A stretch of 64,000 nucleotides of DNA, from NCBI GenBank assembly GCA_040217195.1, contig JAVJNR010000006.1, positions 96,001-160,000 on the forward strand, in the 5' to 3' direction. Below are positions 1 through 64,000 of this stretch, piece after piece. Each line of letters starts with the position of its first letter. The first letter of the stretch is position 1. Source of the DNA: Leptospiraceae bacterium. Its GTDB lineage: Bacteria; Spirochaetota; Leptospiria; Leptospirales; Leptonemataceae. Under the pieces are notes generated by a model. The model searched no databases. It saw only the letters and a program-made list of their open reading frames with translations, and was not told the DNA's origin. The position numbers and the translations under genes were made by a program.

Positions 1-2
1 TG

Positions 3-329
3 GCATTCCATATTTACACACCTGGAGGAGGAATCGCTGGTGTGCACCACGGACATTCGCACTTAATTGCTAAAGTGGGTCAAACTTATAGAAATGTTTT
101 TACTTATGCGAAGAACGATTCGTACTGTCCTTACTCCGATGGTCACGATCTCGTGTCTGACCAATCATGTGCGGGCATGGAAGCTTCTATAGAAGTTTTG
201 AGCTGTAACCGGCAACTGTGCCCAATCGAACTTACCGTCGACGGTAGTATGGCTCCAAACCTGGGAAAGGAAGAGTTCGCTCCAGGTGTTTATAGATTTG
301 ATGGGAAGGAATATGTTAGGCAGCCTTGA
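3..329 (+). CDS. 3' end of a hypothetical protein (5'-truncated by window edge)
   Basis: Frame is open from base 3 (AFHIYTPGGGIAGVHHGHSHLI...) to TGA at 327-329; no recognisable family. Confidence 0.55.
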   Translation, partial: AFHIYTPGGGIAGVHHGHSHLIAKVGQTYRNVFTYAKNDSYCPYSDGHDLVSDQSCAGMEASIEVLSCNRQLCPIELTVDGSMAPNLGKEEFAPGVYRFDGKEYVRQP

Positions 330-621
330 CACAAGCATTATTGATAGGGCAGGGCAACCGTCCAGGGCTTTGCTCACATTGGCCGACGTTGTTTCTACTA
401 CCGCCGTTCCGTTCGCAGGACGTTGTTCTTTGTTTGGCTTCAAGACTCAGTCGATGGGCTCTCCAGTGCCACCGCTACGGCTCGCGGTGGTGCAGACAAT
501 TCGAATGGTCCACCGGATGGCTTGTTTGCATTCGAACTACATTGGGAATCCAGATCGGAAAGGCCCGCTGTCAGAGTCCCAATGGTCGGAGAAATACTGA
601 ATGCGAATAGGTATTTGAGCT

Positions 622-1359
622 CTACCGCAACCCGTAGTACAGATTCACGATGATGCCTTTTACCATCTTCTCCATTTCTTCGCCGGTTTCCTGTGCCTGC
701 CCGTGCTCCGCTGCAACCTGGCGCCTGCTGTTTGCTTTTTTGGCCCTTCTGTTTTTTCCGTCGGCACCGTCTTTCTGTGCGGCACTTTTCCTTTGTTTTG
801 CATTCATGGCAGGCGCAGGAAACTGACCATCCAGAAGCAACATGGAAAGTCCGTGCACAATGGACCAGGCGGCCAGGGTTTTTTGTTTCGCATCGCCCTC
901 AGCTATTAGACCGGCTCTCTGACAGAGCCTTACGCTCATTAACAGTTCCCGGTACGATTTTCGGGAGGCGGAGGCCAACGCCGGATAATCTTTAAAACTT
1001 AGCCCGGCGCCACCATACATGATCCTGGAGTACTCAGGGTTTTCCAGGGCAAACTTTACGTAGGTCCAGCCAAGGTTAAGGAACCGTAGGTTAGGATCTG
1101 TGCCCGAGATAGCGATGGCTTCGGATTGGTACGCATGCAGTCGATGGAATCCATCTCTGGCAATGGCGGCCAGAAGTGCATTCTTATCGTCGTAGTGGCG
1201 GTAGGCGGCCGTATGGCTCACACCGGCAGCACGGGCCACCTTTCGCAGACTCAGATCATGCAGTCCTTCTTTGCGCAAAAGGCGGGTGCCTTCTTCCACT
1301 AGAAGCTTGTCCAGATTGCCTACGTGGTATTCCCTTTGAGCGGGGGAGGATCGGGACAT
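622..1359 (-). CDS. TetR/AcrR family transcriptional regulator
   Basis: N-terminal HTH LSLRKVARAAGVSHTAAYRHY and C-terminal AWSIVHG (WHG-type) motif; start taken at MSRSS (1359) because the longer ORF start overlaps the operator. Confidence 0.9.
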   Translation of the reverse strand: MSRSSPAQREYHVGNLDKLLVEEGTRLLRKEGLHDLSLRKVARAAGVSHTAAYRHYDDKNALLAAIARDGFHRLHAYQSEAIAISGTDPNLRFLNLGWTYVKFALENPEYSRIMYGGAGLSFKDYPALASASRKSYRELLMSVRLCQRAGLIAEGDAKQKTLAAWSIVHGLSMLLLDGQFPAPAMNAKQRKSAAQKDGADGKNRRAKKANSRRQVAAEHGQAQETGEEMEKMVKGIIVNLYYGLR

Positions 1360-1397
1360 GGCCCATTCTAGCGGCCGCTTCACAGGATGCAATAAAA

Positions 1398-1459
1398 ATG
1401 TCACCAGTGGAAACTTTTGATTGACGGAATCTGGGCGCAGATGTTACCAATGGTGACAT
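1398..1459. promoter_or_regulatory. Two related TetR-type operators plus a candidate sigma70 promoter
   Basis: ATGTCACCA-g-TGGAAACTT (1398-1416) and ATGTTACCA-a-TGGTGACAT (1441-1459); TTGACG at 1421-1426; lies between the divergent TetR and oxidoreductase genes. Confidence 0.7.
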
Positions 1460-3074
1460 GAAGGGATCTGAAGAGAAAAACTACGACATAATCATCATTG
1501 GCTCCGGAATGGGGGCTCTGGCCACCGGAAGTATCATGGCTCAGTTTCGTAATAAGCGAGTTCTGATGCTGGAAAGGCACTATGTAATGGGCGGATTTAC
1601 CCATGAATTCGGCCGCAAAAGAAAATACTCCTGGGATGTAGGGATTCATTACGTGGGCGATATGTATGAAGGAGCCATGCTTCGTCGATTGTTCGACATA
1701 GTTACTAAATCAGGCGTGAAGTGGAACCCGATGCCGGATGTATTCGAAAAGTTCGTCTATCCTGATTTTACCTTCGAAGTGCCCATCTCGGAAGAAGATT
1801 ACCGCACCAAGATTATAGATATGTTTCCAGAAGAGAAAGAAGCCATTGAGGCCTATTTTGACGATGTGCACAAGGTGAATCAATGGTTCGGCCGTCATAA
1901 TATGAAATCTTCAGAACCCTACGTAGACAAGGTGCGAGCCGGTATTCAGATTCAGGGGTTCGATACTGCGGACATTACTACCGGGCAGTATATGGAAAAG
2001 AACTTCAAAAGCGAAAAGCTTCGAGCATTGCTTTGTTCTCAATGGGGCGACTACGGAATACCACCGGCCCAGAGCTCCTTTGTGATTCATTGCAGCGTGG
2101 CCTGTCACTATTTCAAGGGAGGCTACTTTCCTGTGGGTGGTTCGGGAACCATTGCAGAGAGTGTTAAGCCTATAATAGAAGAAAATGGAGGATGTGTACT
2201 TCTTTCGCATGAAGTGGAGGAAATCCTGGTCGAGGATGGCAAAGCTTGTGGTGTAAGAGTTAAGAATCTGGTTCCGCGAAAAGAAGATGATCCGGTTACA
2301 GAATACTATGCTCCTGTAGTAATCTCAAACGCCGGAGCTTACACTACCTACAACAAATTACTGGACGCTTCTATTCCGGTTCCGTTTCGTAAGCAGCTAA
2401 ACGACTTCTATCAGAATCACCCGGTGGTGGCCAATGTAACCCTGTATCTGGGACTAAAAGAGGATCCTCGTAAGATGGGCTTCTATGGAGAAAATCACTG
2501 GATCTATTCTAGCTACGATCACGATGCAAATTTCGCAGCCGGACAGAACTGGGTAGGGGATCAGAAGGAAATCCTGGGAGCCTATCTTTCCTTTCCTTCG
2601 CTAAAGAATCCAGAAGCTAAGAGTCATACTGCGGAGATTATTGGACTTACCGATTTTTCTTCCTTTCAATCCTGGGATGACACCTCCTGGAAAAAAAGAG
2701 GTGATGACTATGAAGCTTTGAAAGAGGAGATTACCAGCAAACTTCTGGCCTTCATTGATAGTCACTATCCGGGATTTTCTGCCACCATCGATTATCAGGA
2801 GCTGTCCACTCCACTTTCCGTAAAGCATTTCACAGGACATCCCCAGGGCTCTATATATGGCGTGCCAGCCGTCCGTGAGCGATTCTTGTCCAGTGAAGCT
2901 CCCTGGTGCCAGGCGCACACTCCTGTGGAGGGGCTTTACTTAACTGGTGCGGATGTTAGCTCCCCCGGAATTGCCGGAGCCTTGATGGGTGCCATGGCCA
3001 CTGTAGGCGTGCTTCCAGAGGGTCTGAGTTTCATTCGACTATTGAAAGCAGCGAACGATGCGGTGCCTGCATAA
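1458..3074 (+). CDS. FAD-dependent oxidoreductase, phytoene desaturase / retinol saturase-like
   Basis: Rossmann IIIGSGMGAL, GGFTHEF...WDVGIHY, GGYFPVGGSG, STPLS...GSIYG, GLYLTGAD. Confidence 0.85.
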   Translation: MKGSEEKNYDIIIIGSGMGALATGSIMAQFRNKRVLMLERHYVMGGFTHEFGRKRKYSWDVGIHYVGDMYEGAMLRRLFDIVTKSGVKWNPMPDVFEKFVYPDFTFEVPISEEDYRTKIIDMFPEEKEAIEAYFDDVHKVNQWFGRHNMKSSEPYVDKVRAGIQIQGFDTADITTGQYMEKNFKSEKLRALLCSQWGDYGIPPAQSSFVIHCSVACHYFKGGYFPVGGSGTIAESVKPIIEENGGCVLLSHEVEEILVEDGKACGVRVKNLVPRKEDDPVTEYYAPVVISNAGAYTTYNKLLDASIPVPFRKQLNDFYQNHPVVANVTLYLGLKEDPRKMGFYGENHWIYSSYDHDANFAAGQNWVGDQKEILGAYLSFPSLKNPEAKSHTAEIIGLTDFSSFQSWDDTSWKKRGDDYEALKEEITSKLLAFIDSHYPGFSATIDYQELSTPLSVKHFTGHPQGSIYGVPAVRERFLSSEAPWCQAHTPVEGLYLTGADVSSPGIAGALMGAMATVGVLPEGLSFIRLLKAANDAVPA

Positions 3075-3125
3075 AAAATCAATTCGTATACTTGCCATGT
3101 ACAAAGCGGAAGAGCCAATAGTTCT

Positions 3126-4136
3126 ATGAGTTCTACAAATACACAGATTAAGTTAGCAGCCCGGCCCACTGGAATGCCAGGTCCGGATTGCTGGAAATTG
3201 GATACGGCGGATCGACCTTCTGCTGGGGAAGGAGAGGTTTTGCTCCAAATTCTTCAGATTTCTCTGGATCCGGCCATGCGTGGATGGATGAATGAGGCCA
3301 GATCCTACGTCCCTCCAGTTCGAATTAACCAGGTCATGCGCGCACTGACTCTCAGTCGAGTGGTGGAGTCCAATGCTCCAGAATTCAAGGTAGGTGATCT
3401 GGTGACTGGTTCCCAGGGAGTACAGGAATTCGCAGTGGCCAAGCCCGCGGATTTGACAAAGGTGGATTCCAGCATTGCTGATCCGTCCCGGTATCTAAGC
3501 GTTCTGGGTATGACCGGAATGACAGCTTATTTTGGTCTGTTCGACGTTGGTCAGCCGAAGCCGGACGATGTAGTGGTTGTTTCCGGAGCAGCAGGCGCTG
3601 TGGGGCAGATTGTAGGTCAGCTGGCTAAGATCCATGGATGCAAAACCATTGGGATTGCTGGCGGCGAAGAAAAATGCAAATTCCTTACGGATGAAATCGG
3701 ATTCGACCATTCCATCGATTACAAATCCCAGAATGTGGCCAAAGAAATTCGCCGTTATGCGAAAAAGGGCCTGGATGTCTATTTCGATAACGTTGGCGGC
3801 GAAATTCTGGAAGCAGCTCTATTCAATCTGAATCGCGGCGCTCGAATTGTCATTTGTGGTGCCATCTCCCAGTATAATACTACGGATGTGCAAGGACCTC
3901 GAAACTACCTTTCACTGCTAGTGAACCGAGCGCGAATGGAAGGTATGGTTGTATTTGATTATGCCGATCGTTACGGCGAAGCCGTACAGAAGATGGCCGG
4001 CTGGTTAAAAGAAGGCAAATTGAAGTCCAGAGAAGATATAGTAAAAGGTAAGGTTGCGGATTTTCCGGATACATTTCTAAAACTATTCTCAGGCGCGAAC
4101 CTGGGAAAGCTGATTCTAGAAATCGAAAGTCTTTAG
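3126..4136 (+). CDS. NADP-dependent oxidoreductase (prostaglandin reductase / CurA-YncB family, MDR)
   Basis: SLDPAMRGWM, LGMTGMTAYFGL, VSGAAGAVG, DVYFDNVGG, CGAISQYN. Confidence 0.92.
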   Translation: MSSTNTQIKLAARPTGMPGPDCWKLDTADRPSAGEGEVLLQILQISLDPAMRGWMNEARSYVPPVRINQVMRALTLSRVVESNAPEFKVGDLVTGSQGVQEFAVAKPADLTKVDSSIADPSRYLSVLGMTGMTAYFGLFDVGQPKPDDVVVVSGAAGAVGQIVGQLAKIHGCKTIGIAGGEEKCKFLTDEIGFDHSIDYKSQNVAKEIRRYAKKGLDVYFDNVGGEILEAALFNLNRGARIVICGAISQYNTTDVQGPRNYLSLLVNRARMEGMVVFDYADRYGEAVQKMAGWLKEGKLKSREDIVKGKVADFPDTFLKLFSGANLGKLILEIESL

Positions 4137-4387
4137 CCCAGGATCATCTGCGGAAGCAGGTTCTGCACATCATGGCCGATCGCCTGAAGCGAAGGCCATG
4201 GTGTGTCTCTGTCTGACGGAGATTTAACCTTCTCTTATTCTTACCTAATTCCACGGCCTGTTCATGGCCTGGAAGTCCTGCCCTGAAGCCGCGGAACTCT
4301 ATTTGTCCTCCAACATCGCTTTTTCCATGAGCGTATTTTAACCACAGTGAAGGTAGCCATTGATCCGAAGGAAACTCAATTCTTGGC

Positions 4388-4440
4388 TTGACATCTCCTG
4401 GGGTTTTCCCTATCATTAGAAAAAATCCTAATGATAGGGA
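4388..4440 (+). promoter_or_regulatory. sigma70 promoter overlapped by a 13-bp perfect inverted repeat (operator)
   Basis: TTGACA (4388-4393), 17 bp, TATCAT (4411-4416); TCCCTATCATTAG (4407-4419) / CTAATGATAGGGA (4428-4440). Confidence 0.8.
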
Positions 4441-4478
4441 GGGGCCCGGAAATCCTGTTTCTCTCTGAGAGGAGTCGT

Positions 4479-5693
4479 ATGAAACGCCTATCGCGGTTGA
4501 TTGCCCGATTTTGCTCGCGGATCGTAGCTTGGTGGAACGCCTTATGGTTTGCCGTGCCCCATGTCCAGCGTTGGAATCCTGCGGTAGGCAGGAAAGAGGA
4601 CCTTCAAAAACTGCTCGATGAAGTGCGGCAGGAAACTGGAATGCCCGGGGTTACAGTAGCTCTCGTGCACGGCGATTTAATAGTTTCGGCCGCCTCAGGC
4701 GAACTGGTGCTGGGGGAAGGCTCCGAGTTGCGCACGGATCATAGATTACATATTGGATCTGTCACCAAGGGGTTCACTGCATTGTTAATTGCGCATATGC
4801 TAGATCGTGGTGAGCTATCTCTGGAATCGACCATGGGTGAATTGTTACCCGAAATGGATTTGCATCCGAATTTCCGGCTGGTAACAATTCATCAGCTGCT
4901 AGTAAATCAGGCTGGATTGATTGGATATCATAATTCAGAAGCGGAAACGGTGGAGGATCTTGCATTTCTCGAAAAGGAGTTGCCCAAAATGAATCTGTCC
5001 CCCGGCGAGGAAAGGGAGTCCATTGCCCGCTACTTCTTAAATCGAGCCCCGTTTTATGAGCCTGGCAGACGCGCGCTGTATTCCAATGTGGGCTGGTCCC
5101 TGCTGGGTTTCATCGCAGAAAGGATGTCGGGCGAAAGCTTTGAATCCCTGTTACGCAAGCGGATCCTTCAGCCCCTGGAAATGGCTGATGTGGGAATAGG
5201 TGGATGGCCGGCTTCAACCTCAGATCCCGAACAGCCCCGGGGGCACTATACGGAAGGGAATGGGTACCGCCCACAACCGCTGGATGATCCTTATCGACTA
5301 CAGGCATGGTTGAATCCTGCTGGTGGTTTGCATATGACCGTGCAAGACCTTGCTCTCTATGCCCGGGATACGCTACGGGGACTCAGGGGCGAAAAAGCAC
5401 TATTGGCGAAAAGGAACTACAATCTAATTCACTCGGTACAGCTCGCAGTGCCGGTACGAGAGCTGTATCCTGGGATGAGTAGCTCGGCAACTTTAAGAAT
5501 GGGCTACGGATGGGCTCTTCTTGAGACCAATCGCGGTACCATAAGCGCGGGGGAAGGAAGTGCCGGAACGTTTTTTGCCAGCACCATGGTCTTTCCCTAT
5601 TTGAATGTTGCGGTGGTTTCTATAACGAACTGCGGCGATCGTAAGGCTTCAGTTCAACTGATCAAGAAGCTGACTGGTATCCGCTGGGGATAA
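4479..5693 (+). CDS. Serine hydrolase, beta-lactamase class C / PBP-like family
   Basis: SxxK (GSVTK), YxN (YSN), NPAGGL; start at MKRLS follows a GAGGAG RBS. Confidence 0.88.
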   Translation: MKRLSRLIARFCSRIVAWWNALWFAVPHVQRWNPAVGRKEDLQKLLDEVRQETGMPGVTVALVHGDLIVSAASGELVLGEGSELRTDHRLHIGSVTKGFTALLIAHMLDRGELSLESTMGELLPEMDLHPNFRLVTIHQLLVNQAGLIGYHNSEAETVEDLAFLEKELPKMNLSPGEERESIARYFLNRAPFYEPGRRALYSNVGWSLLGFIAERMSGESFESLLRKRILQPLEMADVGIGGWPASTSDPEQPRGHYTEGNGYRPQPLDDPYRLQAWLNPAGGLHMTVQDLALYARDTLRGLRGEKALLAKRNYNLIHSVQLAVPVRELYPGMSSSATLRMGYGWALLETNRGTISAGEGSAGTFFASTMVFPYLNVAVVSITNCGDRKASVQLIKKLTGIRWG

Positions 5694-5695
5694 GC

Positions 5696-6241
5696 ATGCA
5701 ACAGAAGCGACTACATCGTATTACGGCAGAACTAGAAGCTGCAGCATACTTGCATGAACGGAGGGTGGCTATACTCAGGCTGTTGACTGAGCCAGCCACC
5801 CTGTCGCAGGTGGCTGCCGAATTAGGAGTGCATCCGGCCAACCTTTCGCATCACTTTGAGCGTCTCAAGAAAGGAGGATTGATTCAACTTGTGGAGGAGC
5901 GGGACACCGGAAGAGTCATTGAGAAGTATTATCAATCTATTGCACGTAGATTCGAAGTTCATCCCGGGGGAATTTCGCGAGGGGCCAGAAGGGCGCTTTC
6001 TACTCTCCATGGGGCTCTGGGAATCGCTATGGATTCAATAAAGAAGAATGAGCAGGAGGTAATATGTTTCCTTAGACAGAACCGCCTGACGGATAGCCAG
6101 CGAAAAGAGTTCTTTCAGAGACTCAAGGGTTTGGTCGAGGAGTTTGAAGAAAGATCTGAACCGTCTTCTTCGCAAGAGGGGGAAAAGCAAAACGAAGGGC
6201 GACTCTTTGAAATCAATGCCAGTATATATCCAGCGGATTAG
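5696..6241 (+). CDS. ArsR-type winged helix-turn-helix regulator
   Basis: RVAILRLL...PATLSQVAAELGVHPANLSHHFERLKKGGLI...EKYY; starts 2 nt after the hydrolase stop. Confidence 0.85.
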   Translation: MQQKRLHRITAELEAAAYLHERRVAILRLLTEPATLSQVAAELGVHPANLSHHFERLKKGGLIQLVEERDTGRVIEKYYQSIARRFEVHPGGISRGARRALSTLHGALGIAMDSIKKNEQEVICFLRQNRLTDSQRKEFFQRLKGLVEEFEERSEPSSSQEGEKQNEGRLFEINASIYPAD

Positions 6242-6338
6242 TCTATCGCTACCTGGCTGGTACAATCTTATTGGAGAACGAAAGGACTGCGCGGCGTCGT
6301 CGATTTTCGGCGGTCAGAGCTTTTTTAGCAAAAATCTG

Positions 6339-6935
6339 CTATTGAATCGAGCTGCGAAATAGTTGTTCTGCATCGTCGAAATACTCCAACTTTCCAGTAA
6401 TCTTCCACATCGTGATTGCCCCTTGATGGGCCAGTAGCATCCGTCTGGCCAGAGAAGCCGCTGTATGCTTTCTTTCCAGCCTTCCAACGCTCATTTCTTT
6501 GCGAAGATAGGCAATAAGTTGCGTTTGCCATTTCTGTCCAATCGATTGAATAAAATTCTGCATGGACTCCTCTTCGGCAGGAGTTTGGAGTGCAAAATTA
6601 GCAACCGGGCATCCATTGTATTCATCCGGTTTTTTGGCCAGGTCCCTGGTGAAATGCATCCATCTGGAAAAGAAGTCAGATACAGAATCCGCCTGATCTC
6701 CGGCCTGGAAGATTTCGCTTAGAATCAGATCATTTCTTCTCTGTAAATACTCTCTGGCCAGACCTTCCTTTCCCTGGAAATAATTATAGAGCCCCGGTTT
6801 GTTGGTCCCTGCGTTTTGAACGATTTGCTGAATACCTGTATTTACATAGCCCTGGCGGTAGAAAAGGGCATCCGCCTCTTTTAGAATTCTCTGATCTAGC
6901 CCGGTTTTTTTTCGCCCCACGTCATTATCCCTCAA
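6339..6935 (-). CDS. TetR/AcrR family regulator (NemR/LmrA-like)
   Basis: LFYRQGYVNTGIQQIVQNAGTNKPGLYNYF HTH and C-terminal NGCPVAN motif; start (TTG/GTG) uncertain. Confidence 0.88.
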   Translation of the reverse strand: MRDNDVGRKKTGLDQRILKEADALFYRQGYVNTGIQQIVQNAGTNKPGLYNYFQGKEGLAREYLQRRNDLILSEIFQAGDQADSVSDFFSRWMHFTRDLAKKPDEYNGCPVANFALQTPAEEESMQNFIQSIGQKWQTQLIAYLRKEMSVGRLERKHTAASLARRMLLAHQGAITMWKITGKLEYFDDAEQLFRSSIQ

Positions 6936-6955
6936 AAAATCGTTTGACCAATATG

Positions 6956-7007
6956 GTACCGATCGGTTCTGTTATGTAGATAGCTTACCACTCGGTACTA
7001 TTATAAT
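6956..7007. promoter_or_regulatory. Paired TetR operators and -10 box
   Basis: GTACCGATCGGTTC (6956-6969) and TTACCACTCGGTAC (6985-6998) are imperfect palindromes; TATAAT at 7002-7007. Confidence 0.65.
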
Positions 7008-7060
7008 GGCTGAGTGGTAGGAGCCAAGTTTTTTCTATAGATAATTTGAAGGAGTGGAAT

Positions 7061-7558
7061 ATGTCGCAGCAAGAACTACAGAAGTATCCAGAGTCTATGG
7101 TAAGGATTCGATTCCCGGATTGTGATCCATTCGGACATCTCAACAATGGCCGATACCTGGATTATTTCATTACAGCCCGAGAGGAGCATGTCCAGGAGCA
7201 TTACGGCCTGAATCTATTCGGAGACCGTTTCCAGAATCAAAACTGGGTTGTTCGACAGAGCATGGTTTCTCATCTTATGCCGGCCAAAATGAATGAGCGG
7301 GTTTGTGTTCAGACTCGGCTCATAGACTTTTCCAGAAGCTCCCTGCTCGTCGAAGGCATCATGAGAGATGAGACCAGAGAAAGGGTGCTGGCCGTCTCCT
7401 GGGTGGATTTGCGTTACATTGATCTAGTGGGAGCCCGTCCGCTACGCCATGAAAATGATTTAATGGAGATATTCGAATCGGTGCATGTTCCAGCAGACTT
7501 TCATTTTGGCCAGGAAAAGAACCGAATCCGAGATATTCGCAGAGCTCAGGCAGCCTGA
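7061..7558 (+). CDS. Acyl-CoA thioesterase (hotdog fold, 4HBT family)
   Basis: IRFPDCDPFGHLNNGRYLDYFITAR motif; ATG at 7061 follows an AAGGAG RBS. Confidence 0.9.
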   Translation: MSQQELQKYPESMVRIRFPDCDPFGHLNNGRYLDYFITAREEHVQEHYGLNLFGDRFQNQNWVVRQSMVSHLMPAKMNERVCVQTRLIDFSRSSLLVEGIMRDETRERVLAVSWVDLRYIDLVGARPLRHENDLMEIFESVHVPADFHFGQEKNRIRDIRRAQAA

Positions 7559-7604
7559 TGGCTTGATGATACATCCGAGGGCTCTGCTGCCGGGCCAGCT
7601 CTGT

Positions 7605-8477
7605 TTACTCATTGGAAGTAGACGTATCCAGAGTTGGTCCGGAATCATCCTTGAGAAAAACCCCGGAAAGAGCACGATTCATGGATTGGGTTGCCAGATA
7701 GATAAACCGCCTCACCGCATCCTGGATCTGTAACCCTTCTGGCCTTATGTTGGAGATACAATTCCTGCGTTCATCGGTTGTGCCCGACCGCGGTGCATAA
7801 GTCATATAAAGACCCATACTGTCCGGTGAGCTCAGGCCAGGCCGTTCTCCGATTAGTACGGCTACCAGCGCAGAATTGAGGATTTCTCCGACGGGGTCGC
7901 CAATGGCCACGCGTCCCTGTTCTACAATGCAAACTGGTCCAATGCGAAGGTCTTTCTTTTCATTCTGCAATAGGTTCTGGAAGGCTGCAATAAATGAAAC
8001 GGAATGATTCTGCACGGCTCTGGCCGATAGTCCGTCTGCAATAACAAATACTATGTCGAATCGAAAACCGCTGTCGTTGGGCGCCTTTTCCAGTTCCAGA
8101 TGATCTTTGAGACTCTGCTTACTTGCATCATTTAGCTTTCGACCCAGATCCGGCCGCTTCAGGTACAGGGAGCGGTGGCCGGCCTCACTGGAAAGCTTCA
8201 AGCAGTGCAGCCCTATCTTTTGCAGATCTTCTTGCAGACCTGTAGCATCCATGGAGCTGTGAATTGCATCTCTGGCTCTGGAATGATCCAGCTGAAAAGA
8301 AAGCATGGCACTGGTAGGTTGCGATGCACCGCTTCGTCCCAGCGCGATACGGGCAGCAGTGAGGGATTTCAATGCAGTCCAGGTTTCGCCGGATTTTTCT
8401 ACGAACTCATTTCTGGAAGCGGATCTTAATTGATCCCCGGGCGAATCGTTCCCAAGTATTTCCTTACCTGAACTCAT
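7605..8477 (-). CDS. eutC: Ethanolamine ammonia-lyase light chain
   Basis: TAARIALGRSG, YLKRPDLGRKL, IADGLSA, LIGERPGLSSPDSMG, RNCISNIRPEG; ATGA overlap with the eutB stop. Confidence 0.95.
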   Translation of the reverse strand: MSSGKEILGNDSPGDQLRSASRNEFVEKSGETWTALKSLTAARIALGRSGASQPTSAMLSFQLDHSRARDAIHSSMDATGLQEDLQKIGLHCLKLSSEAGHRSLYLKRPDLGRKLNDASKQSLKDHLELEKAPNDSGFRFDIVFVIADGLSARAVQNHSVSFIAAFQNLLQNEKKDLRIGPVCIVEQGRVAIGDPVGEILNSALVAVLIGERPGLSSPDSMGLYMTYAPRSGTTDERRNCISNIRPEGLQIQDAVRRFIYLATQSMNRALSGVFLKDDSGPTLDTSTSNE

Positions 8478-9859
8478 TTTTTTAGCTCCGAAATGGCTCC
8501 AAAGAATTCTGGTAGCCGTTTTCGTGCTGTGTCTCTGGAATTCGGGTCCAGGCCAATAGATTCCAGCCAGGACTGAAATTCAGGAGCCGCTTTCAGTCCC
8601 AATAACTTGCGAATGTACATTGCATCATGGAAAGAGGTGCTCTGGTAGTTTAGCATGATATCGTCCGCCCCGGGAACTCCCATAATATAGGTAACGCCTG
8701 CAGCTCCCAGCAAAGTGAGCAATATGTCCATATCGTCCTGGTCTGCTTCTGCATGGTTGGTGTAGCAGACATCCACACCCATGGGCAGTCCCAAAAGCTT
8801 TCCGCAGAAATGATCCTCAATGCCGGCACGGATGATCTGTTTCGCATCGAATAGATACTCCGGACCGATAAAACCTACTACGGTGTTGACCAGAAGCGGA
8901 TTATAGCGTCTGGCCACAGCATAGGCTCGCACTTCCAGGGTTTGCTGGTCTATTCCGTGGTGAGCATCGGCGCTGAGAGCGCTGCCCTGGCCTGTTTCAA
9001 AGTACATAACGTTATTGCCCACGGTGCCCCGGTTCAACTCCATTGCCATTTGGTTGGCATCGTGTAGCATAGATAACTCAACTCCAAAGCTTCGGTTCAC
9101 CGCCTCTGTGCCCCCAATAGATTGAAACACAAGATCAACCGGTGCTCCTCTGGCCATTGCATCCATGGTGGATGTAACGTGAGTCAGTATACAGCTTTGA
9201 ACAGGGATCGAATAGGTTTGACGTAATTGATCCAGTAGCTCCAGTAACCTGGTTACCGTAGGCAGGTTATCAGTGGCCGGATTGATTCCAATGACTGCAT
9301 CGCCGCAACCGTACATCAATCCATCCAGGGTGCTGGCCAGAATTCCCTTTTCATTGTCAGTAGGATGGTTGGGCTGCAGGCGAACTGCAAGAGTACCTGG
9401 CTGGCCCAGCGTTGTGCGAAACGAAGTGATTACCTGGCATTTCTTGCTTACCAGAATCATGTCCTGTATTCGCATGATCTTGCTTACAGCAGCCACCATT
9501 TCCGGTGTTAGCCCGGGGCCCACCGATGCAAGATCCCGGGAAGAGGTCTTTTCCGAAAGTAGCCATTCCCGAAACTCGCCCACCGACAGATTGTGCAACG
9601 GAAGGAAAGCCTCTGGCTCATGATCTTCTAGAATTAGCTGACTGACAGAATCCTGTTCCGGAGGCAGCAAAGGCTCTTTGAGAAATTGTAGTAGGGGCAG
9701 GTCTGCCAGGATTAACTGAGCAGCCACCCTCTCTTCTGCGGTGGAAGCGGACACCCCGGCCAATTCATCGCCGGACCTCAGGGGGGTGGCCCGTGCCATC
9801 AGGGATTTCAGATCCGGGAAGGTGTAGGTCCGGTGACCCAGCCGAATAGAGCGTTGCAT
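8474..9859 (-). CDS. eutB: Ethanolamine ammonia-lyase heavy chain
   Basis: RSGDELAG, RLQPNHPTD, YFETGQGSALS, NTVVGFIGPEY, EDHFCGKLLGLPMG, MLNYQSTSFHD. Confidence 0.96.
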   Translation of the reverse strand: MQRSIRLGHRTYTFPDLKSLMARATPLRSGDELAGVSASTAEERVAAQLILADLPLLQFLKEPLLPPEQDSVSQLILEDHEPEAFLPLHNLSVGEFREWLLSEKTSSRDLASVGPGLTPEMVAAVSKIMRIQDMILVSKKCQVITSFRTTLGQPGTLAVRLQPNHPTDNEKGILASTLDGLMYGCGDAVIGINPATDNLPTVTRLLELLDQLRQTYSIPVQSCILTHVTSTMDAMARGAPVDLVFQSIGGTEAVNRSFGVELSMLHDANQMAMELNRGTVGNNVMYFETGQGSALSADAHHGIDQQTLEVRAYAVARRYNPLLVNTVVGFIGPEYLFDAKQIIRAGIEDHFCGKLLGLPMGVDVCYTNHAEADQDDMDILLTLLGAAGVTYIMGVPGADDIMLNYQSTSFHDAMYIRKLLGLKAAPEFQSWLESIGLDPNSRDTARKRLPEFFGAISELKK

Positions 9860-9869
9860 ACGAAATCTA

Positions 9870-9886
9870 AGCAAGTTCCATGCCGG
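9870..9886 (-). promoter_or_regulatory. Putative sigma54 (-24/-12) promoter of eutBC
   Basis: Minus strand reads CCGGCATGGAACTTGCT, i.e. GG-N10-GC with TTGC. Confidence 0.7.
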
Positions 9887-9974
9887 TGATTAAAGCTTTT
9901 TTCAATTTTCGCTTGTTGCCTTTTCCGTTTTTAATAACGGTTCGTTTTATGAAATCAGCGGTTCTTTTTCCAAA

Positions 9975-9995
9975 CTCTGTACCTAGGGTACAAAG
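9975..9995. promoter_or_regulatory. Putative enhancer (UAS) palindrome for eutBC
   Basis: CTCTGTACC-tag-GGTACAAAG, about 120 bp upstream of the predicted start site and separated from it by an AT-rich tract. Confidence 0.5.
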
Positions 9996-10014
9996 TCGGG
10001 CGGAAATCTCTGCG

Positions 10015-11550
10015 ATGGGTCTGCAGGGCAGACAGTCCGGGAGCAAAATTCACGGCGAATGCCAGAAATCCTGCCATTTTCCGGGAAGATTTGGCCTGAT
10101 CTTGCTTCTAATCTTATTCGCTGCTATTCTGTCCCCCTCTGGAACTCTGGTAGCGGAAACTACCATAAACTTTCACAGATTGAGCTTTCAATTACCAGGC
10201 GACTGGCAATTGCGCAATCAGGGAAAAATTCTAACCGCAAGCCGTGCCTCGCAACCCGGCACATTGATTATGATTACAGAGCCTTCCGATCTAAGGACCT
10301 GGACAATACGCGGTTTTCTGGAAAATGGAATGGTCTCAATGGAAAGGCAGGAGCAACGAAAACTGGTAAAAGCTTTTCCAGAGCAAGTAGCGGAAGGACT
10401 CACTAAACGAGGTACAGGTTTTGCTTTTCAGGGCCGGGTAACCAGGGATGCGAAGGGGGCCATACGATACGCTGCCTACTATGCTTTCGCAGCAGGAGCC
10501 AGGTTTCAAACCGTAATAATCTTCGCAGATAGCCCCACCAGGCTGGAAGGTATTATCAAGTTATTTGGACCGGCATTTGATGAGCTCAAGGTATCGTTTT
10601 CGCCCACTTCCGTGCGGCCGGCATCCGGGACCAGGCATGGTTTTTTCAACTATACATTGCAGCATCCGGCCCACTGGAAACAGGTTGAATCTCCCTATGC
10701 AAATCTTTCAGTCTATTCCCCTCGGAAGCTTCCAGGTAGCGACTATGTATTTGGTGATACGAATAACTTTGTTGTAGAATACGAGCTGCAGCCTGGAAAT
10801 CCGGTAAGCCCGGTGGCAGCACTGGCTTCCTACCTATCCAATCGCTCCACTACATACTATAAATCCTGGTCCAGCGCAGAGGATGCTCTGCGAATCACTC
10901 GAATTGATGAAATACAGCTACCGGATGGCCGTCAACTGGTGGGCCTGGCATTGGTTCAAACCAACGATGATCGCTTCTATCTGGGCGCCTGGATGATTTC
11001 AGGACCTGGTTACAGTTTGATAATCGCATCTGGCTTTAAGCTATTTCGGTACGATCTAATCAAGAGGGGCAGCACGGCTGCTATTGAGAATCGAGCATGG
11101 TATAACTTCTACGACAGTCTGCCATCCATCGCCTCCACCGTAAATTGGGACAATTCCATGATTCAGCGGTCTGAATCATCTGAGAAATTCCTGCTGGGGC
11201 AGGGTTCCCTGCGTTACCATCGGGAGGCGAATATTTCTGGATCCGGGATCTCCGTCTTTAGCAGCAATCGTGTGCAATGGGATTTTCTCAAAAATAACCG
11301 GGTGCGCTATAAGATGGATAAATTCTCCTCTTTTAATAGCTACGAATACAACCCGGCAACAAATCAGCAAGATACATCGTCCGGCTATTTGACCCGTAAG
11401 GATCAGGCCGGAGAAAACATTTTTCAAGTCTGGAAATCGAGTGCAGAGGAGTACATTATTGTTATACGTCCAGCCGGTGTGGCCACCTTTCATCGTCTGA
11501 CTACCAGCCCGTTCACTATTGATGGATTTCGCCATGGTTGCTGCCGTTAG
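10015..11550 (+). CDS. Hypothetical exported protein
   Basis: Long ORF with signal-like h-region FGLILLLILFAAILS and two PsbP/DcrB-like segments (LSFQLPGDWQ, YTLQHPAHWKQ); start uncertain because the computed 9880 start overlaps the eutB promoter. Confidence 0.65.
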   Translation: MGLQGRQSGSKIHGECQKSCHFPGRFGLILLLILFAAILSPSGTLVAETTINFHRLSFQLPGDWQLRNQGKILTASRASQPGTLIMITEPSDLRTWTIRGFLENGMVSMERQEQRKLVKAFPEQVAEGLTKRGTGFAFQGRVTRDAKGAIRYAAYYAFAAGARFQTVIIFADSPTRLEGIIKLFGPAFDELKVSFSPTSVRPASGTRHGFFNYTLQHPAHWKQVESPYANLSVYSPRKLPGSDYVFGDTNNFVVEYELQPGNPVSPVAALASYLSNRSTTYYKSWSSAEDALRITRIDEIQLPDGRQLVGLALVQTNDDRFYLGAWMISGPGYSLIIASGFKLFRYDLIKRGSTAAIENRAWYNFYDSLPSIASTVNWDNSMIQRSESSEKFLLGQGSLRYHREANISGSGISVFSSNRVQWDFLKNNRVRYKMDKFSSFNSYEYNPATNQQDTSSGYLTRKDQAGENIFQVWKSSAEEYIIVIRPAGVATFHRLTTSPFTIDGFRHGCCR

Positions 11551-11609
11551 CGTCGAGCCACGGCTTACTTGCCAGCCACCGGGCAATCTGCACAATGGTG
11601 TCCGGGATC

Positions 11610-14351
11610 ATGGAGCACAAGACCAACTGGCATACACTGCCTATAGAAGAAATCACTGATATTTATCAAGTGAACCCGGAGTCCGGGCTATCAAGCGAAG
11701 AGGCCAGTCAAAGGCTTTCCAGGGATGGTGCGAATTTACTCGAAGAAAGTAAGAGTCGTCCTCTGTGGCTCAAATTTCTGGATCAATTCAGAAGTTTCCT
11801 GACTGCTGTTCTTCTGGGGGCCGGGGCCCTGGCCTGGGCCATTGGAGATCTGAAGGATGCGGTAGTCATTCTAATAGTAGTTCTTTTCAATGCATGCCTT
11901 GGATTCTACCAGGAGCATAGAGCGGAAGCCACGCTGGCGGCCTTGAAGAATATGCTGATTCCTACGGCTCGTGTACGCCGGGACGGTAGTGTTCTGGAAA
12001 TCCAATCTAGAGATATCGTGTCCGGCGACCTGGTGCTGCTTGAAGCGGGCGAACAGGTACCTGCTGACGGTCGCATTTATCATGCATTCAATCTGGAAGT
12101 TCAGGAAGCCTCCCTGACCGGGGAATCTGTGGCAGTACCAAAAACAGAAACCAGGTTAAAGGAAGCAGACCTTTCGCTGGCTGAACGAAGTAACATGCTC
12201 TTTATGAATACAATGCTGAGCAAAGGCAGAGCGGAGATGCTTGTAGTGGGTACCGGCATGGACACAGAAATGGGACGCATTGCCGGTATGCTCTCCGAAC
12301 AGGCCAGGAGCGAAACTCCATTACAGAGACAACTGGATGCCCTGGGTAAGCGTCTGGCCCTTATCGCAGGAATTGTTGTTCTGGGGATATTTGGAATTAC
12401 TCTCTGGCAGGGCGCTCCCTGGGATCAGGCAGCCATGACATCGGTGGCTCTGGCCGTTGCTTCTGTGCCCGAGGGTTTGCCTGCAGTGGTTACTGTTACT
12501 CTGGCCATTGGAATGTGGAGGATGGCCAGGAAAAAGGCAATTCTCAAGAATCTTTCGTCCGTTGAAACCCTGGGATCCACCAATGTAATCTGCACTGACA
12601 AAACCGGTACCTTAACTTTAAATGAAATGACTGCCCGTGCAGGATGGTACTGTGGAGAGCTCTTTCGAGTGACCGGGCAGGGCTATGGCCCCGAAGGTTC
12701 TATTTCGCGATCCAATCTGAAACCGTTACTTCTTCCTATTGCGCTTTGTAACGATGCGCGGATTCAGGAAGATCAGCTAATAGGAGATCCAACGGAAGGT
12801 GGGCTGTACGCTCTTGCCCAAAAAGGAGGGGTGGACCCTCTGGAAGCGATGGAGCGGCATCCAAGAGTTGGGGAGATACCTTTCGATTCTGAAAATAAGT
12901 ACATGGCCACCTTTCATCGGGAAAATGGATTCATGATGATGTACATAAAGGGCGCTCCCGACGTATTGCTTGCAAAATGCTCCAGAATAATTCAGGAAAG
13001 GGAACCCGGCCAATCCCGTGATTCTGGCCAGGATGATACTGACATTCAAGAAGTGACATTGAGCGATGCTCATCGCGAAGCGATTCTAAAGGCTAACGAT
13101 GAAATGGCTTCGGAAGCGTTAAGGATTATTGCTGTGGCCAGTCGGCAAATTCCTGCTCATGAGTATGATCAGAAAGGACCGGACAGCTTTCAAGAGGACT
13201 GGACTTTCCTGGGTCTTGTGGGGCTGATGGATCCTCCCAGAAGCGAAGCGAAGGAAGCCATTCGCAATTGCAAAGATGCAGGTATTATGGTTAAGATGAT
13301 AACCGGCGACCATAGAGCAACTGCGGCGGCTATAGCTAAAGAGCTTCATCTGGATGGAGAAGTGATTACCGGAGCAGAGCTCGATGAAATGGACGATGAG
13401 CAGATGCGAATGCGAATTGATGATATTTCGGTTTTCGCTCGAGTATCTCCGGAACACAAAGTTCGTATTGTAAAGACTTTACAGAGTAATCATCATATTA
13501 CTGCCATGACGGGCGATGGAGTAAACGATGCTCCAGCGCTGAAAGCGGCCAACATTGGAGTCGCTATGGGTAATGGAACAGCCGTGACCCGGGAAGCTTC
13601 CAATCTGGTCCTAACTGATAACAATTTTGTTACCATCAAAGATGCCGTGGAGCAAGGTCGGATCATTTATGACAACATAGTTAAATTCGTAAGATTCCAG
13701 TTATCCACCAACATAGCTGCTATCCTGACCGTGCTTGGAGCTACACTTCTGGGAACTTCCATGCCCTTTACTGCTATCCAGCTACTGTGGATCAATATCA
13801 TAATGGACGGTCCACCTGCCATGACTCTGGGTGTTGAGCCAGGCGGACGCAACTTAATGAAGGAGCCGCCCCGAAAAGCAGAAGTGCCAATTCTAAATAT
13901 GAAACGATTTCTGCGTTTACTGGGATATGGCCTGATCATGATGACCGGAACCTTACTGGTTTTGCAATTTGGTCTACAGCACGGTAACCAGAAGTATGCA
14001 AGTACTCTCGCATTTACAACGTTTGTGTTATTCCAACTCTTCAATGTATTCAATGCCAGAGCAGAAAACAGAAGTGCTTTTGGCTCTAACTTCTTTCGCA
14101 ACTGGCGTTTGTGGATTGCCCTGGTTCTTGTTCTGATCCTTCAGATTATTGTAATCCATTGGCCTCTGGCCGGAGACCTGTTTTCTACTACCAGTCTTTC
14201 GTTGAAAGATTGGCTAATCGCTGCTACAGTGGCTTCCTCGGTGCTGATTTTGGATGAGGTATTTAAACTGTGTGTCAGAGTTCTGCGCTCTGCCTCCTTA
14301 ACAGCCAGAGCGAAATCCTGGCTGCAAAACTCTGCAAGGCGGCCGTTCTGA
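11610..14351 (+). CDS. Cation-transporting P-type ATPase (P2A, Ca2+-type)
   Basis: TGES, VPEGL, phosphorylation site DKTGT, KGAPD, MITGD, TGDGVNDAPALK, QLLWINIIMDGPPA. Confidence 0.95.
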   Translation: MEHKTNWHTLPIEEITDIYQVNPESGLSSEEASQRLSRDGANLLEESKSRPLWLKFLDQFRSFLTAVLLGAGALAWAIGDLKDAVVILIVVLFNACLGFYQEHRAEATLAALKNMLIPTARVRRDGSVLEIQSRDIVSGDLVLLEAGEQVPADGRIYHAFNLEVQEASLTGESVAVPKTETRLKEADLSLAERSNMLFMNTMLSKGRAEMLVVGTGMDTEMGRIAGMLSEQARSETPLQRQLDALGKRLALIAGIVVLGIFGITLWQGAPWDQAAMTSVALAVASVPEGLPAVVTVTLAIGMWRMARKKAILKNLSSVETLGSTNVICTDKTGTLTLNEMTARAGWYCGELFRVTGQGYGPEGSISRSNLKPLLLPIALCNDARIQEDQLIGDPTEGGLYALAQKGGVDPLEAMERHPRVGEIPFDSENKYMATFHRENGFMMMYIKGAPDVLLAKCSRIIQEREPGQSRDSGQDDTDIQEVTLSDAHREAILKANDEMASEALRIIAVASRQIPAHEYDQKGPDSFQEDWTFLGLVGLMDPPRSEAKEAIRNCKDAGIMVKMITGDHRATAAAIAKELHLDGEVITGAELDEMDDEQMRMRIDDISVFARVSPEHKVRIVKTLQSNHHITAMTGDGVNDAPALKAANIGVAMGNGTAVTREASNLVLTDNNFVTIKDAVEQGRIIYDNIVKFVRFQLSTNIAAILTVLGATLLGTSMPFTAIQLLWINIIMDGPPAMTLGVEPGGRNLMKEPPRKAEVPILNMKRFLRLLGYGLIMMTGTLLVLQFGLQHGNQKYASTLAFTTFVLFQLFNVFNARAENRSAFGSNFFRNWRLWIALVLVLILQIIVIHWPLAGDLFSTTSLSLKDWLIAATVASSVLILDEVFKLCVRVLRSASLTARAKSWLQNSARRPF

Positions 14352-14412
14352 GATTTATCGGAATCGAATTTGATTTCCCTTGCACCCACCGGCTGGCGCC
14401 TGGAACTAAACT

Positions 14413-15108
14413 ATGGAATCAGTGGTGGTGAACTGGAGTGGGGGGAAAGATTCATGCTTTGCCCTTTACAGGACCCTGGAAGCAGGTTGGAAGGTTGAAA
14501 GCCTCTTAACAACTTTGCAGCAAGAGACGAGCGAGCTACCCAGTCGGGTTTCGCACCATGAGGTGCCAGAAACACTTCTAGATAAACAGGCCCTGATGTT
14601 GGGGCTACAATTGCATAAAGTATTTCTTCCGGATCAGCCATCCAATGAGAAGTACGAATCAATCATGCGCGATGCGATGAATGTTTGGTCGCATAAAGGA
14701 CTGAATCGGGCTGTGTTTGGAGACATTTTCCTGGAAGATCTGAAGAAATTCAGAGAGCAGAAACTGGAAAGCATTGGATGGAAAGCTCAGTTTCCATTAT
14801 GGAAATATGACACTGCAGAGATGGCCAGAGAATTCATAGATCTTGGTTTTAGAGCAGTGATCGTAAGTGTGGATGGGCAGAAATTAGGAAGCGAATTTTG
14901 TGGCCGTATCTTTGATTCAGATTTTTTGAACGATATTCCGAAGTCCGTGGATCCCTGCGGAGAGTACGGAGAATTCCATACATTCGTATTCGATGGTCCA
15001 ATGTTTCAGCAACCTGTAGAATGGGCAAAAGGGCCGGTGTACTCCAGGACCTACAGTTATCAGGGTGCGGATCTCATTTATCATTACCAGACTTTGAAGC
15101 CTGTCTGA
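14413..15108 (+). CDS. Diphthine-ammonia ligase (Dph6/MJ0570)-like PP-loop ATP-binding protein
   Basis: WSGGKDS, VFGDIFLEDL, FPLW, DPCGEYGEFHTFVFDGP. Confidence 0.9.
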   Translation: MESVVVNWSGGKDSCFALYRTLEAGWKVESLLTTLQQETSELPSRVSHHEVPETLLDKQALMLGLQLHKVFLPDQPSNEKYESIMRDAMNVWSHKGLNRAVFGDIFLEDLKKFREQKLESIGWKAQFPLWKYDTAEMAREFIDLGFRAVIVSVDGQKLGSEFCGRIFDSDFLNDIPKSVDPCGEYGEFHTFVFDGPMFQQPVEWAKGPVYSRTYSYQGADLIYHYQTLKPV

Positions 15109-15120
15109 GGCTTTTTATTT
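15097..15120 (+). terminator. Intrinsic terminator overlapping the stop codon
   Basis: AAGCCT-gtctg-AGGCTT followed by TTTATTT. Confidence 0.6.
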
Positions 15121-15227
15121 CGGAAGCTCTTATGTCGTTTTAAGTTCAGTTCTGTCCGGCGAAAGCTATAGGAAAATCCAGAGGAATACTGGAATCAATT
15201 TATTATTTCATTGCCATCCTGGTCACG

Positions 15228-15623
15228 ATGAAACGAGATTATTCTATGAAGAGCTCTTCGGTTATACTCATAGGTTTTGTAATACTGTTTTTCACCGGGC
15301 AATGCGCCTTTATGGTAAAAGATAATCGAAGGCTAACCAATTCTCTGGATTACGTAGTTAGTCCGGAATCCACCATGGGCAAAGTGCTTCTTTCGCCTGT
15401 GTTCGTTCCTGTGGGGGCTGTAAGCCTGGCAGCGGATGCAATTGTAATTCATCCTGTGGCCGTGATTCCGGAAGCCCTGGATGATACCTACGAAACAATC
15501 TGGCAGGATCCGGAAGGAAGCATTATCTGGCAGACCTTTCTATTTGTACCCAAAGTTGTCTTTTCGCCGGTCTTCTTTAGCTTCGACTGGTTCTTTAGAT
15601 CCATTTTTGATATAGGGGCATAA
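15228..15623 (+). CDS. Hypothetical lipoprotein (paralog of the next gene)
   Basis: Signal ending FFTGQ-C; hydrophobic Pro-rich domain; start may be 15246. Confidence 0.75.
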   Translation: MKRDYSMKSSSVILIGFVILFFTGQCAFMVKDNRRLTNSLDYVVSPESTMGKVLLSPVFVPVGAVSLAADAIVIHPVAVIPEALDDTYETIWQDPEGSIIWQTFLFVPKVVFSPVFFSFDWFFRSIFDIGA

Positions 15624-15627
15624 GTCA

Positions 15628-16581
15628 GTGACAAACTCCATAAAGAATTCAGTAAGCGAAGAGTCCAGGCAACAGCCCAATCGTCGATCTTCTTCTAACA
15701 ATGCCGGAAGACTCTGGTCACTGAAAAAGTTTCTGGTATGTATTCTAATATTTAGTGTTTCTAGCTGTGCTGTGTTTGACCGTCGAAATACAATCCTGGT
15801 CAATGCGGTGGAGGAACACATGGTGCCGGAGACTCAGCCGTCCAGATTACTTCTGGCTCCCATATACATTCCGGTGGGGCTCATGGCAGGCGTCCTGGAT
15901 GCCTTTGTAGTGCATCCGGTGAGAATGATTCCGGAGGCTCTTAAAGATACGGATGATGCACTCTGGGAATTCTCGGATGAATCGGGATATGTTACTCATG
16001 CCGGTTCCATCGTGTATCGCGGAGCTTTTTCGCCTGTATTTTTTGCAGCAGTGTGGCTGGCCAGAAGTGCCTTCATTGGCCTGGATGGTGCGGAAACCGA
16101 AGCGCCGGCCGACCGACCGGGAGGCAGTTATGAGGATTTTCTGAGAACTGGTAATAAACCCGGGTTGATATACGATCTGGAAAATTGCTCTGTGGAAGCT
16201 CCGTCCACTGCATTGTTGGTTAAGACCTACCAGGCATTTTCTGCGGAGCTTTCTGATGCAGACCTGGGAGATGGCTACGGAAATCCCGGGTTTCGGGCTG
16301 TGCTCTGTTTGATGGAACGTAAGGATGAGCAGTCCTTTCAATTCTTCAAGGCGAGATTAACGGACAGTAATGACGGCCAGCTTCGCTGGATTCACAATAA
16401 TGCCATTAACTACTTTAGACTGAAGGATTCGGAGAGGGCAGCCCGGGTATTGCTGGAAGCACTGAATGTGCCCGGACATAGCCTGGAATTGAATATGAGC
16501 ATCCTTCGTGGCCTCATGTATATGCAAGATGAGGGAGCGCAGCGCCTGATCTTGCGCTCCATACAGCGCTCCGGGGGCTGA
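15628..16581 (+). CDS. Hypothetical lipoprotein with C-terminal helical domain
   Basis: Lipobox-like SVSS-C; N-terminal domain aligns by eye with 15228-15623. Confidence 0.75.
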   Translation: MTNSIKNSVSEESRQQPNRRSSSNNAGRLWSLKKFLVCILIFSVSSCAVFDRRNTILVNAVEEHMVPETQPSRLLLAPIYIPVGLMAGVLDAFVVHPVRMIPEALKDTDDALWEFSDESGYVTHAGSIVYRGAFSPVFFAAVWLARSAFIGLDGAETEAPADRPGGSYEDFLRTGNKPGLIYDLENCSVEAPSTALLVKTYQAFSAELSDADLGDGYGNPGFRAVLCLMERKDEQSFQFFKARLTDSNDGQLRWIHNNAINYFRLKDSERAARVLLEALNVPGHSLELNMSILRGLMYMQDEGAQRLILRSIQRSGG

Positions 16582-16683
16582 GGTATGGAAGGAATTACCT
16601 TGGCTGTAAACTCCAGGTCGGTTCCAGGACTACAAAAAAGGGCAGCTGGCAGGTCTGAATCCAGGAACTGGAAGAGTCGATAA

Positions 16684-17994
16684 TTGAATATGCTTCGGCC
16701 TCTGCACATTTTTCTATTCTTGCTCTGTCCGGCTATCCTTCTGGCCAATAGTCCGGATTCTGATCATACATCCGAAGCGGTCAGTGGAAAGAAGAATCGA
16801 TGGAGGGCCCTGGGGCAATCTACCCGGATCTTTTCCCCGGATGATTTCACTATTGGAGAACCAGAACAATTAACCTTTCGTCTGGAAGGTGTACGGATGG
16901 ATGCTTATTCCAGGGGATTCGCTCAGGGCGATATTGTTTACCTGGAGATTATTCGACCGCCAAATGTGCACGGATTCTACAGCTACCTATACAACAAGGA
17001 TGGTGAGGCCTTACCTCTGACCCGAACCAAATGGGGCTACAGGATCTTATTACCCATCGGCGCTCAGGATGAGCGGGAAAAGATAGAGCTGGTATGGAAG
17101 CAATCTGTATCGGATTGGTACGGCAGAGCCCGAATTGAGATCCCAATCAATGAGAAGTCATTTCCTCAGACCAGATGGTACAATCGGGTAAGTCAGCTTC
17201 TTCCAGATAGTGCTCCTCCGTTCGTCGGAGGCGAGGAACTGGAGTCTCAGTCCGACAGGAATGTCCAGGCGTCGATGGACAACTCCAGGGACGATTCTGA
17301 AGGATCCGAGACTTCGGAGGTACAGGATCTGGATGAAAATCCAGGGGAAGAGCTGGCCTCTGATTCGGATGCCAGTCCAGAAGGCCAGAAGCAAGAGCTA
17401 CTGGCTCAAAAGCAAAAAGCCCAGGAGACCAGAGAGGAACAATTGGCCCGGGAGGAGGAGAGTGAGGAGAAGCTCTCCAATTTCATGAAGAAGATTACCC
17501 TGGAAAAGAGTCTTCGCAGTCAGGTTTTCGAGCGCCAGGGGAATGATCTAATTACCAGCCGTCTTTCTCATCCCAGGGATATGCATTATATTACCAGCCA
17601 GTGCTTCACCAGCCGCCTGAAGATCTCCTACAAGTACGTGAATGGAAAGAAAGTGGAGGTTGGCCGCAGGGTAGTAATGCATAATGGTGTGGATCTCCGG
17701 GGACGCCCGGGCACTCCCATCTATGCCATTGCAGACGGTCAGGTTGTGCTCGCTCGATCCATGCATTTCGAGGGAAATTTCACAGTGATTGACCATGGAC
17801 TGGGAGTCTTTTCAGGGTACATGCATCAAAGTAATCTACGGGTTCAGGTTGGACAGTATGTCCGGGCCGGGGAACGGATAGGAGACGTTGGCAACACCGG
17901 CTATTCCACGGGACCGCATCTTCATCTGGCACTCTGGATTCGAGGCATTCCTGTGGACCCTCTCAGTCTTTATTCACTTCCTATTCGGGAGTAA
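16684..17994 (+). CDS. M23 family metallopeptidase
   Basis: HNGVD, GNFTVIDHG, YMHQS, GYSTGPHLH; signal peptide; acidic linker. Confidence 0.92.
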   Translation: MNMLRPLHIFLFLLCPAILLANSPDSDHTSEAVSGKKNRWRALGQSTRIFSPDDFTIGEPEQLTFRLEGVRMDAYSRGFAQGDIVYLEIIRPPNVHGFYSYLYNKDGEALPLTRTKWGYRILLPIGAQDEREKIELVWKQSVSDWYGRARIEIPINEKSFPQTRWYNRVSQLLPDSAPPFVGGEELESQSDRNVQASMDNSRDDSEGSETSEVQDLDENPGEELASDSDASPEGQKQELLAQKQKAQETREEQLAREEESEEKLSNFMKKITLEKSLRSQVFERQGNDLITSRLSHPRDMHYITSQCFTSRLKISYKYVNGKKVEVGRRVVMHNGVDLRGRPGTPIYAIADGQVVLARSMHFEGNFTVIDHGLGVFSGYMHQSNLRVQVGQYVRAGERIGDVGNTGYSTGPHLHLALWIRGIPVDPLSLYSLPIRE

Positions 17995-18172
17995 TTCTAA
18001 GTCGCTGGATTTCGATTCTCTCCACCTCAAAAAACCGGCAATGGTAGAGCTCCGAAACTCCTCCCTTGACCTTATTGCTACTTATGATCAATATTAAAAG
18101 AGACATAATTTTCTGCTTGCTCCCAGAAAAAACCCGGGGCAGGCTAGGCTTTTCGCCGTCTGTTTTTCGTGC

Positions 18173-18538
18173 ATGAATGATCCTGCAAGATATGAATTGG
18201 AAGTACTTCCCTGGCCCAACGCATTACTGGTCCGGGCCCGGGGAAATCTGGACATCTACACGAGCCCGGAATTCAGATTAGCTCTGGACGATTCTCGTAA
18301 GGAAGGGAAAAGGCATTTCATTCTGGATTTGTCCGGAGTTGACTATATAGATAGTACCGGCCTGGGTTCCCTGGCTTCCTTTATGGATGCTGTAAAAAAG
18401 GAAAAAGGCTCACTTCGACTGTCTGGCCTACGAGGCGTTGTACATAAGGCCTTTGTGTTTACCAATTTACTGGATCTTTTTTCGGTTCATGAGTCGGTAG
18501 AGGGGGCCCTGGAATCCATGGGTAAGGAGCTTTCTTAG
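18173..18538 (+). CDS. STAS-domain anti-sigma factor antagonist
   Basis: GNLDIYTSPEFR, LDLSGVDYIDSTGLG (phospho-Ser motif). Confidence 0.92.
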   Translation: MNDPARYELEVLPWPNALLVRARGNLDIYTSPEFRLALDDSRKEGKRHFILDLSGVDYIDSTGLGSLASFMDAVKKEKGSLRLSGLRGVVHKAFVFTNLLDLFSVHESVEGALESMGKELS

Positions 18539-18707
18539 AGTTTTTGAATTTCCGTCTGCCGATCCAGGCATATTCAGGAATCTCAGTGCACAGGGAGCGT
18601 GAGTGCAGGGCCGAAAGCCTTATTGAATTCGGTGTCAACAGCCAACGACCCATCCCTGGATTACTGAAAATCTAAATCTACTGAGCCCATATTCCAGTGG
18701 TTATAGA

Positions 18708-20042
18708 TCAATTCGATACACCACCTTTTCGTTCTTCTGCCATTGACTGAACGCTCTGTGCGAACTCTGGATAGCGCTGTAAAATTTCTTCGAATGTCTT
18801 ACGATCCAGGGTATACACATCGCAGTAATCGGTTGCTTTAACCGAAGCATTTCTGGGCGCATGATGGAGCAAAGCCACTTCTCCAAAGAACTGACCATCA
18901 GATAAAGTGGCGATGGAGTTCCTGTTGCGGTCCAGAATCTCGACTGTGCCTTTGCTGATCATATACATCTCTGTTCCAGGGTCTCCGTACTGGAAAATCA
19001 TATCGCCCGGAGTATATACCTGGGGTGTAAGGCTTAGAACAATTTCCCTTACAAGGCTGGCCGGAGCGCCCTTAAGGATTGGCATTTTTTCAAGAATATC
19101 TTGGTTTAGAGAAAGGGCTACTTCCATCTGTAAAGATCTGGGCAGATCTTTTAGAAATGAGAATTCATCGTATCCCAGGCGACTCTCCCAGAGATAGTTA
19201 TAATAGTTGCGGATTCTTTCCTGAAGTCTTGAGGGCAGATTTCTATATCTGAGAAAAGCATTCACCGTATCCATTTTCTGCTGAAAATGGGCTCGCGCCA
19301 CGTCTATGTTTGCCAGTAAATGAGCGACGTTACCAATAATGTATCCGTACATTCCGGCGCCTACAATCATGATTACGATTGCATAGACGGTTTGATGATT
19401 GTTGGACGGTACCACATCTCCGTATCCAACGGTGGTAAGAGTTGTAAATGCCCAGTAAATACCACGAACGTACCTGGTTAAAGAATCCGGAGCATCCGGA
19501 ATTCCTCCCATGGCCACCCAGCCGCATCCTACCCAGTGGCCGATCAAAGTAACCCAGAAACCAAAGAAGATTAGACGCATTATTGCCGGATTCAACAGGT
19601 CCCGATGCCCCAGTCGATGTAGCAATTGAGCCAGTCGAACAAGTCGAAGCAATCGGATGAGTCGAAGCATTCTCAAGGCTCGCAGTAGAGTAGGCGAAAT
19701 GAGTCTTGCAAGATTTGCTTCAGGTTCTCCAAGACTGTGAATCAGGATAAGATCAAATGGTACGGCGGCGAGAAAATCTACGATAAACCAACTAGAGAGA
19801 TACTTCCTTGCTACAATCTTTGGATCACTGATCAGTCTACCTTCCAGGACTATGCAAGTTCGAAAGTTTATGAAAATATCCGATGCGAAAACAGAGATTA
19901 CTATTAGGTCCAGAATAAGAATCCAGCCCTGGGCCGGATATCCAATGACCAGTCGTAAAGGAACCTCTATGGAAGCATAGGTCGTAACCAGGATAAGAAG
20001 GATTTCCCAGGTTTGCCTGAATGAATGCGAGGGATGGAGCAT
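18708..20042 (-). CDS. Cyclic nucleotide-gated potassium channel (SthK/LliK-like)
   Basis: S4 RALRMLRLIRLLRLVRL, filter TTVGYGD, C-linker, CNBD FFGEVALL...RNASV. Confidence 0.93.
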   Translation of the reverse strand: MLHPSHSFRQTWEILLILVTTYASIEVPLRLVIGYPAQGWILILDLIVISVFASDIFINFRTCIVLEGRLISDPKIVARKYLSSWFIVDFLAAVPFDLILIHSLGEPEANLARLISPTLLRALRMLRLIRLLRLVRLAQLLHRLGHRDLLNPAIMRLIFFGFWVTLIGHWVGCGWVAMGGIPDAPDSLTRYVRGIYWAFTTLTTVGYGDVVPSNNHQTVYAIVIMIVGAGMYGYIIGNVAHLLANIDVARAHFQQKMDTVNAFLRYRNLPSRLQERIRNYYNYLWESRLGYDEFSFLKDLPRSLQMEVALSLNQDILEKMPILKGAPASLVREIVLSLTPQVYTPGDMIFQYGDPGTEMYMISKGTVEILDRNRNSIATLSDGQFFGEVALLHHAPRNASVKATDYCDVYTLDRKTFEEILQRYPEFAQSVQSMAEERKGGVSN

Positions 20043-20060
20043 GGATCGACAGGCCTGGAA

Positions 20061-21233
20061 TTAGATCAGCTCATCCAGAGATACCTTTTTACTGGAATCC
20101 ATCGGTCGACCATGATCCGAACCTCCGATTTCCATTTCCCGGTTCTTCTTTTCGTAATGTGCTACTATCCTTTCCTTTAAAGGTAGCCATCTTCGATTGT
20201 AGATACTGGCCAGTCGGGAAATCTCATCCTGTGGTCGGTCCGTGAATTCAGGAATGGCCAGATTATAGTTCCATTGCCTGAGACCTCGGTCCATCATATA
20301 GACCGGTTCGGCCACGCTTTGAACAAACAATCGGCCATACAGTAGAACATATCCAAAAAGCAAGAACATGATGATTGCCAACAAACAAAGAATGAGTAGT
20401 GCCAGGTTTGCATCGGCGCGAAAGTAGGAAAGCCTGGCAGTGTACCCATCTGGAAGCTCCAGGCCAATCTGTGGACTCCATTCAGGAATGCTGTCTTTCG
20501 TCTCGTATAGAGTCTGCCCGTCTTGATCTTTCAGAAAAACGATGGCCGGAAATGCGGATGCGAACAGAGTGGGATTGGGCTTCTCGTAAGCCTGGCGATT
20601 TCCATCGTTCAGATATTCGGCCAGTGAATTTTGTACTTCGAGCTTATACACTGCATGGCCCGGTACCGGAGACACGGGCAGTAGTTGTAATAGAAACACT
20701 GAGAAAATCAGAGTCGTAACGGTTATGGTTGCTACAGTGGCTACATGATGATTTGTCATCTGCGATTCTGTATATTGCACCGGACCAAGTATGCGAAGCA
20801 TACGAATCAGTCGCAGGGCCCGGGTAACTCGTACCGCTTTTGCGGTCTTGAGTAGAACCATATACTGAGGCAGATGCTCTACCTGTCCGTCCGCGCTAAA
20901 GAAAATCAGGTAGATGGCCGGTCCGGATACCAGGGCAGCCAGAGGTACCGAGGATACGAAATCAATCCATCCTCTCTGGCGGGTAAAGTATAGCAGGAAT
21001 CGGCCTTCCTTGAGAGAAACGGTGGACCTTGCCAGAAACTCCAATGAGAAGATTAGATCAAAAGCAAAGGCTCCCAGAATCAGGTCTCGATGTGTACTGG
21101 TATCCCATGCCAGTAAAATGGCCAGTTCTTCCACACACAGGTGGCAAATGGCAAGAAAGATCATAATCAATATTATGATCTCAAAACTATGGGGAAAATG
21201 ATCCTCTGGGTACTTCCTTTTATGGGCAGCCAT
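20061..21233 (-). CDS. Membrane protein with voltage-sensor (S1-S4) domain and HAMP-like domain, no pore filter
   Basis: FDLIFSLEF (S2), WIDFVSSVP (S3), KTAKAVRVTRALRLIRMLR (S4); two further TM helices flank a soluble loop; EPVYMM...DEISRLASIYN is HAMP-like. Confidence 0.75.
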   Translation of the reverse strand: MAAHKRKYPEDHFPHSFEIIILIMIFLAICHLCVEELAILLAWDTSTHRDLILGAFAFDLIFSLEFLARSTVSLKEGRFLLYFTRQRGWIDFVSSVPLAALVSGPAIYLIFFSADGQVEHLPQYMVLLKTAKAVRVTRALRLIRMLRILGPVQYTESQMTNHHVATVATITVTTLIFSVFLLQLLPVSPVPGHAVYKLEVQNSLAEYLNDGNRQAYEKPNPTLFASAFPAIVFLKDQDGQTLYETKDSIPEWSPQIGLELPDGYTARLSYFRADANLALLILCLLAIIMFLLFGYVLLYGRLFVQSVAEPVYMMDRGLRQWNYNLAIPEFTDRPQDEISRLASIYNRRWLPLKERIVAHYEKKNREMEIGGSDHGRPMDSSKKVSLDELI

Positions 21234-21426
21234 GTCCCGCTCCTGTCCATTCTAACTGTCTTCCTTGCAGGAAGAGTCTAACATTCAGTGGCCCAACCTG
21301 GCTCCACGGATTATCCCCGGGTAGGCTCAAAGATGTATTTCAGGGAGTCCTGTGATTACGAAGACTCCCTGTTACTGGACATCGACCAATTCTGGCTGTA
21401 GGTTCTTACTTTTTCCGGGATATGGT

Positions 21427-22206
21427 TCAGATATAGCCTTTGAACCAGTAGGCCAGGGTTCCAATATACTCTTTTAACCCGATCCAGGTTTTCTGGATTC
21501 CGTGAGCGGACGGAAACAATGCCTCCGGTCCTGCAAAAAAAGTGGATGAGCGATAATCCGTAGGCACAGGAACCACTTCCAGGTCTGTTAATTCATTAAA
21601 TACGGCAACGGATCTGGGCATATGAAATGCCGAGGTAACCAGAAAGACTCGATTCCATCCCAGCTCCTCTGCTATCTGAGCGCTGTAGATAGCATTTTCG
21701 GCTGTGTTTCTGGACTGGCTTTCTGCGATAATCTGCTCTTCCCGGGCCATGTCTTGCTCCAGAAGCCAGGATTTCAGGAGCGTGGATTCAGCAGGGCCTC
21801 CTTGAAAAATCAATCCACTTCCACCAGAAAGAATCATGATGGGGGCTTTTCCAGCTCTCAGGATGGCCAGTCCTGCAAATAGTCGATTGGCCCCATCGGT
21901 GAATTCAGGTACATCCCCCCGCTGAGCTACTGGATCCATCATTCCGCCAAGAACAATAATCCCATCTGCATTCTGATGCTCAGTAACAGTGATGCTGTAC
22001 TGATCCTCAAGAGACCCCAGAATCCAGTCTGCACATACATCTGTGGACAGAAAACCAAAGAGCAGGAATCCAGCCAGAAATAGGCGTCTGGTCTTTTTTC
22101 GCTCAGTACCTTTGGTGGCCCGCCATCCCAGGATCAATAGCAGAAAGTACGCCGCCGGATACAGACTAAACAGAAGAGTGAAAAGCTTGGATAGATAGAA
22201 GAACAT
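21427..22206 (-). CDS. YdcF/ElyC (DUF218) family protein
   Basis: IIVLGG, ILSGG, ESQSRNTAENA, LVTSAFHMPRS, KEYIG. Confidence 0.92.
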   Translation of the reverse strand: MFFYLSKLFTLLFSLYPAAYFLLLILGWRATKGTERKKTRRLFLAGFLLFGFLSTDVCADWILGSLEDQYSITVTEHQNADGIIVLGGMMDPVAQRGDVPEFTDGANRLFAGLAILRAGKAPIMILSGGSGLIFQGGPAESTLLKSWLLEQDMAREEQIIAESQSRNTAENAIYSAQIAEELGWNRVFLVTSAFHMPRSVAVFNELTDLEVVPVPTDYRSSTFFAGPEALFPSAHGIQKTWIGLKEYIGTLAYWFKGYI

Positions 22207-22425
22207 GGCCCAGCTTTCCGGGCTGAATCGTTAGATCAATCCTGGTAGAAAATTTTGGTCCTTTTTAGGAATGCGCAGATCGAACCGAATTCAGCCGGAT
22301 TGTCGGGCATTGAGGCGACCACGGCGAATCCCCCGGACTTAAAAACAGAGGCACCAGAGGACCCAGAAAGCCAACATCCGAGTATTTTTTCATATCCATC
22401 AAAATCTGGCGATTTTTTAGCCAGG

Positions 22426-22442
22426 CTGGCATGAAATACGCT
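22426..22442 (+). promoter_or_regulatory. Possible sigma54 promoter
   Basis: CTGGCATGAAATACGCT is GG-N10-GC with a good -24 element and a weak -12 element. Confidence 0.4.
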
Positions 22443-22559
22443 ATACTATATACAAAAAGGCATCGTTTTGTTTAAATTCTGGGCATATTGGCCGGAGCAG
22501 TAAATCCTGCCCGGTTAGACGCGCCTATATATTCGGCAGAATGTCTTTAAAGAGGGCAC

Positions 22560-24671
22560 ATGACCGTTAAGATTACAGACCTGGCAGCACACTTTGTAGA
22601 AGAGATTACCTCTGCCATGAGTCGGATTGAGGACCCGGAAGAAATTCTAGATGGGTTGCTCTCCGACTGTATTGAGGCCACCCAGGCCGACTCCGGAAGC
22701 ATCATGCTGCTTGATTCCTCCGGTGAGTATCTGGAAGCCCGAGTTGTGCGTGGACTGAACCTGGTTGGCGGTAAGCTGAGATTAAAGCTCGGAGAGGGGG
22801 TCACCGGCTGGGTAGCCCGGGAAGGGAAGTATCGTCTGGTGAGTAATGCCAGCGAAGAGCAGGATTACATTCGATTAAAAGAAGATCTGCAATCTGAGCT
22901 GGCTGTTCCAATGATGGCCCGTGGTCAACTGATGGGAGTCCTCTCTGTGGATGCCAGGCGGCCAGGAGCGTTCACCCAGGAAGATGCAGATTTCCTGAGA
23001 ATCATGTCCAATCTGGCGGCTCAAATCTTTGTTCGCCTGGAAGACAACCGACTACTGAAGATACGGGATCGATTTCATCAAGTAATGATGGAGATTTCCC
23101 GCGTTGTATCTCATTCCCTGAAACTAAAGGAAGTATTCCGTGAAATCATGCAGATCACGGAGAAAGCCTTTCGACTGAATCGAAGTACGTTATTCCTGTA
23201 CAATTCAGAGGAAGGTTTGCTCAAGATCGCCGCTGCAAGTGGATTGGACGAGCGAGAGACATTATCCATTACCTACAGTTCAGGCGAAGGGATTACCGGT
23301 GGAGTGTTCCAGAGCAAGAAAGCTATCTTTATTCCCAGCGTTAAGAATGAAACCGGCTTTTTGAATCGAATGAAGACCGTTCCAGAAAGCGGCGATATGG
23401 GCTATTTTTGCTGTCCCATTTTCTCTGGAACCGAAGTGGTTGGAGTGTTTTCCACTTTCACGCATCCACAAACCGGTGTGGATCCAGACTCGGTACTTGA
23501 GTTTCTGGAAATTCTGGGCTCAATCATCTCCCAGGCAATTACGATTCAAAGACTTGTTCAAGAAGAGACCAGAGTCATTACCCATGAAAACCTGAAACTA
23601 AAGCAGGAGCTTTCCAGTCGCTATCAATTTGGAAGCTTAATAGGCCGTTCTTCATCCATGCTTCGACTGTTCGAAAAGGTAAGGATTATCGCGGATTCCA
23701 GAGCTTCGGTTCTACTGACAGGCGAATCCGGAACCGGTAAGGAATTGATTGCAAGTGCTATTCATTACAATAGTCCTCGGCGTGAGCGACCATTCATTAA
23801 GATCAATTGCGCAGCCATTCCTGAGAATCTTCTGGAAAGCGAACTATTCGGTCACCGTAAAGGGGCATTTACTGGAGCGGTAGGCGATAAGAAAGGTAAA
23901 TTCGAAATCGCCGATGGAGGAACCATCTTCCTGGATGAAATTGGGGAGATGGATCTAAATCTACAGTCCAAGCTACTGCGCGTACTTCAGGAAAGGGAAA
24001 TTGAGCCTGTGGGCGGTCGCACCCGCCAGGTAGACATTCGAGTCATTGCTGCAACCAATGCCGAACTGGAAGAGCTAATTGCACAAAAGCTGTTTAGGCC
24101 TGATCTCTATTATCGTCTGAATGTAATTAATCTCAGAATTCCTGCACTTCGTGATCGCCGAGAGGATACAGTTCTTCTGGTACATCACTTTATTGATAAG
24201 TACAACAAAGAAAATGAGAAGAAGATTACCAGTATTTCGCATGATGCCATGCGAATGCTGGAGAATCATGACTGGCCGGGAAATGTTCGGGAATTGGAGA
24301 ATGTTATTGAGCGTGCTGTGGTAATGGCTCAAAATACAATTCTTGATGTTGAGGATTTTACAGATATTACTTTGCCATTTTCTGCCGAGAAGACTGCAGC
24401 GACGGAACCAGAAGTTGTAAGTAATGAACCAGAGGAAATACAGGAAAGTGGACCGGAGACCACTTCAGCGGTTGCGGCTCTGATTTCTGAGGAAGAGCTG
24501 GATAATATGGAAGGCAAGGTTTATGAAACCGTAATTTCAGAAGTGGAGCGCCGGCTAATCGTCATGGCCTTAAAGCGGTTTCGCTATACTAAGACCAGGG
24601 CGGCCCGATTCCTTGGAATCAACCGAAACACCCTGGATAAAAAAATTAAAGAACTGGAAATAGACTATTAA
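22560..24671 (+). CDS. sigma54-dependent activator (bEBP) with two GAF domains, NifA/FhlA-like
   Basis: [37 protein letters not shown], Fis-type HTH. Confidence 0.95.
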
Positions 24672-24683
24672 ACAGGTCCTGGA

Positions 24684-27600
24684 TCATGGGCGAATCCAGC
24701 GCGAAGTGACAAGCCGGTACCCATACACAGAATTACTGTAGCTCAGGTCTCGGATCATCAATGCATATGCGTGCACATATCGTTGATGCAATCCGCTCTC
24801 CGGCAATGAACGATCGTAAAAATGTTTCACAAAGAAGGCATGGGCCGTGCCCGCAGGCCTTACAATGCTCAGCAATCCAGGCGCATCTGTGTTTTCTCCC
24901 AGTCTGATAAGGAAATCCCTGAGCTGAGCACGATTCAGGTCCACCAGGTAAGTATCGGAAAGGAAAAATGGAAGGCCCCGATTGTTATAGATGGGTTGGT
25001 GCGGATTGCCTGAAAAATGATGGTACAGAGAAGGGTTGCCCACGGAAGTATTTTCCAGGGCACTTAGTTCCATATCGCCCATCCTCCCAATTAGATTCGC
25101 ACTTTGTCCGGGATAGACACCCGGGCGACCGGATACTGACACACGAAAGTTCCCTTTCAGCGCCAGATCACCACGAAACGGTTCTGCGCCCGCAATCGTT
25201 GCTGGGTCCAGAACCTGATATAACTGATCTCCGGTACGAGGAATAATGGGAGCCAGGGCATGGGCCGTGGGGAACCAGAAATAATGAGGAACATCGGTGC
25301 GTCCTGGAAGAATAGAGCGATAAAAGTCTGATAGTGTGGTTGCCAGTTGATCATGGGGCTGGTTATTGCGAATCCGTTGCTTGAATTCTTCCAGGTTCGC
25401 TCGCATTTCTCGTGCGCTGGCACCCAGGTCTTTTTGTTCCAGGCCTCGGGATGTAAGGATAATCGAATAGAACTTATCACCCGCATCTACAAGTACTGTA
25501 AGCGATTGATTCTCTGGAATGGTGCGAATTATCATTCCAGCAATATCTAACATGGGCGGCAGTTTGTCTCCGGCGCCCAGTATCGAATCCTGATAGAACT
25601 CCAGATTCGCCAGGGTCTTCCAGTTGTTGTCTTGTATAGCCCTTCGCTTGAGCAGAAAAAGCGCTATACTTCGTTCCTGTTGCAGGTTCGGAATGCCGGC
25701 CCCTTTTTCCAGTTCCCGGACTATTTTATCATAGTCCCGTCTATCAGGAGCGCCGGGCAGTCCAATGAGCATGTCTGCCATTTTTCGCACTGGCGTTACT
25801 GTCATAAATTCGCCCAGCAATGGATCTGAGATGGGCTTATCGTAGAGTCTGTACCATACAGCCAATCTTCCTCTTCGCACATTATCGCTTTCCAGGGAGC
25901 CTTCCCGGTATTCCAGGTGCTTCGCATAGAAGCGATATCCAGTGTCTGGATCCATCTTATTCAAATAGGACTCGGAAGCAACAAGTGCAAACCAGGAAGC
26001 CCGAGCTCTTGAATAGGCTGCCTCCGCATTGATAAGATCCATTAGCATTCCCGCTATCTGCAGTCCCGGATCTATATCCACGGACTGAATGAGCAAATGA
26101 AACATCAAAGCTCGATCAACGCTGGAAAGATACAGGCAGCTGGTTTCTCCGTCATCTGACAGGCCTACCAGGTCTGTTATCTGTCTGCCGTCGGGCAATA
26201 CCTTCTGAATGGCCGTGAATGCATTGGCCTCGGAAAGATCCTCTTCTTTTACAGGGATGCAGCGAAGCTGCTCAAAGGATATGGAATTTCCTGTGCGACT
26301 ATTCTTCCACTGATTCAATAATTGCTTTCTATGTTCTCCCTGCTCCTCGGGTACAGTGGGAGGGAGGTTCGCTACCAGGTCATCAAAGAACTTCCAGCGA
26401 CCGGCCAGGGATTCTGCCAGCAGAAAGGCTGTATCTGTGCGAACTGATCCCGGAATGCGAAAATCCGATTTCTGAAGCAACGCTGCCTGGATCTGTGCCT
26501 CACCGGCCAGTTCACGGCTCTGCGAATCAAAGTCATTTTGTAGTAATTGATTGGCCCGGTCCGTGGCACCATGATGAATCAGGTGTCTGGCTGCTCCTTT
26601 TCTGTCTTCCGGTCCCTGCAAATAGCTTTCCAGCCCATCCGGCGAAAGCCTGGCTTCTTTTAGCGCTGTGGCGGGGGAAGGGGAGCTTTCCAGGATGGCC
26701 AACGAAAGGTAATTTCTCAGTCGCCCCACCATGTCGCCGGCCAATTCCGGATACTTCTCTGAAAACTCTCTGGATAGTTCATTTCCGGCCTGGATCTGGC
26801 CGGCTTCATAGAGTCCACGAATACGCTCCGAGTATAGGAGCAGGGCATCTGCCGGGTCCTGGCCCAGGTTCAGAGACTCGGGAAAGAAGAATAGGCCATC
26901 TTGAGAGTTCAGTCTGGCCAGAGAACGATTTAATATGCTGGCTGCTTCCAGGCTTTCCGGTCCATTCAGCAATTGTCGCAAGGATAGAGCCCTGGATGCC
27001 AGTAATGCTGCTTTCTCATTCTCTCTTTCGCTCAACGCGGCTCGGGCCTGTTGCTCCGAAGCGCTGGCATCCTGCAGAATGTAGGACTCCATGGCGCTGG
27101 CATCAAAACCGGATACTCCGAAAATAGGGGCTCCAGACTTTGCATAGCTATCCTTCCCGGCCATGGTCAGGATCTGTTGATACTGATCATCATCGGCCAC
27201 GGCTACCGTGGCTCCTCCCGATGCTCGAAACACCTCATAGGCATTCCGAATAGACTGGAACCTCTGAACCGGATCTTCTTCATCTGGATGCAAGAATAGT
27301 ATGGAGGCCTGACCCGGCTCACGGATGGCCTGCCGGAGGTTATAGCCTGGATCTTTGCGCCCTGCGAAGAGCTCGAAAGCAGGAGTGGACTCATGCACCA
27401 GATGATTGCTTCGATTCACGGGTGCACTACCTGCATTCCAAATATTTCGGCGCCCCTGAGCACCCTTTAGATCCCGGGGACTGCCAATAAATCCAAGGGC
27501 GTCTTCGAGATCCATAATCGTGCTGGTAAATACAGGCTCCGGCAGATCGCTTCTGAGGTCTGGAATTCGAACATGTAGATCCCATACGAAGGATCTGTGA

Positions 27601-30600
27601 TCCGGTATTACGATCAGTTCACTGGCCTTTTCTGGGAGGCATTGCTTTAAGAACTCATCTATTTCCTGATCCTTAAATGGGCGAAAGGTAACCTGTCGAT
27701 CGAATACCAGACATCCGCCGCCAGGCTGATTTACAAAAAACTGAATTAAGACCTTATTAGCAGAAGGGGCGGGAATGGTTTCATCCAGTATCAGGAATGG
27801 TTTTAATAGCGGTCGCGCCTGCACCAGGCTTTGCTGGACGTAGGACAGATCATTTCGCAATTCCTGATTATATCTGGCAAGGTCTTCAAAATTCTTGTGC
27901 TGCAATCGCAGAACGGATTCCTGTCTGGAGCTACGGGAAAGTGTTGAAAGTATATTCAACATCACTCGATGTTGCTCGTCTTCAATGCCATTGGCTAACT
28001 GCAATGGATATCGAAGAAACTGATTTTGCAAATTGCTCTGACGCTTTAATTCAAGTACCTGAAGTGCTCGGCGCGGCGCTCCCTCTTTTATATAGAAACG
28101 CGCCAGACTGTCGAAATAGTCCGGAAGTCTACTCGAAACACGATGACGTAAATCCGGAAACTGCAGCAAGATGCTCAGAGATTTTTCATAGTTTCGGCGA
28201 GCTTCTGCCGGTTCCTTTCTGGCGGCGAAAGCATCGCCCAGGGTACGGTAGGTGGCCCAGTACTCTCGCAATGCATTGTACTCATAGGTTTCATCTGCCA
28301 GGTCACGGAGCTCGTTGATAGCCTCGGATGTCTTGTTCAGCAATAGCTGCGTTCTGGCCAGATTCAGTCTGGCACGCATGGCCTGAAATCCAGGTACCTG
28401 CCCTCGAGCGGCCAGGGCTTTTAATGCATCATTAAATAATTGTTCTGCCTTACTGGCCGATTCTGTGGAGTCGGATGTGTTATTGGCACTGGCCTGTTGC
28501 AATGCAATGTAATAGTAGGTCTGGCCTTCCAGAACCAGAAAGTCCACCACTCGCTGATTCACTCGTTCTTCTACAATGGGATCATCCCGTCGTTCGTCGT
28601 AGCTGAAATCTGGATCTTCTGTAACTTTTTCTTCTATATAGTCCTCTTTGATTTCTTCCCTGTATCGCTCCTGCTGAGTGCGCAATAGAGCCACAGAATC
28701 CTGCAGTCTATCAATTGTGGCATAAGGATGGCCTGCTTCGGAGGCCATGAATAGTACAACGTATGAGTTCTTGAAGTTGGTGAAGAAACTATCCAGAAAA
28801 TTCCAGTCCAGGGCTTTCTCTGCTGCCTCCTGGAACACTTCATGAGCCTGGTCAAACTTCTGTAGATTGACCAGGTTGAGTGCCTTCTGATTCTCAGAGG
28901 AAAGAACACCCTGCTTGCCCAGAATTACATCCCCGTCCTCGGATTCGAATACATCCTTTCGCTTCTCAATCAAGGCCAGGGCCCGATCCAGGTCTCCCAG
29001 CAAAACGGCATTTTCTAGCTGGATTCCCAGGGAAAGCTCATACTGTCGCAGGCTGGAAAAGCCATAGGGTGTACGTCCTTCGCCTATAACGGAGAAATCC
29101 TCGCCGTAACCCAGAATACAGTCCAGAGCACGACCACCGATCGTCTGAGGCTGGTACCGACTGTCTTCTCGATCCAGCCCTCGATTCAAGCTAACCTTCT
29201 CCGCCAGTTCAGCTGAGCTGTCTGAAGCGGAATACATTCCGGCGGATTGATAACTCATGGCCATGAAGTTCAGTAATCCGGACCGGGCCACGCCGTCCGG
29301 TACCTGGGGCTTCTGGCGATACAGAATATATTCTGCCTCCCGGTAAGAAGAGATGGCTTCTCTATATTGGCCGGCTTCGCTCAGGGCCAGTCCTCGCAGA
29401 GAGGAAATTAGTGCCAGGCGATAACGACTCTGCAATAGTTTTTGCTCTGTTTCCTTTAACAGTCGGTCCAGGTAGGCCGGATAATCCTGTCCGGATGTGC
29501 GAAACTTCAGTTCCGTAAATCGCTGGAAAGTGGGACGATACTCATTGACTTCGAAGATCTGGCGGGCCTTCTGCAAATCTTCAGCGGCGCGAATTACCTG
29601 CCCCTCATAATAAGCAGATCGCCCGCGATTGAAGAAATACAGCGCTTCCTGAAGATAGCCTGAAAACAGCCGATGAGAACTCTGGTCCTTTAGTTCTTCA
29701 ACCAGTCTGTAATGCTCGGAAGCCCTTTTAAAGTTCAGCAACTTGAAATGATTGTTGGCCAGGTTCAGATTCAGTAGAGCCTTACTTACCGGATCTGCAT
29801 TTTGACCCAGCCTGGTAAGAGCCTGGTTGTATAGCTCAATGTTTTTTTCATATAACCTGTCCGGAAAATAGGCTACATACAGATCGCGATAATAAGCTCC
29901 GTCCTGATATTCTGCAGGTCTGGCTCCGGTGATTGTTCGAAATGCTTGCTCAATTAGATCAGGCTCAATGAGCAACCGGGAATCCCGGCGTTCATCTACA
30001 TATTGATATAACCAGCCTAGAAGCAGATAGGCATCCACATTGTCCGGCTCTACGTAGAGGATGTACTGCAGCTGATATTCGGCTTCTTTCAGATCTCGAA
30101 GCACCGCTTCCTTCTTTTCTCGTAAAAAGCCATTGCTTAGATCCTGGCCTTCTTTGAGCAGGCCATCGTAGAATTGTTCTCGTTCTACTGACTTCTGGAC
30201 CAGGGCGTATGCGTAACCGTAAAGCAATGAATGATCAAAGAACTGCCTGGCCTCCGGCGATGCGTAGCGATAACCATAGACTACTTCATTGAAGATCCGG
30301 GCTTCAAATGGATCCCCTTCGCTGAGTAGATCTGTCAGGGGCGCTGTAGGATCCAGTTCAATCTTCTGTCTTTCCCAGGAGAGCCTCTTCTTATTTCGCT
30401 CCACAGCAAGATCTACTTTCATTCGATGAAAGAATACAGCTTTCCGTTTGTACAGTGCCGGGAACAGATCTGCCTTCTTTACGAAAAGGAAGAGAATGTT
30501 CATACTGTTTGCGTTGGCATAGCTGGACAAATAAAGCAAATCCGCAGCCACCTGCGCATCCTGGAAGGGCAAATCCACGGTCTTGCCTGAGAAGAAATCC

Positions 30601-32924
30601 TGATTGCTACTACAAAAATTCTGATACTGGCGTAGATAGTCCGGAATGCCCAGGCTGCGTAGAAGAGGCATGGCAGATGAATCCGGGGCGCAAAAATCTC
30701 TTAAGACCTCTCGATCACTGAGCTTCAAAGAAAGTGATTCCCGACTAAGGTCCAGTTCCACTACAGCCAGGCCCACACCAAACCTTCGTTCGCTTCTCTC
30801 TTCCAGGTCTACGTAAATGGATCTGGCTGTGTCACGATAGGTGCGAATAATCTGTTCCGAATCCTCTACAATACCCTGAAACTCCTGGGCTGAAATGTCT
30901 ACTCCTGAATCCGGGGTATAGGAACCACCGTACATTAGCTTTGCGCTATAAGCGGCCGTGCTATTTTGTAGAGACTCTTCGGCGAAAGCGATGGTCTGCC
31001 ATCCGCGAAGGAACAGTCCTGTTTTCTCCGGTACGCCTTCCAATCCTTTCCTGCTGGCTTCAATGGCCTTTTCATACTGACGGTCATTGTGAAGCAGGCG
31101 CCCTCTGGCAATATTCAGTGCTGATTCGATAGATTTCTGGGATTCTGGCAATAGACTGTCTATGGCAGCCAGTCCATTGGCAGGAAGCATTCCTTCAAAT
31201 TCACTAAAAATGGAAGAAAGGATCTTTTCCCTGATAGAGCCTGGCAATTCTTGATCGTTGAGAAGGGTTCTAAATATTTCTGGTATTCGCTTCCTTGTGC
31301 TGAGCGCTAGCTCTCCCTGCAGCGTAGAGGCTTCGTACTTGCGAAAGTAATCCGGATAGTCTCTGTTCAGCTTTTCCAGAGTGAGCAATGCACCCTGTGG
31401 ATTTCCAGAATCCTTCTGCGCCCGGGCTAATTCTTCCAGTAGATACGGGCTGGCGATTTTTCTCTTTTCTTCGCTTAACCGGGAAGGCACTGAATTTAGC
31501 GCATTCTGTAGAATGGCTGCACGGGTGGCGGGGCTACGGGGGACGGAATACAGGTTTCGGTCCAGCTCCACCATGGGATTGTCCTGCAGCGCTTTGGCAA
31601 TCCTTCGGTCCACCGACTGCGCTTCATCCTGGGCACCTGCTTTTTTGAGAGCTGTGCGAAGCTTGAGCAGGGATTTCCCTTCGAATAGAAAGAAATGTGG
31701 AGATTCCGAGTGGTAAAGTCTCACCGCCTCCAGGGCCAGTGCATATCGATCTGGATATTCATCGTAGTCATCGGCCAGGGCATATTGTTGATCCACACGA
31801 GGTTGCCCTGGAATCATACCCGATCGCGGGGTAACGTAAATGTTGACTGTATTGTACAGGTCTGCTGCATACAGTATGGTGCCCTGTTCAAATCCGGAAA
31901 AAGCAAGTGAGTAAATGGGAACGCTGCTTTCAATCAGTCTGAAACGTTCGGGAATGGGGCGATTGCTGATTACGTCTTTTACACTGATCCCCGCCACAGA
32001 TGCTCTGTCTGCCTGGTCCAGAATACCATTTCGATTTGTATCTTCGCGCACCACGCCGTAATAGAGAGTCTGTCCATCTGCAGAAAGGGATGGGCGAAAA
32101 TACAGATAAGGATTTCGCTGCGGGCCGGGCTCCAGGGGTACTCTATGTCGCATACCGGAAGTACGGTCCAGGATTTCAATGTGGGGTATTCCATCGGATG
32201 CGCGAATCAGGTAGGTAATGAATTTTCCATCGGCAGATACACTGGGCTGTAGTGAGTTTTCTTCTGTAATAGGCACCGGAAGTGCTTCGCTTTCCTGCTC
32301 TTCCAATTCCAGAGACCAGATTCTATATACCCCCGGATTGCAGCGATCGCTGACAAAGTAGATGGTATCGCCGTTTGGGGAAAGTACCGGATCCTTTTCT
32401 GCAAAACTACCTTTGCATCCAGGTCCGAGCTTTTCGCCTACACTGTCCAGATACCTGGACAGGTTAATGGATGAAGTCCAGAGGTTTGGTGGATCTTCGC
32501 CGTCCAGGGCCGCTTCTACTATGTATTCCGGCTCCAGGGCAACTATGCGAATATCTCCTCCTGCATCCAGTTCAAAGGATACATATGCCAGAATCGTTCC
32601 ATCTGGAGTAATGTAGGGGTCAGTTTGCTCAGCTGGATGTCTTACTACCGGAACGTTGACTGTGCTGCTAAGGTCGCGCATCCAGATGTCGGATGAGCCG
32701 TCCACATCAGAGGCATAGAAAAGATATCCGTTGGAGGAGGCAGCCGGGTCCGTATTGTTTCCCCGCTGCACAGTGAGCGGAAAGTGCCCCTCTGGATTGT
32801 TTTCCAGAAATTTGCTGATTAATCGATTGTAATCAAAACGTGGGGGCTGTATTGTCCTGACCGATGCACATTGCCCGAGCAGGATCAGTGCAGTTAGTAG
32901 CGTAATACAGCGAAATGGAATCAT
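24684..32924 (-). CDS. Giant (~2750 aa) lipoprotein: TolB/PD40 beta-propeller, TPR array and CHAT-like regions
   Basis: Start at MIPFRC overlaps the upstream TGA (TGATG); LILLGQ-C lipobox; PD40 motifs (DPYITPDG, DPVLSPNG, QPSVSADG, RPSLSADG); many TPR-like helices. Confidence 0.8.
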   Translation of the reverse strand: MIPFRCITLLTALILLGQCASVRTIQPPRFDYNRLISKFLENNPEGHFPLTVQRGNNTDPAASSNGYLFYASDVDGSSDIWMRDLSSTVNVPVVRHPAEQTDPYITPDGTILAYVSFELDAGGDIRIVALEPEYIVEAALDGEDPPNLWTSSINLSRYLDSVGEKLGPGCKGSFAEKDPVLSPNGDTIYFVSDRCNPGVYRIWSLELEEQESEALPVPITEENSLQPSVSADGKFITYLIRASDGIPHIEILDRTSGMRHRVPLEPGPQRNPYLYFRPSLSADGQTLYYGVVREDTNRNGILDQADRASVAGISVKDVISNRPIPERFRLIESSVPIYSLAFSGFEQGTILYAADLYNTVNIYVTPRSGMIPGQPRVDQQYALADDYDEYPDRYALALEAVRLYHSESPHFFLFEGKSLLKLRTALKKAGAQDEAQSVDRRIAKALQDNPMVELDRNLYSVPRSPATRAAILQNALNSVPSRLSEEKRKIASPYLLEELARAQKDSGNPQGALLTLEKLNRDYPDYFRKYEASTLQGELALSTRKRIPEIFRTLLNDQELPGSIREKILSSIFSEFEGMLPANGLAAIDSLLPESQKSIESALNIARGRLLHNDRQYEKAIEASRKGLEGVPEKTGLFLRGWQTIAFAEESLQNSTAAYSAKLMYGGSYTPDSGVDISAQEFQGIVEDSEQIIRTYRDTARSIYVDLEERSERRFGVGLAVVELDLSRESLSLKLSDREVLRDFCAPDSSAMPLLRSLGIPDYLRQYQNFCSSNQDFFSGKTVDLPFQDAQVAADLLYLSSYANANSMNILFLFVKKADLFPALYKRKAVFFHRMKVDLAVERNKKRLSWERQKIELDPTAPLTDLLSEGDPFEARIFNEVVYGYRYASPEARQFFDHSLLYGYAYALVQKSVEREQFYDGLLKEGQDLSNGFLREKKEAVLRDLKEAEYQLQYILYVEPDNVDAYLLLGWLYQYVDERRDSRLLIEPDLIEQAFRTITGARPAEYQDGAYYRDLYVAYFPDRLYEKNIELYNQALTRLGQNADPVSKALLNLNLANNHFKLLNFKRASEHYRLVEELKDQSSHRLFSGYLQEALYFFNRGRSAYYEGQVIRAAEDLQKARQIFEVNEYRPTFQRFTELKFRTSGQDYPAYLDRLLKETEQKLLQSRYRLALISSLRGLALSEAGQYREAISSYREAEYILYRQKPQVPDGVARSGLLNFMAMSYQSAGMYSASDSSAELAEKVSLNRGLDREDSRYQPQTIGGRALDCILGYGEDFSVIGEGRTPYGFSSLRQYELSLGIQLENAVLLGDLDRALALIEKRKDVFESEDGDVILGKQGVLSSENQKALNLVNLQKFDQAHEVFQEAAEKALDWNFLDSFFTNFKNSYVVLFMASEAGHPYATIDRLQDSVALLRTQQERYREEIKEDYIEEKVTEDPDFSYDERRDDPIVEERVNQRVVDFLVLEGQTYYYIALQQASANNTSDSTESASKAEQLFNDALKALAARGQVPGFQAMRARLNLARTQLLLNKTSEAINELRDLADETYEYNALREYWATYRTLGDAFAARKEPAEARRNYEKSLSILLQFPDLRHRVSSRLPDYFDSLARFYIKEGAPRRALQVLELKRQSNLQNQFLRYPLQLANGIEDEQHRVMLNILSTLSRSSRQESVLRLQHKNFEDLARYNQELRNDLSYVQQSLVQARPLLKPFLILDETIPAPSANKVLIQFFVNQPGGGCLVFDRQVTFRPFKDQEIDEFLKQCLPEKASELIVIPDHRSFVWDLHVRIPDLRSDLPEPVFTSTIMDLEDALGFIGSPRDLKGAQGRRNIWNAGSAPVNRSNHLVHESTPAFELFAGRKDPGYNLRQAIREPGQASILFLHPDEEDPVQRFQSIRNAYEVFRASGGATVAVADDDQYQQILTMAGKDSYAKSGAPIFGVSGFDASAMESYILQDASASEQQARAALSERENEKAALLASRALSLRQLLNGPESLEAASILNRSLARLNSQDGLFFFPESLNLGQDPADALLLYSERIRGLYEAGQIQAGNELSREFSEKYPELAGDMVGRLRNYLSLAILESSPSPATALKEARLSPDGLESYLQGPEDRKGAARHLIHHGATDRANQLLQNDFDSQSRELAGEAQIQAALLQKSDFRIPGSVRTDTAFLLAESLAGRWKFFDDLVANLPPTVPEEQGEHRKQLLNQWKNSRTGNSISFEQLRCIPVKEEDLSEANAFTAIQKVLPDGRQITDLVGLSDDGETSCLYLSSVDRALMFHLLIQSVDIDPGLQIAGMLMDLINAEAAYSRARASWFALVASESYLNKMDPDTGYRFYAKHLEYREGSLESDNVRRGRLAVWYRLYDKPISDPLLGEFMTVTPVRKMADMLIGLPGAPDRRDYDKIVRELEKGAGIPNLQQERSIALFLLKRRAIQDNNWKTLANLEFYQDSILGAGDKLPPMLDIAGMIIRTIPENQSLTVLVDAGDKFYSIILTSRGLEQKDLGASAREMRANLEEFKQRIRNNQPHDQLATTLSDFYRSILPGRTDVPHYFWFPTAHALAPIIPRTGDQLYQVLDPATIAGAEPFRGDLALKGNFRVSVSGRPGVYPGQSANLIGRMGDMELSALENTSVGNPSLYHHFSGNPHQPIYNNRGLPFFLSDTYLVDLNRAQLRDFLIRLGENTDAPGLLSIVRPAGTAHAFFVKHFYDRSLPESGLHQRYVHAYALMIRDLSYSNSVYGYRLVTSRWIRP

Positions 32925-33556
32925 CACTTGCGAACCCAGGCTCCTACAGGGTTCCTTATCCATTCACCGCTTCTTGTGCGATAGTAGAATGAACGTAAGA
33001 AAGCTTCTGCCTCACGGGGCTGAATTCGGGAAAGATACGCATAGATGGCCCGTCTGGACTGGTTCGTATGCTGCGCTGCGACAATAGCCTTTTGCAGGTT
33101 TTCTGCTGAAATGGCCTGCCTGTAAGCGATTGGAGTTCGCATAACTCGGCCGTCGTAGGATTCGCCCAGAATACCCATATTTCTATACCGATGCACTATA
33201 TCTGAATAGAATTCCAGAATTCGATATTCATGGCGCACTTCGGAAGAATAGCCCGCAAGCTCCTCTGTGCCCGCCGGAAGGGCTGAGGAAGAGGCCACAA
33301 GCCATCCATCCTGAACTAGCTCTTTTTCTTCACCGATTAGCTGTCGCTCCGCTGCCGTTCTTGCAGGCGTTAGCGTAATCGGTGGTAGATCCACGCTAAC
33401 TACGGTGCATTTTCCCAGCTGGTCGGTGAGGAAATCAGTGGCCGGGGATAATACCCTGGGAGTGGTAGTGGAAGAACAGGACAACAGTCCCAGGATTAGA
33501 CCGATCATCAGAATTGGCCTGGCAAGGCTGGAGATGCGTATTTGAAAATATATCAT
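32924..33556 (-). CDS. DUF1318 (YdbL-like) domain lipoprotein
   Basis: LLS-C lipobox; GILGESYDGRV, NQSRRAIY and GEWIRNPVGAWVRK match YdbL family motifs from recall. Confidence 0.7.
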   Translation of the reverse strand: MIYFQIRISSLARPILMIGLILGLLSCSSTTTPRVLSPATDFLTDQLGKCTVVSVDLPPITLTPARTAAERQLIGEEKELVQDGWLVASSSALPAGTEELAGYSSEVRHEYRILEFYSDIVHRYRNMGILGESYDGRVMRTPIAYRQAISAENLQKAIVAAQHTNQSRRAIYAYLSRIQPREAEAFLRSFYYRTRSGEWIRNPVGAWVRK

Positions 33557-33560
33557 AGAA

Positions 33561-36500
33561 TCATTCCTGAGTATTGGCCGTCTCTCTGGTAAAACGACTG
33601 GACTCTGTACGGGCTCTTTCCAGAAACTCAGCCAGGGGAATTCTTTCCTGTCTAATCTCTTCTTCGGACGGTCGCACCAGCACCGAAAGAGAAAGCAATG
33701 ATGGCCTTTTTACCTTTACCGACGTGTAGATCAAGCCACCTTTCAACTCAACCTGGATGGCCGGGATCTCAAGGGTGTTATTCACGGCAAAAGCTATGGC
33801 ATCGTTGGGAATTAAAAGTCTCACTGCAAATCCGGTAAATTCTTCACTGATCCGGTACACTGACAATCGCATATTTGTGTTCCGAATGGGATCGGTCAGA
33901 TCTCTGCCAGAAAAGGAGAGGTCTCCACTGATAATTCCATCAAAGCTGGTATCCGAGTCCGGGAAGAAGGGAGCCAGGTTCAGGTTGTGTATCTGCAAAA
34001 AGCCAGCGTATTCCATATGGGCTGGCGCCAGATCCGCTGCATTGAAAAACAGTCTACGACCTTGAATGGTTCCATCTGGAGTCCAGAGTTCTCCGGAGGC
34101 TTCCCTGGGTTTGAATATCCTGGCATCAATCCAATCGATCATGAATACATTTCTTCTATAATCCATCCTCGCAGAAATACCGTATCCCTTTTTTGGATCC
34201 AGGGCCCCCAGATAGAAATGACTTTCAGGCTTATAGGTTCCCCCGGGTGTATGGCTGGAAGCTACGAACCTCACTGTAAAATTGGGATCCTGACGAAAGC
34301 CTGTATCGGTAAGGGCCAGGCCGCTGGAAGTATCTGAAAGCTGCACCGGATCTTTTAATGCCATGTTATGGCGGATGGGTAGATTCAGATTTAGTTTTTC
34401 GATTCTCATTCGGCGGCAGGCCGGGGATTGAGTATTCTGGCAGTTACCTGTGTTTATCTGAATATCCAGGTCGTTGATGTAGATTCCACCAGTGGCCATC
34501 TGCGGGTTTACATCCAGGTTGATTTGAACTCCTCCCTGAATGGAGATATTTTCATGCACTGGCAACATCTGCTCTCTGGCCAGGTTCAGTCTAAACTGTA
34601 AATACGGTTGAAGGGAGGGGCCGGTATTCAATGAACCGGTTAGAGTAGCATTTAAAGCGCCTCGTAGCCCGGCTATTTGAACCATAGGTATGGCTATTCG
34701 GTTCTCTGAAAGATTCGTATTTACAGTAAGTCGCAGAGCATCCTGACTGATGGCCGGTACTGTAAGGTTTCCATTCCCCTGAATGGAGGTACCCTCTTTG
34801 CTGGAATGAATGCTGGACTGCAAACTGAGGACCAGGCCATCCTTGAGATAGGCTCCGTAGGGAGCGATGGGGTATCGCAATCTGGCAGGGAGGGTGGTTA
34901 TCATGGGCGCATAATTAAGCGAAAGGCGGTTCACCGTAGACTCATAGGATTGTTTTCCATCAGCAAATACCAGTTCTGCCGATCCTGCCAGGTTTAGAAA
35001 TCCCAGCCCCGCACCATTTGTGCCATTAAGGTTTAAGTTCTGGATAGAAATTCTGTTGGCATCTTCTTTGAAGATCAGTTTGCCCTGTGTAATTAGAGTA
35101 AGGTTATTGATTCCTGAACGGGATCGGCCAATGGAATAACGGCCCCCATAAACGGTTATTGTTCCAGACACATCCAGTTCATCGAATGATTCGGTAGATT
35201 GAGCTTCAATGTCAGCGCCAGCAATACCGGTTACATGGGGTGCAAGGAATTGTCCCAGGTTCAGTCCATTAATGCGAATGTTTGCATCCACCCCCTCGCC
35301 TGGCTGTATATTTCCTCTGGCCTGTAGATTGGCTCCGTTGTACCCTCCGCTAAGATTCTTAAGATCCAGGCGATGCACCAGTCCGTAAGCCAGAGACTTC
35401 CGGGCTTCTTCGCTATTGTAATCATCTGGAGGTTGAAGAAAGGGAAGTGCTTCATATAGATTTATGGCACCATCTGCCTCAATGTTCAATTGTGGAACGT
35501 TATGATGCCCGGCAGCACCATGGAAATAAAGACCCTGGCCTTCCGCATTTAACCGGAACTCCAGTTTGTCCAGAGGTCCCTTCAGTGCTACCGGATAGAG
35601 CGATAAATACCCGCCCATCCGCACAGTACCGTTGGTGAGCATGGCCAGAAATTGGCCCGGCTCTTCCAGGGCAATCTCCGAGCGAAGCATGGAAAGATCC
35701 AGGTTTGGATTACCCTCTGTGAGCTCGGTTACCCTGGCTTCGAAGGCAAGCCATTGTCGTCCATTGTAGCTGACACTGAAATCTCTGTATAGCAAAGCAT
35801 CTTCGTCCTGATTATAGGAGGTTTGATACTGAGCGATTAATCCTGGAGTGACCGAGGCATAACCCGGTCGATTTAAAGTGAGGCTGGTTGCATCCAGGTT
35901 TAGCAGCGATGAGAAGACTCCCTGACCACCAATGGTCTGGCGAAAGAGGCGAAAGCTTAATGTGAGGTCACCCTCCAATTGGTTTCCATTGTTATATGTG
36001 ATTCGCACAGGGCCGTATGGATTGACAGCAATTACCAGGGTTTCGAACAGCTCCAGTAGTTCCGTGTTCAGCGGAATGGTATTGAACGTATCTGTGATAA
36101 AAGCCAGGCGAACATCCAGGCCGGACGCTTCGAAAGTCTGCTGTCTTGTTTCGCTATGATAATAGAATTGAAGGTTGCGAATGTCTATGTTGGCATAGAG
36201 CTTGAGCGGCAGAAAAGTATAGATTTCTTCCGGTATGGGTTCTGGTTCTCGTTTCGGTTTCTTCTTATTCGGGTCCAGAGATAGATAATCCAGGTTCCAG
36301 ATTCCATCTTTCTCTGTTACATAAATTTTAGCATCGTAAAGACCAAATTCTCGAATTCCTGCATGCCCGGCCAGTAAGCCAGGTAAAAACCAGGTTAGCT
36401 TCAAGGTCGGTATCTTGATAATGGGATCGCCTTCGTTTGTGTCAATAGATAGGTTTTCGAAGTGAAATCCATGCAGCAGACTGGATCGCCTAACATCCAG

Positions 36501-36668
36501 AGAGATCTGACTTCTTGTAACCGTGGAAAAGCCATTCTGGATCAGATACTGCACCACCGATGGATGAAGCAGTATCTGATAGGCCAGGATGAGACCAAAC
36601 AGTAGTCCTGCAATTTTTGCGAATCTCCGCCAGGCTGGTCTCATTCTTGAAGTTCGTCTCCGAAGCAT
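33561..36668 (-). CDS. AsmA/YdbH/TamB-like bridge protein
   Basis: Basic N-terminus plus one TM helix, then ~1000 aa of Gly/Asn/Leu-rich alternating beta-strand sequence; adjacent to the DUF1318 gene. Confidence 0.65.
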   Translation of the reverse strand: MLRRRTSRMRPAWRRFAKIAGLLFGLILAYQILLHPSVVQYLIQNGFSTVTRSQISLDVRRSSLLHGFHFENLSIDTNEGDPIIKIPTLKLTWFLPGLLAGHAGIREFGLYDAKIYVTEKDGIWNLDYLSLDPNKKKPKREPEPIPEEIYTFLPLKLYANIDIRNLQFYYHSETRQQTFEASGLDVRLAFITDTFNTIPLNTELLELFETLVIAVNPYGPVRITYNNGNQLEGDLTLSFRLFRQTIGGQGVFSSLLNLDATSLTLNRPGYASVTPGLIAQYQTSYNQDEDALLYRDFSVSYNGRQWLAFEARVTELTEGNPNLDLSMLRSEIALEEPGQFLAMLTNGTVRMGGYLSLYPVALKGPLDKLEFRLNAEGQGLYFHGAAGHHNVPQLNIEADGAINLYEALPFLQPPDDYNSEEARKSLAYGLVHRLDLKNLSGGYNGANLQARGNIQPGEGVDANIRINGLNLGQFLAPHVTGIAGADIEAQSTESFDELDVSGTITVYGGRYSIGRSRSGINNLTLITQGKLIFKEDANRISIQNLNLNGTNGAGLGFLNLAGSAELVFADGKQSYESTVNRLSLNYAPMITTLPARLRYPIAPYGAYLKDGLVLSLQSSIHSSKEGTSIQGNGNLTVPAISQDALRLTVNTNLSENRIAIPMVQIAGLRGALNATLTGSLNTGPSLQPYLQFRLNLAREQMLPVHENISIQGGVQINLDVNPQMATGGIYINDLDIQINTGNCQNTQSPACRRMRIEKLNLNLPIRHNMALKDPVQLSDTSSGLALTDTGFRQDPNFTVRFVASSHTPGGTYKPESHFYLGALDPKKGYGISARMDYRRNVFMIDWIDARIFKPREASGELWTPDGTIQGRRLFFNAADLAPAHMEYAGFLQIHNLNLAPFFPDSDTSFDGIISGDLSFSGRDLTDPIRNTNMRLSVYRISEEFTGFAVRLLIPNDAIAFAVNNTLEIPAIQVELKGGLIYTSVKVKRPSLLSLSVLVRPSEEEIRQERIPLAEFLERARTESSRFTRETANTQE

Positions 36669-36673
36669 CCTTT

Positions 36674-37909
36674 TCAGGACTGCCTTCTTTTTTCCGGGTC
36701 CTGCATCAGAAGGAAACTAAAAAAAACAAGGCAGTGGACTACCAGAGAGGCCAGAAATACCGGCCCGTATTGCAGACTTCCGGCACTGTTAAATCCGGAA
36801 TCATCCGTTGCAGAATAAAACTGCAGTAGAAGCCCGGCCAGATAGGATCCGATCAATGCTCCGGACGCAGTGGCCATAACCATGAACAAACCCTGTCCGG
36901 TGCCATATAGATGGTCCGGAAAGAAATGTCTGAGTCTGAAGATAGTACCCATGTAATAACCGGTGAAATGAATTCCATGTAGTAGTTGAGTCAAGATGAG
37001 CCCCGGAAGGGGATCCAGGGAATCCCAGTAGAATAGACCGAATCTAAGTATGCCAGCTCCCGTTCCTACAAGAAACAACGGGGTGGACCCGAACCGGGCA
37101 TGAATTCTGGCGCATAGAGGAAGGAAAGGCAGTTCCAGCAAAGTGGCAAGACACCATCCTGCATAAACTCCTGCCATTCCATATCTCTGGTCCAGGTATC
37201 CTCCCAGGTAATAGTCTACGGTCTGGTAACCAGAAAAATAGATAAAGGAAATAGCAAAGAACAGAAACACCGGACGATGTCGCAGGGTGTTCAGGGCTTC
37301 CATGAAGTAATATTTCTGGGCCGCCCGTCGCTCTTTCTGGACAAATAGACAGGCAAAAGCGAAAACCAGAAGAAATGCAGATCCTGCCCGGCCACCGGTT
37401 CCACTGGCCGAGACTTCGGTAGAAAGCAATCCAGGAAAACTCACCTCCAGAACATACAGTACAACATGGACCAGAAAGAACCCAAAGGTTCCGGCGCTTC
37501 GACTTATGGAAAATCCGCGAAGTTCCAGGGACTCCAGAGTTGCAATAGTAAGCAGTTGCATATTGGCTGCGAAAAAGAATCTGGTGATCCCACCCAGCAC
37601 CGTGGCTGATGCCAGGTCCAGCTCTGGCCAGTACAGAAAAAACTGACAGGGAGCATGCAGGAGAACCATGGGAACCAGTAAGCCTCGTATGGCGCGAAAG
37701 CGATCCGATAGATAGCCTGCTATGAAATAGCCGGCCGGGAAGGCAAGTTGACCGGCCAGAAATACAAAACGAGCGTCGCTGCCAAAGCGTTCGAGCATAT
37801 AGGGGCTGAGAGTGGAAAAATACGATCCATGTCCCAGAAAATACAGAAAGTAGAGCAGGCCGTAGATCAAGTGTCCCTGCCTGGAGGAATGCCAGCTGCT
37901 TTCTGGCAT
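36674..37909 (-). CDS. MFS transporter
   Basis: About 12 TM segments, GYLSDRF motif A, SRSAGTFGF, QLLHGIHF. Confidence 0.88.
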   Translation of the reverse strand: MPESSWHSSRQGHLIYGLLYFLYFLGHGSYFSTLSPYMLERFGSDARFVFLAGQLAFPAGYFIAGYLSDRFRAIRGLLVPMVLLHAPCQFFLYWPELDLASATVLGGITRFFFAANMQLLTIATLESLELRGFSISRSAGTFGFFLVHVVLYVLEVSFPGLLSTEVSASGTGGRAGSAFLLVFAFACLFVQKERRAAQKYYFMEALNTLRHRPVFLFFAISFIYFSGYQTVDYYLGGYLDQRYGMAGVYAGWCLATLLELPFLPLCARIHARFGSTPLFLVGTGAGILRFGLFYWDSLDPLPGLILTQLLHGIHFTGYYMGTIFRLRHFFPDHLYGTGQGLFMVMATASGALIGSYLAGLLLQFYSATDDSGFNSAGSLQYGPVFLASLVVHCLVFFSFLLMQDPEKRRQS

Positions 37910-38556
37910 CGATGCATATTTTCCATCATTCGACTCTGTATCCTATCTTTGATGCCTGCGAATTCGTCCGCATCCAGGGAGCGAACGAAGATTGGATCTC
38001 CATAACTTAAATAGACGGTGCTTAAGGGGCCCGGTATCCTGTGTTTATCCCAGGCTTTTCGCGCCACCCATTGATGGTTCGCTTCATAATGGAAAGGAAT
38101 GATTGGCACACCTGTGGATCGAGCCAGGGCTATGAGTCCAGGCTTCAGTTCGAAGGCAGGGCCCAGTGGTCCATCCGGAACAATACAGGTTGGATGCCCC
38201 TCTTTTAGAAGTTTCAGCAATTCTCGCAATGCTCTGGCGCCACCCTGTCGGCTGCTACCTCGAACACTGTAATTTCCGGACCACTCCACAACTCTTGCTA
38301 TCAGCTCTCCATCTCGGGAAGGCGAAACCAGGGCCTGTATTCCATGCTTTCGGTGAAAAAAAGGGGTCCAGAGGACGCATGCATGCCAGACTGCCAGTAT
38401 GTAAGGTTGATCTTGATTCTTAATATTCAGAAAAGCTTCCTGGTTCAAATACCTTTTACGTATAGTTATAGTAAACAGACGTTGCATCCCGGCAATCAGA
38501 GTCGGAACAATTGCAGTTAGTATATTCGAAAGTAATGTCCCGTCTCGCACATGCAT
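37867..38556 (-). CDS. Lysophospholipid acyltransferase family protein (DUF374)
   Basis: ILAVWH, LVSPSRDGE, VRGSS, PDGPLGP, WDKHRIP. Confidence 0.88.
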   Translation of the reverse strand: MHVRDGTLLSNILTAIVPTLIAGMQRLFTITIRKRYLNQEAFLNIKNQDQPYILAVWHACVLWTPFFHRKHGIQALVSPSRDGELIARVVEWSGNYSVRGSSRQGGARALRELLKLLKEGHPTCIVPDGPLGPAFELKPGLIALARSTGVPIIPFHYEANHQWVARKAWDKHRIPGPLSTVYLSYGDPIFVRSLDADEFAGIKDRIQSRMMENMHRCQKAAGIPPGRDT

Positions 38557-38615
38557 GGGCTGATCACATCATACTCTTATCTTTCTTTTGTGGCGATGCT
38601 TCACCTGCATTGTTT

Positions 38616-38981
38616 TCAAATCTGTTGCTCTGGACCCGTGGGCAGAAAAATAAAGAAAGCCGCTAGTACCAGAAAAGCAAATCCAATGAGGTGATTCCAC
38701 CGAAAAGATTCGCCCAGGTAAAATACTGCGAAAAAGGAAAATACAACCAGAGTGATTATCTCCTGTATAGTTTTTAGCTGGGCCGCTGAGAATTGTCCAT
38801 GACCGATTCGATTGGCAGGTACCTGAAAGCAGTATTCAAAAAATGCAATGCCCCAGCTAATTACAATAACCTGCAATAGAGGAGCCTCCTTGAATTTTAG
38901 ATGACCGTACCAGGCAAAGGTCATAAATACATTGGATAGAATTAAAAGAAAGACAGTGGCCATATTGCGATGCAGGCTCAA
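38616..38981 (-). CDS. DMT family small membrane protein (DUF486-like)
   Basis: SNVFMTFAWYGHL, SWGIAFFEYCFQVPANRIG, QLKTIQEIITL. Confidence 0.9.
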   Translation of the reverse strand: MSLHRNMATVFLLILSNVFMTFAWYGHLKFKEAPLLQVIVISWGIAFFEYCFQVPANRIGHGQFSAAQLKTIQEIITLVVFSFFAVFYLGESFRWNHLIGFAFLVLAAFFIFLPTGPEQQI

Positions 38982-39044
38982 GCTGATGGGCCGTCAGCTT
39001 TTTTTCGCTTGCAGCGATGAAGGCAGCCTCGCTATTTCCTTCTC

Positions 39045-39974
39045 ATGCGCATTTCTACTAGAATTTCCGATATGCTGGGCATTGATCTGCCCATTCTGGG
39101 CGCTCCAATGTTTCTGGTCTCCTATCCTGACCTGGTGGTCGCAGTTTCCGAAGCTGGCGGCATTGGTTGCTTCCCGGCGTTGAACTACAGATCCACCGAG
39201 GAGCTACGGGATGGGCTGCAGGAGATCCGGTCCAGAACAAGCAAGCCCATAGGCGTTAACCTGATTCTCTATAAAGATCATAATCCCAACTGGCCCCGTC
39301 AGTTCGAGGTATGCCTGGAAGAGAAAGTAGAGTTGATCATTACATCTCTGGGTTCTCCCAGAACGGTGGTTCAGGAAGCCAAAGCCATCGGGGCTAAAGT
39401 GTTCTGTGATGTGACCACTTTGCGTCATGCAAAGGTGGTGGCCAAGGCTGGAGCCGATGCACTTATCGCAGTAGCCCAGGGAGCCGGTGGTCATGCAGGA
39501 AATATTTCTCCCTATGCATTGATCCCTCAGCTTAAAGCAGAGCTGGATTTGCCTGTTATAGCTGCCGGAGCAATTTCAGACGGAAAGCAAATGGCTGCCT
39601 CTTTATCCCTGGGCGCCGATGCCGTATATCTGGGAACCAGACTCATTGCCACTCCGGAAGCTCAGGCTGCGGAAGGGTATAAAAACATGATTGTGGACTC
39701 CACAGCCGATGATATAGTGTATACTGCGGAAATTTCCGGAATTCCTGCAAACTGGCTGAAAAAGAGCGTAGAAAAAGCAGATGCCCCCTCAAGTATAGCG
39801 GGCGACGAGGACGAATACAAAAGGTGGAGAGATATCTGGTCTGCGGGCCATGGTGTTTCCCAGATTGGAGCAGTTCAGCCAGCTGGTGAAATTATTCGTT
39901 CCATGGCCGAAGAGTATGATGCCATCAGGCAATCTTTGCCCGCACTGGAAGGCGCTGCGGTTCAGTCCAGCTGA
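39045..39974 (+). CDS. Nitronate monooxygenase family flavoprotein
   Basis: APMFLVS, GVNLI, GAGGHAG, IAAGAISDG, YLGTRLIAT, WSAGHGV. Confidence 0.92.
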   Translation: MRISTRISDMLGIDLPILGAPMFLVSYPDLVVAVSEAGGIGCFPALNYRSTEELRDGLQEIRSRTSKPIGVNLILYKDHNPNWPRQFEVCLEEKVELIITSLGSPRTVVQEAKAIGAKVFCDVTTLRHAKVVAKAGADALIAVAQGAGGHAGNISPYALIPQLKAELDLPVIAAGAISDGKQMAASLSLGADAVYLGTRLIATPEAQAAEGYKNMIVDSTADDIVYTAEISGIPANWLKKSVEKADAPSSIAGDEDEYKRWRDIWSAGHGVSQIGAVQPAGEIIRSMAEEYDAIRQSLPALEGAAVQSS

Positions 39975-39988
39975 AGGAGTTTTTTGAA

Positions 39989-40381
39989 ATGCATTCAACC
40001 CATCCTGCCTATGGAAACACTGATTACGGCTATAGCGTGAGCCCAATTGCCATGATGATCAAAAACGCGGAGAATGGAGCCAAATGGGCCAAGTTCTGTG
40101 GCGTGCTAACCATCATCGGTGGCTGTCTCTACTGTCTTGGAATCATTACTGCAACTGTGGGAATTCCAATGATCTTTATGGGACTGCGAGCCATGAAGGC
40201 TTCGGACCGAGTGTTGCACTATCTGCATACAAAGAATCATGAGGATGCACTGGCAAGCCTCACGGAATACGGCAGTTACTTTAAGATTCAGGGAATTCTG
40301 TCACTGGTGGGCATTGCGCTTACTATCGTGGCTTCCTTTATCTATCTAGTAATCGCAATCGTATTGATTGTTAATTCCTGA
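39989..40381 (+). CDS. Small membrane protein (DUF5362-like)
   Basis: KWAKFCGVL...YFKIQGIL pattern with three hydrophobic segments. Confidence 0.7.
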   Translation: MHSTHPAYGNTDYGYSVSPIAMMIKNAENGAKWAKFCGVLTIIGGCLYCLGIITATVGIPMIFMGLRAMKASDRVLHYLHTKNHEDALASLTEYGSYFKIQGILSLVGIALTIVASFIYLVIAIVLIVNS

Positions 40382-40420
40382 TTCTGGTTTCAGACCGAAT
40401 CAGGGAGCCATGGCAGCCAT

Positions 40421-40798
40421 ATGGAGTCCTTAGTTCATAAATCAGCCGTTGCTGTTTCTCTGGTTTTTCTTTTCGTTCTGTCAGGATGTCTTACCGGTCC
40501 CGCGGAGCTGCCAGAAGAATCCGGGGAGGGGCCCTGTTCCTATGAGCTCCTCGTGGATGATCAGCGACGGAACTTGAAAGGAGCCTGTCCTCCGCTTAGA
40601 ATTTCTGCTCTCTGGAAATCCTTTCCTGCATGGTTTCAGGATCGATTTCGCTTTTATCCTGATGAAGTCCTACGGAATAAATTGAGACTCTATTCAGGGC
40701 CAGGGATTTCCAGAACCCTGATTATTGATGGCAAACGCTACGATCTTGTGTCACCTGATTTGATAGTTCGATCAGAAACCCAGATCATGATTGAATAA
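40421..40798 (+). CDS. Hypothetical lipoprotein
   Basis: VLSG-C lipobox after a hydrophobic h-region. Confidence 0.65.
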   Translation: MESLVHKSAVAVSLVFLFVLSGCLTGPAELPEESGEGPCSYELLVDDQRRNLKGACPPLRISALWKSFPAWFQDRFRFYPDEVLRNKLRLYSGPGISRTLIIDGKRYDLVSPDLIVRSETQIMIE

Positions 40799-40903
40799 AT
40801 GATCTATATCCTGTAGTATTCTCATGTCTATGCTACCCAGGGGCACCGTGAGAATTGTAAGAAACTTCAATACTCCCATCTTTCACTAACCCTGTGCATC
40901 CCC

Positions 40904-41323
40904 TTGTTTCTGCTCGGGCAATGTGTCCTGGGCGTCTCCGGAGATGATACCATAAAGGCTGGAAAGGCGGCATCTCAGATGAACAAAGCCATTACTCTGG
41001 CATTACTTCGCTGCCAGGAAGAGAATGGTTCTCAACGGAGCCTTATTGGTACTCCCCCGCAACCGTGTATTGGAGCCACTGAGAAGCAGAAACTCCTCAG
41101 GAGAGACGATGTTGAAAAATGCATTAATACAATTCTATTCTGGCAGTGCAGCGGTGATATTACTCTTGATTCTTTTGCAATGAATCAGGTAGGGATTGGC
41201 TGTCCCGCGCGAAGTGATGCTTTCCTGTTTAACAATCTGGGGCCTCCATGGCAGGGGCACATTCTCTCTATCTCTTCGGGAGATAACGGAACCGGGGGTA
41301 CATTCTATTTCGCCTGTTTTTAG
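40904..41323 (+). CDS. Hypothetical Cys-rich lipoprotein, start unresolved
   Basis: LLGQ-C lipobox; the signal-like sequence continues upstream in frame without an ATG. Confidence 0.5.
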   Translation: MFLLGQCVLGVSGDDTIKAGKAASQMNKAITLALLRCQEENGSQRSLIGTPPQPCIGATEKQKLLRRDDVEKCINTILFWQCSGDITLDSFAMNQVGIGCPARSDAFLFNNLGPPWQGHILSISSGDNGTGGTFYFACF

Positions 41324-41679
41324 ATACTGGCGATGACAGTCATTGATTCCGGGATCTCCTCCTGGATTTCATCAATCGGAGGATCCACGATTTCCGGGTC
41401 TCTTATGCGAAAGCACCTGGTAGAGGTATCAGTCTGGGACCGTTGACTTTGAACCTGATATACAAAAACGTAAAGGTCTTCTGAACCTTCCTGTTTCAGG
41501 AGTTGTGCATTATTGGAAATACTGACGTCGTTGGCACTATGATAGGGATGTGCACTGATGGTTCCATGCATCCAGCGAACAATTGGCAGTTTACTCCGGC
41601 CTCTTCCGCGACTAAGGAATAGCCAGGTCTCATACTGATTTTCTGGGTGCCTGTCGAGGGTTAACTCTAAATTTTCCAT
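41320..41679 (-). CDS. Hypothetical protein
   Basis: ~119-aa ORF filling the gap with plausible composition; no motif recognised. Confidence 0.5.
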   Translation of the reverse strand: MENLELTLDRHPENQYETWLFLSRGRGRSKLPIVRWMHGTISAHPYHSANDVSISNNAQLLKQEGSEDLYVFVYQVQSQRSQTDTSTRCFRIRDPEIVDPPIDEIQEEIPESMTVIASI

Positions 41680-41739
41680 GAATGATTGCTGCCAATCGAC
41701 AAAGAGCAATAAGGGGAGTTGTCTTCTGGAAGGCTAGGC

Positions 41740-41961
41740 TTAAGAAACCATCGAGAATATAGGTTGCGGCTGGACTCCGTTCAAAGCTCCAGAGCTCACT
41801 ACTTGTCCGGTTAAAGAAAAAGGCCCGTGCTGGTTTTGTTCCAGACGGGCCCTGTGTTTGGCATTCCTTTTATAAGTCTTGCCCGATGGTTTTACTTTGT
41901 TGGGTGGTAGGGTCTGTTTTCGCGCCTGTGCGCGAATGACCTTCAAGGTTTCACGCTTCAT
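41740..41961 (-). CDS. Putative ArfA/BrfA-like alternative ribosome-rescue factor
   Basis: 73 aa, Lys/Arg-rich N-terminal half, motif KVKPSGKTYKRNAKH; internal terminator directly after the KH codons. Confidence 0.65.
   Translation of the reverse strand: MKRETLKVIRAQARKQTLPPNKVKPSGKTYKRNAKHRARLEQNQHGPFSLTGQVVSSGALNGVQPQPIFSMVS
41813..41853 (-). terminator. Intragenic intrinsic terminator
   Basis: RNA GGCCCGU-CUGG-aacaaaa-CCAG-c-ACGGGCC followed by UUUUUCUUU, about 70 nt before the ORF stop codon. Confidence 0.8.
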
Positions 41962-42481
41962 ATAATAATAGACGGACCTGCGCCGGGAAATTGCAAGATT
42001 TTTTCAACGAATTGCATTATCATGATCGATCATCGAAGATCGAAAATCGATGATCCTTGACCTCTGACTCTGAATCATACCTGCCAGGGATCATTACCTG
42101 CAGCATTCCTGTGTATGTTCGGAAGGAAGTTGGATTCATGGTCTCCTATTGCCGGGGTTTTGGGCCAGCTGAAAACGGAATAACGAACGTCCGACTAATT
42201 GAAATGGCCAGCCCGTAGATTGGGAGTTTTGGCCGGCGATGGGCCCATATCCAGATTCCACCGCTCCAGGCTGAATTTGAATCTATTTTTGCTATTTGTC
42301 CTGGCATGTGTAGATTCGCTTTTTCTTTGTCAGAATGACCTGGATTTTGCATCTGGTTTGAGTTAGTTCCTCGGGGCTCCGGGCGATTTTCTTAGCCGAT
42401 TGATTGTGCAAGTATTGAATCCTTAGTTGTTAATAGGCTACCCGGGGCTGGCATTTCCGTAGTCTTCAGGTCTCACAGCGA

Positions 42482-45400
42482 ATGGTTTCTCCAAAAACAA
42501 AAATTCTCGGAATAGCTCTGGCAGCCATTCTGCTTGGCCCTTCCTCCTCCTGCGTAAATGACTATCCGGACGAGCCGTTCTTACTGTTCAGCCCTCAGCT
42601 TGCCTTCACTCTGGGCGGTGAGGTCCTGGGATTGAATGGTAGTTTGACTCTATCGAATAATGGCACAGATTCTCTGGAAATCAGTTCAGACGGAGAGTTT
42701 CAATTCCCGAATCAGTACGCTTCCGGCAGTCCTTACAACGTTCAAATTACAGACTCTCCCATGAACCAGCAGTGTACTGTTAGCTCTGGAGACGGAGTGA
42801 TGCACGGCAATGTCACCACAGTCTTTGTTGAGTGCGAGGACACCGCAGTAACCATCGACAATATTCAGCGCCCCTATTTAAGCTCCCAGGGTGGAGCGCA
42901 CAATACATCCACTTTTGACTGGACTCCGGAATACACAGAGAATTTCGAGATTCGCATTGGAGCCGATTGTAGTACCGGCGCCCTCAGTACCTGGACAAAC
43001 AACTCCGGAACTACAACTACAGGAGTTCAGCAGACCAGTGGAATTAATCAGACAGATCTTGTGCCGGGCCCAAATACAATTCATGTTTGTATTCTGGACG
43101 GTTTTTCCAATGTAATCGATTCCAACAGCTTTACAATTGTGCGCGATGATGTAAGCCCCACCGTTACGCTTTCAGCGACCACCGGTAGTTTTGATTCTGC
43201 GCAGTCCATCAGTGTTACATGCACCGATTCTCCCAGCGGTTGTAATGCCACTGTATTCACTATTCAAGATGTGGCCCTTCCTGGAACGGCCAATCCGGCC
43301 GATCCAGCTGTTACTACGAATGGAACTCCTACCACAGGTGCCCTTTATTCAGTGCCTCTCAATGCGGCGAATCTTAGAAATACTCAGTTGGAAGTTATAG
43401 CAATTGATCGTGCCGGGAATCGATCTGCCATACAGATCGGGAATTACACCGTTGATACAACCTTGCCTGCTCTGACGATAACAGGGCTTACCAGAGACTT
43501 TATCAGCAACACAGCCGGCGCTCCGTACAACAGTTCGGATATCAGCTGGACTTCCAATCGGTCTAACCTGGATTACTTCATCTGGTACGGTGCCACCGAT
43601 TGCCAGGGTTCCGGAGGGACCTTGATTACAAATGGCACAACAGCCGGTGCAGGCGATACAATTACCATTAATGCGGCAGCCATTCCGGTGGGAGCCCAGA
43701 CCATCACTGTAGCCGAGAGAAACTTTGCGGGTTTTTACGGATGTCAGACCACCAGCCTGACGAGAGACGATACTCCGCCAACGGTGGTGGCCGGAGGAAC
43801 ATCGAACGGAGGGGCAATTGCGTATAATGGTGACATAGATATTCGGCTGAGTGAGCAGATCGACCCTGGCTCCATCTCGGTGGGTGGAGGAGACATGGAT
43901 GCTGAGGCCAGTCTGCCGCCAGTGATTGGCACTACCTCCAACCCGGATGATACAATTCAAATCTATCCCATGTCCAACTGGACAGCTGGCCTGGGTCGCA
44001 CTGTGGATGTTGATGTACGCGATCGGGCGGGAAATCTACTGACCTTGAATTGGAGCCTGGATCTGCCGGATGGAACGGTGGAACCCATGTATGCTGCAGC
44101 ACCTGACTGGAATCAACACATTAGAAATGATGGAAGCTTTATATATGATGCTGCAGGCACAGCCTGCGACGGTAGCGAAACTGGATTCATAACAGCCTGC
44201 CTGCATGGCGGAGAACTTAGAAAAGTGCAGGTTCTTAATGAAACCAGCTGCGCCGGGCTTACGGCCACCGATACCAATGGATGGTTTGAATGGGCCTGTT
44301 ACGATCCTCCCGGGCCGGGGCCTGTGGAAATGTATACAATTCGCAGAAGTAGTTCACTGCGTCAGTATATCAACTTTGGTACCCAGGTCTGGCTGACCAA
44401 TGACGTTAACGTAAGTAATGGATTTAGCACTCCGGCCACGGCCTGGTGGGGAAATCCAATTCAAGCTGTGCCTTCCACCGGGATTAGCATGAATACATCG
44501 GGTGCCATATATGTTACGACTGGTAATGTGACTATGACCGGCGCTATTTCTGCGCTAAGCGACAATGTGTCCTTTGTATCTGCGCCGGGAACATCCATTC
44601 TGACAAATGTGGCGGCTCATCAAATCAGCGTGAACAATCAACGATTTGTCTGGCTCGAGGCTACCATGAATCATATAGATGGTACCGGTTCTTCTTCGGG
44701 CATTTTTATCCGGGATTCTGCCTTTATTACTGTAGAAAACTCTAAATTGGCCAATTACCGTGGCTTCAGCAACACAGGTCAAATTCGCATAATCCATAGC
44801 CGGGCTCTATTGCTACGTAACCTCATCGTGGCCAACAATCCAGGCGAACACGGCATCAGTTTTTATGCAGATACTTCAGACAGTCACCATGTTTGGATCG
44901 ATCGGTCTCGAATCTTCAATAACGCCGCTCATGGGCTCTATTACCGGTCCCAGGGTGCCAATGTAGTTCGCGACATGCTGGTTACGCGCTCCATGATTCA
45001 CAACAACGACGGCGGCGGTCTCTACGCAAACCGGGGGATTGCCAATTCCCTGATTATGAACTCCCTATTTGCCAACAATGGCGGTACCGGCGTAAATCTA
45101 TTTGGCACCGGGCCTTCGGGCGGAAATAATACCATGGTCAACATAGTATCGATCAACAATGCCGGTGGTGGCATAGTGCCCGGCGACAACAGTCAGTTTA
45201 TCAATCTCGGGCTTTCTGACAATGGTGGCGCTGACGTGATGGCACCGGCGGGAACCGGTAATTATTATTCCGGGGAGCTTTATTCAGGTACTACCGGAAT
45301 TGGCGACAATGCGGATGGTCGATGTATCTCCTCCGGAGCCGGTTCAGGCATGGCTAACGATGATGATTGTTCACCGGAAGGGCCTTCCGACCATACTGTA

Positions 45401-45919
45401 GTTAGCGCTTTCGATCTTGCAGATCAGTTTGTGGGTCCGAACGGTGGGGCCGGGCTCTATAATATTGGAAATAACTGGTTTGCTGTGGCCAATGATTATT
45501 CCGGAATCGGCAACTCTTCCACACTTGTGCCGGCATATCCGGCCAATAGCTACCGGGAACGATGCGATGGCACATTGTTGACCGGATGTCGCGAGTTTGA
45601 TTGGCACCTCGTGAATTCAGCTCCTTCTCCTGGATTTCGTAACGCTTTAAGCTGTCCGGATGGACTTTCGGTGCAGGATGTTACTCATACTTTTTCATCT
45701 GGTAGCTATACTTTTTTGAGAAACTCTTATGCTCTGGAAACAGATGCCCAGTGGGATCTACCTATGTGCATGGGAAATGAAGCCTGTCTATATACTCCCA
45801 ATCTTGGTCCCTACCAGGGCCATGCAGGGCTTACAGATTCCGGCTGTCCGGACCTGGCCGGTCACCCCACCTTTGGTAACGTGGATCTCCAGGAATTCGG
45901 AACCAACGGTGTGCCCTGA
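42482..45919 (+). CDS. Large surface lipoprotein with Ig-like domains and right-handed beta-helix
   Basis: PSSS-C lipobox; Thr/Gly/Asn-rich; two DRAGN Ig-like motifs; Asn-ladder repeats (IFNNAAHGL, IHNNDGGGL, FANNGGTGV, INNAGGGI); Cys-rich C-terminus. Confidence 0.8.
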   Translation: MVSPKTKILGIALAAILLGPSSSCVNDYPDEPFLLFSPQLAFTLGGEVLGLNGSLTLSNNGTDSLEISSDGEFQFPNQYASGSPYNVQITDSPMNQQCTVSSGDGVMHGNVTTVFVECEDTAVTIDNIQRPYLSSQGGAHNTSTFDWTPEYTENFEIRIGADCSTGALSTWTNNSGTTTTGVQQTSGINQTDLVPGPNTIHVCILDGFSNVIDSNSFTIVRDDVSPTVTLSATTGSFDSAQSISVTCTDSPSGCNATVFTIQDVALPGTANPADPAVTTNGTPTTGALYSVPLNAANLRNTQLEVIAIDRAGNRSAIQIGNYTVDTTLPALTITGLTRDFISNTAGAPYNSSDISWTSNRSNLDYFIWYGATDCQGSGGTLITNGTTAGAGDTITINAAAIPVGAQTITVAERNFAGFYGCQTTSLTRDDTPPTVVAGGTSNGGAIAYNGDIDIRLSEQIDPGSISVGGGDMDAEASLPPVIGTTSNPDDTIQIYPMSNWTAGLGRTVDVDVRDRAGNLLTLNWSLDLPDGTVEPMYAAAPDWNQHIRNDGSFIYDAAGTACDGSETGFITACLHGGELRKVQVLNETSCAGLTATDTNGWFEWACYDPPGPGPVEMYTIRRSSSLRQYINFGTQVWLTNDVNVSNGFSTPATAWWGNPIQAVPSTGISMNTSGAIYVTTGNVTMTGAISALSDNVSFVSAPGTSILTNVAAHQISVNNQRFVWLEATMNHIDGTGSSSGIFIRDSAFITVENSKLANYRGFSNTGQIRIIHSRALLLRNLIVANNPGEHGISFYADTSDSHHVWIDRSRIFNNAAHGLYYRSQGANVVRDMLVTRSMIHNNDGGGLYANRGIANSLIMNSLFANNGGTGVNLFGTGPSGGNNTMVNIVSINNAGGGIVPGDNSQFINLGLSDNGGADVMAPAGTGNYYSGELYSGTTGIGDNADGRCISSGAGSGMANDDDCSPEGPSDHTVVSAFDLADQFVGPNGGAGLYNIGNNWFAVANDYSGIGNSSTLVPAYPANSYRERCDGTLLTGCREFDWHLVNSAPSPGFRNALSCPDGLSVQDVTHTFSSGSYTFLRNSYALETDAQWDLPMCMGNEACLYTPNLGPYQGHAGLTDSGCPDLAGHPTFGNVDLQEFGTNGVP

Positions 45920-45943
45920 TTAAAGCCAATCGTCGCGCCTAAC

Positions 45944-48676
45944 CTAACCGGCCGGCATTCGATTCACCAGATTGCGCAACCTCTGCACTTCCGGACTATG
46001 TTCCAGTTCTTCCAGAATAGTGAGCAACCGCATGGATTGGTCGGTCTGTCCTCTTAGCCTATAGATATCAGCAAGATTTACCAGGTTTCGGACATGCTGC
46101 GGATTTCGCAGTCTACATCGCTCCGCCAGATCTGTTGCATGGATCAAATGCCCGGATCGCTTGAGCTTCAATGCAGCGCGAAAAAGTAAATCCTCATCCA
46201 CAGGATTGAATCTGTGGATCTGCGCGATAGAAAAGGAAGAGTGATGCCCATTGCTGATCGTCTGGCCTGGCAGGGAGTCCACGTTCGCAGGCGATTTCTC
46301 CCAATCCATTGGAGCTTCATCTATTTGATTCGGGTCCGAACCTCTGGAAACCGGCAAATCAGGGTCGAATCGAATAGAAAGAAGACTGAGATCATCCGTG
46401 ATTTCTCCATTGCTGCGAATCCTTGTTTCTATTTCAGGCAAATCCGCCTGCGTATGCTCTACGAATTTCAAAAACTGAAGTTCATCTTCATTCATCAATG
46501 GATCGGTCCGTCCTTCGGTAATATAGAGCCAGTCATCTCTACCGTCGGAGCCTGCAACCAGGGTATCCCCGGGTTGCAGCGCCAGACAGGAAATCTGAAT
46601 GTCACCGAAACCATCCACCATGCCAATCTTGGGATGGATGGGCTCTTCCGTGAATGAAGCGGCGCCCTGACGAAATAATACCGGTCGTGGATGCTCAAAG
46701 TTCGCATAGTAGAGCAGACCGGATTCATTGTCCACCAGGCCAATCACCGCAGAAATCATCATACTTCCATCGAAAGATACAAAGACGCTCTGAAGCTCAA
46801 GAAAGCATTGCTTCAGCCATTGCTCTGGATAATGATTTCTTGCAGCCGCTGCATTTCGGGTTCTCTGCACCAGGGCGCGAAATACTGTTCCCATAACCAG
46901 GCCGCCGCCCGCACCCTGCATGGATTTTCCCATGGCATCTCCGTTTGCAAAAAGAGTGTAATCTCGACCCAGCAGACTAATTGTATGCACCGAACAGTAA
47001 TCGCCCCCTATTTCACCGGTCCATTTTCGAAACTCAAATTTCTTCTTCTGTCGAATCAGCATCTCTGCAGATACAGAGCTACCTTCCTGGATTTCATTTT
47101 TCCAGAGTGGAGTGAGCAATAGCGAGGTCAGGAAGTAGTCCCCATCCTGTCTTTCTTTTATGAGCCTCAACTTGTCGTATGATTGATTCAGCTGCTCGGT
47201 TCTTTCTTCAACCCGGGCTTCCAGGGTTTCATTCAATTGTTCTACGCGATTGTGCAGTCCCATAAACCGACTGGCCAGCATGATGGCAATACCCAGAATA
47301 AAACTGGCGAAGGCATAGGGTGCCAGATCGATTCCAGTTTCTATAAGTCGAACCTCTAGAAAAATATCATGCAGTGCTCCGGCTGTAAGTAATAGAGTAC
47401 CCAGGGATAGATATTTCGCATCCAGGTTACCTTCCCTTGCCGCTCGCACAATATAGTAGCCCAGATAGATTAAGAAGGGCAATGCCAGGATCATCCAGAT
47501 TTCCAGGCTCAGCCTTACTACGGGGAACTGACCGAGCAAGGTAGAGATTCCCAGTAATCCGCCCAGTCCGGCCATGGCCAGTGCAGATCGACTATATTTG
47601 CGATAGAACAAATGTGAAAGAAACAGCAATAGCAAAGGGAGCAAACTGAAGAGTAATAAATGCTCTACTCTGTTTCTCCAGATTGGTACGGCAAAATCGC
47701 GTATAAATCCTGTCTGGCTTAGCCACATGCCTGCAGCTGCAATGCAGAATAATCCGAAGAACAGATTATGCTTCTCTGATCTTCGTCTGGAGAATAGTAA
47801 CAGATGGTAGAAGCCCACCAGGAAATAAGAAGAGAGTAGAAGCAGATGGATGATTTCATCCGTGTAGAATCGTCTTAGAATTTCGCCTGCCGGTCCCAGG
47901 GCCATTTCTGTTTCTCTAACTCGAAGAGGGTAGTTCCCATTGGTATACAGCGCAATCGTAACGTACTTTGGCCCCCGGGATTCCTGGAGGTCTTCTGCAT
48001 TGAAGACAGCGGGGCTGAGATTAAGCACTTTTAACAGCGGAATACGATCGCCGGAGGAGTAGGGATCTACAGTACCGGTCTGGCCAATCTTCTGCTGACC
48101 AACATAAAAAATAGCTACGTCCGTGACTTCGCCGCTGTAGAATGCCACAGGCTCTCCGCTGGAAAGCAAGGTCCTTATCTCCTCAGAGAGGGGTTTTCGA
48201 ATGGTGACCCAGCCTTCGTAGAATTGAAGTAAGGATTCTCGCTCCGTGATATTTCCAGGAAGATGAATCTCCTTCCAGCCATCAGCAGCCTCGGATGCAA
48301 GCCAGGCCGGATCCCAGCCTTTTTTGTATTCCCAGATTCCGGTTAATGAAAATGGATCGGACTTTTCGTTTCCATTTTCGGAGTAGATTTGATTGGGCTC
48401 TCCTGGACTTTCGCTGGAGCCCTCCGGTCCGGTCCGTCTGGAGTCTTCGCTCAGGGGGGGAGCTTCTGCAGAAACAGGAAGTCCGGGAATTAGCATAATA
48501 CAGCAAAAGGCAGCCAGGAGAAGCTGCCTTAGAGGAAAGCGGGCCAAATAAATGGTTGGTAAGAATGGATGGAATCGGCCACGGCGCATTTCTCTATGAG
48601 GCCTTCTGCGAATCCATCCGTCAATAAATTGCCTCCCCATAGTAACTATGGGGAGGCCAGTTTTGGAGTGCCTCAT
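45944..48676 (-). CDS. SpoIIE/PP2C phosphatase with 7TM-DISM sensor and C-terminal TPR
   Basis: Extracellular LTGIWEYKKG jelly-roll, 7 TM helices, coiled coil, GGDY, GDAMGKS, SDG, DDLS; start uncertain (48676 gives an ATGA overlap, 48589 is the alternative). Confidence 0.88.
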   Translation of the reverse strand: MRHSKTGLPIVTMGRQFIDGWIRRRPHREMRRGRFHPFLPTIYLARFPLRQLLLAAFCCIMLIPGLPVSAEAPPLSEDSRRTGPEGSSESPGEPNQIYSENGNEKSDPFSLTGIWEYKKGWDPAWLASEAADGWKEIHLPGNITERESLLQFYEGWVTIRKPLSEEIRTLLSSGEPVAFYSGEVTDVAIFYVGQQKIGQTGTVDPYSSGDRIPLLKVLNLSPAVFNAEDLQESRGPKYVTIALYTNGNYPLRVRETEMALGPAGEILRRFYTDEIIHLLLLSSYFLVGFYHLLLFSRRRSEKHNLFFGLFCIAAAGMWLSQTGFIRDFAVPIWRNRVEHLLLFSLLPLLLLFLSHLFYRKYSRSALAMAGLGGLLGISTLLGQFPVVRLSLEIWMILALPFLIYLGYYIVRAAREGNLDAKYLSLGTLLLTAGALHDIFLEVRLIETGIDLAPYAFASFILGIAIMLASRFMGLHNRVEQLNETLEARVEERTEQLNQSYDKLRLIKERQDGDYFLTSLLLTPLWKNEIQEGSSVSAEMLIRQKKKFEFRKWTGEIGGDYCSVHTISLLGRDYTLFANGDAMGKSMQGAGGGLVMGTVFRALVQRTRNAAAARNHYPEQWLKQCFLELQSVFVSFDGSMMISAVIGLVDNESGLLYYANFEHPRPVLFRQGAASFTEEPIHPKIGMVDGFGDIQISCLALQPGDTLVAGSDGRDDWLYITEGRTDPLMNEDELQFLKFVEHTQADLPEIETRIRSNGEITDDLSLLSIRFDPDLPVSRGSDPNQIDEAPMDWEKSPANVDSLPGQTISNGHHSSFSIAQIHRFNPVDEDLLFRAALKLKRSGHLIHATDLAERCRLRNPQHVRNLVNLADIYRLRGQTDQSMRLLTILEELEHSPEVQRLRNLVNRMPAG

Positions 48677-50922
48677 GGGCTGTAGGAGCACCCGGAACAG
48701 CTGGAGTGCTGCTCATATCCAGTCTGAGACATACACATGGATCGTTCCCACATGCACAGATAATGATCAGCAGAGTTCCGAAGAGCATCCGTGTAAGGTG
48801 TAAAGTTAGGAATATTGTTCTCCATATCCTGCAAGAAGTAGCCTACCAGACCAACGTGTGCAAAGCCATAGACATCAAAGTACTGATTGCCCGAGGACTG
48901 TTGCGCAGGCGCATTCTGACCCATACATCGATCCTGTTCAAACTCATCTTTGAAGTTCAATCCATAGGTGCCCACTGAGAATCGAGGAGCCGCCTGCTTT
49001 GCAGGAGTATTGAAATCGGTGCCAAGTCCTACCGGTATTCCATGGTCTACGGCATCGGCCAGTCCCTGGGCAAACATGGAAGAGGAGCCTTCGCAACTAA
49101 CCGGTCCGGCGGGAGTATTACCCTGGTCATCCACATACTGGGTCATTTGATCGGGTCCAGTTCTCAGGCCTACCATGCCCTGGATTTCCTTTAGTTTGGC
49201 CAGTTGAGTATCTGTCAGACCTCTTTCATGCCCTTTATGGTTGGCCGCATGGGAACCGTTGCCCTGCATTCTGCGATGTAACCATCCATGGCTTACATGG
49301 ACCGGATACTTCTGCTGTGAATTGGCGCGAATTCGGCTGCCTCCATCCAGCGGTGCATTTGAGCCTACCAGTGCATCATTCCAGGCTGCTCGACTGATAT
49401 GGGCAAAGTCGATGAGCATCCCTTTTTCTTGCAGCGAATGTAGAAGTTCCCGGCCATCGTTTGTAAGACCGATTGGATTGGGACATACAGTTTCTGTGCC
49501 ATCATTGTAGCAGGCATGGGGATCCAGAGCTCCTCCAGATTTGGCCAGTTCAAACCATTTTTGCAGCCTGATTAAACTGATATCTCCATCTCTCCAGTTA
49601 CCGTTGTTGATTCGGACATAGTCATTGGAGAATAAACTATCGCACCATTTACCAGACTGCACCAGTTTGTACTTATTGGAAATCTTATCGCATCGATTCT
49701 TGCGACAGAGGCATAGATCCTTTCCTTTTTCAAATGCAGTGTTCACGTTATAGAGAAAGTTATAGGCTGCCTGGAAATTCGCCTCCCCGGAAAACCGATT
49801 GGGTGCATGAGCCACCATTTGAAAAGATCTTACCCCTTCCTGGTGCAGTTTATCCAGGCCCCATTGCCAGTCATATCTTGCTTTAAAAGCAGCGCACTCT
49901 GACCTTACATCTGGATCAGATGTGCAACTGGCCAGACCTGGATCAATTCCATAGATGGCTTTAATTTGTTTGTGATAGTTCACCAGGTCGGTGTAGGTGG
50001 ATGGACCATGTCCGTTCTGATAGTCCAGATGTGTTCCCAGGGCTTCATTCAGCTCAACTGCAAGTAATATCGCATGGCCTCCATTTTCGATCACCTGACG
50101 AGCCTGAGCCGGTGAAGTTACTACCTGAATTTGATTGCTCAATGCAGCCAGTGCCTTAATCCCATCCAACTGACGAATGAGTGAAAGCCATTCGTGCTCT
50201 TTGCGATTGCATGTTAGGCTGGGATCCTTGTTGTCCGGATCCAGTACCATGCAGAATGGAAAGTATTCTACAGCGGAGGCTACCTGAAGTTTGTACCCAT
50301 CCTGTATGGCATTTTCCAGCCATGGTAGATACATTTGCTGATGAGCCATTCCATGCCAGATAGGCCAATCCTGGCTACGAACCTGTGGATGATTGCCGGT
50401 ATCGGTATCCTTAAAGAAAAGTGGCCAATCGCCTTGAAAAATTCCGCTAAGATCGTCAGCGTTACCCACTACATTTTCGCCACTAAGATTTTTGATCGCA
50501 CCGAACATACCAGACACTATAGCCTGGTGGATATCCGTTAGATCCAGGTATCCGTGGTTTCCTCCACAGTTGGTCTGACCTGGGCCATGGAAGTGCGCAG
50601 GATCGCCAAAAAGCCAGGCGCCTCCACCTAGATGATGACCCATCAGGTGAGTATGGAGGTCTACCATACCATAATTTTGAGTACTGGTAACGGATTTCTG
50701 GATAGCGACATCAGGCGCTTCCTTTACAGACTCACTGGATTCTGTGGATTCCTTTTCGTCTGAACTGTCGGCCGTTGCAGGCTTCATTCCGTTTCGGTCT
50801 TGTTCTTCAGCAGAAGGTGCCAGTACGCTTAACAGGGCTGCATCTTCCGTTGAGTTGGATTTATTGCAGGCTGCCATTAGAGCAATACTCATAATCGCAG
50901 CCAGCTTCCAGATTTGTTTCAT
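48673..50922 (-). CDS. Amidohydrolase / membrane dipeptidase (M19) family lipoprotein
   Basis: MKQIWKLAAIMSIALMAA-C; DLHTH, GLTNDGRELL, GMLIDFAH, VSHG, GLGTDFN, GFAHVGL. Confidence 0.82.
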   Translation of the reverse strand: MKQIWKLAAIMSIALMAACNKSNSTEDAALLSVLAPSAEEQDRNGMKPATADSSDEKESTESSESVKEAPDVAIQKSVTSTQNYGMVDLHTHLMGHHLGGGAWLFGDPAHFHGPGQTNCGGNHGYLDLTDIHQAIVSGMFGAIKNLSGENVVGNADDLSGIFQGDWPLFFKDTDTGNHPQVRSQDWPIWHGMAHQQMYLPWLENAIQDGYKLQVASAVEYFPFCMVLDPDNKDPSLTCNRKEHEWLSLIRQLDGIKALAALSNQIQVVTSPAQARQVIENGGHAILLAVELNEALGTHLDYQNGHGPSTYTDLVNYHKQIKAIYGIDPGLASCTSDPDVRSECAAFKARYDWQWGLDKLHQEGVRSFQMVAHAPNRFSGEANFQAAYNFLYNVNTAFEKGKDLCLCRKNRCDKISNKYKLVQSGKWCDSLFSNDYVRINNGNWRDGDISLIRLQKWFELAKSGGALDPHACYNDGTETVCPNPIGLTNDGRELLHSLQEKGMLIDFAHISRAAWNDALVGSNAPLDGGSRIRANSQQKYPVHVSHGWLHRRMQGNGSHAANHKGHERGLTDTQLAKLKEIQGMVGLRTGPDQMTQYVDDQGNTPAGPVSCEGSSSMFAQGLADAVDHGIPVGLGTDFNTPAKQAAPRFSVGTYGLNFKDEFEQDRCMGQNAPAQQSSGNQYFDVYGFAHVGLVGYFLQDMENNIPNFTPYTDALRNSADHYLCMWERSMCMSQTGYEQHSSCSGCSYSP

Positions 50923-51042
50923 CGTCTCCCCCCGGAGCTCAAAGGCTCCTTTTTCTCTATGACCGCGTCGGTCAGTTTCGCATGATTCCGGTTTTACCGG
51001 TTTATATCTGGCCACTGAACTCAGAGGCACTGAGCCTTATAA

Positions 51043-51059
51043 TGCAACCATCGTACCTG
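51043..51059 (-). promoter_or_regulatory. Putative sigma54 (-24/-12) promoter of the M19-family gene
   Basis: Minus strand CAGGTACGATGGTTGCA (GG-N10-GC, TTGCA). Confidence 0.72.
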
Positions 51060-51293
51060 CCCCGGGTCATTTTTTCAGTCAGGATCCGGCTGAGCCGGGG
51101 AGGGCCCATACCAGCCCTGACGGAATGGGAGGTGGACCTGAGAACTGCCTCTATAAGGCTGTACAGCCCAGAATTGCAGGGTTGGAAAAGGATGACCCGG
51201 ACTGGACAGAGGTTCAACGCCTCAAATGCAGCAGCGACTCAGGCTCCGAAGCGGAGCCGATCCGCAGGTTAGCGCTCGATACAGGTCCTTACC

Positions 51294-51345
51294 GTCAGAA
51301 TATTTGGCGTCAGCAAACCTGACCTGTCAGAAATACTGACAGGTC
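51294..51345. promoter_or_regulatory. Tandem enhancer (UAS) array GTCAG-N5-CTGAC
   Basis: GTCAG-aatat-TTGGC, GTCAG-caaac-CTGAC and the perfect GACCTGTCAG-aaata-CTGACAGGTC. Confidence 0.7.
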
Positions 51346-51479
51346 TTTTGACGGGTAATGCCCCCTGGAAAATTGACTTGGGCCGGGCCTTCATAACGCT
51401 ACAATTGTCTTGTCAGAATCAGGGGCGGATTTACACCCAGGTATAGTGTTTCTGCGAATTTTCCAGAATAGGGGGGAGA

Positions 51480-54002
51480 ATGTTCTGGATTCATACCATG
51501 ATGGCGGCGCACGCTCTGGCCTGCGCTGTGTTAATACCGGTGCTGGTGCTTCTTGCCAGAAAGATCGGTAAGAATAAGACCGAGTGGGCCTTCATGGCTA
51601 TGCTCATCTGCCTCATTGTTTGGCTACTTTGCAATGCCATATCTAAATGGCTCATTTTCTTCTATGGTATCGAAATACCAGTTATTCCATCCATTGGTGG
51701 GCTGGCCAGCCTTGGCCTGGGATTGGCATTCTATCTGGTATGCGAGTTCCTGCATGAACCTCGGCCTCCCCGTCACAGGCTCTACCGTCTGGTTGCGGCT
51801 TCCATCGGTTCGGTAATAGTTGCTCCCACCTTCTTTCTGAAGCAATGGATTCATCACCGTGAGGTAGTGGATGATTTAATTGTATTTCATTATGGGCCTC
51901 TTTTTCCGGTGACCAGTGGATGGATCATGCTTCTGGTACTCGGTGGAATTTCTCTGCTGCTATATCGGTACAAATATATTATTCGTAATGAGCGTCAGAA
52001 AACCCATATTCGATTGCTAATCCTGGGAACTTTCATATCTCTTCTCTTTGTATATGTGTGCTCCGTCTTTCTTCCATTGATGGATAACTTCATCCTGGAT
52101 AACATTGGTCCGCCCGCTACTCTGGTTTTACTTTCGCTACTGATCTATTCAATTCTATTTCACGGCTTATTCGATCTTCGCACATTCTGGCTCAGATTGA
52201 GCTTATCTGGATCGGTGGTTGTGGCAGGGGCTGTATTTCTCGGGCTTGCAGTGGGCTATCTTTTGAAGACCCTGGGGTCCAATGGCTCCGAATTTCACAC
52301 TACGATCCTGATCGTGCTTTCTGCTCTGGGTATCGCTTATGGCCGATTCGTAGAGCCAGGAATCAGGCAACGTCTATTTCCTTCACCTCCTGGAGTGGAA
52401 GATGTAATCTCTTCTCTTTTTCATGCGGAACGGGAGCTTTCCAGGGAAAATCTACATCCAGCATTGGAACGAATTCTTAGAGCATTAAATCGCGCTATTG
52501 ATTTTAGAAATGGATTTATTCTATGCGTGGATAGGAATGCCTCCTTGCGCCTTTTCCATCGAGGCCCGGTTTCCAGCTCCGCAAGGCGTATTCTTGAACA
52601 ACTGTTTCGTAGATTTAGAGGTCCGCAGCCCACGGATGCAGCCGCACTTACCTACCTTGACCGTACCATAGTTCTGGAGCGCGGGCTGGATGTTCCAGCA
52701 CTGGCAGACTCTGAGTTTCGAAAACGCTATCCCCGGTTAGCGTCGCGGATGGACCAGGCGTTTCAATTTCTACTTGAGGAACGATTTAAGCTACTCATAC
52801 CATTGCTTTATGACGGTCGATGGGTGGGGCTCATTGCACTGGGACAGAAAAGGGATGAATCCCCCTATTTCCAGCAAGAAGTATCTCTCATTGAAGCGTT
52901 ACGATTGTCTCTGGCTCTATTTCTTCACAATCAAGTCTACTACCTGGATCTGGAACAGCGCCGAAAAAGAGCAGAATCAGAAGCAGAAAGGTTATCGGAA
53001 TTTCTGGCAGATACTAGAGTACATCGAAAGAAGCTTCCAGAACATACATTGATATATCGCAGTCCTTTGATGCATGCGGCCATTGACAGTGTGCAGCGGG
53101 CCTCCGGCAGCAATCGGCCGGTGCTGGTAACTGGAGAAACAGGCACCGGTAAGGAATTGATGGCAAGACTGATTCACGATACGGATAGATCGGACCGTCC
53201 ATTCGTAGTTGTGAATTGCGCTGCCATTCCTGCTCATTTACTGGAGGATGAGATTTTTGGACACGTCAAGGGAGCTTTCACCGATGCCCGTTCTGACCGG
53301 GTGGGAAAAGCTCAGCAGGCAGCCGATGGAACTCTGTTTTTCGATGAAATTGGCGAAATGCCTATGGAACTGCAGGCAAAACTGCTGCGGCTCCTTCAAG
53401 ATGGGTCCTACAGTCCACTGGGAGACAACAGTACCGTTCGAGCGAATTGTCGCTTCATATTTGCTACGAACCGTGATCTTACAGAAAGCATAGAAGAAGG
53501 CATTTTTCGCGAAGATCTATATTACCGGATCAATGCATTTTCTATTGATCTGCCTCCCTTGCGACAAAGAAAAGAGGACATTCCGGTGCTCATCGATCAC
53601 TTGCGTGTTGAAATGTCTGCGGAGCTGGGTAGAAACGTTCCCGATATTGACGGTCCGGCCATGCAGGCATTAAGTGCATTTCCCTGGCCTGGAAATATAA
53701 GACAGCTTGAAAATGTCCTGCTTCGCACACTGGCCGCCACCGATGGATCCCTGATTGAACTTTCCGATCTGCCTACAGATCTGGTTTCCACTGCGGAGGC
53801 AATGACCCGGGGAGCTCCGGAAGCCGCTTCCCATGAAGAGTTCCTGTTTGATCGTCCTCTGGGTGAGATGATCGAAGACTTTACTCGCAGGGTGATTCAG
53901 GCAGCCCTGGATCAGACCAATGGAAATCGAACCAGGGCTGCAGAGGTTCTGGGAATGGGACGCACGGCGCTTCTTTACAGGATGAAGCAACTTGGACTCT
54001 AG
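51480..54002 (+). CDS. Membrane-anchored sigma54-dependent activator (multi-TM, GAF-like, AAA+, HTH)
   Basis: About 9 TM helices (HisKA_7TM-like), LIALGQKRDESPY GAF-like segment, GETGTGKE, GAFTDA, FFDEIGE, WPGNIRQLEN, Fis HTH. Confidence 0.9.
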   Translation: MFWIHTMMAAHALACAVLIPVLVLLARKIGKNKTEWAFMAMLICLIVWLLCNAISKWLIFFYGIEIPVIPSIGGLASLGLGLAFYLVCEFLHEPRPPRHRLYRLVAASIGSVIVAPTFFLKQWIHHREVVDDLIVFHYGPLFPVTSGWIMLLVLGGISLLLYRYKYIIRNERQKTHIRLLILGTFISLLFVYVCSVFLPLMDNFILDNIGPPATLVLLSLLIYSILFHGLFDLRTFWLRLSLSGSVVVAGAVFLGLAVGYLLKTLGSNGSEFHTTILIVLSALGIAYGRFVEPGIRQRLFPSPPGVEDVISSLFHAERELSRENLHPALERILRALNRAIDFRNGFILCVDRNASLRLFHRGPVSSSARRILEQLFRRFRGPQPTDAAALTYLDRTIVLERGLDVPALADSEFRKRYPRLASRMDQAFQFLLEERFKLLIPLLYDGRWVGLIALGQKRDESPYFQQEVSLIEALRLSLALFLHNQVYYLDLEQRRKRAESEAERLSEFLADTRVHRKKLPEHTLIYRSPLMHAAIDSVQRASGSNRPVLVTGETGTGKELMARLIHDTDRSDRPFVVVNCAAIPAHLLEDEIFGHVKGAFTDARSDRVGKAQQAADGTLFFDEIGEMPMELQAKLLRLLQDGSYSPLGDNSTVRANCRFIFATNRDLTESIEEGIFREDLYYRINAFSIDLPPLRQRKEDIPVLIDHLRVEMSAELGRNVPDIDGPAMQALSAFPWPGNIRQLENVLLRTLAATDGSLIELSDLPTDLVSTAEAMTRGAPEAASHEEFLFDRPLGEMIEDFTRRVIQAALDQTNGNRTRAAEVLGMGRTALLYRMKQLGL

Positions 54003-54020
54003 CCCGCGTCTATCCCTGGC

Positions 54021-55883
54021 TTAATAATTGAATGTATTGGTTAGGCGGCCGTCTTTGTCATACAATTTGGCACGATAGAAGCGACCTTCTTCGTAAAATC
54101 GTTCCGTTCGATGGGTTCCCAGGCCATTTTCGGCTGGATTTCCGTCTCGGTCAAAGAAGGCTTCTTCGCTCGTGGCCCCAAACGGAGTGTACTCAATTCT
54201 TATTTCATGGACCGAAACCTGTCCTACGTGCATCGGTTTTCCCTCTTTGTCGAAGTACTTGATGTTGGTAATATATCCACGGTCATCCCAGGAGAACTTG
54301 TGTTTGTGGTAATTGATCCTGGGGTAAGTCACCGGTTTATGTTTTTCATCGAGCAGATAAAACTCTTCCGGCCATCCCTGGGCATTCTGTACAATTTTTT
54401 CGCAACTCGCACCGTTTGTGCCAGAGTGCGGCTTTTCTTTTTGATCCAGGTGACAACTAATTCTGATCCCGGGCTCAGGATACTCAAAAGTTTGTATATA
54501 ATGGTCCGAATCCGTATCTGGATGGCTGCCCGGTTCCTCTCTGGCATTCAAAAACCGCACCTGTACTAATTGACCATTACTGTACTCTGATATTTCGACC
54601 GGGGCAAACAGATTCGGTTTTCCTGCAAGCTCATCATTTGCATTGTGGGAGCGAACTTCGATTACCCGGTGCTCTTTGTCTTGCTTCCAGGTGCGACGGG
54701 CGAAACCTTTATTCTCATCTTCGAATAGATTGCCATCGGTAGCGATAAAAGCGGCCTCCACTATATAACCATTCTCATATTTCCTGGTATGTTTGTGCCA
54801 CCCCTGCTCACAGGCCGTGGCCTTCTCATTGTTCCAGCAGGAGTACTCTAGAAGTTCCCCGAAACCGCCGGTGGATGTTTCGATTCTGTTTACATCGGGT
54901 AGTGTATTCCCTTTGCGATTCAAGAATTCCAATGTCATTGATTTCTGGGCCGGCAGACCTGTTCTCTTTAGATCAGTATAATTCTCCTCTTCGGTAGCAA
55001 AGGCCGGCTTACCTTCTTCGTCCAGGTACTGAACCAATACATAGTTCTCTCCATAGGTATATTTGATCTGAAAGTAGGGACTGGATTTTCCAAATGGAAC
55101 GGCTTTGCCATCCTTGTCGAAGCACTTTTCGAGAGAAATGCTCTCATTGGTGTACTCGGAACGAATTTCATGGCAATCCCTCGCAGAGAGGGATGCCGGC
55201 TTGCCTTCTTTGTCGAATGCTTTGCGGGATACCTCCTTTCCAGCTTCGTAACTGTATTCAATTCTATGGGGAAAAAGGAAGTAAGGATCAAAGGGCTCAC
55301 CAGTTGCGTCGAATCTGCTTTCCGCCTTTACTTTGCCATTCTGCAGTTCCTCTATTATTGCATGGGTTCCGCGAAATCTATCCGCTATTGGAGTCCCCTC
55401 CAGGCCCTGATATTTGAAAGACCGCACCTCTGAAGTGTTCGCATAGAAGCTTGCCAGAGTGGCTTCCCTTGGATTGTTCTGCACGACTCCAGTGGAAGTG
55501 GTGTAGTAAACCAGTACACCTGTAGGACCCGGGCGGCCATGCACCATCGACACAGAGTTAGGATCTACGGCCGGGACACCCGAAGTTAATAAAAGTTGAT
55601 AGCTGATCAGGCCTTCTTTGAAGGGTTCAATGGGCTTCCAGCCTCGAATGGCAAAGGGATCTTCGGAAGGATGGGCCATCCGGATTTCTTGAATTTCTTC
55701 GACTGATCCAAAAAAGCTGCGTTTGAACAGATAGTAATGGGTCTCCCTGGTGGTTTCTTCCAATTCATCCACGCCGACAATTCCTTCATCACTCCATGTG
55801 ATACCTTTGTAGGCCTGGTCTGAGCAGGAGAGAATTGTAAAAGAGAATAGAACAAGGGTAGCTAAGAAAGTCCATCGGATCAT
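54021..55883 (-). CDS. Lipoprotein with YD/RHS-like beta-hairpin repeats
   Basis: ILS-C lipobox; recurring FDxxGxP units (FDATGEP, FDKEGKP, FDKDGKA, LDEEGKP, FDRDGNP). Confidence 0.75.
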   Translation of the reverse strand: MIRWTFLATLVLFSFTILSCSDQAYKGITWSDEGIVGVDELEETTRETHYYLFKRSFFGSVEEIQEIRMAHPSEDPFAIRGWKPIEPFKEGLISYQLLLTSGVPAVDPNSVSMVHGRPGPTGVLVYYTTSTGVVQNNPREATLASFYANTSEVRSFKYQGLEGTPIADRFRGTHAIIEELQNGKVKAESRFDATGEPFDPYFLFPHRIEYSYEAGKEVSRKAFDKEGKPASLSARDCHEIRSEYTNESISLEKCFDKDGKAVPFGKSSPYFQIKYTYGENYVLVQYLDEEGKPAFATEEENYTDLKRTGLPAQKSMTLEFLNRKGNTLPDVNRIETSTGGFGELLEYSCWNNEKATACEQGWHKHTRKYENGYIVEAAFIATDGNLFEDENKGFARRTWKQDKEHRVIEVRSHNANDELAGKPNLFAPVEISEYSNGQLVQVRFLNAREEPGSHPDTDSDHYIQTFEYPEPGIRISCHLDQKEKPHSGTNGASCEKIVQNAQGWPEEFYLLDEKHKPVTYPRINYHKHKFSWDDRGYITNIKYFDKEGKPMHVGQVSVHEIRIEYTPFGATSEEAFFDRDGNPAENGLGTHRTERFYEEGRFYRAKLYDKDGRLTNTFNY

Positions 55884-55976
55884 AAGTATATTTAGATTTT
55901 ATCAATTGGTCTGTAAACGAATTTATATATATGCGATTGGATTAGATAGCGGAGGATTGTAGGCTCGAATATCTAC

Positions 55977-56003
55977 AAAAAAGCCCGACGGATGCCGGGC
56001 TTT
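55977..56003 (-). terminator. Intrinsic terminator of fbaB
   Basis: Minus strand AAAGCCCGGC-atcc-GTCGGGCTTTTTT. Confidence 0.85.
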
Positions 56004-56080
56004 CAGGAGGGATACGCTGAAGTGTCTGTTACCAGTGTATCGAGTATCCAATTTGAATTGTACTAAATCCAATCTTTCTA

Positions 56081-57133
56081 TCAGGCCACTGTAATGTCTT
56101 TATTTAGATACACATCCTGGATGGAGTTCAGAAGCTCCACGCCCTCTTTCATAGGACGCTGAAAAGCCTTTCGGCCGGAAATCAAACCGGTTCCGCCAGC
56201 GCGCTTATTGATGACTGCGGTTCGCACTGCATCGGCCAGGTCGCTAGCACCTTTGGACTCTCCACCAGAATTGATAAGACCGGCTCGGCCTGCGTAGCAA
56301 TTCATTACCTGATAGCGGCAAAGATCGATTGGATGGTCGGAAGAAAGTTCGGAATAGACCTTTTCATGAGTCTTCCCGAATTTAACTGCATTGTATCCGC
56401 CATTATTGGTAGCGAGCTTCTGCTTTATGATATCGGCCTGGATGGTCACTCCCAGGTGATTCGCCTGACCGGTGAGGTCCGCTGCAGTATGGTAATCCTT
56501 GTCCTTCTTGAACTCGTTGTTTCGCAGATAGCACCATAGGACTGTAGCCATGCCCAGTTCATGAGCATGCTGAAACGCCTCTGCAACTTCTATGATCTGA
56601 CGGCTGGATTCTTCAGAGCCAAAGTAGATGGTTGCCCCTACTGCAGTGGCTCCCAGATTCCAGGCTTCCTCAACGTTACCGAACATGATCTGATCGTACT
56701 GGTTGGGGTATCGTAACAGATCATTGTGATTGATTTTTACCAGGAATGGAATCCTGTGCGCATACTTTCGCGCAACACTTCCCAGTACCCCATAGGTAGT
56801 TGCCACCGCATTGCATCCGCCTTCAATGGCCAACTTGATAATATTTTCCGGGTCAAAGTAATCTGGATTGGGTGCGAAGGAGGCTCCTGCTGAGTGCTCG
56901 ATTCCCTGGTCTACAGGAAGGATGGAAACGTATCCTGTGCCAGCCAGTCGGCCATGATTGAATAGCTGTCCCAGGGATCGAATGACCTGAGGGTTACGAT
57001 CTGAGCCTACCCAGACTCGATCCATGAAATCTGGACCTGGCACATGCAGGCTTTCTTTTTTTATCCTGGGAGTATGATTCAGGATGCTATCTGCATCACC
57101 TCCGAGCATTTCTTTGATTTTTGCTGTATCCAT
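56081..57133 (-). CDS. fbaB: Class I fructose-bisphosphate aldolase (DhnA type)
   Basis: [53 protein letters not shown]. Confidence 0.96.
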
Positions 57134-57217
57134 ATTGCTTTCCTTTTTCCTGGTCTCCTCGAGACGTTAATCGAGACTAAATCTGGCTCAGGGCCCGCCT
57201 GAGAGAGCACAGGCTGC

Positions 57218-57835
57218 TTATTTCAGGGCTTCTGCGCTAATTCCTTCATTTTGAGACTTTGGGTAGATCTCCAATTCTACCTGATCGTTTAATCCGCCTT
57301 TCATTTTTTCTTCAGCGGCTTCAATGGTGGTGCGATTGAGTTTCAGAACATATTCGCCGGATTCAAAGATTTTCTGACTGGTGGTGATTCTATTTCCGGC
57401 TTCAGTGGTTTCGCTTTCAGGGCCTGCGTTTACTGCAGGTTCGGCCAGGTTAAAGCTGGTTTTGATATCAGCAACAAAGGTATCTACTGCTTCGGTTGTA
57501 TCCCTGCGTTGAACCCGGGCAATGGCCAGTTTTCCTTTGTTTAGATACAATCGCAGAGTGTAGGGCTCTTCTGGCATTTCTGCATCCGCAAAAAGGTCCG
57601 AAGCCTCGATTTCGGGATCATTGGATACCGGATAAGAAAGTACTACCTGATCTTCAGAGTCGCTTATCAGAGTCCATCCATCCGCAGTTAACCTTGATAT
57701 GGCTACATCGCCCTGGTCTCCCCAGGCAAAAGCAGCCGGTCCTGGCACAGGTGGCGAGATCTTGGTTTCAGTACAGCTGAACAGTAGGGCAGAGAAGGCC
57801 AGTGGCAGAATTCTCCATTTGGTAAGGTCTATCAT
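57218..57835 (-). CDS. Hypothetical lipoprotein
   Basis: ALLFS-C lipobox; acidic mature protein. Confidence 0.7.
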   Translation of the reverse strand: MIDLTKWRILPLAFSALLFSCTETKISPPVPGPAAFAWGDQGDVAISRLTADGWTLISDSEDQVVLSYPVSNDPEIEASDLFADAEMPEEPYTLRLYLNKGKLAIARVQRRDTTEAVDTFVADIKTSFNLAEPAVNAGPESETTEAGNRITTSQKIFESGEYVLKLNRTTIEAAEEKMKGGLNDQVELEIYPKSQNEGISAEALK

Positions 57836-58078
57836 TGCATCCTACATCCATGCGAATCCGGGCTCCTTCAAGCCTTTTTCAATTCCGTCTTTCTAATCGT
57901 CTGCCGACCAGGAATTTTGGAGAGTCGCTGCAGGCTTCGCCTATGGCGGATTTGCCAGGGCGGGGCCCATGGGCCAAAAACCGCCGGGTTTTCCGGGAAA
58001 AACCGTCCTTATATAGTAAAAAAGGAATTGCATCCACACAATCTTAATGAGACATAATCCATTTGCAGAGGATTCATC

Positions 58079-59854
58079 ATGCAATATGGAACATTGAGAG
58101 GCGAGTCGGTACAGAAGTGCCTCATGCAACTGCGCAGCCAGTATGGGTCCGATGTTTTTGTCATCGATACCCGCGAGATCGCCGAATCCGGTTTTCTGGG
58201 CACCGGTCTGTTTAAGAAAAAAATATTCGAAGTGGATTATATGATCAAGGAGCATAACGCTCCCTATCATCAAAAAAAGTCCCCGGAAAGAAAAGCCTCT
58301 GGAAAAAGAAAAACAGCAGAGCAGGCAGCGCTTTCATTTCTGGCGGGCGGTTCCGGATCCACGGGAGAGGATTCCTGGCCTTCCAACGAGAAGAAGTCCA
58401 GGTCCTCCGAGTATCCTGTTGCGCGCAAAAGGCCGGTATTGAGCCAACCCGGGGAAGCAGAAACTCCAGCCGGGAATGCATCGGCGGCTCGCTCAGATGA
58501 GTTCAAAGTAAGCCCCAGAGAGGACGCTGATTTACCAGAATTGGATCAGCTAATTGCATCTCTGAAAGCCCTGAAAGAGGAGACCGGAAAGGACCTGGAT
58601 CGTAAATCCTCCAATGCAAAAAGCGAGGATGAGTCCGATGCTCGTATGGAGCGGCTCTTAAAGAAGATGGATTCCATGGCCCGGGCCGAAGCATTATCAA
58701 GCACCTCCAGCACCAGATCCGAACCAACATCTGGACAGATGAACGGAGGCAGCAAGCAGCAACTAATCAAGGTAGCCGAGCCGCCCAGCGCGGAAGAAAT
58801 AGATGCTCTATGGTCAGATAAGTACGATCAAGGCAGCTCTGCAGTGGATATGCCCGCTGAAGCTGAAATGAGCGATGAGGAATTGATGGCTGCTGTGGAT
58901 CGAATATCTGCCGGACAGCAGAATTCCGAAAATGGGGCCCCGGTTCGAAAACTGGAAATAAACACCGGTCGGGGATGGCCTGTGGCTGCTCTGGGTGTTT
59001 CCGAAGAGCAAGCCCCGAATCCTCCTTCCAGTGCTGCGGAAAATGTGAATAATCTATCGGCCGCACAGGATCCTACTGCTCGCAAATTCATGCAGATTAG
59101 ACAGAGATTACTGAATTCCAGTCTGTCCAGCGAACTGGCCGATCGAATCATTCGAAGTGTAGATGATAGCCTTTCCAGAAATGACCGACAGCTTCCAGGC
59201 CGAATTGAAGAAGTGACTCTTAGCAAACTTAGCAATATGATTCGAATGGTACCGGACATTGCTCCACCCAGAGGGGAATGTAGAGCTGTAATGCTGGTAG
59301 GCCCCACAGGAAGCGGTAAGACTTCCAGCATAGCCAAGCTGGCTACCCGTTATCTTTTGCACGAAAAAAGGGATGTTTCTATCTATAATCTGGATCTGTA
59401 CAGGCTGGGAGCCACGGAAATGCTCAAGGTTCATGCAGAGATCATTGGAGCTCCTTTCCATGCACCGTTAAGTGTGGATGAGTTCAAAAAGCAAATGGAT
59501 GAAGATCCAGCGGAGATAATGCTAATCGATACTGCGGGTATTAGTGGTCCAGATGGACGTCTGAATGACATCCAGGCCTTTCGGGATGCCTGCCCGGTGA
59601 AGCTGGATGTGCATCTTACAGTGGCTGCTGGCACAGATAGTCGGATGATAGACCGTGTATTTGAGACCTTTGACAACTTCGGATTCGATAAAATTCTGCT
59701 CACAAAGCTAGATGAAACAGATTTTTTTGGCGCATTCATCGAGCATGCCGATAAATTTAACAGGCCGTTCTCATTTTTGATGGATGGTCCAGGTGTGCCC
59801 GGCAATATCATGGATGCCAGACCAGATGACCTTGCCCGGATGCTCCTGGATTGA
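58079..59854 (+). CDS. flhF: Flagellar biosynthesis SRP-family GTPase FlhF
   Basis: N-terminal B-domain, GPTGSGKT, DTAG, TKLDET; followed by flhG. Confidence 0.9.
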   Translation: MQYGTLRGESVQKCLMQLRSQYGSDVFVIDTREIAESGFLGTGLFKKKIFEVDYMIKEHNAPYHQKKSPERKASGKRKTAEQAALSFLAGGSGSTGEDSWPSNEKKSRSSEYPVARKRPVLSQPGEAETPAGNASAARSDEFKVSPREDADLPELDQLIASLKALKEETGKDLDRKSSNAKSEDESDARMERLLKKMDSMARAEALSSTSSTRSEPTSGQMNGGSKQQLIKVAEPPSAEEIDALWSDKYDQGSSAVDMPAEAEMSDEELMAAVDRISAGQQNSENGAPVRKLEINTGRGWPVAALGVSEEQAPNPPSSAAENVNNLSAAQDPTARKFMQIRQRLLNSSLSSELADRIIRSVDDSLSRNDRQLPGRIEEVTLSKLSNMIRMVPDIAPPRGECRAVMLVGPTGSGKTSSIAKLATRYLLHEKRDVSIYNLDLYRLGATEMLKVHAEIIGAPFHAPLSVDEFKKQMDEDPAEIMLIDTAGISGPDGRLNDIQAFRDACPVKLDVHLTVAAGTDSRMIDRVFETFDNFGFDKILLTKLDETDFFGAFIEHADKFNRPFSFLMDGPGVPGNIMDARPDDLARMLLD

Positions 59855-59898
59855 AACAGAAAAGCGGTCTAAAATTTCGTTGAAGAGAGACCGGAAAA

Positions 59899-60852
59899 AT
59901 GGAACGATTCGAAAAGGTCAGAAATGCTCGAACGCAAATGGCGGAGGTTCTGGCTGGAGTCGGTCCGGCCACCGTGCTGGAGCGTGATACATCTATGGAA
60001 AGCATCGCTGAGCAAAGCCCGTCGGGACCCGGAACCGAAAAAACTACCCGAATCATTTCTGTGACATCTGGCAAGGGTGGAGTGGGCAAAACTACAGTAT
60101 CCGTGAATCTGGCCATTAGCATGGCTCAGCTGGGCAAGAAAGTCCTGCTGTTCGACGGAGATCTGGGACTGGCAAACATTAATGTTCTGCTGGGAATCAT
60201 ACCCGAACACAATATCTATGAGGTGATGAAGGGACGTCGAAACCTCAAAGACATCATCATCCCTACAAACTATGGAATAGACATAATCGCAGGTGCCAAT
60301 GGGATTAGCCAGCTGGCCAATCTTAGCGACGATCAACGAGAACATTTCCTTACCGGCCTTGAAGATCTCCCGGGATACGATGTAATGATCATCGATACAG
60401 GAGCTGGCGTAGGGTCCAATGTCATAGGTCTGGTCATGCCGGCCGATGATGTGGTAGTAGTGACCACTCCAGAGCCCACCGCCATCACCGATGCTTATGG
60501 AATGATCAAAAGCATAGTGGCCAACCGGCAGGAAAAGACCATTAAACTGGTAGTGAATCGAGTGCCCACAGCTGTGGAAGCCAAAAGAGTGGCCGATCGA
60601 TTGATTACGATTTCGTCCCAATTCTTAAAGACAAACGTGGAGAATCTGGGCTTTATTTTTGAGGAGAATTTGGTCCAAAAAAGCATTCGGAGTCAACGTC
60701 CTCACGTAATTCTATACCCTGGAGCTAAAAGCTCGGCCTGCATGCAACATGTGGCCGCTCGCCTTCTAAATCGCGAGGTTACAGAAGGGGGAGAGGGCAT
60801 TTCCGGATTCTTTTCCAAAATATTTCAGATGGTAGGGATCGGAAACGACTGA
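59899..60852 (+). CDS. flhG: MinD-like ATPase FlhG/FleN
   Basis: SGKGGVGKT, DGDLGLANI, IDTGAG, TPEPTAITDAY; downstream of flhF. Confidence 0.92.
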   Translation: MERFEKVRNARTQMAEVLAGVGPATVLERDTSMESIAEQSPSGPGTEKTTRIISVTSGKGGVGKTTVSVNLAISMAQLGKKVLLFDGDLGLANINVLLGIIPEHNIYEVMKGRRNLKDIIIPTNYGIDIIAGANGISQLANLSDDQREHFLTGLEDLPGYDVMIIDTGAGVGSNVIGLVMPADDVVVVTTPEPTAITDAYGMIKSIVANRQEKTIKLVVNRVPTAVEAKRVADRLITISSQFLKTNVENLGFIFEENLVQKSIRSQRPHVILYPGAKSSACMQHVAARLLNREVTEGGEGISGFFSKIFQMVGIGND

Positions 60853-60866
60853 TCCCGGGCATCTGA

Positions 60867-61304
60867 ATGTCCCTGCAGATTAAATTCATCGCTGTATTTG
60901 CCCTGCTGGGGCTTGCTGTTTCCCTTGTATTCGGGCTTATGTCTGGAAACAGCTTGACGCACGTACTAATCACTGCTTTGATCTGCACAGTTCTCTCCGC
61001 AGCCCTGGGCGTAGGGGTCTATCAGGTACTGAGGAATCGGGTACCTGAGTTTCTTGACCTGTTAAGTGGCAGCGGGGATGCGTCGGAACTGGCAGACGAA
61101 GATCTGGGCGCGCTGGACGATGCCCTGAATGTGTCCGGGGACGAGGGTCTGCCGGATGGGGACGGAGAAGCTCCGTTCGCCGATGGTGCGGAGCCAGAGA
61201 GAAAGGAATTCGGGGATCATATCCTGGTAGACAAAGTAAAAGTCAAAAACAACCCGCGCCTCATGGCTTCGGCCATTCGCACCATGTTGTCCCGGGATGA
61301 ATAG
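60867..61304 (+). CDS. Hypothetical membrane protein of the spirochete flhF-flhG-fliA locus
   Basis: Two TM helices, acidic linker, C-terminal [12 protein letters not shown]. Confidence 0.8.
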
Positions 61305-61312
61305 CCTGTCGA

Positions 61313-62110
61313 ATGTCAAAGACCTACGAGAAATATAAAGACGACGATGAACAATCCCTCTGGCAGCGATATCGCAAAGAAGGTCTGCCAGAGCTACGGG
61401 ATTTCTTCGCGGAAAAATACGCACCTCTGGTGAAATACGTGGCCGGCAAAGTGGCCATCGGTATGCCCCAGAATGTTGAGTTCGATGATCTGGTAAGCTA
61501 CGGTTCCTTCGGACTACTGGATGCCATCGAGAAATTTGATCCCAATCGCGATATTAAATTCAAGACTTATGCTATGACCCGTATTCGCGGAGCCATTTTT
61601 GATGAGCTTCGCAGTATTGACTGGATACCTCGAAGTATCCGTCAGAAGGCTCGTCAGGTAGAAGAGATCATTTCCCAGCTTGAAAACAAACTGGGTCATA
61701 CCGTAGAAGATGAAGACATTGCCAAGGAGATGGGTATTTCCGTAGATGAGCTTCAGAGTCTACTTACCAAAATTTCCGGTACTTCCATTATTTCACTTAA
61801 TGACATCTGGTACATGGGTGATGATAACGATGAAGTATCATTCATGGAGACCCTGGAAAGTCCTCAGAACCTGAATCCAGACTCCCTGATTGAAAAAGAA
61901 GAAATCAAAAGCGTTATTGTAGAAGCGATTAAGACTCTGCCAGATAAAGAGAAGAAGGTCATTGTACTCTACTACTACGAAGACCTGACTTTGAAAGAGA
62001 TTGGCGAAGTGCTTGAAGTCACTGAGTCCAGGATTTCGCAGCTACATACAAAGGCCATTATGAGGCTTCGCGGTAAACTTGTGCGTATGAAAAATGCGCT
62101 GAAGAAATAA
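61313..62110 (+). CDS. fliA: RNA polymerase sigma-28 factor FliA/WhiG
   Basis: [59 protein letters not shown]. Confidence 0.96.
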
Positions 62111-62193
62111 TTTCTGAAGCCTCCTCACAGCTGCCATTTCTATCTTCCATTCGATTATGGATACCCTTGATGCATTCTGATTGAATGCTAATT

Positions 62194-63999
62194 CTAATTC
62201 TTCGCCAGTACCTTTAGGATTTCTTTGCGTAAACCCTCTTTTGTGAAAGGCTTGGTTAGATACGAATCGAAGACTCCGTTGGCCAGGAATTCACCAAGCG
62301 TTTCGTATTCATGGGCTGTTAGGGCTATCACCTTTGGGCTCTGCCCGTTGTTCTGCTGCTTCCATTCTTGTATTAGTGCAGCTCCGTTCTCTCCGTCCAA
62401 TTCGATATCGGAAAGAATGACATCGTATTGATTCTCCTGAAGCTTCTGTACTGCCTGGTCTCCATCGCTGGCTCTATCTAAATGAAAGCTCTCTGCATCA
62501 AGGAAACGTTCCACCAATTTTGCCAGGAGATCTGAATCCTCAATATGTAGCACTCGCACTGGTTCGGCGCTTAAAGCTGTTTCAGAATCACTTTCCAGAA
62601 TCTGTTCCCCTGAAGAATCCAACTGCAGTTGCTCAGACTCTATGGTGGGGGCAGAAGCCAGCGGTAAATTTACAGCGAATCGGGTTCCTACCGGTCTTTC
62701 CGTATCTACTGTGATGTATCCTCCAGCCGTTGTTAATAGTAGTTGTGAGAGATACATTCCCAGACCTGCACCTTTTTCCCCTTCTGTACCCGACCTGGGC
62801 TGCAGTCTTCGACTGGGATCCAGAAGCTCCCTTGCACGGTCTGCCTCCATGCCAATGCCGGTATCATCGATCATGATTATTATTGTATCTACCTGGTGAG
62901 AAGTGTGTATTCTAACCTCCCCTCCCTTTGCTGTGTACTTGATTGCATTCATGGCAATGTTTCGCACCACAACTTCCAGAGAATTGGAATCAATGGAGAC
63001 CAGGCACTCTTCAGCCGGAGGGTCCAGTAGCAATCTGACTCCTTTTTGCTCACTGCGAAAATGAATATCTTTGAATACTCTTTCCAGGCTACGTCGAACA
63101 TTGCTTTGCAGATTCTCACTTCGGTCGGATGCGGAAGCTCTGGCCCATTCCAGTAGTCTTTGCAATAGATCCAATGCATCCTGAATACTGCCACGCAGTA
63201 AATCCAGCTCTGTACCGCGCAGGGCTTCATTACTTCTGGATACATGATCCAGGAGAGTGTAGCCAGTAGCCAGCGGTCCTCTCAGATCGTGGCTGAGAAC
63301 AGAAAGGACGATTCTCTGAAACTCCTGGTTTCTGTAAGATTTCTGATTTGCCTCGATAAGATCTGTTACGGTGCTTGCGTTGCGAAGTGCCAGGACAACG
63401 TAGGGGCTTATACTCAACAGGATCTCTCTTGTATTGCTACCAAATGGGTAGTTGCCTGCTCTTTGGAAGAAGATCAGGGCCCGCAACCTATCGCCTTCTC
63501 GAACCGGAATGCAGATAGAGGACGGAAGATCGTACGGATGTGGCCAGTTTTGCAGATCCGAATCCACGTCCTGCGGACTACAGTCTCTATATAGAGATTT
63601 AATTTCGCTTATCTCCGGCGTATAGTTCTTGATATCGCTCTGGGAAAAGGGAGCGGAATACAGGGCTTGCTGTTCTGGAATGTAGATGGAGAGCCGCTCC
63701 AGGTGAAATGTTCCCTTCAAGGACTGAAAAAGATTCAATGCAATGGTGCCAGCGGAATCGCATCCAATCAGGGACCGGGCAACGTTACTTAGAATCTCTG
63801 CTGATCTGAGGGATGCACCAATTCGGGCCTGTTCCTGCGTGGCTCTGGCAGCGCCATGTGCCAGGGCTGCAACATGACCCAGAAGAAAGAATAGAAGCCC
63901 CAGAGATACCAGGTAAGGACTCTGAAGAAGGTTCAGCTCTACGAGAATATCGTGAATCACGAAAACTGAAAGTGCCAGGAAACCGACGCCCATCAGGAT
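62194..63999 (-). CDS. Hybrid sensor histidine kinase/response regulator (5'-truncated)
   Basis: TM helices (IHDIL, 7TM-DISM-like), GAF, SHDLRGP H-box, NAIKY, DTGIG, GAGLG, receiver (IEDS, SDIEL, TKPF); frame open to the window end. Confidence 0.92.
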   Translation of the reverse strand: MLMGVGFLALSVFVIHDILVELNLLQSPYLVSLGLLFFLLGHVAALAHGAARATQEQARIGASLRSAEILSNVARSLIGCDSAGTIALNLFQSLKGTFHLERLSIYIPEQQALYSAPFSQSDIKNYTPEISEIKSLYRDCSPQDVDSDLQNWPHPYDLPSSICIPVREGDRLRALIFFQRAGNYPFGSNTREILLSISPYVVLALRNASTVTDLIEANQKSYRNQEFQRIVLSVLSHDLRGPLATGYTLLDHVSRSNEALRGTELDLLRGSIQDALDLLQRLLEWARASASDRSENLQSNVRRSLERVFKDIHFRSEQKGVRLLLDPPAEECLVSIDSNSLEVVVRNIAMNAIKYTAKGGEVRIHTSHQVDTIIIMIDDTGIGMEADRARELLDPSRRLQPRSGTEGEKGAGLGMYLSQLLLTTAGGYITVDTERPVGTRFAVNLPLASAPTIESEQLQLDSSGEQILESDSETALSAEPVRVLHIEDSDLLAKLVERFLDAESFHLDRASDGDQAVQKLQENQYDVILSDIELDGENGAALIQEWKQQNNGQSPKVIALTAHEYETLGEFLANGVFDSYLTKPFTKEGLRKEILKVLAKN

Positions 64000-64000
64000 T

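Follow-up and report, generated by a model that had tools for sequence, protein, structure and literature searches.

The stretch of DNA analyzed here (64,000 nt of the Leptospiraceae bacterium genome, hereafter the window) encodes on its minus strand a 390-aa membrane protein (P0001, 20061..21233) in which an S1-S4 voltage sensor is joined to a HAMP domain and no pore is present. This architecture, identified from the open reading frame, Pfam and an AlphaFold model, is real and unusual. Building on what was observed directly, namely the anatomy of the protein, the invariance of its S4 charges and countercharges, the absence of a pore and of an enzyme, and its gene linkages, we lean towards the view that it is a non-conducting, presumably dimeric voltage receptor, which would relay the movement of S4 through its last two membrane helices and HAMP to a separate cytoplasmic partner.

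The voltage-sensor domain occupies residues 15-149 (20787..21191; this and the following coordinates of the locus are on the minus strand) and was recognized by Pfam, in the model and by fold matches. The sole Pfam match, Ion_trans, covers residues 16-185 only, corresponding to profile positions 3-151 of 241 (E 2.4e-12), and the AlphaFold model (monomer, pLDDT 82.7) places four sensor helices at residues 15-149. S2 carries F62 and E65, as well as D59 and R69, S3 the motif W89-x-D91, and S4 (20793..20849) seven basic residues at every third position (K129, K132, R135, R138, R141, R144 and R147). The model was computed from an alignment of 117 of 124 relatives, seven being left out as near-duplicates, fragmentary or over-long. 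Identity among the aligned sequences is only 25-40%, yet the S4 charges (7/7 in 117/117) and the countercharge positions are invariant, as are F58, D59, F62, E65, R69, W89 and D91. The best VIA matches of residues 15-149 were sensors of Cav, Nav and Ci-VSP (Z 11.8-12.8, rmsd 2.9-5.4 A, 114-131 residues), and Z ranged from 10.7 to 12.8 over the Cav, Nav, Ci-VSP and SLC9C1 sensors overall; Z alone is not decisive, since helical bundles are being compared, and the sequence hallmarks agree with the sensor fold. Also, the gene is under purifying selection when compared with four copies of the same clade (pN 0.10-0.18 against pS 0.72-0.78, the latter near saturation).

Behind the sensor, the model shows a helix at residues 158-184, an alpha/beta domain at about 190-270, a long helix at 271-319, a loop and a helix at 337-367. 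Together with the alignment, it places the fifth membrane helix at residues 164-184 (20682..20744), behind a conserved S4 linker, and the model puts the sixth at residues 279-298 (20340..20399). Between them, where a channel has its pore helix and filter, the model contains a small soluble alpha/beta domain on the outside (residues 187-272, 20418..20675). No selectivity-filter motif was found after residue 150 in the 228 family proteins of at least 330 aa: T-x-G-[YF]-G gave ten matches, all before residue 150, and the four later matches of G-[YF]-G were not in a filter context. The hallmarks of Hv1, an acid in mid-S1 and an S4 tryptophan (RxWRxxR/K) according to a 2023 review (PMC10377628), were absent from the family, with 0/117 sequences having Asp or Glu at S1 positions 22-32 and 0/117 having the tryptophan. 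Neither a fused phosphatase nor any other enzyme was detected in the protein, and no NCBIfam family matched it. Searched as a single query against the sequences of solved structures it gave no match, and the family profile retrieved only weak matches to the Kv1.2 sensor (E 0.009). By the features tested, the protein is not a channel, not an Hv1 and not a voltage-sensing phosphatase.

In the model, helix 6 continues into the first HAMP helix, followed by a connector and the second HAMP helix. The HAMP domain and the helix behind it span residues 300-367 (20133..20336), including P310, G317, D336, N346, L350 and K353. The assignment rests on a profile-profile comparison with 13 HAMP segments of the host genome (probability 90%, E 1.6e-6; reversed control 0.7%), Pfam HAMP being weak in the family (3 of 117 members, best E 0.027, below the cut-off). 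There is also a match between the C-terminal half and a membrane-sensor/HAMP protein encoded in the host genome (E 3.6e-8), and the best Foldseek match is a WalK model (E 8e-3). The chain ends with a short acidic-hydrophobic motif (residues 384-390, 20064..20084), a loose pattern of which was matched in 59 of the 74 relatives linked to a partner gene. Thus, the anatomy given in a preliminary description of this DNA was borne out: the S1-S4 hallmarks were all found, the proposed soluble segment of ~90 aa lacking GYG corresponds to the alpha/beta domain, and the HAMP-like motif after the last membrane helix, with no catalytic output domain, agrees with the profile match and with Ion_trans as the only Pfam match. 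The model itself has the sensor fold (Z ~12), HAMP helices and no conventional pore. The reading of the protein as a receptor, which the same description had put forward, is consistent with the predicted fold, the conservation and the family anatomy.

The outside domain is possibly Cache-like, as, besides the WalK match, the modelled fold aligns with the KinD and CqsR sensors over ~50 columns (rmsd ~3 A, with a non-significant E of 0.5). It evolves faster than any other part of the protein: its dN is 0.32-0.44, while the sensor has 0.05-0.12 and HAMP 0.07-0.15. It is missing from short relatives of 282-298 aa (L089, L090 and L091), which keep HAMP and the partner gene; the S4 ladder is kept in L089 and L090 and reduced in L091. 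The conserved core of the family is made of the sensor, the linker, the helical hairpin, HAMP and the tail. A search of 7991 long candidates, which is a weak test, showed no form fused to an enzyme. Among the best 150 of 368 representatives the longest has 509 aa, and nine long members that were inspected had acidic tails or larger inserts on the outer side.

The host genome also encodes a distant second protein with this build (362 aa, L081:6920-8008, equivalent to G000:C8:196919-198007) near parAB, with a weakly charged S4. It matches the sensor profile with a probability of 96.9% (E 2e-10, 315 columns), or 74% for the C-terminal half alone. It was recovered from 25 of the 41 other host-family (Leptonemataceae) genomes and from 0 of 79 genomes of the sister family, and it lies ~17-25 kb from the main sensor gene in seven host-family genomes.

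The sensor gene ends 18 nt (20043..20060) before a gene for a 444-aa cyclic-nucleotide-gated (CNG) K+ channel of the LliK/SthK type (P0002, 18708..20042), as noted in the preliminary description. This protein is an ordinary bacterial CNG channel and a full member of its class, with S1-S6, its own sensor with six S4 arginines, a complete pore with TVGYGD at residues 204-209 (19416-19433) and a cNMP-binding domain (18771-19022). Its best solved relatives are 5v4s, which we take to be LliK (E 6e-102), and SthK (E 3e-96); the likeness to these channels belongs to the 444-aa protein and not to the 390-aa protein. The two genes are spaced in frame here, an arrangement that is not kept in loci L001 or L002. 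An apparent sensor-channel fusion in another genome (G319) proved to consist of two genes in the same frame, with a stop between them. Downstream, the pair is bounded by a convergent STAS gene. Upstream, 193 nt from the sensor gene, lies a DUF218/ElyC-like gene (21427..22206), which is the neighbour in the host genus only and occupies the usual place of the soluble partner gene. A promoter and terminator scan returned 3 and 5 sites, with 5.5 and 3.8 expected by chance, and none of them fell in the 18-nt gap.

The sensor family comprises 368 clusters at 50% identity (profile search, E up to 0.001) and 267 loci in species genomes, and it spans Spirochaetota. Among named relatives, the nearest come from bacteria labelled Leptonemataceae, Leptospiraceae or Spirochaetaceae. 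It was found in 62 of 301 sampled genomes of the phylum, a lower bound because that search missed Borrelia copies found later; in the same sample, it was found in none of 53 genomes of the other family of the order. Neighbouring genes were counted in 80 loci, the best of the 267. In 75/80, the gene directly upstream of the sensor encodes a soluble protein of ~315 aa, the two genes mostly overlapping or lying within 15 nt of each other, and the five loci lacking it are the host genome's own clade. In the 62 carrier genomes, counts from coordinates put this partner gene next to the sensor in 46 and at another place in 1; in 15 it was not found. It was adjacent in all 18 host-family genomes that possess it and was found in 0/7 genomes of the host genus (the host genome being 93.7% complete). 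As it was found neither there nor in 14 other carriers of the phylum sample, the partner is not obligatory.

By comparison, the CNG gene lies downstream of the sensor in 12/80 loci, 11 of them directly. In the host family it follows directly in 13 of 24 sensor-carrying genomes and after one intervening gene in another; the remaining ten either have it at another place, gave no match to it, or have a contig too short to show it. A calcium/sodium antiporter gene stands downstream on the same strand, after the sensor or the channel gene, in 7/80 loci (L010, L013-L017 and L020), and a gene for an unannotated protein of ~500 aa follows in 11 loci. In a quick unrooted tree of 90 rows, a single clade of 23 rows (support 99) takes in all those with a linked channel, and the channel linkage may therefore go back to one event; a channel or an antiporter follows in 16 of 22 loci of this clade. 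The host genus branches within it, on a long stem (1.57), and in the host genome's own clade nothing of the family arrangement but the channel has been kept next to the sensor. The synteny with a CNG channel, which the preliminary description suggested checking, is real in one clade and is not family-wide, and its reading of the pair as an electrical-signalling module is much weaker than the receptor reading, with the channel in 12/80 loci against 75/80 for the soluble partner. It looks as if partner and sensor formed the family arrangement, ion-transport genes were added in one family and the partner was then lost in the host genus, an order of events drawn from the unrooted quick tree. A separate partner-less clade (also on a long stem, 1.5), made of paralogues (L092-L096 and L102), has no partner gene nearby and keeps the S4 ladder, L092-L096 being also devoid of the acidic tail. 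Positions 139, 152, 309, 384 and 388 are altered in both partner-less groups when five long-branch rows are left out; these changes are few and mostly conservative, and they may be taken as a lead only.

The partner (P0126) has a confident model (pLDDT 95.3). Of its 48,161 VIA matches, the seven top-ranked ones all belong to HD-GYP or cyclic-dinucleotide HD domains, at Z 6.8-8.2 and rmsd 4.2-5.5 A, values within the range that unrelated helical proteins can reach; DvhD comes first (Z 8.2, rmsd 5.0 A, 161 residues). The best Foldseek E was 0.49, and the partner profile, set against 28 HD-GYP domains, gave no significant match (probability 0.4%). HD and GYP motifs were looked for, and no conserved histidine was found, the highest column reaching 42%. 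No Pfam family is shared by the 79 members, and ESM Atlas, Pfam, NCBIfam and PDB sequences gave nothing usable. The modelled fold suggests that the partner is possibly a catalytically dead HD-GYP-like binder, which is a lead and not a membership.

Degenerate versions of the partner-sensor pair were detected in other spirochetes. Borrelia genomes encode overlapping partner and sensor genes of 287 and 348 aa (L083:5706-7606 and L084:5534-7434), convergent on cheA-cheW-cheX-cheY and behind a phosphoglycolate phosphatase gene. By size, overlap and gene order, these fit BB0674 (1047 nt) and BB0675 (864 nt), which overlap by 7 nt beside the phosphoglycolate phosphatase gene BB0676 (PMC3485029, supplement). 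Both published genes tolerate transposons in culture, at three and four sites, and one BB0675 transposon clone could be recovered from none of 15 tissue sites in mice. This result, from one clone, is a hint and gives no phenotype for the 390-aa protein. Neither gene name was matched in the main text of the open-access literature. In the Brachyspira-type pair (L085:5514-7294 and L086:5482-7256) both genes are kept and the S4 charges are gone; more generally, these charges are fewer or absent in Borrelia, Brachyspira and some other pairs. Since the Borrelia and Brachyspira pairs keep both genes despite a degenerate S4, part of the function appears to survive without an intact sensor.

Voltage sensors outside channels have been described in eukaryotes (Ci-VSP/TPTE, Hv1, TMEM266 and SLC9C1), and the 390-aa protein shares with them the S1-S4 fold, the S4 ladder and the countercharges (Z 11.8-12.0 with Ci-VSP and 10.7-11.9 with SLC9C1). 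It differs from them in being bacterial, in lacking a phosphatase, an exchanger or the Hv1 signature, and in leading from S4 into a receptor-type hairpin and HAMP. The 2023 review states that every known voltage-sensing domain of prokaryotes is accompanied by a pore (PMC10377628); the family described here is a counter-example, on the strength of its sequence and predicted fold. Two other systems offer partial parallels. The Cache_heme-HAMP (CHH) receptor of Pseudomonas azotoformans, which has no output domain, binds an operon-encoded kinase through HAMP and shares the outside domain, the membrane helices, the enzyme-less terminal HAMP and the adjacent partner gene; its input is NO on the heme domain and its partner a Ser/Thr kinase (10.64898/2026.05.25.727664). 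In contrast, the spirochete protein has a voltage sensor fused in front, a dispensable outside domain and a partner of no known family; a conserved adjacent partner gene of the CHH type is found in 75/80 loci and not in the host genus. In DvhD, a dCache domain is followed by a metal-free c-di-GMP switch, and both DvhD and LapD relay signals across the membrane, linking an outside domain to a cyclic-dinucleotide domain that is catalytically dead (PMC13090378), an arrangement which the spirochete pair, judged from its models, may share. However, DvhD is one polypeptide with no voltage sensor, while the spirochete system consists of two genes with no sequence similarity to DvhD. Within the open-access literature, which set the scope of the search, we found no description of the sensor family and no dedicated bacterial protein reading voltage by an S4-type sensor outside a channel.

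We hypothesize that a change of membrane potential would move S4, that the conserved S4 linker would then pull on helices 5 and 6, and that this would change the shape of the HAMP dimer and of the helix and acidic tail behind it, a change that the partner would read. In most spirochetes, the likely partner would be the upstream soluble protein of ~315 aa, and voltage would be tied to cyclic-dinucleotide signalling if that protein is a dead HD-GYP-like domain. In the host genus, the adjacent CNG channel would be the first candidate, whether it gives rise to the voltage change or binds to the sensor. The weakened S4 of the Borrelia and Brachyspira proteins and of the second host-genome family speaks against voltage as the input and a cytoplasmic output, and so does the missing partner in the host genus. 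A wider picture, in which spirochetes own a dedicated voltage receptor acting from S4 via HAMP on a dead HD-GYP-like protein with a cyclic-dinucleotide link, the host family has built an electrical-signalling operon with a K+ channel and a Ca2+ antiporter, and the degenerate BB0674/BB0675 pair matters for Borrelia in mice, is put forward as a speculation that we would sooner doubt than believe. Bacteria change their membrane potential, and the sensor family makes bacterial voltage sensing directly testable.

Other ways of working were weighed against this voltage receptor. The signal could run inside-out, as in LapD and DvhD, with the soluble partner sensing a cyclic dinucleotide and signalling via HAMP to the outside domain while S1-S4 only tunes or anchors the assembly. 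The seven best fold matches of the partner, headed by the metal-free switch DvhD, would fit, and so would the partner's lack of a conserved histidine, the persistence of pairs with a degenerate S4, and the occurrence of ComFB genes nearby in 24/80 loci and PilZ genes in 12/80. However, the fold match is weak, the ComFB genes are on the opposite strand in those loci and the host genome has no partner. Moreover, the outside domain, which would be the output, is less conserved than any other part and short relatives have lost it, whereas S4 is invariant in the core family. We consider an inside-out relay unlikely, and favour voltage as input with a cytoplasmic output because the outside domain evolves fastest and is missing in the short forms. 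Somewhat less probable still is an auxiliary subunit that binds and tunes the neighbouring CNG channel. The 18-nt gap at the host locus points that way, as do the channel directly downstream in 13/24 host-family carriers (with one gene between in another), the fact that sensor and channel stayed together in the host genus while other neighbours changed, and the presence of an antiporter in 7/80 loci or of either gene in 16/22 loci of the clade. Against it, the linkage is limited to 12/80 loci of one clade, possibly from one event, the channel already has its own six-arginine sensor and complete pore, and three host-family genomes have the channel and no match to the sensor protein.

About as little probability is given to an S1-S4 domain that responds to a cue other than voltage (anionic lipid, membrane tension or pH) or serves as a fixed scaffold for the HAMP dimer. 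Degenerate S4 helices in Borrelia, Brachyspira and the second same-build family would be expected of such a domain, and CNG-type channels retain charged S4 helices with little voltage dependence; the seven charges and all countercharge positions are nevertheless invariant at 25-40% identity. Conduction of protons or cations by the sensor itself, in the manner of Hv1, seems very improbable. A pore-less S1-S4 with a likely dimerising coiled coil, and the polar Q/H31 and T32 in S1, would be compatible with it, but the S1 acid (22-32) and the S4 tryptophan are absent from 117/117 sequences, which makes Hv1-type proton conduction unlikely, and the unbroken charge ladder leaves no gating-pore gap.

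The host genome also encodes two ordinary, pore-containing voltage-gated channels (C1:218807-219760 and C1:655071-655919), one with a TLEDW-type filter and one with TVGYGD. Elsewhere in the window, a sigma-54 activator with two GAF domains (22560-24671, plus strand) is divergent from the DUF218 gene, and it is followed by a 2759-aa open reading frame (24684-32963, minus strand) with a lipoprotein-like start and a repeat-rich body.

What the first reader, a model, noticed from the sequence alone, without database searches (positions are those of the whole stretch)
41740..41961. Candidate new ribosome-rescue factor: ArfA-like basic peptide with a terminator inside its own ORF
Seen: a 73-codon ORF whose first 39 aa are K/R-rich and include KVKPSGKTYKRNAKH. 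Immediately after the KH codons is an 11-bp GC-rich stem plus UUUUUCUUU (41853-41813), so transcription should stop near codon 48-50, before the stop codon. The read-through tail is hydrophobic (PIFSMVS). Established: E. coli ArfA (KGKGSYMRKGKH) and B. subtilis BrfA are made from non-stop mRNAs, so tmRNA tags and destroys them unless trans-translation is overloaded, and they recruit RF2 to stalled ribosomes. Inference: a divergent spirochete backup rescue system with the same feedback logic, of a size annotation would easily miss.
Basis: partly seen in the sequence, partly recalled or inferred. Interest (0 to 1): 0.88.

Follow-up and report, generated by a model that had tools for sequence, protein, structure and literature searches.

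The report
Stop-less ArfA-like mini-gene in spirochaetes
A tiny, very basic protein gene that is conserved across spirochaetes runs into its own transcription terminator before any stop codon, the design known from the back-up ribosome-rescue genes arfA and brfA, so it is a strong but untested candidate for a new rescue factor in a phylum where none of this type was known.

Summary
The window has a 73-codon ORF at 41740-41961 (minus strand). A 13-pair hairpin and U-tract (41853-41813) start right after the Lys-His codons.

The gene is real. In the own genus, codons 1-36 show dN 0-0.10 against dS 0.37-1.15. The hairpin codons have suppressed dS, and the tails are unalignable.

Relatives occur in uncultured Leptospirales, in named saprophytic Leptospira and in other Spirochaetota families. 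54 of 60 loci keep a hairpin plus U-rich tract before the in-frame stop, against 115 of 1200 shuffles, and the stems are unrelated between lineages.

The basic KxYxRKxKH segment aligns in register with the mRNA-tunnel segment of E. coli ArfA (hhalign E 4e-4, probability 35%). The protein does not match Pfam ArfA. It is a sub-threshold relative of DUF7230.

The genome has tmRNA, SmpB, RF1 and RF2. ArfB and RqcH were not found.

Best reading, about 0.6: an RF-dependent rescue factor made from a non-stop mRNA and gated by tmRNA. Function is untested. No transcript data covered the gene, and the RF2 docking gave no verdict. This scan has noted the same stop-less design on other DNA.

The parts
41991..41996 (-). 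-35-like hexamer TTGCAA of the mini-gene's own promoter
   Evidence: Read from the sequence. A TTGC-type hexamer sits at the same distance in the other genomes of the genus (upstream sequences). It was not flagged by the consensus scan. This is an inference.
41967..41972 (-). -10-like hexamer TCTATT, 18 nt after the -35-like hexamer and 5 nt before the ATG, which suggests a leaderless mRNA
   Evidence: A TC(T/C)A(A/T)T hexamer lies 5 nt before the ATG in 5 same-genus copies and 6 nt before it in 1, and none has a Shine-Dalgarno sequence. Other genera have GGAGG instead. This is an inference.
41854..41961 (-). Conserved peptide core, codons 1-36 (MKRETLKVIRAQARKQTLPPNKVKPSGKTYKRNAKH). Predicted helix at residues 3-15, followed by an extended basic segment.
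   Evidence: dN 0-0.10 against dS 0.37-1.15 among the five other same-genus orthologues. Y30 and R32 are invariant and R14, K22 and K28 nearly so in 23 sequences. AlphaFold2 model: helix 3-15, pLDDT about 90.
41854..41880 (-). K-x-Y-x-R-x-x-K-H motif (residues 28-36), proposed binder of the mRNA channel
   Evidence: hhalign places it on ArfA residues KGSYMRKGKH. A Lys-His pair shared by ArfA and BrfA contacts 16S U534 according to passages of PMC6881298.
41821..41853 (-). Terminator hairpin inside the ORF (5' arm 41853-41841, loop 41840-41834, 3' arm 41833-41821)
   Evidence: Fold. dS is only 0-0.25 in codons 37-50 for the window against its five orthologues (0-0.42 over all orthologue pairs). 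Hairpins sit at the same place in other lineages with unrelated stems.
41813..41821 (-). U-tract UUUUUCUUU. The predicted transcript 3' end falls near codons 48-50.
   Evidence: The tract encodes the near-invariant F48 of the family alignment.
41740..41811 (-). Unconserved read-through tail (codons 51-73 and the stop), most likely not part of the mRNA
   Evidence: Tails differ in sequence and length (5 to 37 codons past residue 49) in the six genomes of the genus.
41756..41784 (-). Sigma-70-like promoter (TTGAAC-17-TATATT) inside the tail, likely for the next gene
   Evidence: Consensus scan, 9 of 12 matches. A consensus match only.
41320..41709 (-). Downstream co-oriented ORF of unknown function (probable ATG at 41679). 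Not part of the device.
   Evidence: Present downstream of the mini-gene in 5 of the 6 same-genus genomes whose loci could be scanned, but not in other genera. An RNA-library contig covers 41356-41660 only.

Best explanation
The ORF is a real gene for a basic peptide of about 48-50 residues that is made from a programmed non-stop mRNA. Transcription starts at its own promoter, and in this genus probably at the AUG itself. It ends at the intrinsic terminator that begins right after the Lys-His codons, so the message has no stop codon. Ribosomes that reach its 3' end are normally resolved by tmRNA-SmpB, which tags the peptide (tag ANNEHALAA) for degradation. When trans-translation is saturated or lost, the untagged peptide accumulates. 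The peptide then acts like ArfA or BrfA. Its extended K/R-rich segment, with the invariant Tyr and Arg and the Lys-His pair, would thread into the empty mRNA channel of ribosomes stalled on truncated messages. Its N-terminal helix and the Pro-rich linker would recruit a class-I release factor, most likely RF2, to hydrolyse the peptidyl-tRNA. Shown here: the gene is under protein-level selection, and the terminator inside the frame is conserved across the phylum. Inferred: the 3' end of the transcript, tagging by tmRNA, ribosome binding and RF recruitment.
For: (1) Protein-level purifying selection on codons 1-36. Counts of synonymous against non-synonymous codon differences to the window are 8:0, 10:3, 10:3, 7:3 and 10:4 for the five other orthologues of the genus.
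(2) Nucleotide-level constraint on the hairpin codons, where dS is 0-0.25 for the window against its orthologues, compared with 0.37-0.78 in the core for the same pairs. The tails cannot be aligned.
(3) The family is found in 37 of 156 Leptospirales genomes with the first profile. With the wider profile it is found in 53 of 401 Spirochaetota genomes, including 30 of 30 in one Leptospira genus.
(4) 54 of 60 loci have a hairpin plus U-rich tract that starts before the in-frame stop, against 9.6% of shuffles. The stems differ wholly between lineages. In the saprophytic Leptospira alignment, 3 of 13 pairs show compensatory changes.
(5) hhalign aligns the basic segment with ArfA residues 29-51 in register: E 0.0013 and probability 19% against one sequence, E 0.0004 and probability 35% profile to profile. 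According to passages of bioRxiv 091256, ArfA residues 31-48 lie in the mRNA tunnel and ArfA is still active when truncated at N47. According to PMC6881298, the Lys-His pair is shared by ArfA and BrfA.
(6) The own genome (93.66% complete) has tmRNA, SmpB, RF2 and RF1. It has no third RF-1-domain gene (ArfB or PrfH type), no NFACT_N (RqcH) and no PF03889.
(7) Within the own family, a third RF-1-domain gene is seen in 1 of 15 genomes that carry the mini-gene and in 13 of 27 that lack it. These genomes are kin and not independent.
(8) No partner gene is conserved. In most lineages the next gene converges on the mini-gene. No Rfam family matches.
Against: There is no experimental or transcript evidence. 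The one RNA-library run that held part of the stretch covered only the downstream ORF.
The protein does not match Pfam ArfA or any NCBIfam model. A profile search of PDB sequences did not recover ArfA or BrfA chains. The likeness to ArfA is a 23-column basic motif with modest statistics, and the N-terminal halves do not align.
Several relatives have an ordinary stop a few codons after Lys-His: two genomes of genus g4 and G213. By their tails, so do perhaps two thirds of the 91 database representatives (rough reading, no DNA seen). The non-stop design is therefore not universal in the wider superfamily.
The Lys-His pair is replaced (KGKND, KKKED) in the Leptospira members.
Leptospira genomes with the mini-gene also carry a third RF-1-domain gene, so complementarity with ArfB is only partial.
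In saprophytic Leptospira the hairpin lies between convergent genes and could also serve the antiporter gene as its terminator.
Confidence: 0.6

Rival explanations
1. The gene is tmRNA-gated and made from a non-stop mRNA as above, but the peptide does something other than recruit a release factor. It could be a ribosome- or RNA-binding protein that silences, protects or hibernates ribosomes, or it could signal translation stress when trans-translation fails.
For: All the evidence for the stop-less design applies equally. The docking of the peptide to RF2 gave no verdict, so nothing ties the peptide to a release factor. The wider superfamily (DUF7230-like sequences and phage families of unknown function) includes many members with ordinary stops. 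That fits a general small basic RNA-binding module.
Against: The only characterised genes with this design, arfA and brfA, are rescue factors (passages of PMC8012679 and PMC6881298). The in-register match to the tunnel segment of ArfA and the Lys-His pair point to the mRNA channel. The genome lacks any other known back-up for tmRNA.
Confidence: 0.22
2. The ORF is a leader peptide or attenuator. Translation of the ORF through the hairpin would control read-through of the terminator into the downstream gene.
For: In 5 of the 6 same-genus genomes scanned, a co-oriented ORF of 118-153 aa follows. A ribosome that translates the 5' arm would prevent the hairpin from forming.
Against: The downstream gene is not conserved between genera, and in most lineages it is convergent. 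In 26 Leptospira loci it is a KefB-like antiporter on the opposite strand, and the same holds for G015, G050 and G021. Strong purifying selection on a 36-residue basic sequence is not expected of a leader peptide. A separate promoter-like site lies between the terminator and the next gene.
Confidence: 0.06
3. The gene is an ordinary small protein gene. The full 73-aa product is made because the hairpin does not terminate efficiently, and the position of the terminator is incidental.
For: Some relatives have normal stops. In a few loci the stop overlaps or closely follows the U-tract (G018). Termination efficiency was not measured.
Against: The tails are unconserved in sequence and length even within the genus, while the hairpin is conserved at the nucleotide level. 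Having the stop codon after the U-tract recurs in 54 of 60 loci across distant lineages with unrelated stems.
Confidence: 0.07

Closest known systems
ArfA (YhdL, Pfam PF03889), the RF2-dependent alternative ribosome-rescue factor of gamma- and betaproteobacteria
   Same: It is a small protein with no GGQ motif, made from a gene whose mRNA loses its stop codon through a hairpin inside the ORF. It has a basic segment with Tyr-x-Arg-Lys-x-Lys-His that aligns in register (E. coli KGSYMRKGKH against KTYKRNAKH here). About 10-14 residues follow Lys-His in the expected product.
   Different: The protein does not match the Pfam ArfA model. The N-terminal halves do not align. Lys-His is at residues 35-36 here and 44-45 in E. 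coli. The phylum is different: a survey found ArfA in 0 of 108 Spirochaetota genomes (table in PMC11633108).
BrfA (YqkK) of Bacillus subtilis, an RF2-dependent rescue factor
   Same: It has a rho-independent terminator inside the coding region, so that about 62 of the 71 codons are translated, and tmRNA keeps the protein level low. It has N-terminal helices and a basic C-terminal segment in the mRNA channel, with a Lys-His pair that contacts 16S U534 (passages of PMC6881298). The predicted N-terminal helix 3-15 here fits that layout.
   Different: No sequence relation was detected. The profile search of PDB chains, which include BrfA complexes, found nothing. BrfA is confined to a subset of Bacillaceae.
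Pfam DUF7230 (PF23876) and phage families phrog_2701, phrog_6310, phrog_18092 and phrog_37108, all of unknown function
   Same: Sub-threshold matches over the same basic motif. 4 of 23 family members match (best E 5e-05, 23.8 bits against a cut-off of 27). 29 of the 81 database relatives scanned match at E up to 0.1, and one of them is above the cut-off. The nearest ESM Atlas cluster is named DUF7230 (score 0.91). E. coli ArfA itself hits DUF7230 (E 0.11) and phrog_37108 (E 0.0027).
   Different: The window's own protein does not hit DUF7230. No function is known for these families, and no paper in the library mentions DUF7230. tblastn against 50,697 phage records found nothing.
ArfT of Francisella tularensis and ArfB (YaeJ)
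   Same: Both are back-up rescue factors for non-stop ribosomes. ArfT also lacks GGQ and recruits a release factor.
   Different: ArfB carries its own GGQ domain (RF-1 domain). No such third gene is present in this genome. ArfT is not reported to come from a non-stop mRNA. I had no ArfT sequence or model to test.

Membership tests
ArfA (Pfam PF03889) | Sequence match to the family model above the gathering score (25.5 bits) | tested here: not met
   No hit for the ORF at E up to 10. No hit in any of 23 family members. No hit in the six-frame search of the whole genome. E. coli ArfA scores 89.5 bits as a positive control.
ArfA (Pfam PF03889) | Basic C-terminal segment with the conserved K-G-S-Y-x-R-K-x-K-H type motif that lies in the mRNA tunnel | tested here: inconclusive
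   hhalign aligns 22-23 columns in register: E 0.0013 with probability 19% and E 0.0004 with probability 35%. The match is short and compositionally biased, so homology is not established.
ArfA (Pfam PF03889) | Hydrophobic N-terminal minidomain (L19, L24, F25) that binds the RF2 switch loop | tested here: not met
   The N-terminal halves are not aligned by hhalign. A predicted amphipathic helix 3-15 stands in that place.
Rescue factors made from non-stop mRNA (arfA/brfA design) | A hairpin (terminator or RNase III site) inside the ORF, upstream of the stop codon, conserved among homologues | tested here: met
   Window hairpin. 54 of 60 homologous loci pass the scan against 115 of 1200 shuffles. 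Compensatory changes are seen within Leptospira.
Rescue factors made from non-stop mRNA (arfA/brfA design) | The coding part before the hairpin is conserved and the part after it is not | tested here: met
   Matches cover residues 1-51 to 1-59 only. The tails differ in every genome of the genus.
Rescue factors made from non-stop mRNA (arfA/brfA design) | The transcript really ends inside the ORF, and the product is tagged by tmRNA | not testable with these tools
   The only RNA-library run that held part of the stretch did not cover the gene.
Rescue factors made from non-stop mRNA (arfA/brfA design) | The host has tmRNA-SmpB and a class-I release factor to recruit | tested here: met
   tmRNA at 162.3 bits with tag ANNEHALAA. 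SmpB. RF2 with SPF and RF1 with PVT.
Rescue factors made from non-stop mRNA (arfA/brfA design) | RF-dependent peptidyl-tRNA hydrolysis on non-stop ribosomes | not testable with these tools
   This needs biochemistry.
DUF7230 (Pfam PF23876) | Match above the gathering score (27 bits) | tested here: not met
   The window protein has no hit. The best family member scores 23.8 bits. One distant database relative, P0191, scores 29.3 bits.

The most novel reading that the evidence does not exclude
The spirochaete peptides, DUF7230, several small phage protein families and proteobacterial ArfA are branches of one old and widespread superfamily of mRNA-channel sensors built around K-x-Y-x-R-K-x-K-H. 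Proteobacterial ArfA would be only the first branch to be recognised. Lineages would switch repeatedly between a tmRNA-gated build (stop-less) and a constitutive build (own stop). RF-dependent rescue would then be far more common in bacteria and phages than the current picture of beta- and gammaproteobacteria plus Bacillus.
Probability: 0.3. Interest if true: 0.85.

Novelty: new member of a known kind. Interest (0 to 1): 0.72.

Why it matters
Release of non-stop ribosomes is considered essential, yet a 2024 survey found ArfA or BrfA in 0 of 108 Spirochaetota genomes and ArfB in only 16 (table in PMC11633108). What backs up tmRNA in most spirochaetes is therefore an open question. This family is a concrete, phylum-wide candidate, annotated only as hypothetical or not at all. 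It would be a further, independent or very distant, instance of the logic in which a rescue factor is made from a stop-less message. That would support the forecast of the BrfA authors that many bacteria hold unidentified rescue systems (abstract of PMC6881298). The gene occurs in named, cultivable saprophytic Leptospira species, so the idea can be tested directly at the bench.

Tried and rejected
- Complex prediction of the peptide (alignment A4) with the genome's RF2 (alignment A3) gave no verdict. The median score was 0.24, below the mark of 0.32, and the controls were not run. It counts neither for nor against binding.
- Sequencing runs: 20 of the 22 runs listed hold part of the stretch, and only one is an RNA library. 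After laying four runs, the RNA-library contigs covered 41356-41660 only. The DNA contigs of two runs had no cover over roughly 41675-41869. Nothing can be said about expression or the 3' end.
- The profile search of PDB chain sequences with A1 gave 0 hits at E up to 10.
- RNAalifold on a MAFFT alignment of hairpin regions from 19 mixed lineages gave no consensus structure, because the stems differ in sequence and length. It worked only within Leptospira.
The narrower alignment A8 was used instead.
- tblastn of the window peptide and of the DUF7230-positive relative P0191 against phage records found no match.
- Rfam at E up to 1 gave nothing in 41000-42600.
- NCBIfam gave nothing.
- The weak Pfam hit CBP_BcsF (E 0.4) was dismissed as noise.
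- The paper PMC10680825 was listed for the term 'ArfA homolog', but its current version has no such passage.
- The leader-peptide reading was rejected as a general explanation because no downstream gene is conserved.
- I did not test ArfT, MutS2/SmrB or HflX-type pathways.

Full report
**The observation.** Residues 22-36 read KVKPSGKTYKRNAKH. Straight after the His36 codon the RNA can form a 13-pair hairpin with one bulged C (5' arm 41853-41841, loop 41840-41834, 3' arm 41833-41821). The hairpin runs into UUUUUCUUU at 41821-41813. It folds at -23.7 kcal/mol, z = -3.25, and 0 of 200 shuffles fold as well. The simple terminator scan missed it because of the bulge. The U-tract spans codons 47-50, and the in-frame stop comes 23 codons later.

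**Is it a gene?** Yes.
- A six-frame search of 40 relatives found the peptide in 6 of 6 other genomes of the genus at 81-94% identity. The matches covered only residues 1-51 to 1-59 (one copy is cut at residue 26 by a contig end), and weaker matches appeared in other genera.
- In the genus the sequence after the U-tract differs in every genome, and the stop falls 5 to 37 codons past residue 49.
- Codons 1-36 are under strong purifying selection. For the window against the five other orthologues, synonymous against non-synonymous codon differences are 8:0, 10:3, 10:3, 7:3 and 10:4. Over all orthologue pairs dN is 0-0.10 and, leaving out one near-identical pair (dS 0.04), dS is 0.37-1.15.
- In the hairpin codons 37-50, dS for the window against its orthologues drops to 0-0.25 (0-0.42 over all orthologue pairs). 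That is what an RNA-level constraint laid over a reading frame should look like.
- One genome (G005) has a second, 56%-identical copy 4 kb away, with its own hairpin and U-tract.

**How far does it reach?**
- A profile of ten members found it in 37 of 156 Leptospirales genomes.
- A profile of 23 members found it in 53 of 401 sampled Spirochaetota genomes: 30 of 30 in genus g22, 3 of 4 in g28, 0 of 19 in g20 and 0 of 20 in g21. It also found members in six further families.
- A scan of named genomes identified carriers as saprophytic Leptospira: L. yanagawae, L. vanthielii, L. jelokensis, L. kemamanensis, L. ognonensis and others.
- Where the gene is annotated at all, the product is 'hypothetical protein'.
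- The window's organism is an uncultured marine member of the Leptospirales. Its RF2 and mini-gene relatives are named 'MAG: Leptospiraceae bacterium', and the runs that hold the stretch are marine metagenomes.

**The stop-less build is the conserved feature.**
- Every lineage outside the genus has a different stem, always starting at or just after the basic motif and always followed by a U-rich tract. Examples are GGGTCGCTTTTCG in G015, GACCGG in G013, G018 and G050, ATTCCCGAAAAGG or CTCTATTCTCGAA in Leptospira, and AAGAGGAGG or AAAGGGGTATGA in other families.
- In many lineages the 5' arm is written in Lys, Arg and Gly codons. The 3' arm and U-tract then give the recurrent ...S-S/P-F-F tail, which explains the near-invariant F48.
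- An automated scan required a hairpin of -8 kcal/mol or better and a U-rich tract starting 25-70 nt after the Tyr codon and at least 4 nt before the stop. It passed 54 of 60 loci against 115 of 1200 shuffles. A stricter first version passed 42 of 60 against 89 of 1200.
- The six failures are as follows. G018: the stop overlaps the end of the U-tract. L092: my anchor was misplaced, and by eye it has the hairpin. G021: a hairpin without a U-tract. G009, G046 and G213: an ordinary stop a few codons after Lys-His.
- Within Leptospira, RNAalifold predicts 13 pairs, and 3 of them show compensatory changes.

**What does it look like?**
- Pfam and NCBIfam give nothing for the window protein. The ArfA model PF03889 matches neither the genome nor any of 23 members. 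So the protein is not a member of ArfA as defined.
- Profile comparison nevertheless aligns the basic segment in register with E. coli ArfA, which I read from NC_000913.3. P20-Q43 aligns to V29-W51 with E 0.0004 and probability 35%. Against the single sequence the figures are E 0.0013 and 19%.
- That part of ArfA (residues 31-48) lies in the mRNA tunnel, and ArfA remains active when cut at N47 but not after M40 (passages of bioRxiv 091256).
- A Lys-His pair shared by ArfA and BrfA contacts 16S U534 (passages of PMC6881298). Lys-His is nearly invariant in the window's family and in the non-Leptospira spirochaetes, but it is replaced in Leptospira.
- AlphaFold2 predicts a confident N-terminal helix (residues 3-15) and an extended remainder. 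That layout is closer to the description of BrfA than to ArfA.
- Four of 23 members, and 29 of the 81 database relatives scanned, hit Pfam DUF7230 below its cut-off, and one relative is above it.
- E. coli ArfA hits the same part of DUF7230 weakly (E 0.11). The nearest ESM Atlas cluster is a DUF7230 cluster, and some relatives hit small phage families of unknown function.
- No paper in the library mentions DUF7230.

**The genomic setting fits a back-up role.**
- The genome (93.66% complete) has tmRNA with tag ANNEHALAA, SmpB, RF2 (SPF motif) and RF1 (PVT motif).
- It has no third RF-1-domain gene, so no ArfB or PrfH, and no NFACT_N (RqcH).
- In the window's family, a third RF-1-domain gene is present in 1 of 15 genomes with the mini-gene and in 13 of 27 without it. 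These genomes are related, so this is a hint and not a test.
- Leptospira carries both genes.

**Rivals.**
- A leader-peptide role is unlikely in general. The next gene differs between genera and is usually convergent. In Leptospira the mini-gene sits between a cyclophilin gene and a convergent KefB-like antiporter gene in 26-27 loci. Leader peptides also do not show this kind of protein-level selection.
- A tmRNA-gated peptide with some other ribosome-related role cannot be excluded.
- About two thirds of the 91 database representatives seem, from their tails, to have ordinary stops (rough reading, no DNA seen). The wider superfamily is therefore not uniformly stop-less.

**Literature.**
- Reviews and a survey of more than 15,000 genomes place ArfA only in beta- and gammaproteobacteria and BrfA only in the B. 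subtilis group. For Spirochaetota the survey gives ArfA 0 of 108, BrfA 0 of 108 and ArfB 16 of 108 (passages of PMC8012679; passages and table of PMC11633108).
- Full-text searches for ArfA with Leptospira and 'ribosome rescue' found 0 papers. Searches for trans-translation with spirochete and ArfA found one irrelevant paper. Searches for 'ArfA-like' or 'ArfA homolog' found nothing on spirochaetes among the 10 of 14 papers listed.
- Subscription journals are not covered by the library.

**Earlier notes of this scan.** They record the same stop-less design in small basic genes of a clostridium, of Bacteroidales and of phages. They are unchecked AI notes on other DNA and add no independent support here. 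A look-up by sequence found no look-alike of this peptide.

**Verdict.** Its stop-less build is conserved across a phylum. The most likely function is RF-dependent rescue of non-stop ribosomes under tmRNA control (confidence about 0.6). It is a new family of a known kind and is testable in cultivable Leptospira.

Noticed in passing
window 41962-41996 (minus strand); upstream sequences of L002-L007: In the window's genus the -10-like hexamer TC(T/C)A(A/T)T lies 5 nt before the ATG in 5 copies and 6 nt before it in 1, and there is no Shine-Dalgarno sequence. The roughly 150-nt mRNA may therefore be leaderless as well as stop-less. Other genera have GGAGG upstream instead.
   Followed up: partly
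L058 (G005:C4:3216000-3228000), 3776-4132 and 8057-8224: Two paralogous copies of the mini-gene (56% identical) flank the gene for a large 1168-aa secreted or surface-type protein. That protein is the orthologue of window ORF 42482-45919. In the second copy the Lys-His pair is Lys-Pro.
   Followed up: partly
L030 (G046), L037 (G009), L103 (G213): Some relatives end with an ordinary stop 5-9 codons after Lys-His and have no hairpin. These products of about 41-45 aa are about as long as the expected truncated product elsewhere. They may be a constitutive version of the same protein.
   Followed up: partly
Leptospira loci L060-L088: The hairpin inside the mini-ORF lies just beyond the 3' end of a convergent KefB-like antiporter gene and is preceded by an A-rich run. 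It may work as a two-way terminator for both genes.
   Followed up: no
E. coli ArfA (L057:4432-4650, minus strand) against Pfam and PHROGs: E. coli ArfA gives weak hits to DUF7230 (E 0.11) and to phage family phrog_37108 (E 0.0027). Relatives of the spirochaete peptide hit both as well. This may link ArfA, DUF7230 and small phage proteins of unknown function.
   Followed up: partly
window 41320-41709 (minus strand): The downstream ORF (about 119-129 aa, with the motif HPE..YE.WLFLSRG.G) is conserved next to the mini-gene in 5 same-genus genomes. Its function is unknown. Contigs from an RNA library cover 41356-41660.
   Followed up: no
L048 787-1962 (G000:C2): The RF2 gene reads as one uninterrupted 391-codon frame. 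The programmed +1 frameshift found in many prfB genes does not seem to be needed here. The true start codon was not checked.
   Followed up: no
window 42482-45919 (plus strand): A 1145-aa protein gene diverges from the mini-gene. The protein has a signal-peptide-like N-terminus and long Gly/Asn/Ser/Thr-rich repeats. It is conserved in the genus.
   Followed up: no
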